Shown here: positions 1 through 56,513 of the stretch, in pieces
How positions within the stretch are numbered: the first letter of the stretch is position 1
Layout of the letters: every line of letters begins with the position of its first letter
Assembly: GCF_004010195.1 (NCBI RefSeq)
Contig: NC_057718.1
Span: 92,088,039-92,144,551, forward strand
Origin: Chiloscyllium plagiosum
Lineage: Eukaryota
Direction of reading: 5' to 3'
Length of the DNA stretch: 56,513 nucleotides
Made by a program: the position numbers and the translations under genes
The notes under the pieces: generated by a model
Database searches by the model: none
Told to the model about the DNA's origin: nothing
Seen by the model: the letters and a program-made list of their open reading frames with translations, nothing else

Positions 1-613
1 TTGTTGGGTGGACAGACAGTATGGATCAGATTGGTGCCAACAGTACAGTGTTCAGTGCTTGTTCTAGCTGAGGTACAGTCAGACCCTGCCTCCTGCCCCA
101 CCAACTGGTGGTTGTGGTACTGTGGGTTGGATTTGCTTTTGGGCAGAGAACTGAAAAGGAGAAAGAACCCTAAAACTATCTAGAGTATTATTGAGCCTGT
201 ATGTGCTTTAGTCCACTGAACATGAGGAGTAGTAATGACTTTTCACAATTCCTTGTAAAATGCAGGAAGTACTGTGTTGTTAAGACTACTTTTGCAGTAC
301 CACTGAACGCCAAGGTCTGCAATAATCCATCTGTGGACTAATGCAGTGAAAGTTCAATCTTGACAATTTTTTTTTCATTTCATTACCATTGTTGGATTTT
401 ATTTCAGTGTAAATACTTATACTTTCTTCTGAAACACAATGATATATAGATGTGTTGTTTTTAATGGATTATCAGTAATAAAAAAAGTTTTCAAAATACA
501 GACAGCCAGTCTGGTAATCTCTCACCTTCAGATGTTATCAATTAGCATTTTAATTACTGTGTCATTTTTCATCTGCCGTTACTGTTCTCACAGGAAGCTT
601 AACACTGATTGTG

Positions 614-656
614 CCTTCATATATTACTGTCCCTTCATATATTACTGTCCCTTCAT
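614..656. repeat. 18-bp tandem duplication (ccttcatatattactgtc x2.4)
   Basis: Exact unit repeated at 614-631 and 632-649, plus a partial third copy. Confidence 0.9.
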
Positions 657-2029
657 TGCTGTACTTTGCTTTTTACAATTGACTTCAGTTGTCTTAGCTT
701 TCCCAAAGCGATTCACAGTTGGATGTGGTGGTGAGTGATCACGTGCCATAGCATGTATGAATTTTATCAAGGGATCTTCACCTCATTAATTATGCAACTG
801 AGCAGTTGGATGTGTTTCTCAGTGAATCGTGTGGTAAGTGAGAAGGAGATGTTTCTGGCTTCCATGCCTCTGGTGCCATTTTTAAACCCCATTTCAGATG
901 CTGCAGGTGAGGAACTCTGACTCAAACTGCAGCGATCAACCCTGGAAATATTCCAGCGGACAAACTAGCTCCAGGACTCAGATCTGGGGGTGCTGGTGGA
1001 CAGGGTGGTGGAGAGAAGGATGTCTCTTTTCCCTGCTGAATGCCAAAGAAGACTATGCCGACAAACCCAGCCAACCTGGACAGAAATTGCAGCGTGGGTC
1101 AGTGACGTGCCACAAGGGAAAAGAGATATCCAATAGTCCCACAAAAAAGGGCATTGATATCCCATCCTCTGCAAAAGCATTTGTCACCATCTTCCCTGTG
1201 GTACCTCACACTCAAAGGGGCAGCAGTCACTCTAACTCTGCCACTACATGCACCTCTCACCAAGGCTGATGGACTACAACTCTCACTATTGCATGCATCA
1301 TGTCCACTCAAGGGCTCTTCACCACCTCATCCTCCCAAACTATTCTTTTCCTGTACTCTACACCTCCAACACTCTCACTGAGGGTACCAAAGCACCTCTC
1401 TTTTGTATGATGACTGACTGCTCTTCCATCATACCCAGTCTCTCCTATTGTCTAATTGGAGATAAAATTGGCTCACTGCCAGGGCTAATATCCCCACAGC
1501 ACCCCTGTTGACTTACCTGTAATCCCTGGGCTACATGCGGACTGCTCATGAAAAATTCCTGTCGCCTAATTAGATGAGCTCCTTGACTGATGGATAGTGC
1601 CTTCAATAGACTGTAAAGCCCTTTTATCCGACAAAAGGCTCTTCCCCTTTGTATTTCACAGATTGCTCCTGATGAAGCATTTGCAATGTGTTTGTTGTAA
1701 GGTATTGGTACATACTGCAGCTCTGACATTGATGTAGCACAGTGCCATACTGTGACGTGTCCATCCCTGTTTGACTCATGGATTGACTGTTCAATGATGC
1801 CCATTGTCACATGTAGTCTGCCTCTTCGCTAAACAGTAATGTAAATCACATGGACTGGCAGCCTATAACTCACTGCTAAAGTCAGTGTGTGCTCAGAAAG
1901 CAATGTGAAGCAGACAGAGGCTCACACTAAGAAATCAAACTAAGAGCCATAGCATGTCTATGTTCATGCCAAAGCAAAAGTATCCTGCACAGTTACCTGA
2001 ATTGCAGGGCCGTGCTTGCTTGCATAGAG

Positions 2030-2220
2030 AGTCATAGAAATAAAGATATGCAGTATGGAAACAGACCCTTTGGTCCAACACATCCATGCTGACCAGATAT
2101 CCTAAATTAATCTAATCCCATTTTCCAGCATTTGGCACATATCCCTCTAAACCCTTCCTATTCATATACCCATCCAGATGCCTTTTAAATGTTGTAATTG
2201 AACCTCCACCTCTTCCTCTG
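2030..2220 (-). mobile_element. CR1/HER1-like LINE 3' end fragment
   Basis: gtcatag...gaaacagaccctttggtccaac...ccctctaaacccttcctattcatatacccatccagatgcc, the same sequence as the other CR1 3' ends at 12723 and 27085. Confidence 0.85.
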
Positions 2221-2244
2221 ATATATGTGTAGACCAGACCGGAC

Positions 2245-2475
2245 AAAAAATGGCAGATTTCCTTCTCTAAAGAAAATTTGAAAACGGAGTGTGTTTTTAT
2301 GAAAAATCAATGATAATTTCACGATCACAATAACCAAAGCTTGCCAAATATTTTAGACTTTATTGATTGAATTTAAATTCCACAAGCTACCATGATGGGA
2401 TTGGAAGCTACGTTCCAGAACGTGAGCCCAGGTGTCTGCATTATGAATCCAATGGCATTACGACTGTACCATTGT
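2245..2475 (-). mobile_element. Decayed tRNA-derived SINE (same family as 17238-17562)
   Basis: The reverse complement resembles the 17238 copy (gtagtggtaatg head; gaatttaaattcaataaa; ggaaatctgcc). Confidence 0.6.
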
Positions 2476-2883
2476 GTCTCATTCAAGTTCACCTTTAGCC
2501 AACGAATCTACATTCAACAGACAGTGATCTCTCTTCTCATGTCTTGTGCAATACGACAGATGTGTAAGTCTCTAAACAACGTTGAAAAAAATTCACCAGT
2601 TCTGAGGATTTGCTCTCAAGCTGTAAATTATTAAAAGCACATTCACTGAGTGTAAGGAACTTACAAAGCTGTATTTGCAAAGTGACCTTTGTGTCCATCA
2701 ACTCCATATTAAAGTATTGAAGGCTTGAAGTGAGTCCTGAGTTGTTCTGAGAGTAGACACAATGCTGTGGGGTTTGCCTCTGCAGAGTTAGGTGGGTAGT
2801 GATTCAAGGCCTTAGACCATGTAGTGACATTGTACAGAAGAGGCAGTCACATGTTGACTAGGGTAGGCATTTAGCTGCTACGC

Positions 2884-3000
2884 AGAAGTGAGAACTGTAG
2901 ATGTTGGAGATTAGAGTCAACAGTGTAATGCTGGAAAAGCACAGCGGGTCAGGCAGCATCCGAGGAGCAAGAAAATCAATGTTTCGGGCAAAAGCCTTTT
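2884..3000 (-). mobile_element. Penelope-like element terminal repeat fragment (family A), truncated within the hammerhead core
   Basis: gctggaaaagcacagc..gtcaggcagcatccgaggagca.gaaaatcaatgtttcgggcaaaagcc is shared with the copies at 23312, 37417, 46186 and 56350. Confidence 0.8.
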
Positions 3001-3244
3001 ACTGTTCTGTTTTACTTGTCAGGAATTTGAGCTATCAGGTTTCTGATGCAAGAGAATAGAATTGTAAGTGGGATATATACAGGGCAAGCTAGGACTTTGT
3101 TGCACTATAAATATATGGAAATAAAGTAGTCGCTGCTCAAAGGCAAGATTCTGAATTCGCCATTTAAGGCTTGAGGGGAAAATCAAAAACATTTTCCCGA
3201 CATTAAGAATCAGATTTTATTTTTCGATTTCACCCTATTTTATC

Positions 3245-4830
3245 ACCAATCTAGTCCCATTTGCCAGCACTTGGATCATATCCCTCTAAACCCTTCCTAT
3301 TCATATACTCATCCAGATGCCTTTTAAATGTTATAATTGTGCCAGACTCCACCACTTCCTCTGGTAGCTCATTCCATACATGCACCACTCTCTGCCTGAA
3401 ATGGTTGCCCCTTAGGTTCCTTTTAAATTTTCCTCTCTCACCCTAAACCTATGCCCTCTAGTTTCTGGACTCCCCCACCCCAGGGAAAAGACCTTTTCTA
3501 TTTACCCCATCCATGCCCCTCATGATTTTATAAGCATCTATAAAGTCACTCCTCAGCCTCCGATGCTCTAGGAAAAACAGCCCCAGCCTATTCAGTCTGT
3601 CCCTGTAGCTCCAACCCTCATCACAAACAGCAGCGAAGTCTCAGTATAGATCTCTATGGATCACCACTAGTCACAGACCTCCAGCCAGAAAAACACCCTT
3701 CCACCACAAACATCTGTCTCTTATGGGCAAGCCAATTCTGAATCCAAATGGCCAAGTCACTTTAATCTTCCTGATGAGCCTACCATGAGGGACCTTGTTG
3801 AACGCCGTACTAAAATCCATGGAAACAACATCTACTGTTCTACCATCATCAATCACCCTCATCACCTCCTCAAAAAAAATCAATCACAATCATAAGACAT
3901 GACTTGTCCTACACCAAGCCATGCTGATTGTCCCTAATTAGGCCATGCTTTTTCAAATGTTCGTAAGTCACCGGTCTATAGTTTCCTGGATTAACTCTTT
4001 TTCTCTTCTTCAACAGAGAAACAACACTATTTTCTTGCCAGTCCTCAGGGACCGCTCCAGTGGTGAGCAAGGATACAAAGATCTTGGTCAAAGCCCCAGC
4101 TATCTCCTTTCATGCCTCTCTCAACAACCTGGGATAGATTGCAGTGGGCCCTGGGGACTTATCCACCTTAATGCACTTCAAGAGACATAACACTGCTTCT
4201 TTCTTAACCTCAAAATGCCTTAGTATATTAGCATGCCCCACACTAATCTTGATATCCTCCATGTCCTCCTCATTTAGGATCTCATCCATATCCTCTACCT
4301 CCAAGCACAAGTTTCTTCCCTTATCCATCAATGGTCCTACCCTCTCCCCTAGTTATCCTTTTGCTTTTAATGTGTGTGTAAAACACCTTGGGATTCTCTT
4401 TAACCCTACTTAGCAATGACTTTTCATGGCCCCTCCTTGCTCTCCTAATTTTCTGGTTGACTTCTTTCCTACTTTTTTTATATTGCTCATGGGCCTGTCT
4501 GATTTTAGCTTTTTAAACCATACATATGCTTTCTTTTACTTTTTGACTACATTCACAATCTCCCTCTTCATCAAAGAATTCCATACATTACCATCCTTGT
4601 CCCTACTCCTTACTGAGCATGCTGATCCTGAACTCTGATCAGTATGCCTTTAAGCAACTCCCACATGTCAAATGTTGACTTGCCCAATAGCAGCTGCTCC
4701 CAATTAACTCTCTCCAGCTTCTGCCTAATATTGACATATTTTGCACTCCCCCAATTTAGTATCTTCCTACAAGGTACTGACTTATCCTTATTCATAGCTA
4801 TCATAAAACATAAGGAGTTTTGATCACTTT
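3245..4830 (-). mobile_element. CR1 LINE ORF2 remnant with internal deletions
   Basis: Minus-strand translations VDVVSMDFSTAFNKVPH, VPEDWQ..VVSLLKK..VNPGNYRPV and VDKSPGP..IYPRLLREA are CR1 RT-region motifs; the 3' portion lies at 3245-3620. Confidence 0.9.
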
Positions 4831-5164
4831 ATATCCAAGATCCCCTCATTAATGTGTAACAGAAAGCGTTGTGGTCTCAATACTGACTCCTGAGGCTAAA
4901 CTTTGTTAAATCCCTCATCCTGATAAACAATTGTTCAGTTCGACTTCTGCTTTCTCTCTTCACCAACTTTGTTTCCATGCTGCCAACCCCTTTTAATTCT
5001 ATGAACTTCAATATTGCTAACAAGGAAACAAGTTTCTGATACCTACAAACTCAAGTATTTCAGGCATCCCACTGTCTATCTTTCATAAACTTGAGCTTAT
5101 TCTAAAACTCTGCAGCCGAGATCCTAAATTGCCCAGTTTCATTCAACCACCATTATGTTTCACC

Positions 5165-5296
5165 ATTGGCTTCATCTGGAGGCTCACTGATGATGTTACC
5201 TAATATTTTGTTGAAATGTCTGAAAACGAACCCTCCAGCTCAGCGAGCAAACCTACATCCAGAACCTCAATCTGAGCTACAAATCTTCTCAAAAAC
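5165..5296 (+). mobile_element. Penelope-like terminal fragment (family D) with degenerate hammerhead core
   Basis: ctca-CTGATGA-tgttacc...-GAAA-tg-TC-tga at 5183-5223, followed by cagctcagcgagcaaacctacatccagaacctcaa; stem II has decayed. Confidence 0.55.
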
Positions 5297-6539
5297 AGCT
5301 ACCGTTACGTTTGTTGGTTTGTCTTGACCCCAATACAACAAAGGCATCTTTCCAGAATTCTGATCTAATGTTGAATTAACTCCAATCATTTGCACTCTCT
5401 TCAGAAAGCCTTTAGCTTGCTGTCCAATTTTCTCTGTTTAAATTCCTGTGAACAATTCCTGTGACATTTTCCTGTGTTAAAGGGTTCCATAAATAGAAGT
5501 TATTGTTGTTGCTGTTGATGCCTCGGCAGGTAATTGAGAAGGAGGAATATCAGAATAAGGACATGGAATGGGTGTCAACAACAGTCACGTATAAGTGACT
5601 GACAATAAAGGGTTTTGAGAAAATATCAACCACAGTATGAACAGGAGTTACTTACACTGATTTAAGTCAAGAATCACATTTTCTTTTCTTATATTCATAT
5701 TATCTATCAAGTTAAAATATGCTAAAAATCTGTAGACAGTATTAGGATAATACTAGAACAAATTAGGAAAACCAAGTAGACAGCAAGACTATGTTTAAGT
5801 AATACTCTACACAAGTTCTGTTTGCCCTGCAAGAATTTTTCATTTATTTGTGAAACAACCTTTGCAATGAACAAACATCATTCAAACAATGTTTTAAATC
5901 CCCCACCCCTGAAGAAATTACATGCTGACAAAACATGCCTAATTAGACAGTGAGAAGCAAGAGTGCAATTATGTTATAATCAAATGAAATTAATTTTCTA
6001 ACAGCGTTAGTCCACAGGAAAAACTATTTTACTGTCATTAGCTCCTGGCAATAAAAGGCAGCTGAAATTCTGCTGGAAAAACTCTCAGGAGACAAGCTGC
6101 TTTGAATGATGAAATTATTTCTGAAATTACAGGTCACCACGTTATACTTTGGGGATATATGCCCCCTTTTTAATATCCCTTCGGGAATAATTTTCCACTT
6201 GGCTTGCTCCCACAATGATTTCAGAGCTGAAACTAACCTTGCAACCTACTGTAATGAATGTAACAAGTAAAATCACACTTGCTAAAATCAGAGTGCTTAT
6301 CAAGCCATGTAAAATTATGTATAGTTACTAATCATATCCATAATTAACATAAACAAAGTGACCTGAATTCAGGATGTCAGTCACTATACTGTCCAATTAA
6401 GAGGAGGCAGAAAATTGCACTAAAAGGGTACTTACATAGTTCACTTTTATTCTATAGTGCTTTAATAAAACTGTGCGGCTTGCTGGGCCATTACAGAGGG
6501 TAGTTAAGAGTCAACTGTATTGTAATGGGCCTCAGTGTT

Positions 6540-7180
6540 CAACAAGCTGTTGTTGAATTCCCCACTGTTCCCCGAGTTACCAATAACCGGAATCTAAACA
6601 CTTAAACCACATCAACACTGTGTCTAGAAGAAGAACACATCAGATGCTAGGAATTCTACTGCATGTGACACATCTCCTGAATTCCCAGAGTCCTACAAGT
6701 CAGGAGTGTGATAGAATGCACTCCACCTGCCTGCATTGGTGCAGCTGAACAACAATCAAGAAGTTAAATGTCATCCAGAACCAAACAGTCCATTTGATTG
6801 GCACCACATTCATCACATTAGACAGTCCCTCCACCAAGTAGATAGTAGCAGCAGTGTGCACCATCCACAATATGTATTGCAGCAACTCATCAAGGACAGC
6901 ACCTTTCAAACATTTTGGCCTCTACCATTTAGAAAGACAAGAGCAGCAGACACATGGGAACACCATTATCTGCAATTTTCCCTTTGAGTCATGCATCAGC
7001 TTGCATTGGAATGACATAATTGTTAATTCACTGGATGAAAAACCTGGAACCCTCTTCTTTCGAGCACTATAGGTGCACCTTTACCAGATAGACTGCAGTA
7101 GCACCTCCTCGAGGCCAGTATAGGATGGGCAACAAATGTTGGCCTTGCAGTAAAACTCATATCACATGAATGAATTACAG
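6540..7180 (+). mobile_element. 3' portion of a second CR1-group LINE family
   Basis: 6697-6790 translates to a decayed RT C-terminal motif of the type VRSVMEYSPLAW..AAPTTLKKL..IQ; the tail ggatgggcaacaaatgttggcc...catgaatgaa is shared with the SINE at 17238 and the fragment at 35484. Confidence 0.7.
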
Positions 7181-7589
7181 GAAAATCTTTTTCTGACTCT
7201 TTTTCTTCTCTTTTGTCCTAAAAGTTCAAAAGTACTTTGTGCAGACTCTCAAATGTAATTAATTTGTGTCGGTTTCTGGAATGTGTTCTTAGAACATTTG
7301 ATTTTTTTGAGTTTGGTCACTCCAATATGTAACAGACCATCACAATGCTGTTTATCTATGATACTTCTCCACGCAATCCCCTTCAGGACAATGGATTGTC
7401 AGGTGTTACTTTAGTTCTGCATTCAGGAATGGTTGAAAAACCAGGTCTGAGTGCAGTCAATTGTTGTAGCTACTGGGTAATTCTGCTGCCTTCTGTCCAG
7501 GAGTTTGCTTTTGAAGTGAAAGACACCAGCTCACCCATGCGACATAAGTCCCCTTTCTCTCTCCTCATATGTGTCATTTCTGGAGCCAG

Positions 7590-8016
7590 CCATCATTCAG
7601 TGGGTCACTCTTACTTCTCTAAGTCAGAGGTCTGAAAAGTTAAACTCCTCTCCGGAAACCTGAGCACACACTTCAGGCTGGCACTTGCATGAGGGAACAT
7701 TACACTGTCAGAGGTGCCATCTTTCAGAGTAGACTTTAAACTAAGACTCGATCTGGTCTCTCAGATGGGTCTAAAATACCCTGTGGCCCTCTTTGAAGAA
7801 AAACTGGTAAATTCGTAACTGATATTTATCCTTTCACCAACATCATAGAGAAGAAATGGCCCGATCTTAATAGAAACCTTTCTGTGGGATCTTGCTGTGA
7901 GCAAATTGAGTCCTATGTGCCATCTTACTTCAGTGACTACCCTATAAGTACACCACTCACTGAAATTTGAGCACCCTGATGTTACGAATGGCACTTTTCA
8001 GATAAAAGACTTTCTT
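7590..8016 (+). mobile_element. Ancient Deu-domain SINE (SacSINE1/AmnSINE-like)
   Basis: cactgtcagaggtgccatctttcagagtagactttaaac...ctgtggccctctttgaagaa...tgtgggatcttgctgtg matches the recalled Deu-domain layout. Confidence 0.65.
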
Positions 8017-8321
8017 CCCTTGAAGTCAACAATGGGAGCATTAGGGTCAACCCAGATCATGCATCCTTGAGCAGAGTCACATGTGTTTCATATGGTGGAC
8101 ACTGCAAGAGTGGGAAACATGGCTGAAATTCACTTCCAACCAATGGATACTCAGGTAGTTTGTAGCATTTTAAACTCTCCTCCAGCACAATGGAATGAAT
8201 GTGGAGTGTTACCAGCAGAGAAGTTCCAGCTGGATCACTGACTCCATAAACTGAGCTACTGAGAGAGTTCTGAATATCTCTTCATCATCAGTTTTCACAT
8301 TTCTGATCCAAAACAAAGAAC

Positions 8322-8755
8322 AGAAAATGCATTTATATAATTCCTTTGATGACTTCAGGATGTCCGAAAGATCTTTAGAGCTAATGAAGTATTTTTGATG
8401 TGCAGTCACTGTTTAATGCAGAAAATGTGGCAGCCAATTTTCCCAAAGCAAGCTTCCAATGAGATGATGACCAGACAATTTATCTTTACCTTAGTGGGGA
8501 AAGGGCAAAATCTTGTTCAGGAAACGAAGGAATATTCTCTGCTCTGCTTCAAATGTTTCATGGGATCTCTGACACCCACCTGAGTTCTCACAGTGGATCT
8601 TGTTTCAATGTTATATTCACAAAACATCAGTCTGACAATGCAGAGCTGCCCAGTACTGCACTGAAGTATCAGCCTAGATTTTGTATTTACGTTTCTGACA
8701 TCTGACCAAAATACAAATCCTCCTGACTCCAGCTGAATGACAGCTGCCACATCAG
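8322..8755 (-). mobile_element. Ancient Deu-domain SINE, inverted relative to the 7590 copy
   Basis: The reverse complement contains tctaggctgatacttcagtgcagtactgggcagctctgcattgtcag...agatcccatg...ttcggacatcctgaagtc. Confidence 0.65.
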
Positions 8756-9030
8756 AAAACATGCTTCCCACAGAAGTCAAAGTATACAATTCCAAACTGT
8801 TAATGTACATAAAGAGACAAAACAAATCAGAATAATTAATGTTGTTGTAGTTTTATTAGTTCCTGTCAGTCTCATGTTTCAGATAGCTTATAATTGAGAG
8901 ACAAACTCTTTTTGAGTGACCTGTCTTAATTTGTGTTCCTATTGCCTTTCCTCTGACTATGAAACATTGGCATGGTTCTTTCTGGATGTTATCTGAAAAA
9001 TCATTGTGAGGCCATAAATAGCTAACAAAC

Positions 9031-9227
9031 TGAAATAACTCTACAGAGGCTGGTATCCTGTCACCAAGTCACCCTTTATTTACATGTGCATAAGTCAGAG
9101 CCAGTTTACACTGGTCAGAGCGAGCTCTCAGAGTGAGCAGAACCTTTGACACTCCCTGACTGGGCTAGGTTAACAGCTCCAATCAGGGAACTCATATTCT
9201 ATTGCTGACCTTGTTACAATCACTGCA
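9031..9227 (-). repeat. 3' LTR of the Gypsy element
   Basis: tgaaataact...ggtatcctgtcaccaagtcacc...aatcagggaactcatattctat...cactgca is a direct repeat of 15472-15697. Confidence 0.9.
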
Positions 9228-9240
9228 TTCCTCCCTCTCT
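9228..9240 (-). promoter_or_regulatory. Polypurine tract
   Basis: Minus-strand agagagggaggaa abuts the 3' LTR. Confidence 0.85.
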
Positions 9241-11103
9241 ATGTCTGGGGACGTAAGCCTATTCTTTCTCTTGTAACCTCTTCTGCGGTGTTTTCAAACT
9301 GGGTCCAGTTTCTTTGATTTAGCTTTGGATAAAGACTGTGTCCCGTCTCTTGTGCCCCGAGTGTCCCAAAAGAAAATACTTCTTCAGGCAGTAAAGACAT
9401 TGAGTTTGCAACACCCTGCCTTGTCCATCTCAGATTCTGAAGTTTCTCCGACACTAGACAGAGGAAGACAACCCACAGGTTCCGACAGCCTTTCTGGCTG
9501 TTCTGAGGGACCATGTATCTTTTGCTCCTGCCCTGTTTGCAAGTTTGCAGCTTTCTTGTGGTCCACATGCTTGTTCAGGACTGCCTCACCTACCTGAACT
9601 TTGTATACCACTGAACCTGACGTTGGGTTGACCATGCCTCTTACCCATGTAAGGTCATTGCCATGGTTTTGGCATCAAACTTTGTCCCCAGAAGTAAATT
9701 GTCTCTCTCACTTAGAGGGGTCTTGTGACTGGCATTTGTTTCCTGATGTTGTTTCACTCTCTCCCTCACCCCTGGGTCCTGGAAGGTCAGATTTAATCTG
9801 ACTTCTCCCTATTAGCAACTCTGCTGGAACACTCCCTGTCGTTGCATGAGGAATGATCCAATAATTGAACAGGAACCGGGATGGTTTGGTGTTGAGTGAA
9901 GCTGTAGGCTGTTTCTTTAAGTCTGATTTCAAAGTTTGGACTGCTCTTTCTGCCAGGCCATTGAATGAAGGATGGTAAGGAGCTGTCCATATATGCCAAA
10001 TGCCATTTGACTTTAGGAAATATTTGAATTCCCTGCTGGTTCCCTGATGGCCCATTGCCTGTGACCAACACTTCTGGGAGTCTGTGTATTGTAAAGGATG
10101 TGCACAGTTTTTCTATTGCCGTTCCCATGTTTGATGAATTAACTCTATGCACGTCCAACCATTTTGGGTGGGTGTCCACAGTGACTAAGAATGTTGAGCT
10201 CATGAAAGGCCCAACATAGTCAACATGCAACCAAGTCCAGGGTTTACCTAGCCATTCTCACTAATGTGGGGGAGCTGCTGGTGGTAAGTTTTGTCCTTTT
10301 GGCACTTTGGGTACTGCCCTATCAATGTGGCTATGTCTGCATCTACTCCTGACCATCAGACATAACTTCTCACCAACATCTTCATTTTGGACACCCCTGG
10401 ATGGCCTGGTGGCATTCAGCCAGTATCCAGCAGCGACCTTTGCTCAGGGCAATCACTCTTGTTCACCATAATAAAATGCCATTCTCTATGGTGATCTGGT
10501 CTCACTGGGTCCAATAAGATTTCAATTCTAGTTGTGATGGCCTTTTTTTTTCCCTCATCACCAGCAGTGGTTTTAGTTTTACCAGGACCAGATCTTTTTG
10601 TGTCCACTGTCTGATGTTGCCAGGGATGACTGGAGGGTGCCCAGAAAATTTCAAACGGAAATAGAATCTTCTAATGGTGGCACCATCGGTGGTGTGTCTA
10701 CCAGCAGGAGACCACAGTTCAAGGTAACCACATTTGACACTTCACCTCCAGGACAACGTTCCAACTACTAATTTTCTGCACTTAGAATGCGATCCCACTG
10801 CTGAATTTGACCTGAAGCTATGGCTTGCATGGCCTTATCCTCTTCGAGTACCCCTAGTTTGTGGACTGTTATTATGACTTTATCTATAAAGATATTCACA
10901 CCAAAGATGACCGCCAAACCTTCCTTCTCCATCTGAGTGTATTTCAGCTCTGCATCAGCATACATTATTGGGCATTTTTCTCCATTGTGTCATCTGTGAG
11001 CCAACATTACCCTGATAGAGTATGGAGACGCATTGCATGTCCGCACCAGATCTCACTTGGGATCATAGTGTGCCAACACCTTAGACAATGATAGTTGCTT
11101 CAC

Positions 11104-11680
11104 AGTGCCAGCATCAAGTGACTGTCTGTGTGGAGTTTGCATGTTCTCCCCATGCCAGTGGTGTGTATCCACCAGCTGTTCCAGTTTCCTCCCACAGTCC
11201 AAAGATGTGCAGGTTAGGGTGGGATGCTTTTTACAGGGCAGCACGGTTGCTCAGTGGTTAGCACTGCTGCCTCACAGCACCAGGGACCTAGGTTCAATTC
11301 CACCTTCAGGCAACTGTCTGTGCGGAGTTTGCACAATCTCTGCATGTCTGTGCAGGTTTCTTCCAGGTGCTCCGGTTTCCTCCAGCTGACTAGGTGGATT
11401 GGCCATGCTAAATTGCCCATGGTGTCCAGGGATGTGCAGACTAGGTGGATTGGCCATGTTAAGTTGCCCATGGTGTCCAGAGATGTGCAGACTAGGTGGT
11501 TTGGCTATGCTAAATTACCTCTGGTGTCCAGGGATGTGCAGGTTTTGGTGGATCAGCCATGGGAAACGCAAGGATAGGATACGGGGTTGAGTCTGAGTGG
11601 GATGCCCTTCGAAGGGTCGGTATGGACTCGATGGGCCAAATGGCCTTCTTTCACACTGTAGAGATTCTGTGAGAACGGAG
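11104..11680 (+). mobile_element. Nested HE1/V-SINE-like insertion: partial copy (11104-11223) plus a full copy with an internal 51-bp triplication
   Basis: ggcagcacggttgctcagtggttagcactgctgcctcacag head at 11238; splits pol between YVGFKNV and KQLSLSKVLAHYDPK. Confidence 0.88.
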
Positions 11681-11858
11681 ACATTCTTAAAGCCTACATA
11701 ACGGCTATGACACCATTTCCAAGGCTGACCCTTTTTCAATAGTAGGATGGAGGCCAGGTTACCTATGAACTTTCCGTAATAATTCATCAATCCAAGGAAA
11801 GACCTAAGCTCCAGTACAGACATGGGAGCTGAGGCACCTTTGATTGCCCTCACTTTAT

Positions 11859-12195
11859 TAATTAGAATCCGTACAGTATGGAAACAGATCCTTCGGCCCA
11901 ACAAGTCCACACCAAACCTCCAAAGAGTAACCCACCCAGACCCATTTCCCCACCCTCTGTTTACCCCTGACTGATGCACCTAGCCTCCACATCCCTGATT
12001 ACTATGGGCAATGTAGCATGGCCAATTCACCTAACCTGCACATCTTTGCAATTATGGAAGGAAACCAGAGTACCCAGAGGAAACCCACACAGACACGGGG
12101 AGAATGTGCAAACTCCACACAGACAGTCGCACGAAGCTGGAATCGAACTGTAAGGCAGCAGTGCTAACCACAGAGCCACCATGCTGCCTGTAAAC
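11859..12195 (-). mobile_element. Nested HE1-like SINE with an 8-bp TSD
   Basis: TSD cactttat at 11851-11858 and 12196-12203; splits pol at ...LEDKV|RAIKG. Confidence 0.9.
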
Positions 12196-12722
12196 CACTT
12201 TATCTTCCAACCAGTGTAATCTGGACTTGTCAACTGTGTAATCCAAGTAGGTCACTTAGGGTGCCAGGAGCACCAGTTTTCCCTTCTAAGGTATACGTCC
12301 ACCTTGGAGAAACATTTAAAGACTATGTCCGAGTTCTCTAAGTGCTCTTTATTGGTCTTTCCTGTTATTAGCACGTCATCCAGATAAATGGTGATGTGGG
12401 GTAGACCTTGTAAAATGTTCTCCTTCATCTGCTGAAAAATGGTAAAATACCCCAAAATACCCCATATATTCATTTAAACTCTTATGAATATTAATTGTAG
12501 CATACTTCTGGGAGTCCTTATCTAATGCAATTGCAGGTACACATTGCTCATATCCAGTTTCATGAAGGACAGGCCACACGCCAGCTTTCCATTTAAGTCC
12601 TCTATGCAAGTTATTTATCTAGCTGTGAGAAATGGTTACTGTTTGTTTAAAATCCACACAAAGGCCAACTGACTCTTTGGGTTTCACAATCAGTACGACT
12701 GGTGCTGTCCATTCTGTAAACT

Positions 12723-13662
12723 CACAGATTCATAGAGATGTACAGCACGGAAACAGACGCATTGGTCCAACTCGTCCATGTCGACCAAATATCACAGATA
12801 AATCTAGTCCCATTTGCCAGCAATTGGCCCAAATCCCTCTGATCCCTTCCTATTCATATATCCATCCAGGTGCCTTTTAAATGTTGTAATTGTACCAGCC
12901 TCCATTACTTCCTCTGGGAGCTCATTCCATACACTTACTACTATATGAAAAAGTTGCCTCTAAGGTCCCTTTTAAATCTTGCCCTTCTCACCTCAAACCT
13001 ATGCCCTCTAGTTTTAGATTCCACCACACCTGAGAAAAGACCTTGCCCTTTTTTCCCAATCCATGCCCCACATGATTTTATAAACCTCTATAAGGTCACC
13101 CCTCAGCCTCTGAAAGTACACAGAGAATAGACTCAGCCTATTCAGCCTCTCCCTATAGCTCAAACCCTCCAATCCTGGCAACAGCCTTGTAAATAATTTC
13201 TGAACCTTTCAAGTTTCACAACATCCTTCCTAAAAGACGGAGACCAGAATTGCACAAAATACACCAAAAGTGGTCTAACCAATGTTCTGTACAGCTGCAT
13301 CATGATCCCCCCAACTCCTAATGCACTGTCCAAGAAAGGAAAGCATATCAAACGACTTCTTTGCCACCTTATTTACCTGTGACTCCATTTTTGAGGAACG
13401 ATGAACCTGTGCTCCAAGGTCTCTTTGTTCAGCAACACTCTCCAGGACATTAAGTGTGTAAGTCCTGCCCTGATTTGGTTTTCCAAAATGCAGATCTCAC
13501 ATTTATCTAAATTAAACTCCCTCTGCCATTCCTCAGCCCATTGGCCCAGCTGAGTAAGATTCTGTTGTACTCTGAAGTAACCTTGTTCGCTGTCCACTAC
13601 ACCTCCAATTTTAGTGTTATCTGCAAACTTATCAACCATACCTCCTATGTTCACATTTGTAT
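12723..13662 (-). mobile_element. Nested 5'-truncated CR1/HER1 LINE inside the Gypsy RT
   Basis: KFADNTKIGGVVDSEQG...WAEEWQ.EFNLDKC; LYRTLVRPLL.Y.VQFWSP; CR1 3' tail at ~12725; short aaact duplication at the junctions. Confidence 0.9.
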
Positions 13663-14299
13663 AAAACTGTACTGATTTGATGATTCCATTGCTTTCCAAC
13701 CTCTTGATTTCTGCCTATACTTTTGCATGTAAAGCATATGACACTGGGCGAGCCTTGCAGAATCGTGAAATTGCTTCCTCGTCAACACTCTGTAAAACTC
13801 TATGCAACGTGGCCTTGGCTCCTTTGATAGTCCCCTGACCTTCCTGAAAATCTTCCAGGTACTTAATTAGGACTTCACACAGGTAGCCATTGTCTAATCA
13901 AAAAATGTTGAGTCAAACAAGGTGAGTCTTTCTCAATTAAGTTTGCTCCATCAGGCTTGGGCCTGAGCCTTTTACCACAGCCAATGGGTACTAAATCAGC
14001 TGGTGATCGTACGAGACAAGAACCAAAGTTTTACCCTGAATCTGTAAAGGTTTCCCTTGCCTAGGTTCTCTCATGGAGATCTCATGGAGTCCAATGTGAA
14101 TGTTGTGAAAGACTGCGATCACTGATGCAGCCACACCAGTATCAACCTCCATCAGAACTGGGTGACCATTTAACCAGATGTTTATTTTGATTTGGATGTT
14201 GCTAAGCATTTTAACTGTTCCAAGCCAGATGTAAGCAGGCTTTCTGGTGTGCACACTCTCCTAGATAATGGCCTGTGAGTTTTATTACTCAATTCAGGC

Positions 14300-15387
14300 C
14301 TAGTCAGACCCCGTTGTTGTCTTGAGTCTGAATACCGGCAGCAGCTACAATGGCTTGTTGGCCCGGATCCTGAACAAAATGTTAGCCATTTGGTCGAGGC
14401 TTGGCTTTGTTTCGGGGTTTTCCTGTGGGCTAACCTGGAGTCCCTCTGTTCAGGATATGTCGGCATGGTGGCTCAGTGGTTAGCACTGCTACCTCACAGT
14501 GCCAGAGACCCGGATTCAATTCCAGCATCGGCTGACTGTCTGTGTGGAGTTTGCACATTCTCCCCGTGTCCGTATGGGTTTCCTCCGGGTGCTCTGGTTT
14601 CCTCCCACAATCCAAAGATGTGCAGGTTAGGTGAATTGGCCATGCTAAATTGCCCGTAGTGTTTAGGGGTAAATGTAGAGTAATTGGGAAAGGGTTTGGG
14701 TGGGATACTCTTTGGAGGGTTAGTGTGGACTTGTAGGGCTGAAGGGCCTCTTTCCACACTGTAGGGATACTATGATATCTATGAATGTCCTATATGAGGC
14801 TGTGCAATTGCCTTCACACAAGTGATGTCCCCCAAGCTCAGTCGGTCTTGCAAGTGTGTCCATTTTCATCAGCCTACCCTGTAATTCATACGTTCCACTT
14901 GCTGCACTTTCCAATGATAAAGCCAGTTGTAGTGCCACCTTGAAGTCCAGTTGGGCTTCAGCTGGTTGGCTGTTTCGCACAGTTACATCATTAATTCCAC
15001 GTACCACATGGTCTCTCAGCATCTCATTAAGGGTTAAACCAAAGTCACATGCCTCTGCCAGTCATCTTAACTTCATCAAAAATCCTGACACAGATTTCCC
15101 TGGTTCTTGAATTGCCAGGTAAAACTGATAGCATCTCAAAATCAGAGGAGGCTTGAGGTCATATTCCTTAACCGAATCTATTGACTCTTGAAAGGTTTAG
15201 TATCTGGTGCCTCTGGAATGTTAATAACCAAAAAACCTGCAGATTCACAGGCTGTTGGGAGAATTACTTGTTGCTTTTCATCTGCCCCAATGTCGTTTGC
15301 CCTGAAATAATAACACATTCTTTCCACACATTGAGCGCAGTTTCTCACAGCAGGATTGAATGTGTCAAGCTTCCCAAATAATGGCAT
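14300..15387 (-). pseudogene. gag: Gypsy gag remnant
   Basis: MPLFGKLDTF...VERMCYYFRANDI and MLRDHVVRGIND...AEAQLDFKVALQLALSLESA are typical of Mag/K02A2.6-like gag; the start codon lies about 85 bp after the 5' LTR. Confidence 0.85.
14462..14784 (+). mobile_element. Nested HE1-like SINE in gag
   Basis: Full SINE with A box (tggctcagtgg) and B-box-like gattcaattcc; TSD atgtc at 14457-14461 and 14785-14789. Confidence 0.9.
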
Positions 15388-15458
15388 GATGCCAGAAATA
15401 TTTACCCCAACTCAAAGACAATTGTGACAAGTGAATTATTTCAGAAGAGTATTTATTT

Positions 15459-15470
15459 CTTTTGTTGCCA
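15459..15470 (-). promoter_or_regulatory. Primer-binding site (decayed tRNA-Ser(GCT)-type TGGCGACGAG)
   Basis: Minus-strand TGGCAACAAAAG lies 1 nt after the 5' LTR; the differences from TGGCGACGAG are G>A changes, two of them at CpG sites. Confidence 0.65.
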
Positions 15471-15471
15471 C

Positions 15472-15697
15472 TGAAATAACTCCAAAGGCCGGTATCCTGT
15501 CACCAAGTCACCTGTTGTTTACTCATGCAAAGTAACTTGACACTGGCACAACTTTCTCAGAGCCAGCTCTTAGAGTGAACAGAACCTCTGATGCTTCTGT
15601 TTATACATGCTAGCTGGGACTCCCTGGTTGGACCAGATTAACAGCCCCAATCAGGGAACTCATATTCTATAAGTTCCACCTCATTACAAACACTACA
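15472..15697 (-). repeat. 5' LTR of the Gypsy element
   Basis: tgaaataac...cactaca, homologous to 9031-9227. Confidence 0.9.
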
Positions 15698-16177
15698 CAA
15701 GCGATTCTGCACTCCCAGACTTCACAGGAGTTGGATTGGATATAGAACTACTATGCTGTCATCTTACTTCTTCAACCTTTGTATGCTGCTCAATGTCAGA
15801 AGCATAAGGGCATTCAATTTCCTTGATAATCACATTCTGAATCTTTGCAGAAATGGCTGCTGCCCTCAGAGTTAATCAACATAAGCAGGTTTGAATAATT
15901 AGATTCTGCTTGGGCACAAATCTGGAGAAATGCGCCTTAATGTCTGAGAACTCATCCTCTGATATTAGATAGTATATATGAGACTAAGAGAGCAAAGCAA
16001 AATTCTGTGTCTTACTGCAATGCCATTCAGCATTCAAAATAGCACTGCTTTGTAAAAGCTTACTTTAAATTAAACTTGTTTGTTTACAAATATGCAGCAC
16101 AGTGATGTAAGATCAGTTGAATTATTTAAGTATCAAATAAAAAGCTCTTCATTGTGAATTAGGTTGTTCTGTGTTGC

Positions 16178-16880
16178 AGAGTCAGAGGTCTACAACGTGG
16201 AAAAAGGCCCTTCAGCCCAACTTGCCCATACCGCTCAGTTTTCACAATTAAACCAGTCCCATTTGCCTGTATTTGGTCCATATCCCTCCATATCTATCCC
16301 ATCCATGTAAATGTTTCTTAAATGGTGAAATTGTACTCACTTCCACCACTGCCTCTGGCAGACCATTCCAAACACTCACCATCCTCTATGTGAAAAAAAT
16401 TGCCCTTCTAGATCCTTTTGTGTCTCTCCCCTCTCACCTTAAACCTATGCCCTCTAGTTTTAGACTCCCCTACCCTAGGCAAAAGTTGTTGGCTATCTAC
16501 CTTACCAATGTCTCTCATTGTTAAAAAACACACAACACCAGGTTATTGTCCAACAGGTTTATTTTTAAATACTAGTTTTTGGAGCGCATAAACCTGTTGG
16601 ACTATAACCTGCTGTTGTGTGATTTTTTTTAACTTTGTCCACCCCAGTCCAACACCAGCACCTCAACATTATGTCTCTCATGATTTTATAGACTTCTGTA
16701 AGGTGACCCCTCAGTCTCCAACACTCCAGGGAAAAGACTCCCAGTTTATCTAACCTCACCTTATAGCTCAAACCTTCCAGTATAGGTAGCATCCTAGTAA
16801 ATCTGTTCTGTACTCTTTCTAGTTTAATGATATTCTTTCTATAGTAGGGTGATCAGAACTGCACGTAGTATTCCAAATGT
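16178..16880 (-). mobile_element. CR1 3' fragment, interrupted at 16519-16670
   Basis: Minus-strand MLPILEGLSYKVRLDKLGVFSLE..RLRG.LTEVYKIMR is the CR1 ORF2 C-terminus, followed by the 3' UTR. Confidence 0.88.
16519..16670. mobile_element. Fold-back Penelope-derived mini-element (family B) with an 11-bp TSD
   Basis: TSD atgtctctcat at 16508-16518 and 16671-16681; inverted arms at 16520-16562 and 16588-16633; same family as 38387-38543. Confidence 0.85.
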
Positions 16881-16889
16881 TAGGCTGCA

Positions 16890-17145
16890 GCCATGGTTTA
16901 GTGAGTAGGATATGGCCTCAGTGAGTCAGGACATTATGGGTTCAAGTTCCCCTCTGGACAGCTGAACACAAACGTCCAGGCTGACACACCAGTGCAGCAC
17001 AATAGGAATGCTGCAATACTGAAAGTGTTGCATTTTAAGTAAGGTACCAAACCAATCCTCTGTCAAACAAACCTCTTAGGTATTGCAAAATATCCAATAG
17101 GACTATTTTGAATGTCATTGTAAAGTGCTTTGGAATATCCTGAGA
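16890..17145 (+). mobile_element. Deu-domain SINE remnant
   Basis: tgagtcagg..tgggttcaagttcc...ccaggctgacacaccagtgcagcac..ggaatgctgca; homologous to the 7590 and 8322 copies. Confidence 0.6.
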
Positions 17146-17237
17146 GCTCTTTTCATCCTTCATTTTGTTCACATATCTTTTTCCACTCACTCTTTGTTTA
17201 AGTTACATTCCCAAAACCTGTGGTTTACTTAAAGTGA

Positions 17238-17562
17238 GGTGGTGTAGTGGTAATGTCACTGGATTAATAATCCAGAACATTAGGTTAATGTTTTGGGGAC
17301 GCAGGCGCAAATCCCACCCTGGCTAATAGTGAAGTCTGAGTTCAATAAAAATCTGGTCTGTTGGGAACCCAGGGTCTTTTATTGTTAAAAACCTACTTGA
17401 TCACTAATGTTCTTTCAGAGAGGAAATCTATATTCCCCACATGGTCTGATCTACATGTGACTTTGGACCCACAGTAATGTAGTTGACACTTACCTGCCTT
17501 TTGGACAATTAGGGATGGGTGATACAAGCTGTGGCTGAGCCAGTGATGCCCTCATCCCACAT
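17238..17562 (+). mobile_element. tRNA-derived SINE with a CR1-group LINE tail
   Basis: A-box-like ggtggtgtagtgg, B-box-like ggcgcaaatccc, and tail caattagggatggg...gccagtgatgccctcatcccacatg. Confidence 0.7.
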
Positions 17563-17645
17563 GGAGGAAAAAGAATATATTGTTTTCAAAATGACAACTG
17601 ATCTGTTGCATAAGCTCACAACAAACAAAAAAGGAATTTTCTAAT

Positions 17646-18245
17646 GCATTTTTTAGAAAGATAAGTGATTCCATCCTCAGATAAACTGCTACTTGTTGCC
17701 AACTGGTGCATTTTCATATTGATAGAAAATGTGTAAAAATATATCAGACATTCCAATAATGAAGTTTTTTATGTATGTTTGGTAATTTTGTATCAATTTA
17801 ATTCTTAGTGTTTAAAAGAGTAACATATAGAAAAAAAATAGGAGCAGGAGTAGGAAATTCAGTTGTGCAGACCCTAAACTCTGGAATTCCCTTGCAAAGC
17901 CTCATGGCCTCACAACCTCTCTTTCCTCCTTTAAGGTGCTGTTTCGAAGCTGCTGTTTGACCAAGCTCTCCGTCATATTTCCTAATATCGCTTTATATGC
18001 CTTTGATAATCACTCCTGTGATGTGCTTCGGGACATTTTACTATGTTAAATAAAAGTTATTGTTACTGTTTTTGTTTTATATTTCTTATTTATTGATTTA
18101 TGCTTTATTTACAAGTAAAACTATTAGGTTACTATTAGGATGCCTGATATATTTTTACACATTTTCTATGTACATGAAAAATGCACCAGATGGCGACAAA
18201 AAGCAATTTATCTCAGGAAAGAATTATTTATCTTTCTAAAAATGC
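17646..18245. repeat. Long imperfect inverted repeat (~113-bp arms: 17646-17758 and 18133-18245), possibly an old MITE
   Basis: gcattttttagaaagataa...ttgttgccaactggtgcattttcat...atagaaaatgtgtaaaaatatatcag is mirrored as its reverse complement at 18133-18245. Confidence 0.85.
17870..18065 (+). mobile_element. L2-like LINE 3' end fragment
   Basis: ctaaactctggaattccct...ctctttcctcctttaag...tttgaccaagct...cctgtgatgtgcttcgggacattttactatgttaaa; related pieces at ~5400-5510 and ~33520-33710. Confidence 0.6.
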
Positions 18246-18669
18246 CATATATTGCATTTGAGCTGGAGTGCTGATGGTTTATTAAATTTGTATGTTCTAG
18301 TGAGTGGGCCTTACTGAGTGGTTGGTGTTTAGGTTGAACTTTGGACTCATTCCAAATGATCACAGCGACATTCCTGTGTTCTGTGGTACACACCCATAAA
18401 GTCAGTACAGTTGCATTTTCATTACCAAGGCATATAGTTCAAGTAAGGCAAAAGCCCTGTTATGTGCAGTATTCATTCCGGGGAGGTGACTGCAGGAGAA
18501 AAAAATCAGATTTGCCATCCCCAGAAGCAGATCATTAGTAGCTACAGAAGGAGGAGAGTGTTAAGGTGGGCTACTTAGAAAGCTCACCACTGTTTTCTGG
18601 GATATTGCTTAGCTGTACTAAAACAGGTATGCCCTGCAGCCTGGATCCCTCACATTAATTCACCCTATT

Positions 18670-19000
18670 GGGCGGCACGGTAGCACAGTGGTTAGCACTG
18701 CTGCCTCACAGCGCCAGAGACCCGGGTTCAATTCCCGCCTCAGGTGACTGATATATGGAGTTTGCACATTCTCCCCGTGCCTGCGTGGGTTTCCTCCGGG
18801 TGCTCCGGTTTCCTCCCACAGTCCAAAAATGTGCAGGTTAGGTGAATTGGCCATGCTAAATTGCCTGTAGTGTTAGGTGAAGGGGTAAATGTAGGGGAAT
18901 GGGTCTGGGTGGGTTGCACTTTGGCGAGTCGGTGTGGATTTGTTGGGCCAAAGGCCTGTTTCCACACTGTAAGGAATCTAAATCTAAAATAAATCTAAAT
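18670..19000 (+). mobile_element. Young, near-intact HE1-like SINE
   Basis: CpG-retaining head gggcggcacggtagcacagtggttagc, B box ggttcaattcc, (aatcta)n tail, and TSD ctatt at 18665-18669 and 19001-19005. Confidence 0.93.
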
Positions 19001-19619
19001 CTATTCATTTCCCATGCCCTGTCTGCACCTCTGCATGGTCTCTTCACAGCCCCCATACATCATTGCCCCCTTCCATGTCCCAGTATGAACTATATGCCCT
19101 TTCAACCAATGAAACATGTGGAGAAGATGTGAGCCAAACAACAAGGCAAGTATTGATACACTGCAAGAAGAAACAAAATACCCATTCAAAAATGTTCATT
19201 GATAAAAAAAATCCACTGTTCCTATAAACGTGTAAATCAAGCAGGGCTGTTATAATATCAGTAACAGGAGGTTTCTGTAGTAAGGTAGTGTGGACACTAT
19301 GGGTAAGTTACTGATCAAAAGGTTCCCAAATCTGGACTATGGTTCATGACTCATCAGAGTGCTTGTGTAACGTGAGTCATAGACAGGCTGGACCAACTCC
19401 CGAATATTTGAGGTGGAATTGGAGAAGGGGGGAGGTGCAGGGGCTATGAAATGTCTATCCAGGAAATGGATATGCGGGTTTGTTCTTGCTTTCTGTATCT
19501 TTATCTTGTGCCAGTGAAAATAAGGACACAAGTTCCAGAATCAGGTTTACAAATGGCTCTGGAGTTGGCATGACCCGTGTAAGTCTGGGGGATAGTATTG
19601 ACCTTTCTACTGGGAAGGC

Positions 19620-19835
19620 TCAGATTTTAAAGAATTTCTCTTAGTTTGACCTGAGGGTTTGGATTGTTGAATATGTTCAGGTACAAGATAGATCTTTGAG
19701 AGAGCGGGAAGTCAAAGATTACAGTGGGAGAGGCAGGAAGGTGGAATTCGGGCCACAATTAAATAAACCATTACCTTTTTGAATAGTGGCTGTAGGGGAT
19801 GAATGGCCTAAAGCTCCTTCTATTTCTTATGATTT
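19620..19835 (+). mobile_element. Old CR1 3' end
   Basis: gatagatctttg...gtcaaagattac...gcaggaaggtgg...gaatggcct..ctccttctatttcttatg tail. Confidence 0.55.
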
Positions 19836-21329
19836 TATAATTTCTGGATTGGGTCGTAACCTGTGTTGCCTCACTCTATATTGTGGACTTCATTTCTAAC
19901 ACTTTAAACAAAGCAGACTATGTTGCAGAATTACAATGTACTCATACTACAAAAAGAATCAGGTCTTATGCCCAGCCAACTAACACCACTGGGCATTCAG
20001 ATCGTTGCTGTCAATCTGATCATGAGTATTTCAGTGGCTGCTGCGATTAACTGTATGTCAACAGTCAGGTCTCTTTAACCTGTACTTGAACCATTTTGGA
20101 AGATAAGATGAGAGACTATTTACCGACATGCCTTTCTTAGTAAAATCAATAAAATAGACATGTTTAAATGCCTGTTTATCAACCACTCCCCCCCATAAGT
20201 ATTTTACTCAGCTGGGTACTCTTCCATCTTAAGATTGTTAATTTTTATGTAATTAGTCTGTTGCTAAACTTTTGTACCTCCCACGTAAGGCTATTAGAAT
20301 AACCCAGCAGGCTGCTGAAAATGGTTCTGAGCTATTTAGATGTAAGTTGTGGGTTAGTTACAGCATTGCAATACTGATATTTCCACGGTTTCAAATGGAA
20401 ACTAGTCACAGCTAAAGCATGAAGCTGTGGGAGCCACAACATGCACTCCATACCATATAGGCAATACTTTGGCAAAGATGTAGGTGGTGCCAGTAATTAA
20501 CAGATTGCACTGACATTACTGCAGATATAATAGAACCCTCCTTGTTAGCGCTTGCTCTTTTCTCTTTACTGATTTCTGTCTCCTTCTATCTCTCAGATTG
20601 TATTTTTCCCAATCATTGTACAGTTAGTACGTATGGTTGGAAGTTAGCACAAGTAACAACATGCAACTCTGAAAGATATCAAACTAAAGCAACATCTGTC
20701 TAATGTAAAAGCAAGAATAGATTTGAGAATGTGATAGTCAATAGAATATATTGCCCCAACAAAAAAATCCAAAAGTGCTTGCAACTGGAAGAGGAAATAA
20801 TATTGCAGAATAGGATAACAATTTAGCAATGATAACTTCAGTTCAGTAATTAATTTCTAGCAAGCTGTATCTTTAGTCGGGAGAGCTCAGCCCAAAATCC
20901 ACAGACCTCAAATGGGACAATTTCAATTAAACTTCCACCTATTTTAATGCCTTTGTATGACGCTAAGTCCACAAAAATGTTGCTATCAGAACACTGTAAA
21001 TGTCACTGTAACACCCAAGACACACCTACAATTTATGTCTAAAATAGTTTTGGAGTATTTCAAAAGGTTTTTAGATTGATAAGATAGTCATATTTGGGGC
21101 ATATAAATTATGGCTTTAGAGAGCAGATTGATTGCACAAAAATCAAAAATGATAAAGGCAAAGGAGTATCTTAGTGTACCAAATATTTATGGGGAGAAGG
21201 TTTGACAAACAGGAATTTTAGTATTTCTGCTTCATTCCATTTATGTAGAAAAGCATATTTAAATAGTACCTTTTATGCTCCTAAACTAGTTTAAGGACAT
21301 TTAATGTGCTCTGCCTGTCATGTAAAATC

Positions 21330-23008
21330 ATAGAATAGAATCCCTACAGTGTGGAACAGGCTATTCAGCCCATTGAGTCCACACCAACCTTCTGAAGAGC
21401 AACCTAACCAGACACATTCCCATACCCTATCCCTGTAACCCTGCATTCCCCATGGCCTATCCACCTAACCTGCACATCTTTGGACTGTGGGAGGAAACCC
21501 AAACATACACGGGGAGAACGTGCAAACTCCACACAGACAGTCACCCATGGTGGGATCGAACTGTGGAAAGGCCTGTTTTCTTTACTCTGCACTCAGGCTG
21601 GTGTCTGGGGTTCGCCGATTACTGTGGTGGTCTCTCTCTAGCAGGCTCTGAAACTTCAAAGCCCCAGAATGCCACATTAGGGCAACTCTGCTGGAGAGAG
21701 GGCACAGAACCGAACTCACTGTTTATAGCCTGACCAACAAGTTGGAACTTGTCTCCACACAATAATCTCGACCGCCACCAATGCCTGGGTGATTCCCTCA
21801 CTTGTTGGTGAGACAACAGTATCTATTTGGTACCTACCCACTTGGGCAGTACTCCCTAGAGAGAGAAAAAGAGAGGTCAAACTGTTTACCCTGGCCAGCA
21901 ATCCCCATTGAGTGGGTGGTTTGAATTGCCCGCATCACCCTTCGGACCTTGACACTGGAATTATAGTCTGGGATCTGTTGTGAACTCAGCCAGAACTGAT
22001 TTACCCAGAAAGAGGACAGATGGACTCAAATATGAGTTACCAGTGAACTTTATTATGGAAAAAATTCAATTTGCCCAATCCGTACAATACTTTGATGAAA
22101 CTCTTACTCTATACTATGATATAAAATACAAGAAAATTGGAGTGGACACAACATAAATCTTTAACCTTACACAATTTACAGGGTACTTATATTTTAAGAA
22201 TTACAAAACCACCCTCCCCCCTATGCCTAACCAACTACTCCAGAGTATGAGTGTCCAGGCCTGAAAAGGGTTCTTACGGTCTCAGAGGGACTTGTTGCTT
22301 GTCCAATGGGACTCCCTCACTGCTTTGGGTGTTGTTGTGGACTTCCGAAGTCCGAGGCCATAGACAGGGTCGATGTCTTCACCCCCAAAGGGTTGGTGTC
22401 CAGAGGAGCAGCAAGCTCAGATCAAGGAGACTGAAAAAGGAAACGAGCCCCAATAGCTGGCCTTGCTGCCCCCTTTATCTTTGCGATTCCAAAGGGCCGG
22501 CCAGCTCCACCCCTCAGGTCATTCCATTTCACAAAGCATCTCCAGTGATTGCTGGGGCTAGTTTAATCCCATCATTTGTGGAAACAAAAGGGTCAATACA
22601 TCCCAAATTTACTTAACTGAAACTTTGATGACTTCATGAAGCCTCCCAAACTGTTTTCAGATTAGAGTAAATCATTATCCCGTTAACTAGATAGCTCCCT
22701 TGTTCACAGTTTCAGGGCTCATTACTATTTCTATGCCTTCCTTGATATGATGTCTGATGGGTGCTGTTTTGTTGGTCGAGTTGTCTCATACCTCTGAGGA
22801 TCTCTGACCCCAGAAGAAGGTGTATCCTTATTCTGGCAGGCATGCTGGGAAATCCTGCCTGCACACATGCCAGGTTGACCAGTTTTTCACAAAAGGCCAT
22901 TTTCTTTCAGTCTTTCCATTTAAAACTGGGGATTGCCCTGAAACTGCTGCAGAACCAGGATCCCCATTGCTGTGAGGCAATAATACCAACCACAGAGCCA
23001 CCATGCCA
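21330..23008 (-). mobile_element. HE1-like SINE split in two (21330-21561 and 22952-23008) by a 1.39-kb insert
   Basis: The 3' body ends at ...gggatcgaac; the tRNA-like head resumes at gaaccaggatcccc...tgtgaggca...cacagagccaccatgccac. Confidence 0.85.
21562..22951 (-). mobile_element. 1.39-kb TG...CA element with a 4-bp TSD (long solo-LTR-like)
   Basis: TSD gaac at 21558-21561 and 22952-22955; minus-strand TATA-like ataaag at ~22473 and aataaa at ~22050. Confidence 0.7.
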
Positions 23009-23311
23009 CTCCTGCATGTGTAGGTAAACCCAATAGCCATTTGGTCATTAAAACTCATACCAACAACAAGGAGCTCAATGACTTATTATATTGGTGTGCT
23101 AAGTAAGTATTTTATGATATAAATTTTATTTATGTACCTTAGCCTAGTTTGTTTAAAGCACTGTTATGAAGTAATATTCTTGATGGTCAATCCAGCAGGA
23201 GATACTATTGATGTAACACAGTCTAAGATATTCCCTACTATAAAATGCATATAATTATATTAGTTGCTCTGCGATTTTCACTCACATCATATAAGCAATG
23301 TTCAAAGTCAA

Positions 23312-23760
23312 AGAATGTGGTGCTGGAAAATTAGAGTCGGTCAGGTAGCATCCGAGGAGCAGGAGAATCAACATTTCAGGCATAAACCCTTCATCATGAA
23401 TGAGGCTTGTCGGCCAAGGGGGCGGAGAGATAAATGGGAGGTTGGTAGGGGTGGGGGAAAGGGAGCTGAGAATGAAGTAGTTAGGTGAAGGTGGGGGTGA
23501 AATTGATATTTTGGAGAGGAGGGTCAAGCTGATAGCTGGGAAGGAAGATGGACAGGTAGGACTGTTCAAGAGGGCGGTGGGTAGGTTGGGACTGGGATAA
23601 GGTGGGGAGAGGGGAAATGGGGAAACTGATGAAATCCACACTGATTCCACGTGATTGGAGGGTCCCAAGGCAGAAGATGAGGTATTATTTGTTCAGGCGT
23701 TGGGTGGTTAGGATGAGGCATTCTTCCTCCAGGTGTCCATGAGGGGTTCTTCCTCCAGTC
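23312..23760 (-). mobile_element. Penelope-like element 3' end (family A): endonuclease C-terminal remnant plus terminal repeat
   Basis: Minus-strand 23623-23712 translates to LTTQRLNK*YLIFCLGTLQSRGISVDFISF (resembles the Penelope GIY-YIG C-terminus), followed by a CT-rich UTR and tgatga-agggtttatgcct-gaaa-tg-tt. Confidence 0.8.
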
Positions 23761-24397
23761 CTCACTTTCTCCAAGCAGTGTTCAATGTTTGGTGTTTGTA
23801 AGGGCTACATATATCTTATTTGGAAATATGAATTGGAAAAAAATCAATTTAGATTATTAATTGTTATGCTTTGCAACTTGAAGTAAAATGGAACTGTGTA
23901 GTGTTCTTCTGCTGAAATCAAATTTAAATATTTTTGAAGGACCTGCTAACACCAGTAAAAGCTTGTGGATTGGTTATAAGTGGCAGTTTGTCGCAGAACT
24001 GGGAGGAACAAGAGAAAGAGCGGTTGGAATTCAGATTTCCAAAAGCCTTCCAGCAAGGAAGATTAATCTCTCATTCGCTTTCTGTGAGCGGAAGAGAAAT
24101 AACACTCAAAGACTTTGCAAAAGAGAAAGAAGTCTTGACTCAAAACTAGAACCAAGTCTAACTGACAGTTACTGAATTAAGGATTGTGCCATTGATAACC
24201 ATATATCACTAGAACCCAAAAAAAAAGAACTGTCATGAAGTCACCTCATGCATCTCTTCTTGGCCTGGATTCTGACCCACAGATTTTGTGCCTTTTTTGA
24301 TTACATTTTCCACTCATGATATTACTGCAAAAACTGTTCATCTCAACTGTCCTGTACTACATGTGAATGAAAGTGTGTGTGTTTGGATTTAAAGATG

Positions 24398-25080
24398 TGA
24401 TTTGATTTGATTTATTGTAGTCACATTGTCAAAGAAATTTTCCGGACTCAGACCTTGAGCATTGGCAAATTTCATTGCATGATATAATGGGGAGCACACC
24501 TTTTCCAATCACGGTCTGCTGCTACTCCAAAGTGCTCCCAATCGCCACGGATTTATATATTACAATAGATGCCAAGCTGAGGGTTTCTCAGGACTGTAAA
24601 TAACAAGCTATTGTTTTCAGACCTTGAGTCAATACATACTCCAGATACTCCATTCACCCGTTGATAACATCTGGGTGGGTGCGGTTTTGCTTAGCAGGTG
24701 TCTGCAGTTAAACAATTCAGGAGTTTTGTGGGAAAAGCAGAAGTTATCTGGTTGTTACAGAATTTTCCAACAGGCTAGGGGCCACCAAGGGCAAGGGGCC
24801 AAGCCAGGTGAGAGCAATATTATGGTTGACTAAACTGGCTGCAAACAAGCAGACCAGCAAAAACAGCTTGCACACACATGTACCGAAGTACAGTAAAAAG
24901 TTTTGTTTTGCGAGCAGTACAGGCAGATCATAGCAATAAAGACGTACAGATCATAGGGTGTTCAGACAGAGCAAAGCACACAAGGTGACAACTGCCCAGG
25001 GTGTGCACAAATCAAGATTAACATTAGCCAGATCAACATTATTTGAAGATAGACATGTCCATTCAGCAGTCTAATAACAA
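24398..25080 (-). mobile_element. Rex1/Babar-like non-LTR 3' end, split by a solo LTR
   Basis: The (gattt)n tail plus tttattgtagtcacat joins gtaccgaagtacagtaaaaagttttgttttgc at 24880. Confidence 0.6.
24427..24874 (-). mobile_element. 448-bp solo LTR
   Basis: tgtc...caca termini; 5-bp TSD cacat at 24422-24426 and 24875-24879; minus-strand atataaa at ~24551-24557. Confidence 0.75.
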
Positions 25081-27084
25081 AGAGGATATGGCTTAATTTG
25101 CATTTTAGGATTTGATTCGTTGTTTCAGCCATATGTTAGAGGAAAAGATTGTTATAATAAATATATTTTTGTTTCCTTGTTAATTGATGAAATCTGATCT
25201 GAGTTTCTTTTATCTTTGATAGTGATCACAGATGGACTTTAGCCACCCTAGAGATAAAATTGGTCGTTTCTGGATTTGTAAAGCTTTGTTATCAATGCAT
25301 TTCAACCAGGGCTGTGACATGTTTAATTATGTGTATCTATTAATTCTTCTCTACAATGTGTACAGTTGGTTAAGCTGTGATGTAATGACTGAGGAAGAGA
25401 AACCGAACTTCGACAAGCAGTTTCAAACATGAGAGCAAACATTTTAAAGCATTAAACGAACCTCCTGCATACATTATGGCATCTCTATACATCTCTGAGG
25501 CAAAGAACACAACTGTCTGGGCAGGCATGAGGTCTGATGATAACTTCAATAGGAAGCCAAAGGAGATTGTTTTCTTAGGCTCTATTTCCTTTTCACTGCA
25601 GATTGCAGCAGGATTATGTCACTTGCCTCACACTGGTTGCCTCACCCAGGCACTGAACGATGTAGCATTGGCAAGAAAGTTGAGCTAATTAGGAAATTAA
25701 TGCAAAATTAATTGATTTGTTAATCTTGCCTGATTTACATGCAGTTTCCCACTGTTTTCACCTACAGAATACAAACTAGATGGTGACAATTCCCGACATA
25801 AAAAGCAGGGTGGGTACCTAGGCAATTCCAGACCTTCAGACTGGATACGAGTCACTAATCCCTCAGAGTACTCTCCATGGAGAGTTGCCACCCACTCAAT
25901 CCCATTTCTGGACATTTGCATCATACACGTGCCATCCTTAATGCATCGTTAGGGGACATTTTCGACCCTGTGTTGGTGTGCTGTTTAGAATAGGCAAGAG
26001 ATCAGGCAACCTTCCATGGTTGTCAGCAGTGAACAGTCAAGGGGACAGATATGTTTCTGTGCAGCATTGCGCTACATCAGTCACATACCTGCACCAAGTG
26101 CCTGCTGTGTATGCGGCAACACACAAAACACGTTTTAACCAAACCACTGAAGAGAGCAGTCCTCAATCAATTCAAAGGAGACCGATTTCAGCCAGGGAGT
26201 CCTGGCACATTAAGTCGTGGGTAGACTCCAGTATAAGTTCAGGCTACCTGGACCTCTACAGTCCTCAGAGTGGGCCACAGTCAACTCTGTGGGTTCAGTG
26301 CAACCATCCAGGCATTTGTGGTAAATCAGTTGGGGAGCAGTGTAGACATCAGTCAGGGGTCTGCCCAGCCATGAGTCAGGGCTGTCCATCCAAGTCGGTC
26401 AAAGGGTACACCATGGTCAATCCTGGGAATCCATCCACTAAAAGCCCAGGGGAACCTTCTCATGGGTCACTACTGTTGTAGGGAAGGTGGGGAACGTAAC
26501 TGTAGGGATCAGAAGGAGAATGCTGGGGATGCAGAGGGGATAACAGTTCAGTTATGACTGTAAAATAACAATTAGGATGGAATGTGGAGTTAAGGGCAGA
26601 CCTTCTGTTAATGTAGGTTGTGTTGTTCAGACATGAAGCATTGATGAGCTGCTGTCCAAGTTTGGAGTCAAGTGTGGCATATACGTGAAGTTCAGCAGAT
26701 ATTTGAACCATAAAGTATTGGTGGGGATGGGTGAACTGATGAGATATTTCTCTGGGAACACAGATGTTGGAGTTTGTTGAAACCAATTGGCTGGTTGGGG
26801 GTGGATAGGGGTGTGGGTGGGTGGGGAAGGGGTGTACTTTGGTTGCAGGAAGCAAATGGTATCAAGGGTGGATGACCCATAAAATCCAGAAACATGCTGA
26901 GTTACAGTAACATAAGAAGAGTAGGAGACCATTAGGTTGACAATATTGCTGTATACAGAATTAAATTCTGTTGAGGAACGAGAACCATTTGTAACCGAAT
27001 AACCAACACATCTAATCACAGGCTCAGCCGGAAACAGCAGCAGTGTCCTAGGCTATAGAGGGGCTATAGAAGTGATAGATTAAT

Positions 27085-27600
27085 AGAGTCATAGTGATGT
27101 ATAGCACAGAAACAGACCCTTCAGTCCAACTCATCCATGCTGACCAAATATTCTAAACTGATTTAGTTCCAATTGCCAACATTTGGTCCACATCCCTCTG
27201 TACCCTTCCTATTCATGTACCCATCCAGATGCCTTTTAAATGTTGTAATTGTACCAGTGTCCACCACTTCATCTGGCAGCTCATTCCATACATGCACCAC
27301 TCTCTGTGTGAAAATATTACCCCTTAGGTCCCTTTTGAATCTTTCCCCTCTAACTTTAAACTTATGCCCCTAGTTTTGGACTCCCCTATCCTGGGGAAAA
27401 GACCTTGACTATTTATCTATACATGCCATTCATGATGTTATAAACCTCTATAATGTCACCCCTCAGCCCCCAATGCTTCAGGGAAAACAGCCCCAGCCTA
27501 GTCAGCTTGTCCCTATAGCTCAAATTCTCCAACCCTGGCAAGATCCATGTAAACCTTTTCTGAACCCTGTCAAGTTTCACAAAACCTTTCCTAAAGCAGA
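27085..27600 (-). mobile_element. CR1/HER1 3' fragment
   Basis: Near-identical layout to 12723-13240 (gaaacagacccttcagtccaactcatccatgc...ctcaaattctccaaccctggca). Confidence 0.9.
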
Positions 27601-27978
27601 ATAGAGGCAGCTGAGCAAACTTACCTTAAAACTGACGGAAAGTGGGTTCTCAATGCTGGAGAAAGGCACCACAATATAAAATAGCTGCCATTATCCAACT
27701 CTGAATTTGTAATGTTGCTGCTACAACAACCTATATGAACAGGGAGAGAGTTTGACAAATATTTTGGATGTGAAACTGTCATGATATTTTACCATGCATT
27801 CTGCAAAGAGACTAATGCAGGATGAAGCACATATTGCCTTCCATTCTGAAATTTAGCTCGGGCCACATTTTGGATAGCACTTGTTTCTAACACGGTGTAA
27901 GGCCTTGTTATTATTAATTAGCCATCACAGTCAATACAGAACAAACAAGCTCTTTCTTTACATTCCAGTTTCACACGT

Positions 27979-28085
27979 CTGTGTGTGTGAGTATGTGTGT
28001 GTGTGAGTATGTGTGTGTGTGAATGGGTGAGTGTGTGTGTGTGTGAGTGTGAGTGAGTATGTGTGTGAGTGAGTGTATGTGTGTG
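27979..28085. repeat. (TG)n/(GAGTGT)n compound microsatellite
   Basis: Directly visible. Confidence 0.95.
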
Positions 28086-28999
28086 GCTCCACTTAGTGGT
28101 GGCACTAGCCATAAATGTAACCTAAAATTTAAACAACAGAATAACAAGCAAGATAGAGACACAACATAACAGCTGAACCTTACGGTTTATTTGAGAGCAG
28201 AGGCTGAACATTAGAGTGGGGAATCTCTCGCTTGCTTTTCTTAACAGTAGCATGGGATTGTTCCCACCCACCCAGGGCAGCTAGACTGGGACCTCAACGG
28301 TGGGCCAGAACAAAGGTGGAGTCAGAAGATGCCTCAGTCACGTAGCTATCCCCCAATTTAGAGATGGGGTTGGGGGTGGAAACAGAAAACGTAAGCCAGA
28401 GGATTGAATGAAATTAGGATCTGGAATGGGCCTGAAGCTGTTTTGAGTGTTAACGATAAATGTATGAGTTAAAACAACAAAATAGTTGACTTAGACTATG
28501 TGGTCAGCAGTGTAAGATAACATCAGTCCCTCAATACACTAATATTTGCCATCAGACCTGATGAGGGGATTTGCACTGAAACTATTGATGTTTAATGGGT
28601 CAAAAAGAATGGAGTACCTTCTGCATGGTAACTGGGTCCTGTGTGAGTTTGGTGTGTGATTGTTATCTCAACATTGGTTGGCATCTATTTGCTGGAGCAG
28701 GAGGTTCCAATTTGCAACCTGTCTGCACCTGTGGTCAGTAAATTAGACAGGAGGCCAATTTTTGCATTCCCTCCTCATTTAGCTGACAGTCCAGAGTTGC
28801 TCTCAAAGAACATGTCGAGCTTGCACCTGATCCAACTAGGATCCAGCTCTTAAAGGCAATCTGTCCCTCTTACAGGGAAGCTGCACTGTCAGTGCGCCCG
28901 CTGCCAACAAGGAAAATCGAGTACCGTGGCAGAGAGAAACTTAAAGGACGATAAGCTGACAGGTTCCCAGAACTTGATGATCTACGTGTCAAGGCCTTA

Positions 29000-29440
29000 A
29001 AAAGGCAGCTCTCGAGAGCGTGGATAAACTGGTTGCAGTTTTCCAAACTTTCCCAGATTCTAAAACAGTCCGTGGAAATCAGAAGTTAATAAGTGTCATT
29101 TAGCTTTTTAAAAAATGAGGGAATAAGAAAAGGGAACAAAAGGCAAGTTAATCTGAGGGCAATCGTCAGGAAAATACTGGAACCTACTAATTAGGAATTC
29201 TTAATAACGCACTTGAAAAATAATAATAGATAAAATAATTAAACAATTAGACAAATTTGTCATGGTTTCAAGAGAGGATAATTCTGTTTGACAAATTTAT
29301 TTGTGTTTTTGAATATGTAACTAATAAGGCAGACGCAGAGAACCAGTAGTTATAATATATTTGATTTTCCAAAAGACGTTTGATAAGGACCCACACATAA
29401 GATGTAAGCTAAAGTCTCATGGAGTCAGAAATATAAGCAT
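29000..29440 (+). mobile_element. Highly decayed CR1 RT fragment
   Basis: catggtttc...ttctgtttgacaaatttatt...tttgattttccaaaagacgtttgataagg corresponds to the HGF..SCLTNL...DFQKAFDKVPH region. Confidence 0.65.
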
Positions 29441-29679
29441 AATCTTACATTTTTGACTGTGTCATTTTTGTTCAGTTTCATAGAGTATTACTCCCCGTGA
29501 GTGGAGTGGCATTTCTTACCACGTCTTACCAAATTTGCTTCATTAACCAAATAGCCAACTCTTAGGGCAGTCCTGTTGTTCAATCCTGGACACACTGCAC
29601 CCAGTCATTAACCAACTAGTGCTCTTAATATCGATGGTAGCTGCTGCAGGTTGCTATGTTAGTGATAGATGTTAGTGTG

Positions 29680-32271
29680 TGCAGGCCACCGTTGTGAGAT
29701 CGGGAATGGCATCAAACAGGAAATTAGAGATGCATGCAGTAAGGGAACAGTAGTTCTAATGGATGACTTCAATCTACATATTGATTGGACTCATCAGGTT
29801 TTAATCCCATCAAATTGGCAGCAATGCAAATTGGCAGCAATGCAATGGCGGAGGATTTCCTGGATGTGTGAGGGATGATTTCCTCAACCAATGTCGAGGA
29901 ACTAACTAGAAAGCAAGCCATCCTAGACTGGGAATTGTGTAATGAGAGAGGATTAATTAGCAACCTTGTGGTGCAAGATCTTTTGGGGAAGAACAACCAC
30001 ATTATGAGGGAATTCTTCATTAAGATAGAGAGTAACACAGTTAAATCTGAGACTAGGATCCTAAACTTAAAGAAAACTAACTTTAATGACATGAGGCATG
30101 TATTGGCTCGGATAAGCTGGCCAAGGATATTTAAGGGGTTGACAGTGGATAGGCAAAGGCAAACATTTAGGGAGTGCATGGATGTACTTTAATAATCATA
30201 CATCCCTGTCTGGCATAGGAATAAAATGGCGCAACCATGGTTAACAAGCGAAATCAGGGATAGTGTTAAAGCGAAAGAGGATACATATAAATTGGCCAGA
30301 AAAAGCAGCAAACCTGAGGATTGGGAGAAATTTAAAATTCAACAGAGGAAGATAATGGGTTTAATATAGAAAGGGAAAATAGAATATGAAAGTAAATTTG
30401 CAGAAAACATAAAAACTGACTGCAAAAGCTTCTCAGATAAGTGAAGAGAAAAAGACTAGTGAAGAGACATGGAGGTCCATTAAAGTTAGAATCAGGTGAA
30501 TTTATAATGGACAACAAAGTGATGGCAGACCAGTTGAACAAATAACTTTGTATTGGTCTTCACTAAAGAGAACCACAAAAACTTCTGGAAACGTAATAAA
30601 GAGAACCACAAAAAACCTTCTGGAAACGTAAGGGGACATGGGGTCAAGCATAAAGGAGGAACTGAAGGAAATCCTTATTAGTCATGAAATGGTTTTGGGG
30701 AAATTGATGGGATTAAAACCTGATGAGTCACCAGGGCCTGATGCTCTGTATCCCAGAGTATGTAAGGAAGGGGCCATAGAAATAGCAGATGCATTGATGA
30801 TCATTTTCCAGCATTCTAGAGATTCTGGAAGAGTTCCAATGGATTGGAGGGTAGCTAATGTAACCCCACATTTTAAAAAAGGAGGGCAAGAAAAAAATGG
30901 GGAAATATAGGCCTGACATCAGTGGTGGGGAGAATGCTGGATTCAATTATTAAGGATGCAATAACTGAGCATTTGGAAAGTGGTGACGGAATTGGTCCAA
31001 TTTAGCATCGATTCACCTAAAATCATGCTTGACAAATCTTCTTGAATTTTCTTGAGGATGTGACCAGCAGAGTGGACAAGGTTGAATCAGTAGATGTTGT
31101 GTATTTGGACTTCCAAAAGGCATTTGACAATGATCCACACAAGAGATTATTAAGTAAAATTAAAGCTCATGGTATTGGAGGTAATGTATTGACATGGTTA
31201 GAGAACTGGTTGGCAGATAGGAAACAGAGAGTTGGAATAAATGGGTCCTTTTCAGAGTAGCAGGAAATAACAAGTGGAGTACCACAGGGTTCGGTCCTAG
31301 AACCTCAGCTGTTCACAATATACATTAACAATTTGGATGAAGAAATTGAATGCCATTTCTCCAAATTTGCAGATGACATTAAGCTGGGTGGCAGTATGTG
31401 CTGTGAGGAGGATGGTAAGAGGCCACAGGGTGAGTTGGACAGACTGGCTGAGTGGGCAAATACTTGGCAAATACAATATAATATGGATAAATAAGACATT
31501 ATCTATCATGGTCACAAAACAGGAAGGCAGATTATTATGTGAATGGTGGCAGTTTGGGAAAAGGTGAGGTACCGGGGTGCCATGGTGGAAAAGTTGCTGA
31601 AGGTTAGCTGTAGGTGCAGCAGGCAGTGAGGAAAGTTAATGACATGTTGGCCTTCATAGTGAGAGGATTTGAGTATCAGAATGGGGGTGGCTTGCTGCAG
31701 TTAACAGGACCTTAGTGAGGGCACGCCTTGAGTATTATGTATAGTTTTGGTCTCCTAGTCTGAGGAAGGTCATTCTTGTTATTGAGGGAGTCCAGCGAAG
31801 GTTCACCAACCTGATTCCCGGGATGGCAGGACTGACATATGAAGAAAGACGGGATCAACTGGGCTTGGAATTGAGAAGAATGAGGGGGATCTCATAGAAA
31901 CATGTAAAATCCTGATGGAACTGGACAGGCTAGATGCAGGAAGAATGTTCCCAATGTTGGGCAAACCCAGAACTTGGGGTAACTATCTAAAAATAAGGAG
32001 GAAGCTATTCAGGACTGAGATGAGGAAGAATTTCTTCACTCAGAGAGTTGTGAACCTGTGGAATTCTCTCCCACAGAAAGCTGTTGGGGCAAGTTTGTTC
32101 GATATATTCGGGAGAGAGCTGGATGTGGCCCTCGTAGCTAAAGGGGTCAAGGGGTATGGGGAGAAAGTGGGAATGGGCTACTGAGATTGCATGATCAGCC
32201 ATGATCATATTGAATGGTGGGGCAGAATGGCTGAATGGCCTATTCTTGCATCTATTCTCTATGTTCCTATG
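29680..32271 (+). mobile_element. 2.6-kb CR1 LINE: ORF2 pseudogene (APE endonuclease, RT) plus 3' UTR
   Basis: MDDFNLHIDW and AILDWELCNE (APE); SPGPDALYPRV, VPMDWRVANVTP, VDVVYLDFQKAFD, GVPQGSVL and KFADDIK (RT); RKNFFTQRVVNLWNSLP; tail tctatgttcctatg; many stops and frameshifts. Confidence 0.93.
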
Positions 32272-33222
32272 CAGAATGTGTTGGTTAGGATAAAGTAGGA
32301 AAGAAAGAAGACAACCTGGGTTGAAGGAACCTACGTGTGTCTCTGTTGCCTCTCGTCTTGGCATTGACTCAGCTCATCACCTTCAACTTGAGGAGAGCAG
32401 ATATGTCCTTGTCTAGAGTTGGCCTCCTCCTCAAATTGTATGTGATGTTATCCTCCAAGTAAAAAAGGAATTGCGTTTGTGGCAGTCTTGTTTTTTGTTT
32501 AAAAGTTGTAACTGCACTGGTCAAATCGTTTGGATGCAGTTTGTAAAGTTTGAGGTGCAGTGAAGTGATCACAAGAGTGCACTGTTTACCTTGACAGCTC
32601 TGGTAAAATCATTCAACTCGTTTCAAAATTACAGATAATACTTGGGGGCTGAGTGACCTTTTTCCCACTTGTGTTGGAAGAGTGATTCCAAGGTTCCATG
32701 TGCCCTTTCCATGGCCCAATGTTGGGCAAGTCCAGGAATTGCCCAATGTGAATTTCCTTCTTCTGTCCATTACCTAGAACAGACCTTCCTCATTTGAGTA
32801 CCTGGACACCTTCAGTCAAATTATTTCTAATTGGGAAGTTTTCTTGATTTTATAATTGGTGCATACCTCCATTTTAAAAGGCAACAGAGAAAGCCAATTT
32901 TCTGATCCTTCAAGTGAGTGTGAAGTAAATGAATAACATGGATAGGATGGGCCACACCCCAAATCATTTTAATAAATTATCAGTAACAAATTAATATGAT
33001 TCAGAGACCATTTGAAAGGACAAGTGCCTAAACCTTACATGCCTCTTTTACAAGTGTAATAAGTTTCTAGATCAAAGTTAGTTTTAACTTTCAATATAGT
33101 TGTTGAATTAGTCATTGGAGCAGATTTCTTTTAGAATTCTGTTTGGAAATTAAATTTTCCATATATATTTACAAAATGTGTGTGTACAAAGCACACTACC
33201 CTGTGTTTAAAAGCAACACTTT

Positions 33223-33240
33223 TGCCAGCAGGTGGCAGTG
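33223..33240 (+). promoter_or_regulatory. Candidate CTCF-binding motif
   Basis: tgCCAGCAGGTGGCAGtg matches the CCASYAGRKGGCRS consensus and lies outside recognisable repeats. Confidence 0.45.
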
Positions 33241-35844
33241 TTTACCAGCAAATGAGGGCAAACTTTATTGGCAGTCACATGTTTGACAGCCCTCTTTCCA
33301 GTCTCTCAGACTCAGCTGAACATTACAGAGAGCTGAACGTCAGAACTACAGGTGCTCTACTGTAACGTTCTATTCTTCCATTGAACATATGTGTACTTAA
33401 TTTCAAAGTTTGCATTATCATAGAGGTAAAGATTGCATACATTATTCCAGCACTGCTGAAACACGTATACACAACTTTAACTCTTATTGGTCCATCATTA
33501 ATAGCCTCGCCTTCAGTTGTCTGGGCCCAAAGAATTCTCTCCTTACACCTCTCTGTCTCTCTACCTCACTTGTCTCTTTAAAACAGTTCACAAAAGCTTT
33601 CTCTTTGACAAAGCTTTTGATCATCAAATCTAACATCTCCTAGAATGATTCAGTGTTAGCTTTGCTTTATGATATTATTACGTGATATCAAAGGTGCTAT
33701 GGAAATATGCCATTAGTTTTGGCTATAAGCACAAAAGGCAACAAACTCCAAATGCTCAGAATCTGAAACCAATTTTGGAGATGCTGCAACCACTCAATAG
33801 ATCAGGTAATATCGGTAAAAGTACATTTTGAATTGTCAACCCATTACACATGTCCAGCTGTTTTACTGGAAATCAGAGTGAATGATTTTAAAATATAATC
33901 ATTGATGGATTCCTGAGGATGACAAAAGTAATATGTTGAGATCACATTTTAAATATTCTACCAGCTATAATAGAGTCAAAGCATTAAGGTGTTGGCAAAA
34001 GCTGGTATATAATGAAACCTCAGCATTTAGTGGAAATATGTACAAATATGGGTATTGAAAAGCAAAGAATGCTACTATACATTGGAAATTAGAAATAGGA
34101 GATGCTCATAACACAAAGCACAGTGTAGAAAATGATGTTACTGAACTGACAGTATATTAGATTTGTAAGAATAATCTTTTTATTACGATAAACATTTCTC
34201 AGCATAATTGTAATTACTCCAGCCAATCTCTTGTAATGATATACACAAAGAATTAACGTTAATTGTAATCAGGTGAAGTAAGGTTGGATGGTTGGTGTCA
34301 ATTAGATATACTGATGTAATCCAGCCCCTATTGTAATATAATACATTTTGTCCTTGCTTCATATAGCATATTGATTTAATATTAAACAATAACCATTTGC
34401 ATTTAAACAGCACCATTAATATTAAGAACGTGATGCAAGGCACTTCACAAGTGTGTAATAGAGTAAAACAAACAATGCCAGGAGTTTGCAATCTTCCCAG
34501 AATAACTTCAACAAAATCCCTAGTGTTTTGCATGACTGATTATTTCTCTAAGGTTGCTGCTTGTCCTCTGCCAGAGGAGAGAGGGAGCTTCCAAAACCCC
34601 ACAAGGACATTCTAGCCCATTGTATCTAGGTCATGTGGCAATTTCTTCAGGAAGAGTGTGAAAACCACAGGAAGGGCATAGAGGAGATTCACTGCTAGGT
34701 GATCTGACATTGGAGTATTGGTTATGAGGAAACATCAGAACAGAGTGGATGAAGGAATAGTTTACATGGGATGTTGCAAATTATGACCCCAAATATCTTA
34801 AAGTGTCAGCAATAGTGTTATGACTTTGATGGGAAATCAGACCTCACTACCCACTATGTGTACTGAAAATATAAACATTTTACTTTGTGAGCAAACTAGT
34901 CATTTTGTTTCTCTGCATTACTGCTAATAATCTCAAAAAACTTGCTTATTAAGAATAAACTCCTTCAAATGTCATTAAAATAAGAATTTACACCCACTTA
35001 AACTATATCCCCCCTTAACCCTAACACATATGTCTTTGTAAACACACAGGATAAGATGACAAAGCTCTGGAGAGTATGACAGTTGGGAAAAATGGCAGAA
35101 AGGAATAATGCCACCACAGGTTTGAGTGCAGGATATGGGGTCTCAGCCACCCCAACCTCACAAAGCACTAACTCAGCCTTCTGTCTGTGCTGCTACCATA
35201 CTCCCTTACTCGCATCTCCACCAGCGTGCCACCTGCTTTCACCTTACCCAATCCCTCCCTATCTCTCATTCCATAGCAGGGCAGTAAAATACCATACGGG
35301 TGGTGGGGGATGGGAGCAGGGGAAGGGGAGGGAGGGCACTGTGAGGGTCGGGGTGGGGGGAGTGTGGGAGGTGCCTGATAGTCAGCTGCTCATGTCTCGG
35401 TCCACTCCCTTCCCCAGAAAGAGAGAATGCTGAGCCTTGCAGGCCAGGACAAGAATCGCTCTTGCTGGGCTATTGAGACAACCAAGGGCAGCCAGAAATG
35501 TGTTATAAATGCTAGTGTTGCCAGTGACACCCACATGCCATGAAAAGAAGAAGCAAAATCAAATTCTATCATTTACTTGAGGACACTTGCTGTGATGTTG
35601 CACAGAAGTGACAGGTAAGCATAACATAAAGGATCTCATGTTGCTGCATCCAGAGTTTGTTAAGGAGTGAAAGATCATTTTCCACTAAGTTGATGCCCTT
35701 TAAGAAGTTGCCTCCCAGCCCATTAACAATTTTGAAGGACATGTAGAGTTTAGAAAATGCTTAGAAAATACCTCTCCACTCTTCTAATTGGACTAGTTTG
35801 TGTGCTTTATTTAAATGACAGTCTTTTTTTAACTGAAATCGATA

Positions 35845-36280
35845 TTTCTGGAGATGAAATGGAAACAGGAGGCTATCAAGCATCTTAAACCTATTCTGTC
35901 ATTCAATAACATCATAGCTGAGATGTAACCTATCTCCGTATACTAATCTTTACACCTCACCCCTTAATGGCTTTGCATTACAAAAATCTATCAATCTCAA
36001 ACTTAAAATTAGATGCTAATCTAGCATTAATTGCTTTTTGTGGAAGAGAATTCCAAGTTTCAATCACCTTTAGTGTGTCAAAGTGTTTCAGAATTTTATC
36101 TCTCAAGAAGCTCGCTTTGATGAGTGGAGTTAGTTTCTCTCTATCTACCTTATTAATTCATCTGAATAAACTTTAATCAAATCAGCTTTTAATCTTCTAA
36201 ATTCCTGGGAACACAATCTTAGTTTCTGTAATCTCTCCTTGTAATTTAACCCGTGGAGTGCAGGTATTATTTTAGTAAAT
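35845..36280 (-). mobile_element. Old CR1 3' fragment
   Basis: aaaaatctatcaatctca...tggaagagaattccaag...ctttaatcttctaaattcc. Confidence 0.65.
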
Positions 36281-36779
36281 CTGACTCATGAAAGAATGGA
36301 TTGCCAGAATCCTCCCTGGGCTTCTCACATGTAGAGGGTCTTCCTGAACTGTATTTAAAGGAAATGCTACAAGAGGCAACTGGCATCAGAAGCTGTGGAA
36401 AGGAATGGGAAGAGGAATATGGGATTCCAAAGCATTGAAAGGTTTTGGATGTGACTTGGTGTTGATCGTTTATTTTTCTGAGCGACTGATTGTTGGCTTT
36501 CCTGGCAAGTGGGAGAACTCAATTTTTAACAGGGTAGTTTTGGGGATAATTTGTGGCTGGGCACGGGAGGAAGGCATCTATATCATAGGACCTGCATCTT
36601 CAAAGTTCCATTGTCAAATAAAGGATCCTGAAAAATAAATGGCAGCTCATTTAGAGCTGCGTGTTCGTCTTGGACCAAGGCTTAAAGATGCCTTAAAATT
36701 ACTTCCTGAGGGTAATAAAAGCAGCTCATTTTAGTCTGGAACAGTGGTTACAATAACGATATTATTTAATCAACTTCTT

Positions 36780-37142
36780 AGAATTGTAGAATCCCTACAG
36801 TGTGGCAAAAGGCCATTCAACCCATCGAGTTTGCACTGACCCTCCAAAGAGCATTCCACCCAGACCCACTCCTGTACCCTACCCTATCAGTGGGGCACAT
36901 GCACAGTAAGCATTTATCATGTAACCCTGCATTTCCCATGGCTAACCCACCTAGCCTGCACATCCCTGTACACTATAGGGCAATTCTACCTAACCTGAAC
37001 ATCTTTGGACTGTGGGAAGAAACCCACACAGACATAGGGAGAACGTGCCAACTCCACACAAACAGTCACCCAAGGCTGGAATCGAACCTCAGTCCTTGGC
37101 ACTGGGAGGCAGCAGTGCTAACCACTGAGCCACCTTGCTGCC
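36780..37142 (-). mobile_element. HE1-like SINE
   Basis: agaatccctacagtgtgg tail through ggcagcagtgctaaccactgagccacc head. Confidence 0.9.
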
Positions 37143-37416
37143 CTATTCACCCCTGACTTTGAAGAAGAGAATTCTAAAGACTCGGGACCCTTTGTGAGAA
37201 GCAAAAATTGTTCTTGTGTTTCTATCGTAGATGTGCAACCCCTTACATAACAGACAGTGTTTGCTGACACAGTAGCACATACAGTGGCAGTGAAATCTCT
37301 GAATTAAATTGAAATAAAGGGTGATAAAAACTTTACAAATGTCAAAAAAAATGCAGTGTATCAGAGAAGAGAAAATACATAATCAAAGTAGAAATATTTT
37401 CAACTTTTGAAAATTG

Positions 37417-37539
37417 GATGAAGGGCTTATGCCCGAAACATCGATTCTCCTGCTCCTCGGATGCTGCCTGACTTGCTGTGCTTTTCCAGCACCACACTCT
37501 TGACTCTGATCTCCAGCATCTGCAATCCTCACTTTCTCC
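37417..37539 (+). mobile_element. Penelope-like terminal repeat (family A) starting inside the hammerhead core
   Basis: gatga-agggc-ttat-gccc-gaaa-ca-tc-gattctcctgctcctcggatgctgcc. Confidence 0.85.
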
Positions 37540-38386
37540 CTGTGCACATGCACAGTTTGGAAGAATAAGTCAGAGGGGAACATGCACAGTCGGCATTTAT
37601 CACTGAATTGTCAGTGTCAGCAGCCTATCTGTATTTTAAAACTCTGACCCCAAGTTCTAGAACATTGGTTAAGAAGCTTCAGTATCTTTTTTTTAGGATA
37701 CTGATTTTTTAAGATTTTAAGATATTTTAAGATATTGCAAGTTCTTTCTAAGAACAGAATTCCTAAGTTTTTACATCATTGACAGGCTTCTCTGGTGGCC
37801 TCACTCCCCTGTCTTTTCCCTCCCAAATAATGATCCAATTCCCGTTTGAAAGCCACAATTAAATCTGCCCTCAGAATGTTGTGGGTGCTTCATTGCTGAG
37901 TGTGCATAAGTGTGGAGTGTTTTCATTTCGTAGAGAATCAATGGATGTGGGGAGCAGGCAGGATGGTGGATTTGAGGAAAAATATCAGCACAAATGCATT
38001 GAATAACAGAGCAGTCTTAGTTGGAATAAAGGTGAGGGTGTTGGGTGGGTTGAGTGGGAGTCAATTGGACGCATATGATTTGTTTCCACTTCTAGTTCTC
38101 TAATCATACTTTTATATTCCAGATTCTAAACACTCACTGTGTTAATACAAGATTGACCTTTACTATTTATCCTTAAGAGAGACCGAAGGGGCAACTTTTT
38201 TCTTGCAGAGGATGGTGTGTGTATGAAATGAGCTGCCAGAGGAAGTGGTGGAGGCTTGTACAATTATAACATTTAAAAGGCATCTGGATGGGTATGTGAA
38301 TGGAATAGAATAGGATATCCTTTATTGTCACGTGTACTCCAGTACAGAAGTACTGTAAAAACTTTTACAATGACTGCTTTTAACAG

Positions 38387-38543
38387 AGTTACAAATCACA
38401 CAACATCAGGTTATAGTCCAACAGGTGATGAAGGAGCGGCGCTCTAAAAGCTAGTGCTTCCAATTAAACCTGTTGGACTACAACCTGGTATTGTCTGATT
38501 TGTAGCTTTTACACCCCAGTCCAACACCGGCATCTCCAAATCA
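38387..38543 (+). mobile_element. Fold-back Penelope-derived mini-element (family B) with a 12-bp TSD and a decayed hammerhead core
   Basis: TSD tgcttttaacag at 38375-38386 and 38544-38555; inverted arms flank gTGATGA-aggagc-ggc-gctct-aAAA-gc-TA-gtg. Confidence 0.85.
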
Positions 38544-38896
38544 TGCTTTTAACAGCACCATCTTAGGTACAAGTGTCCAGATACAAATGTTGGATACAAA
38601 AGAGAATTAAAAGGAAAAGTAGGAGCATTGCTTACAGTGAGTAAAAATAAGTTTAAGATAAGGTAGATGTAACAGAGTTAAAGGATTTACATGACAGTCC
38701 GGTAAAGAGTTTCAAATAGCATCAGCTGAACACATGGTCGGAATGCCAGCACGAAGCCAGAGTCCAATAACTTTTCCGGTCCCCTCCATCCTCCAACCGG
38801 CTCCACACTGGCACTCAACTGCAGCAAGATATACCCACCCCGCTGGACTGGGATTCACCTCCTTCACGTTACACCAGGACTTGGGTCTCTCCCCAT

Positions 38897-40017
38897 CCTG
38901 CTCCTGTACCGGGATTACCCCTCACCCTGCTCCTGTACCCAGGATTCCCCCCTCACCCTGCTCCTGTACTCGGGATTCCCCCCCTCACCCCGCTCCTGTA
39001 CTCGGGATTCCCCCCCTCACCCCGCTCCTGTANNNNNNNNNNNNNNNNNNNNNNNNNNNNNNNNNNNNNNNNNNNNNNNNNNNNNNNNNNNNNNNNNNNN
39101 NNNNNNNNNNNNNNNNNNNNNNNNNNNNNNNNNNNNNNNNNNNNNNNNNNNNNNNNNNNNNNNNNNNNNNNNNNNNNNNNNNNNNNNNNNNNNNNNNNNN
39201 NNNNNNNNNNNNNNNNNNNNNNNNNNNNNNNNNNNNNNNNNNNNNNNNNNNNNNNNNNNNNNNNNNNNNNNNNNNNNNNNNNNNNNNNNNNNNNNNNNNN
39301 NNNNNNNNNNNNNNNNNNNNNNNNNNNNNNNNNNNNNNNNNNNNNNNNNNNNNNNNNNNNNNNNNNNNNNNNNNNNNNNNNNNNNNNNNNNNNNNNNNNN
39401 NNNNNNNNNNNNNNNNNNNNNNNNNNNNNNNNNNNNNNNNNNNNNNNNNNNNNNNNNNNNNNNNNNNNNNNNNNNNNNNNNNNNNNNNNNNNNNNNNNNN
39501 NNNNNNNNNNNNNNNNNNNNNNNNNNNNNNNNNNNNNNNNNNNNNNNNNNNNNNNNNNNNNNNNNNNNNNNNNNNNNNNNNNNNNNNNNNNNNNNNNNNN
39601 NNNNNNNNNNNNNNNNNNNNNNNNNNNNNNNNNNNNNNNNNNNNNNNNNNNNNNNNNNNNNNNNNNNNNNNNNNNNNNNNNNNNNNNNNNNNNNNNNNNN
39701 NNNNNNNNNNNNNNNNNNNNNNNNNNNNNNNNNNNNNNNNNNNNNNNNNNNNNNNNNNNNNNNNNNNNNNNNNNNNNNNNNNNNNNNNNNNNNNNNNNNN
39801 NNNNNNNNNNNNNNNNNNNNNNNNNNNNNNNNNNNNNNNNNNNNNNNNNNNNNNNNNNNNNNNNNNNNNNNNNNNNNNNNNNNNNNNNNNNNNNNNNNNN
39901 NNNNNNNNNNNNNNNNNNNNNNNNNNNNNNNNNNNNNNNNNNNNNNNNNCCCCTCTCCCCTCCCCTGTGCCCGGGATTCCCCCTTTCTCCACTCCTGTAC
40001 CCGGGATTCCCCCTGAC
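38897..40017. repeat. 29-32-bp C-rich minisatellite (cc[t/c]gctcctgtac[t/c]cgggattcc(c)ntcac) flanking an assembly gap
   Basis: At least four units before the gap and two after it. Confidence 0.9.
39033..39949. other. Assembly gap (917 N)
   Basis: Run of N. Confidence 1.
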
Positions 40018-41129
40018 TGCTGAAAGAGGGGAAAAGAACAGGCAGAGCAGAGGGGCTGTGGTTGGACCTTCCTACTCTGCTGCCATCTTGGCAGAAAATA
40101 ACGGAAGGGTTTAGAGTTGTATGGACCAAATGCTGGCAAATGGGGCTAGATTAATTTCGGATATCTGGTCGGCATGGATGACTGGACCGAAGGATTTGTT
40201 TCTGTGCTGTAACTCTCTGATTCTATGTTTTTGTACCCTCCATCTCCAAAGACAGAACATTTTTAAGCTCTATTTCTCCTTTTTCAGTAGTTGAAAGGAA
40301 GACACATTTTCCATTTATCTTCCTATTTTTCCTATATTCCTCAGCCGTATTTCATGAGGTTAACAATGAAATCCACCTGTGCTGCTCTCTTCCCTTATAC
40401 GTCAGGTGCATAGCAACAGCACTGCAATCTGCAATTCTTCTGCAATCTCAGACATTTCCCTGTGACAGAGCACGATACAAATGTAAATCGCATCATTATT
40501 CCAATATAAGAGTTCAAGATCGTTTCATATCTTGGGGTCAGTTGATTGATCTGACAGGGCTCAGTCAGTTCATGAAATTATCATCTGGTAATCATTTTGC
40601 GGTGCCTTTTATTTTCTGTCAACACATTCAATTAAATTGTGAAGTGAACTTGCCAGGCAGAAATATTCATCAACAGTTTCAGATGAATGCAATGCTGAAT
40701 ACTTCACTTTTTCTAAGTATGGTACAATTAAGCCCTTTATAGTCTCTCAACAACTGGATATTTAATTATTCTGTATAACATTATAAAATAATTGCTGCCA
40801 TTCCAAGCCCTTCCTGTCCAACAATGAGAAAATGTCTTTTTTTAGAATTCTCCCTTGCCTACCAGTTGTTTCCTTCCTCTTATGAAGGCATTGATTCATG
40901 CTGGGATGTGGCTCCCTTGTGCCAGTCTCACACTAGCCCTAATCCCAATTCCTTGTATTCACTTAGCCAGCACTCATCAGTTCTTTCATCATAAATGAGG
41001 AACACAACTGAGCTTGATCCTGTCCTTAGCCAGAGTCTACAGCATGCTGTAAATTGCCTGGAATTAAACTCCAGCTAATTTTGCATTTCTCCTGCTTGGT
41101 CCTAGGTTGATACAATCAATTTACAATCT

Positions 41130-41360
41130 GGATGGCACGGCTTAGTGGTTAGCAATGCTGCCTCACAGTGCCAGGGACTTGGGTTCTATCCCAGCCTTGG
41201 GTGACTGTGTGGGGTTTGTGTGTTCTCCCTGTGTCTGTGTGGATTTGCTTTGGATTCCACCCCCTAGAACAAAGAAGTGCAGGTTAGGTGGATTAGCTGT
41301 TAAGTTGCCCATAGTCTGCAGGTTAGGTAGAGTAGCCATGGTAGATGCAGGGTTGGGTGG
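41130..41360 (+). mobile_element. Decayed HE1-like SINE
   Basis: ggcacggcttagtggttagcaatgctgcctcacagtgccaggg...gtgcaggttaggtggatt. Confidence 0.85.
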
Positions 41361-42520
41361 GGTTATAAACAAAGATCGTAAAATTAAGATTCTTCTTGTT
41401 TGGGAGCCAGGCAAGATCATCAAGTGATAGGTGAAAGGGTGTGAGTTAGGACTTGTCAACAGAGTTTTGGATGGCTTCCAATTTATGGAGGGTAAAATGT
41501 GGGAGACTGACCAAGGGTGCACTGGAGTAGTCAGGTTTAGGGAATGATGAAGGTCTTGGGAAGCAGATGAGCTGAGGGTGGGCTGATGGTCAGACAGTGG
41601 GCTCAATCTTGCTCTCCTGTGAAGCAGCACAAAAGAAAAGGAAGCTCATTCAGTGGGTTAACGTTGAGGATTTACCCTGCACCTTCCCACCACAAGAATT
41701 CAGTTCTGCACGGAAAAGGGCCCAAGCTTGACTTTTCTGCTTCACTGCCAATTGAGGCCCGTAGGCAGCCAATTAACACCCACTTAATGGCCTTATCCTG
41801 CCCAGGCTGCAAATACTTCATGTCCAAGCAGAATGAGAAAGAGTTGGACCACCCAATTGGTAAACTGGTGTGGACAAGATGTCAGACAAAGCTCCTTTCC
41901 CCTGTACCAACTTTTGACCTTATAATGGCGATTTGCTGTTGTTTCTCTTCGTGATTGCTAGCTTTGTAACTTGCACTCTTTCTATGAATCTTCTTCTGAT
42001 CATTGTCTTAAGATGGTTTCCAGATCTCCCACCATCAGCTTTAGGGGATGGAAAAAGCTATCCATCATCACTTTCCTTTCAGCTTCTGCTGCTTCTCATA
42101 ATAATTTGTCATGATGCCTGAGGACCGATGACTTGTGGTTGGCGTAAAGTGTTGCCACTAATTCTCCTTCAATGTTACTCCAAGGGATGTTGAGGTGGAG
42201 GGTGGATCACAAGTAAATCTGTGCAGAAGGGCCACTTGTTGTGGGTAACAAGATGTAATTTGTTACATCTCAGTGACTATTGCAAAGTTCACCTTCATTT
42301 TTTCTGGACTGTGGATTAACGAATGAGAAAACTGCTTTAATCCAAGGAAACTATGAAAGAAGATGTTACAGTCTTCAGAATGAGTAACTGGAATTCAAGG
42401 TGAGTTGAATCTACAATGTTGCCTTATTCAAGCCGTGGAGGGAATCTGGGCAAGTGTCTCCAGTTTATATGTTGTCATTAGAAGAGGAACATCCAGTCTG
42501 CAAAGGAGAAAGCATCTGAA

Positions 42521-42548
42521 TCTCTCTCTCTCTCTCTCTCTCTCTCTC
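42521..42548. repeat. (TC)14 microsatellite
   Basis: Directly visible. Confidence 0.95.
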
Positions 42549-43724
42549 CCGCCTGTATAGAGAGGCAACAGAAAATCTCCTTTTTTAACTCACAATTTCC
42601 CTATGAACTGCTCTCTGTAAATCCCTAATTGAAAGGTAAGAAGACAGGGAAAACAAGAATCGCCTTCAGTGACAACGAAAGGGTGAATCCTCAACCAGTG
42701 AATGGCAGATGAACATCGTGACCTCGCTAAGGGTTTAAAAGGAGCTGAGAGAAAACAACTCATCAACATTTGTGATCTAACCAGCTGCCAGAACTGTGCA
42801 CCTCCAACTTTTTTTTCCTTTCTCTACCCGTAAAGTGTGTGTTTTTTCTCTTTGTGCGTGCATTTGTATGCCTATGTGAACTTTAGGAAGGGGTAGAGTT
42901 TAAGTTTTAAGCAATTCACATTTCCTTCTTTCTATTGTTCAAACTGCTGTATTACAATACGTTTTCTTGTTAAAGAAAAACTGGATGTGCGTATTACTTT
43001 AACCTGAATTAAGCCGTTAGATAACACTGGACAAATTGGTGCTTTAATCAAACTTTTACAGTTGTGATGATGCCAGGAATAGAGGTTTCCAGTGCTCTAC
43101 CTCAGTGAGTTGCCACACTATAGGCAGGTTACATTAACTCTTGGGCATATTGATTTTTACTAATTAGAGGTAGAGAAAAACACACATGCCTCCATCAGGA
43201 GGCCATCCCAGATTAAATCAGCCACCCTATTCCAAATATAGCTGCCTGATAGCAATTACCAAAAGCCCCAGTGCACTAGCCACCACCATGGTTGCATATC
43301 AGAATGAGCAGAGCTTCATTTTAACTCAGATTAACCCTTTCACATCTATTACGTTCTACAAGTCTTCTCAGTAGGGAATTGCCTAACACAGTGGTCCTGA
43401 GGCTGGAGTTCAGAGACCCCTGGTGGTCTATGGAAACATTGTGTGTGAAAAAATATGGCGAACAGGTTTCTTGAGCGAGGCCTGCTATTGGTTGGTGTTC
43501 ACGCAGGGTGCGGCAAATCGCATCTTGAAGAAGAGGTGCTTTCCATCGTTTACAATCGCCTTCCACAGCTCTCCAGCAAATGGAGCTTTATTAAAGTTAA
43601 GTCACTGTTGTAATGTCACCAATTTCTGTAAGCACTTCTACAAACTCAAGATGCTTCACAATCTGACGAGCACATTTTAAATATGGGACTGGATTTCATT
43701 GGGTTGCCAGTCACCCATTAGAGA

Positions 43725-44297
43725 CCCTGAACTCAGTCCCCTGTTCCCACTTCCTCCCCATACACTTTGATCCCTTTAGCCCTAAGAACTATATCTAACT
43801 TGGCCTGAAAAACAGTCAATGTTTTGGCCTCAACTGCAGGCTGTGGCAGAGGATCCCACAGGCTCACCTCTGTCTGGGTGAAGAAATTTCTCCTCATCTC
43901 AGTCTCAGATGGTTTACCTCATGTCATTGGACTTTGTTCTCTGGCTTTGGACTCCCCAGTCATTGGGAACGTCCTTCCTACATTTACCCTATCTGGACCT
44001 GTTAGAATTTTATAGGCTTCTATGAGAATACCATTCCGCACATTCTTCCAAACTCCCGTGAATACTGTGTAGAGCCAAACAATCTGGTGTCACTTCATAT
44101 GTCAGTCCCACCACCCCAGGAATCAGTCCAAAGTCAGAACATCCTTCTACAGATAAGGAGACCAAAACAGCATGCAATACTCCGGTGTGGTCTCACCAAG
44201 GCCCTGTACGTTTGCAGCAAGGCATCCCTACTCTTGTACTCAAATCCTCTCACTATGAAGGTCAACATACCATTAGCCCTTTTCATTACCTGCTGCA
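43725..44297 (-). mobile_element. CR1 ORF2 C-terminal fragment
   Basis: LQQVMKRANGMLTFIVRGFEYKSRDALLQTYRALVRPH. Confidence 0.88.
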
Positions 44298-44599
44298 GCT
44301 GACTGTTTACAACAAAGCAATCCTTGTGCCTTTGGAGTTGCTGCGTCCCAGACAGGTGTGTGAGACACTTCTGAGGGTACTGGAGGAAGTGAGGTCTGAG
44401 CATCTTCCAGCTGCACAGAACTGCTTTTTTGCAGGAAGTGGGAGAGGTGAGTGCTCAGACCTCCTGTGCAGGTGAGCACAATAGTCACCTGCAAATCTCC
44501 CAGTCACTGTTGAGAGGATGAAGTTCTGAATTGTTGCTTCCAAGCCACCTCATGCTGCAACCCTCAAGCCACCTGTTATTGCAATGTATGTAGGTTTCT

Positions 44600-45015
44600 G
44601 AAAGAAACAAAATACTGCAGAAGTTGGAGATCTGAAATAAAAGCAGAAAGTGCTGAAGTAACTCAACTGGTCTGCTAGCATTAGATTAGATTAGATTCCC
44701 TACAGTATGGAAACAGGCCCTTTGGCCCAACCAGTCCACACCAACCCTCTGAAGAGTAACCCTTCCAGACCTATTTTCCTCTGACTAATGCACCTAACAC
44801 TATTGGCAATTTACCATGGCCAGTTCACCTGACCTGCACACCTTAGGACTGTGGGAGGAAACCGGAGCACGCAGACACAGGGAGAATGTGCAAATTCCAC
44901 ACAGTCAGTTGCCCAAGGCTGGAATCAAACCTGGGGCCCTGGTGCTAACCACTGAGCCACCATGCTGGGAGAAACAGAGTTAACAATTCATTTCCAATAT
45001 GACTGTTCCTCAGAC
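44600..45015 (-). mobile_element. Penelope-like terminal fragment (family C) split by an HE1-like SINE (44682-44966, minus strand, (ttaga)n tail)
   Basis: aaatactgcagaagttggagatctgaaataaaagcagaaagtgctg...gcat | SINE | gagaaacagagttaac...gactgttcctcag (a decayed core). Confidence 0.75.
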
Positions 45016-46185
45016 ATTCAGTTTTGATTATATGCACTTACAGTTAAGTTCTTAGAATGTGATGGGAGTAAATGTAAAAGCTGTCATTCATATTCAGCAG
45101 GAGCAAGCTTCTCTTTAAATGTAATGTAGTCGGGAATAGGTAAGGTAAAGTTGCCATAGTCTTCCCAGACCATGGGCTATTCTTTTGTTAGAGGGAGGTG
45201 ACTAGTGGTGATTTTACCTAAGGGTCAGCACACCTCAGAGAATTGTCTTCCTCAGGGAATAACCATGTCAGCACACAGTTGTTTATAAATCATTAACAAA
45301 TAATTTCTGTTAAGTCACATTTTTAAAGTGTTTAACTTTCTGTACATGGTTTTAAATCTGCTAATGAAATTTGAGTTTAAAACAATATAAAGACTTAATC
45401 TGTTTAGCATCAAGTTCGGACACGTTCCTTAGGAATAAATGGTTTGGTCATTTCATGTCACAGTGTAAGTGCCAGCAAACCCTAACAATGCCCACCAGGT
45501 GTCACTCTCCCATTTTCTGAACATCTAATGGAGTAAATGCTGTTTACCTGCATTTGGGCAATGAGAATGAATTGATTGTTTGCTCAGTTGATATTCAAAC
45601 AGAGAGTCAATTCATGAGTGCTGAAGATAGAAGAAATTGAATTGATAGAACTATGGAATGGCCATTCGGCTCTTCATGTGTAAACTGACTCTCTGCAAGA
45701 GCAGCAAGCCCTTCCTTTCCCCATAAGTAGCAGATTTGCATGAAGTTATGAAATGTAAAAATGTTACTGTGATATGTGTGAAGTGGTCTCAGTACGTCCT
45801 GCTTTTTTGACCTAAATTTGTACATAGGGGAGGCATGTGATTATCTTGCTCCTGTTTCACTGCCACGTAATAGGCACCTCGGGGGTAAAGCTCATTCTGT
45901 GTCAGAAGTGTGCTGGCCTCCATATTGGAATGGGTTCCTCCATAACAATATGTGTTGGAAGAAGCTAAGAGGCTTATGATCAGATATTTAAATATCAACA
46001 TTAGTTGTTTGGACCCTTGTGTGAAATTGAGCTGCCCCAACAACTGACTCACCATGTAATCAACCCTCCCAGCGATGTAGGCCACTCAAAAGAAAGTCCT
46101 CCATCTCAATCCCCACATCAAAAAAGCTACTGTGTTTACCTAAAAAGTTAAAATGTTTACCACGTCCATGAAGTCAGTTGTGGAA

Positions 46186-46372
46186 AAAGTGAGGACTGCA
46201 GATGCTGGAGTACCAGAGTTGAAAAATGTGGTGCTGGAAAAGCACAGCAGGCCAGGCAGCATCCGAGGAGCAGGAGAATCGACATTTCGGGCATAAGTCC
46301 TTCTTCAGGATTCTCCTGTTCCTCGGATGCTGCCTGGCCTGCTGTGTTTTTCCAGCACCACATTTTTCAACT
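46186..46372 (-). mobile_element. Fold-back Penelope-derived mini-element (family A)
   Basis: 64-bp inverted arms at 46217-46280 and 46309-46372 (62/64 complementary) around a 28-nt hammerhead core. Confidence 0.9.
46273..46316 (-). ncRNA. Minimal type I hammerhead ribozyme motif
   Basis: Minus strand: ggagaatc-CTGAAGA-aggac-ttat-gccc-GAAA-tg-TC-gattctcc; one stem II mismatch and a CG>TG change in the stem III palindrome. Confidence 0.7.
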
Positions 46373-46394
46373 GTTGGATTATTGTATTAAGCCT

Positions 46395-46497
46395 AGTTCT
46401 GAGGAAGGGTCACTTGACCTGAAATGTTAACTCTCATTTCTCGTCACTGATGCTGCCAAACCTGCTGAGCCTTTCCAGCAATTTCTGCTTTTTGTTG
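46395..46497 (+). mobile_element. Penelope-like terminal fragment (family C) with a hammerhead motif at 46395-46432
   Basis: agtt-CTGAGGA-agggtc-actt-gacct-GAAA-tg-TT-aact, followed by gatgctgccaaacctgctgagc.tttccagcaatttctg. Confidence 0.75.
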
Positions 46498-48524
46498 CCT
46501 CTAGACCTATGTTTGGCCATTTTCTGCAATCAGCAACTGAATCCTGGTTACTGCAAACTGCTTTGTGCTGACTCAGGCTGCTTCGTCTGTTTTCAAGCTG
46601 CTGTTTCACAGAGATGAATGGTCTGGAATGGATTGGCCTCTCGGGCTGGAGGATGAAGGGGGCAACATTGAAGAAGACAGGGGAAGGAGGAGGAGGTGGG
46701 CACAGTGCAGGAGGCCATGCTCTCACCTGGTCTCCTAACACTGTAACTGAGGAGCAAGGTGTAAGTCCTCTGCATTTCAACAATGAGGCTCTCCCTGGTG
46801 CACAACTGGTGTGCGATTGGTCTGGGTGTCTGCTTGTGACAAATGTTATGCACAAAAGGGTTGGCAGCAACAGATCTGGATTGAAATATTACAACCAAAA
46901 TTCTTCCTTTTTGTTCCCCTATTTTTCACTTGTGAAATGGACAGAATGAGGACATGTTTTTGCGTAGAATTCTGTATTAAATATATGTCATTTAGATGTT
47001 TTAACTTTGATATTTCTCTTTCAATACCTTGGTCAGTAAATTTAATATTTAATAACATTTTCTTTTGCTTAATAATATATTTTCAAAATTTGCAGTGGTA
47101 TAAAACACTTATTAGGCTTGTTTCTTACATGGTATTGTCATCCTGTGCTGGAAGAGTCTTTGTAGACATGTGGAAAGCATCAGCAATGAAATAAAATCTA
47201 TTCTGAGTGATTTCTATTGTTGATTGCACACAGTTTGTAAAATTCTTGTCAATTGCTATGTCTGAGAAGGAACTTTTGAGGGGGGTGCTTTGAGTCTATA
47301 ATGTGATTTCACAGTGAGGAATAATGTCTGATGACTTTTGAAATTCTGAGTATTATTGCAACCTGGCTATAGAGAACTTCAATTTGAAAACAACAGTCTT
47401 CACCATTTTCTCCTGGCCTTGGAGTGAGGTTGCAAAAATCAATACCAAGTCAATGTTATTGAAGGCAGGGGTATGGAAAAGGTTTGAATAGAAATCCTGA
47501 GCTTAAATCTCTCTCACTTCTTGGAGATGAGTAGTTTTGAATGTCTGAGGTCACCTCCAGTTTCATTATAGATTCTTCAACTTTGTAAACATTATTGCTT
47601 AAATTTCAAGTGCTTCATGTTAATAGCTACAGTTCAGATTTAATAAATTGAAATCACTGATATCATTTACAATCTCAACACTGGGAGAAATGCTGAAGTC
47701 TTGAAATGGCATATTTGCAAACCTGCTGTATATTTTTTAAAGCCTCCTGCATTCAATCCATTTCATCAACTAGTCTTGAAACCAGAATTTCTGCTTTTTG
47801 TTCTGTAGCAAACAGTTAGTAGTGCATCAGAGTGGCAGGTGTACATTCTCGCTCATTATTTCTTTGCCCTTTGGAGTGTGTGACCTCTGCGGGGTCATGT
47901 TGGATAGTTACTATGTGAAGAGGCGTCTTTCCCCATCCCCCACCCTCAGTAGAAGCAAGGATAAAATCATAAGCGTTGTCATTTTCTACTAATGTCACAT
48001 ACTTTCTGATGGTCCGTTCAGATGTGTCCGAGGGTTGGGGTCTCACACGATAACAGGGAATTATTTATTTTATATGTCTTGTTCCTCAAAGAATAACGAG
48101 TTTGGACTTTATACAAGGGAAGAAACAAGTGATCAGTCCCCATTAGATGTCCCAATTATTCATTTTTTTTCTCATGTTTAATTCAGCATTCATCAGTCAT
48201 CTCTCCATTTCAAGTTCATCTGCGCCCCCACCCCACATTTGCCAGACAGGATTTTATTAAATCCTGTGTATTAAATCCAATCCGGAAAATCTTTGAGACT
48301 TGGCCTCAAGGTCTGTGGCATTGTGAACAGTTGGCATGGGGCCTGGAGCCCTTTGAGGTGAGGACGTTGCTGCAATTTGAGAGGGGGATTTTGAGCTGAA
48401 TCAAACAGACCTCCAGATGTGTAGCCTGGCTCAGGATAAAGCAATGTTAGTTAGAACTGACAGCCTCATAGATTCTTTCACATCCTCAATGCATCTTGAA
48501 ACCTTTCACAGCTAATGAAGAGAG

Positions 48525-48707
48525 ACATTAAAGAGAGACAACTGGTGGTGAGTTTAACCTGAGGGTCACCACGCCTCAGGTAAGCAGCAAGTTTGAGAAT
48601 ATAGAGCCTTTGTGGTAACCTCAGCTGGTATGGGGATTGAACCAATGCTCTTGGCATCACTCTGCAGAACAAACCAGCCATCCAAACCCACTGAGCTAAC
48701 TGACCCC
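48525..48707 (-). mobile_element. tRNA-derived SINE (fourth family)
   Basis: Minus-strand head ggggtcagttagctcagtggg (A box) ... ggttcaatccc (B box); internal cctgagg/cctcagg hairpin; related 3' piece at ~45140-45240. Confidence 0.7.
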
Positions 48708-49864
48708 TTTCTAAGTCTTTGTTGCATTGTTGTAACTTTTGAAAATGTCACAGAATGCACCAGAAGAACTCATCTGTGGTTCAAATACCACATCCTCTTA
48801 AACATACAAGAACTTGATTCAATATTTCTTCTGAAAAATGGTACCTTTGCCATTACAGCATTCAGTCTGTAATTAGATTCTCAAAACCATACCGATTAGA
48901 GTTGGGCTTTCTGGAAAAGGTTGAATGAATTTACATTTCTTCGTACACTTAACATGGGAGAAGCCAGGTTGGAGGAGAAAATTAGAGGGAAAATCTTTAT
49001 TTTTGTTTCCCTGTGCTTATTGGAAGCACATTGGACGTAAACAATTTTACACTTCCAGTTTCGGTTCTTGTTTCAGATTTGCAGCACACAGTTCTTTGCT
49101 TTTATTTCAGCATTTTTAACATTTGCCCCTGAAAGCTCAGAGTGAGTGAGTTGACTCTGACAGAGCCTGTATTGTGGACTGTTCCCTTGAAATTTCAAGG
49201 ATCAATATTTTCAGATACGAGACTAACACTGCAGCTTCGTTTCTTTTTGGAAGTCCCGATCAGTTGAAGTTCTGACAATGACTGAATGAATATGTAGTGC
49301 GTGCTACTGATTACATTTACTTATCTCTTATCTTCTATGTGCTCCATTGTTCAATGTCTTTCTGTTGATGGATGACGAGACTTGGGAGGGGAGACTAAGG
49401 GACTGCTTGATAGTTAACAAGAACTCACTGTCACTAAGAAGTGAGCAGTTAGAAAGACAAATTACTCTTCTTTTAAATAGAAAATGTATTAACTGTCCTA
49501 TCATTTCATTCGGGCATCACATGTTGATAAAGCTTCATCTCATGTTTACGTCAGATAATGAATGCTTGCATGTAACTTTTGAGATTTACAGATTACTGAA
49601 ACTGGGTTCATGTAATCTTTAATGCAAGGTGATAAAGCAGGTGTAGGGCTAAATGCGTCTGATCAAGATTTCTGACCAAGATGCTACATACAATATCACT
49701 CGGTTTATTGACTACTGCTCCAAAGGTCCTACTCCAAGAAAAACAGAGATTGCAAAATGACTGCATGCCCTTCATGCATTTTAAAAAAAAATACCCTTTG
49801 CAGTGACTTGCAGTTCTTGACAGAAGGCACATTCTCGTGTTGCTTCTGATTCCCAGTTACAGAG

Positions 49865-50240
49865 TGGCATGGTTGACATTGCTGCCTCACAGCGCCAGGG
49901 ACCAGGGTTGAATTCCAGCCTTGGGTGATTGTTTGTGTGGAATTTGCACATCCTCCCCCTGTCTGTGTAGGTTTCCTCCAGGTGCTCCAGTTTCCTCCCA
50001 CAATCCAAAGATGTGCAGGTTAGGTGGATTGGCCATGCTAAATTACTCATAGTGTCCAGGGATAGGCTCGGTGGATCATTCAGGGAAATGCAGGGTTGTA
50101 GGAAATAATATTTTGGGGTGGGGAAGGGAATGGGCCAGGGTTAGGTCTGGGTGAGATGCACTTTAGAGAAACATTGCAGACTTGATTGGCCGAGTGGCCT
50201 GCTTCTGCACTGTCGGGATTCAATGATATGATTCTATGAT
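49865..50240 (+). mobile_element. HE1-like SINE
   Basis: gctgcctcacagcgccaggg...caaagatgtgcaggttaggtggattggccatgctaaatt...gattctatgatt tail. Confidence 0.9.
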
Positions 50241-50921
50241 TCCTTTTGTGTAGATACATCTTTGCTTAAGAAACATGTTCCAACTGCTTGCTGTCTCCAT
50301 GTCAGTGTTAGTCTGTATTGGTCTGCATTGTGAGCAAAGCATGTTATCAACTCTTTTGAGTTCCTCTACTGAAGTTCATGTGCTGGGGTCAAAACTAGGA
50401 GGTGAGCCCACTTTGACCAGTGGTGGGACCTGAGACATGTTCAAAGCAGTGGTCTAATAAGTGGTTGTTGCTGGGAGCCCTGTCCCAATTAATGATGATG
50501 ACCAGACACCTTGAGCCAATGGTCCAATTAAACGGTCCAGTGCTCAGCAGTGCCACTACTCACTTGTGGTCCATGGAGTGTCCATTATGGGGATCCCCTA
50601 CCTCCATAGGTCTGCTGGAAACCTGGCAGAGTTCATCCACAGGGCTGGGGTGGCCCCTGAATTGCCATTAAATTGTAGGAAGATTGTTGCACTTACCTGC
50701 TCTCCACCCATACCAACCCCTCCCCCCCCCCCCCCATCCCCACCCCCATACTGGCAAAACCATCAGGCAACTCATCCACCCGCCAACTCAACCATTATCT
50801 CACTCCTACCTGCTGCCATCTCACCAAAAGGAGTGTAAAATTCAAGCCACAGAATTAGTATTTCAGGTCAATGATATTTCTTCAAAACTTTTAACTTTTT
50901 CCAGTTTTGGTGGAAAGTCAT

Positions 50922-51455
50922 TGAAATAACTGCACACAGGCCGATATCCTGTCACCAGGTTACCCTATATCTACTTGTGCACAATACATGGACTCTGTCC
51001 AGCCAGCTCAAAGTCAGTCCATAGATGAGGATACCTTATGAATCTCCTGTTTATCCTTTTTCCTCCTTCTCTCTCACTGGCTGTGGGCCAGCTAGTCCCA
51101 GAATCAGTTCCCCCTTCTCCTGAAGCAATCAAGAGGAGAGTCCTTCTCACACACACTGGTCCAGCTCCCTCAGAGCCAGCTCTCAGAGTGAACAAAACCT
51201 CTGACATTCTTGTTTTTTTAATTTAACCCCCACACTACCGCCTAATCACAGTAGTGCTTATTCTTTCCCCAGCACCCATGTTGTGTGTGTGTACAGGTGT
51301 GGGACACAGTGAAAGACACAAGGTGCACAAATCTTTATTCGAATCTCCTGTTTATATCAGTCAGCCAAGCCTCCCTGATTGGCTCAGTTTAACAGCCCTA
51401 ATCAAGGATCTCATAGTCAATGAGATCCCCCCTGGCCATGGTTCCAATCTCTACA
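50922..51455 (-). mobile_element. Solo LTR related to the 9031-15697 Gypsy family, with an internal ~290-bp insert
   Basis: tgaaataact...tatcctgtcacca...ctctaca; perfect 5-bp TSD gtcat at 50917-50921 and 51456-51460. Confidence 0.88.
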
Positions 51456-53189
51456 GTCATTAACCTGCTTCACTATCTACACATGCTTTCTGACCTGCCA
51501 AACACATCTGACTTTTTTTTGTTTTTAACCAAGATATTAACTCTGCTGACAATTTGAATACGATGAATCTTAGACATGCATCAGGTTCTCACAACAGGCC
51601 ACATACAGCAAACATTTCATTTACTGGCACCCATGGGAACAGGAGTGTGCTGGTGATCAAGAGGTCCATATATTCAATGTAAGAACACACACTAAGAAAT
51701 AGAAATATAATGCATAGAGTATCACTATTATACTTAATTACAGCATAAATAGCTAAAATAATAACACAACTTTGCCATAAATGAAACTTTCTGGCAGAGA
51801 GCCTTCTTACTCGCACCGTTAACTCACTAAGCAGGCATCATGGAGATTACAATAATACAGTAAGCTTCCAGTATTTCCAGTATATAATTGTTAGTTTATC
51901 AAAGGGCTAGAACTGGTAAAAACAAAGTTTTGCCATATTAACTTAACTGAGCTGTTTGAAGCACGTACAAATTCATGATCCTGCTTGTTTATGATTAATC
52001 CAACATTCTATACACATTGAGAATGCGTCTTGCGGGGTTGTTTGATAACAACTGAATTGCATTCCTCCAAATTTTTGGTGTTCAACCTATTTGATGAGAA
52101 TATTGATTCACTATTCAATGTCAAAAACAGTCTAGTGAGAGGGGAGGGGGAGAGAGAGGGAGAGAGACAGTCTCTCTGTTCTCTGCAGTCAAACTCACAT
52201 CTACCTGCAGAAAATCGGTTTTAGCTTGCTGCAACAGTTGTGAGCTGTGCCTTCAAACTAACATGTCAAAGACTTTTTTTTATGTGTGAACCCGGCCTTT
52301 TTGTGTCTCTTATTAACCAGTGAAAGCATCTGGAGAAAGATGACTAAAGCCAGGCAGTGGCCAGCAGAACAGTCACAAAGTTAATCTCAGCAACAGAATA
52401 TAGAAGCAAAGACAACTAGATTTCCAGTGTTTCCCCTCTGTCCATAACCTAATTTACCCTGCCTGTGTGCTAGTAAGAGGGATTTGAAAAGAGGATTTGC
52501 GTTTTAATTACTAATATTTTGCTAACAGTTTATACATATTCACCTGTCAGTAGAGTCTTCTTACTTGTAGTAAATAGTGATTCTTGTACTGTACAGAAGT
52601 TTTCTATCAAATGGCTCTGAATATCAGGTGAACTTTGCTTACTTTATTATATATTTAATGTTTGTTTCAACTTTGGGAATAAATTCTATAGTGTTTGAAG
52701 GAGTTTATTGAGATGGAGTAGCATGGCAAGGGAGGGGTAGGGTTGTAAATATATAATTCATGGTTTATGTATTTTCTATAAACTTTAGTTTTGCAAATTG
52801 AATTTGAACTTATGAAAATGCAATAAATGCAACTGCAGCACATGGAGGGGTATCACAATTAGAAGGATGGGGTTATGTTGCTTTAAGAGACCAATGGCTG
52901 CAAAGGAAGGATCTGAAACAGTTGCTGGTCTTGCTGAGTAGGAGGCATGGTGTCCTCACAGCTTTCACTTACACAGTCCAGGGAAGTCCTTTGTTTTATG
53001 AGTTAAAAGTAAGTTAGTCAAAAGCATTCGGTCAACTCTGAGAGGGCGTACACCCCATTCACTCCATCAGATCAACGGCAAATCTGTAAATACAGAATAC
53101 TTAATCTAAAATTCTGGCTAAAGATAGCTTAGAACAGGCTACATGGAGGTGAGTAGAGTTTAGAAAGATGATCAGGTTTCAATTGATGT

Positions 53190-54009
53190 GTGGGTTTGCT
53201 GAGAGAGGGGTTAATTGTCACTTGAAGCTGAGAGAGCGTTGGAACCAACTTAGCGAACCAACCCAAGCATGCAGGTATTTTAAATGATTCTGAAGGCAAA
53301 TGGAATGTTGTTGCTTATTACAAGGAGAATTACATTTAAAAGAAATGAAATTTTGCTGCAGATGTATAGTGAGACCACATTTACATTTAGTTTTGGTCTG
53401 CTCAATTTAGAAAGAAACAGAATGCAATAGAAAGAGCTCCGAGATGTGCACTCATTTGATTTCTGGGATGAAGGGATTTTCTTACAAGGTATGTTTGGGC
53501 CAGTTAGAATGATGTGCTTTGGAGTTTAGAAGACTGAGAGATGATCTTGTTGAAAAAGTAAGATTCTGAGAGGACTTGACAAGGTAGATACTAAAATGAT
53601 GTTGCTCCTTGTGGGAGAGCTTAGAACTAAGTTGCATAATTTTAAAACATGTTGTCTCCCTCTTACCATGGAGATGAGGAGAATTTTTTTCCCGAAGAGA
53701 AAACTGTGAAAGTTTCTTTACAAGAGACTAATATAAGCTGGGTAATTGAACATTTTAAAGGCACTTTTTAGAAGACTGAGAGATGATCTTGTTGAAAAAG
53801 TAAGATTCTGAGAGGACTTGACAAGGTAGATACTAAAATGATGTTGCTCCTTGTGGGAGAGCTTAGAACTAAGTAGCATAATTTTAAAACATGTTGTCTC
53901 CCTCTTACCATGGAGATGAGGAGAATTTTTTTTCCCGAAGAGAAAACTGTGGAAGTTTCTTTACAAGAGACTAATATAAGCTGGGTCATTGAACATTTTA
54001 AAGGCACTT
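53190..54009 (+). mobile_element. Old CR1 3' fragment
   Basis: gaaggcaaatggaatgttg...ttgctgcagatgtatag...gagtttagaagactgagagatgatcttgttgaaa...gagatgaggagaattttttt. Confidence 0.75.
53525..54009. repeat. Near-identical 242/243-bp tandem duplication
   Basis: 53525-53766 vs 53767-54009; I count about three substitutions and one indel. Confidence 0.95.
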
Positions 54010-54019
54010 AGCTTAGGTA

Positions 54020-54560
54020 TATTAGATTTTAGATTTATTTAATATTGTCACTTGTACCCAGGGTACAATGAAAAGTGTATAATGTTGCCATTTTGGGTAA
54101 TAGAGCAAATTACTAAATAAATTGTATAAATTGTAAAATATTTAATAAATTAATATTAAATTGATGTCACTGAAGCTGAAACAGCTTCCAAAGTTCACCT
54201 TTCCCTTTCCGTGGTCTTCAATTCTCTGCTCCTCCAATCAACAGCATCCAATATCAGCCCCAGAGGTCCTGCCAATGTGCTGCTGCCCTACTGCAATTGG
54301 CGCTGTCACTTCTGCGTCTGCCACCTCCGAGCTGGAGGCATTCAGTGGTGTGCGGGACTTGCACCTCCTCCAACACTACCACCCAAGGTGGAGCAGGAAG
54401 GGGCCCTGACCTCCCACAGGAGGCCCTCAGGAGGAGGTCGCAGGGCAGCCAAAAATAAACACACTTGCTCAAGCTACAGAGCTGGAAAGAAGTGAGTCAA
54501 AGGTGACAGAGGGTAGGCAGGAATGTGCAGCTGAGGACACGAGCAAATCAGGCTCAAAAA
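54020..54560 (-). mobile_element. Non-autonomous retroposon with a Rex1-like tail (related to 38302)
   Basis: (tagatt)n...attgtcacttgtacc...gtacaatgaaaagtgtataatgttgcca; the far boundary is uncertain. Confidence 0.45.
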
Positions 54561-54639
54561 GGCCAAGCCTCTCTTCTAATTCATGTGTTTGTATGTTCAC
54601 TTGTAGATTTCTAGTTATAAGATTGATATTCATTACTTG

Positions 54640-54782
54640 GCACTTGTATAGCGCAAATATTGTTCGCTACTGATCAGCACAAGCCTGGATGTTGTCTGGG
54701 TCTCACTGTATATGAGCATAAACTGCTTCACCATTTGAGGAGTTGTGAATAGTGTTGAACGTATGCAATCATCATTCCCCCT
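54640..54782 (-). mobile_element. CR1-group LINE RT fragment
   Basis: caagcctggatgttgtctgggtc...ctgcttcaccatttgaggagttgtgaatagtg resembles the post-ADD RT region. Confidence 0.5.
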
Positions 54783-56349
54783 TTTAACATTTGTTTCAAT
54801 ACGAGTAAGAACAGCAGGATTTACTAAGTTTTAAGTTCTAAGAATTATGAAGTACTGTAGGAAAAGATCTCAAATCTACAGCTTTCGGTTTTTTCCCCCC
54901 CCGTCATTTCTTTCTTCAAACGTATTTGTGAAAATGCCACACATTACGGCTCAACTTTGACATCACACAGATTGCAATTCAGATTAGATTCTTGCAATTA
55001 AGTACATAAAGTGCTTCGTTACTCTTGCTGTCACAATTATATTCACAAAATGCATTTATATTTGATGTCAAGTATCCTCTGTTGTGTATATCCTAAGGGG
55101 TTTTAAACGGTTTCCAGTCCCTCAGTGTATGCAAGTGTGAGGGTCTTACACAGTGCCCTTTACCCATTGACCCTTCACAGCACTGGCCCCAAGCTTTAGC
55201 GCTTTCTCACTACACGGTCCTGACTGTTAGAAAGTGTTCATCTTCTACAGTCAGTCATCAACAACTCTTTGTTTTGGAAGAGTTGCAAGTGTTGGGAGAA
55301 AATCAAAATGCATCCTTTATAAGTTGTGGGAGCTCCCAGTTCCTTTTCTATGAATCTGTGGTGTGAGCAAGTAATCGATTCAATATCAGCTTGATGCTGG
55401 AATTTGTCTTCAGGCTAGTGTTAAGATTTCCACCTCTGAGTTAGACTGAGTTATAAGGTTCCAAATTGCAATGCCAACAGTCTTGGTAAATGACAACTCG
55501 AGCTCCAAGCTGTGTGGAATTCATGTCCCAGTGTACAGTGGATGCTGGGACTTTGGGTAAGCACAAATGCTTACATCATCTGCAGCTCCTAAATCAGGCA
55601 AGATTTTAGATGAGAGGTTAGCAAGCTGTAAGAAAGGTGATGAGGGAAGGCAATACCATCATTTTCTGCTCAATGATTGACCATGATCTCAGCAAAGACA
55701 ACTTCAATCACCGTTTTCTCCATGGGAGCTAAGATATGCTGTTGGGTTTGACCTCTTCTGGTTAATTCCTGCTGCATTGGAGTCTACACCACTTTCTTCT
55801 GCAGGAGAGGAGGAAGTGTGTTGGTGAGTGTCATGCAATCTGTTTGGCCAAAGTGGCTGTCATTGGTGTACCCCGTGCCTTAGTAGAGCTTAAGAATTTT
55901 CAGCTTTCAATGGAAGCGACCAAACTGCCTAGTGCACTGAACAATTGAAAATAAAGAACTAAAGTTGACAGTTCTCCTGGTGTATCTGTGTTTTTCTAGT
56001 TAAGGAAGTTTGCAGGATTGTTCTCCAGGCTGACCTGTTGATCATGATCTCAGCCATGACAATGGAGGATGTTGACAACTGTCCTCCAGAGGTTAAGGAG
56101 CAGAATGCTAATGAACACTTAGCACTTATGGCCATTGTCCATTGACCATCTGAATATGGAGATATCAAAATGGCAAAAGAATCATGAACCACTGCAATAT
56201 CCCATGATCAGACAATCTACTCAAAATAACCTTTCAAGATTCACATGTGAATAAAATCTAGTTGAGCCATAATTAGTACCCATGGAACTGCACCCCACAA
56301 AGATATCTTCAGAACAAGAGCAGGGAAATTGGCAAGTGGGAGAACTGGG

Positions 56350-56513
56350 CTGAAAAATGTGTTGCTGGAAAAGCGCAGCAGGTCAGGCAGCATCCAAGGA
56401 GCAGGAGAATCGACGTTTCAGGCATAAGCCCTTCTTCAGGAATGAGGAGGGTGTGCCAAGCAGGCTAAGATAAAAGGTAGGGAGGAGGGACTTGGGGGAG
56501 GGGCGTTGGGAAT
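56350..56513 (-). mobile_element. Penelope-like element 3' end (family A), cut by the window edge
   Basis: Same layout as 23312; CpG sites are retained. Confidence 0.85.
56407..56444 (-). ncRNA. Minimal hammerhead ribozyme motif with an intact core
   Basis: Minus strand: cattc-CTGAAGA-agggc-ttat-gcct-GAAA-CG-TC-gattc; the ACGT palindrome is intact and stem I is weak. Confidence 0.72.

Follow-up and report, generated by a model that had tools for sequence, protein, structure and literature searches.

The hairpin at 46182-46372 of the window (the whole 56,513-nt stretch of Chiloscyllium plagiosum DNA analyzed here) has the layout of an ordinary insertion of a Penelope-like element (PLE), a reading to which we give a probability of about 0.9. 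The insertion, of a Penelope-like terminal repeat, was likely a single event and is likely dead. In PLEs, an inverted 5'-truncated copy stands next to a tail of 30-40 bp at one end only (PMC8557442; PMC3846280). The corresponding features are found here: an inverted 5'-truncated copy, a 35-nt tail at one end, and the motif of a terminal-repeat hammerhead ribozyme. With the insertion units of EN+ PLEs the hairpin shares head-to-head arms of which one carries the tail, strong 5' truncation, microhomology at the 5' junction and a hammerhead in the terminal repeat; it differs in measuring 191 bp, in having no ORF and no clear target duplication, and in a join in the register of stem I, which we did not find discussed in the accessible text of those papers (PMC8557442; PMC3846280; PMC11167929). 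The hairpin is one of very many stubs of a kind already described, and its value is that of a data point. The abundance of its family means that a census of junctions could test whether the cut site, stem I or only the 5' end of the RNA shapes PLE insertions.

Structure of the hairpin and its hammerhead core

The two 64-bp arms are complementary at 62 positions, the mismatches being 46242/46347 and 46270/46319, and the 28-nt loop between them reads CTGAAGA-A-GGAC-TTAT-GCCC-GAAA-TG-TC on the minus strand (Table 1). Arms and enclosed core are as the preliminary description had reported them; the start of the unit, which it had placed at 46186, has to be moved to 46182, since the left arm overhangs the paired part by 35 nt and the whole unit therefore measures 191 bp. 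With +1 set at 46280, next to the predicted cut, the outer end of the long arm lies at +99 and that of the short arm at +64. The minus-strand fold of 46210-46385 has a predicted energy of -126.6 kcal/mol (z -19.6), equaled by none of 200 shuffles, and the hairpin is predicted to be strong on either strand; by a crude estimate, about 1e-26 such pairs of arms would be expected by chance. The 35-nt asymmetry of the ends departs from the symmetric terminal inverted repeats and fixed target duplication of the MITE type. Target duplications are optional in PLEs. No exact target-site repeat of at least 5 nt flanks the unit, and a 4-mer duplication of the GTTG type also arises at 48 of 2000 random boundary pairs.

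Table 1. Features of the hairpin locus and of two related copies in the window (strand refers to the forward sequence)
Feature	Position	Strand	Remark
35-nt tail, +65 to +99	46182-46216	-	long arm only
Long arm, +1 to +64	46217-46280	-	pairs with short arm, 62/64
Minimal type I hammerhead core, CUGAAGA-A-stem II-GAAA-UG-UC	46281-46308	-	sequence, comparison with copy at 56351
Predicted hammerhead cut	between 46281 and 46280	-	position of motif
Junction microhomology GA, 2 nt	46309-46310	+	common to ordinary upstream sequence and start of short arm
Short inverted arm, sense copy of +1 to +64 without core and tail	46309-46372	+	
Weak candidate target-site duplication, GTTG	46177-46180 and 46373-46376	+	
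Ordinary copy of the family, 74 nt of upstream sequence retained	56351-56513	-	reference for read mapping
Longer family copy, inverted tail piece at 5' end, 13-bp target duplication (1 mismatch)	23293-23785	-	

Positions within the hammerhead follow the conventional numbering. The core boxes of minimal hammerheads and the bulged nucleotide before stem II are present in the loop. Searches of Rfam, with E<=1 for the window and E<=10 for the core, gave no hammerhead family, and the motif was therefore assigned by eye against the published description of minimal hammerheads (PMC4209133); Rfam matches to miRNA families merely reflect the hairpin shape and were discarded. Like the minimal hammerheads of metazoan PLEs, the core has the CUGANGA and GAAA boxes, an extra nucleotide before stem II, the G10.1-C11.1 pair and no true helix III, with a palindromic 15.2-16.2 in the family copies; in contrast to them, helix I extends over 64 bp rather than 4-5 bp, the 4-bp stem II carries a mismatch and the stem III palindrome is altered (PMC4209133).

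The core departs from its family at two paired positions. One is a C>U change in stem III (CG>TG) at 46284, which is a CpG site and accounts for 12% of depth in X1, one of the DNA runs surveyed below. The preliminary description had recorded this change and overlooked the other, an A.C mismatch at 46298 relative to the copy at 56351, by which stem II is no longer intact. The self-pairing 4-nt duplex is predicted at +2.6 kcal/mol here against -1.7 in the copy at 56351, and 15.2-16.2 is not palindromic. Helix III is limiting in minimal hammerheads, which are able to cleave as dimers and need the dimer; activity is low even so (PMC4209133; PMC6765202). The 64-bp helix I would probably not replace the missing helix III, and from its sequence the ribozyme core appears to be damaged and inactive. 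In the RNA run, a poly(A) single-cell library and thus of an unsuited type, no pile of molecule ends was seen on the reference copy.

The repeat family and its ends

The family was surveyed with the reference 56334-56513 at 80% likeness in contigs assembled from three DNA runs of three species and in the raw reads of one RNA run from the first of these species. It is very abundant: matches to the 180-bp reference came from 108,211 contigs in one DNA run and from 83,923 and 121,374 in the other two (about 313,000 in all, with X1 and X19 counted in part), next to 3,139 RNA reads. Neither the viral contigs nor the prokaryote genomes searched contained a match to the family patterns. Four metagenome matches (L001-L004) were dropped; their GC content is 53-63%, and the likeness in L001 extends over 50 nt at 78%, that in the other three over about 20 nt.

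Seven family ends from the window were printed, and they fall into two classes: three are long, three lie at +63/+64, and one (2886) is long but diverged. The long ends share the same TCC and belong to the long arm of the hairpin (46182), to the inverted piece at about 23753-23772 and to the copy at 37417-37539; those at +63/+64 belong to the short arm of the hairpin, the copy at 23303 and the copy at 56351. Both outer ends of the hairpin are thus represented elsewhere in the family. In the copy at 23293-23785, the inverted piece comprises about 20 nt from the tail end, and the tail sits on the inverted side.

The upstream part of this longer copy resembles the decayed end of an ORF (45 residues, 23619-23753), which may be like the C-terminus of a PLE protein. 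It had no match in Pfam or in a homolog search, apart from a single protein match that was repetitive and spurious. Pfam and homolog searches found no RT or GIY-YIG sequence linked to the hairpin's family, and Pfam gave nothing for the 7 of 49 stop-to-stop frames of the window that were searched, four of which adjoin the hairpin. The layout and the motif make it likely that the family belongs to the PLEs.

In each of the three DNA runs, the family's 5' ends cluster 3-5 nt before CUGA, at 56442-56444, among the ends listed (24 of 850), with 477, 548 and 469 contigs in X1, 554 and 451 in X13, and 582 and 504 in X19. The peak at 56443 is the A of TCATTCC on the minus strand, presumably an initiator (Inr)-like element. 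Upstream sequence is left in two copies, those at 56351 and 23303; TCATTC is conserved in both, with TTTATC about 30 nt further upstream. As judged from these genomic ends, the 5' strand of stem I may be where the family RNA begins. The Penelope pseudo-LTR also contains an initiator, although its start lies further upstream of the ribozyme (PMC2377424). Loose ends listed at 56434 were set aside as probable clipping at a subfamily letter (56435 T>A).

Other remnants lie close to the hairpin. At 46399-46481, 26 nt to its right, the plus strand contains a decayed end that bears a hammerhead and belongs to a more distant family (about 72% identical), and there are further decayed pieces near 44639-44684 and 45013.

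Origin of the inversion joint

On the plus strand after the core, ordinary copies read GAATGAGG and the hairpin locus reads GATTCTCC; the first two letters are identical. This GA fits both sides of the junction, which can be placed in three equally good ways, one of them with the short arm starting at the cut site. The earlier statement that the arm begins at the first base after the cut corresponds to this one placement. A part for stem I in the join is supported, in that the join uses the two letters of its pairing. By definition, the 5' strand of stem I complements the bases that follow the cut, and any join made through this pairing is in register and looks as if it started at the cut site. 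The register follows from the complementarity of stem I, and the coincidence with the cut site thus needs no cleavage. Microhomology of stem I plausibly shaped the join. We found no description of inversion junctions in stem I register in the literature, a weak negative as most subscription papers lie outside the coverage of the search.

As to how the arms were made, we lean towards two cDNAs, extended from two nicked target strands and joined at their 3' ends via the 2-nt complementarity of stem I. The template RNA would begin about 4 nt before CUGA, at the Inr-like TCATTCC, as the genomic ends suggest. A first cDNA would run from the outer site at +99 to the 5' end of this RNA and yield the long arm with tail and core, by analogy with the published insertion mechanism (PMC11167929); a second would start at the inner site at +64, stop at +1 to +3 and yield the short arm. 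The two ends would then join through GA/TC, a pairing that is present in the sequence; as this pair is that of stem I, the product falls automatically into stem I register. After insertion, the core differs from the family at the two paired positions described above. In twin-priming of L1, two primed strands are likewise joined by microhomology to give a 5' inversion; here, in contrast, both arms copy the same region, from two fixed internal sites. PLEs have two start sites of reverse transcription, and the 35-nt difference between the arms fits these sites and the 30-40-bp tail (PMC8557442; PMC11167929). In an Anolis element, the tail lies between the two sites, and each strand of the target is cut and then extended (PMC11167929).

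The joining of two cDNAs is favored by the long end at +99 and the short end at +64, which match the two end classes of the family, and also by the pile of family 5' ends, the positions of the opposite-strand joints listed and the differing junctions of the fold-backs in the window. Several observations count against it. The 11-13-bp target duplication seen at the other three fold-backs of the window is absent, the mismatch at 46270 is a common variant that fits two different templates or conversion, and the letters shared by the arms fit a single cDNA equally well. Both arms share five letters in which they differ from the copy at 56351, one of which makes up 1.7-2.2% of the depth, depending on the DNA run. 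A shared letter this rare (about 2% of family depth) indicates that both arms came from one minor source lineage. Of the two mismatches between the arms, that at 46270 is widespread in the family (23% of depth in X1) and the other is uncommon (4%), a combination that does not separate two RNAs from one.

A single cDNA may instead have snapped back, its 3' end folding via stem I and copying its own tail, which is the template switch of the preliminary description. We consider this unlikely, even though the junction lies in exact stem I register, the five subfamily letters are common to both arms, and self-priming from palindromes has been argued for at inverted junctions (PMC3846280). The pairing available to such a fold is only 2 nt, and an extra step is needed to halt copying exactly at the inner end. 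Since the short arm stops at the family's inner end (+64), a second priming event suits it better than a free template switch.

The survey of joints bears on this question as well. On the reference, the hairpin junction corresponds to 56439-41 joined with 56411-09. Among the 15 joints listed of 73, eight are opposite-strand and comprise 67 contigs (30, 15 and 22 in the three DNA runs). Their short arms start at +3 to +6 in 36 contigs and at +17 to +19 in 31, in several registers, and the start sites of both groups bear GA; the long arms end at -2 to -5 in 56 of the 67. Stem I register is seen in four contigs (0, 1 and 3 per run), at a slightly different point, and the remaining 63 are out of that register, which speaks against the snapping back of one cDNA. 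The exact junction of the hairpin is absent among these listed joints in the three DNA runs. X1 and X19 were counted in part, and junctions that are young or symmetric are probably lost from assembled contigs, so that these frequencies should not be read as rates. Independent inversions with a joint near stem I are seen in each of the three species. A second inversion hotspot lies at 56393-56395 (+17 to +19, GGATG), away from the ribozyme stem; its sequence is more like the cDNA end GGAATG than that of stem I is.

It is more doubtful still that the ribozyme had cut the RNA from which the short arm was copied, so that its 5' end lay at +1, and that the resulting cDNA was joined via stem I to one made from an uncleaved partner. 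A start of the arm at +1 is a possible reading, the 36 of 67 contigs mentioned above start within 6 nt of the cut site among the joints listed (15 of 73), another listed joint lies at 56412 and includes five extra letters, and cleavage of minimal hammerheads as dimers is possible (PMC4209133; PMC6765202). The starts listed (15 of 73 joints) are nevertheless at +3 to +6 and not at +1, and the cluster at +17 to +19 (31 of 67) is about as large. No pile of loose ends is found at the cut site, 56411/56412, among the ends listed (24 of 850), and depth declines smoothly there. The PLE ribozyme is dispensable for insertion in vitro: the Anolis element PAc inserts even when its ribozyme is mutated, and none of the RNA reads has its end at the cut site (PMC11167929). 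If cleaved RNA were nonetheless the source, the cluster of junctions at +1 to +6 would be a genomic record of hammerhead cleavage during Penelope insertion, and the 5' end of the uncleaved partner RNA would be the 5' strand of stem I.

Mobility of the hairpin and other fold-backs in the window

The preliminary description had seen in the locus a Penelope-type minimal hammerhead in an inverted terminal arrangement, which stands, and had proposed further that the non-coding ribozyme-in-hairpin unit might be mobilized on its own, like a retrozyme or a MITE. We regard a non-autonomous unit amplified in this way as very improbable. The strength of the hairpin on both strands speaks for it. The window, however, holds one copy of it, a single unit with asymmetric ends, no tandem and no second ribozyme, and the core is damaged at two positions. 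No amplified joint is found among the 15 listed of 73: each is represented by 1-7 contigs per run, and the depths add up to 16-318, compared with about 15 million for the core in X1, depth not being equivalent to copy number. On these listed joints, a family of modest size that carries the hairpin's junction is possible. The inner start site is also buried in the fold, the mean unpaired probability of +55 to +64 being 0.01 in the hairpin and 0.99 in the long arm alone, which by this prediction would make hairpin RNA a poorer template. Non-LTR retrozymes are likewise non-coding, carry a type I hammerhead and are linked to PLE pseudo-LTRs, but they consist of direct tandem units with a ribozyme each (bioRxiv 10.64898/2026.07.22.740005); a single inverted unit with one damaged core was accordingly not assigned to them.

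That the hairpin arose by a later rearrangement (break repair or a replication fold-back at an existing copy) or is an assembly chimera, for which the absence of a clear target duplication might speak, is scarcely credible given that both outer ends match the two end classes of the family, that the arms differ at two sites and that similar joints occur in independent runs from three species.

Self-comparison and inspection revealed four fold-back insertions in the window (46182-46372, 23293-23785, 38375-38555 and 16508-16681), whose junctions all differ. The other three carry target duplications of 11-13 bp, and the hairpin has none of this length. The fold-back at 38375-38555 belongs to another hammerhead-like family; its arms (38390-38426 and 38468-38504, 33 of 37 positions) enclose a 41-nt loop with most of the core, and it has a one-sided tail and an exact 12-bp target duplication. 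The one at 16508-16681 is of the same family without the core, with arms at 16523-16562 and 16588-16627 (37 of 40) and an exact 11-bp target duplication. An inverted pair of about 110 bp (17650-17758 and 18133-18242, 85%) is separated by about 375 nt. An assembly gap of 917 bases (39033-39949) is flanked by a tandem repeat of about 31 nt, and a direct duplication of 169 nt at 99% identity (53525-53693 and 53767-53935) represents either a recent duplication or an assembly overlap.
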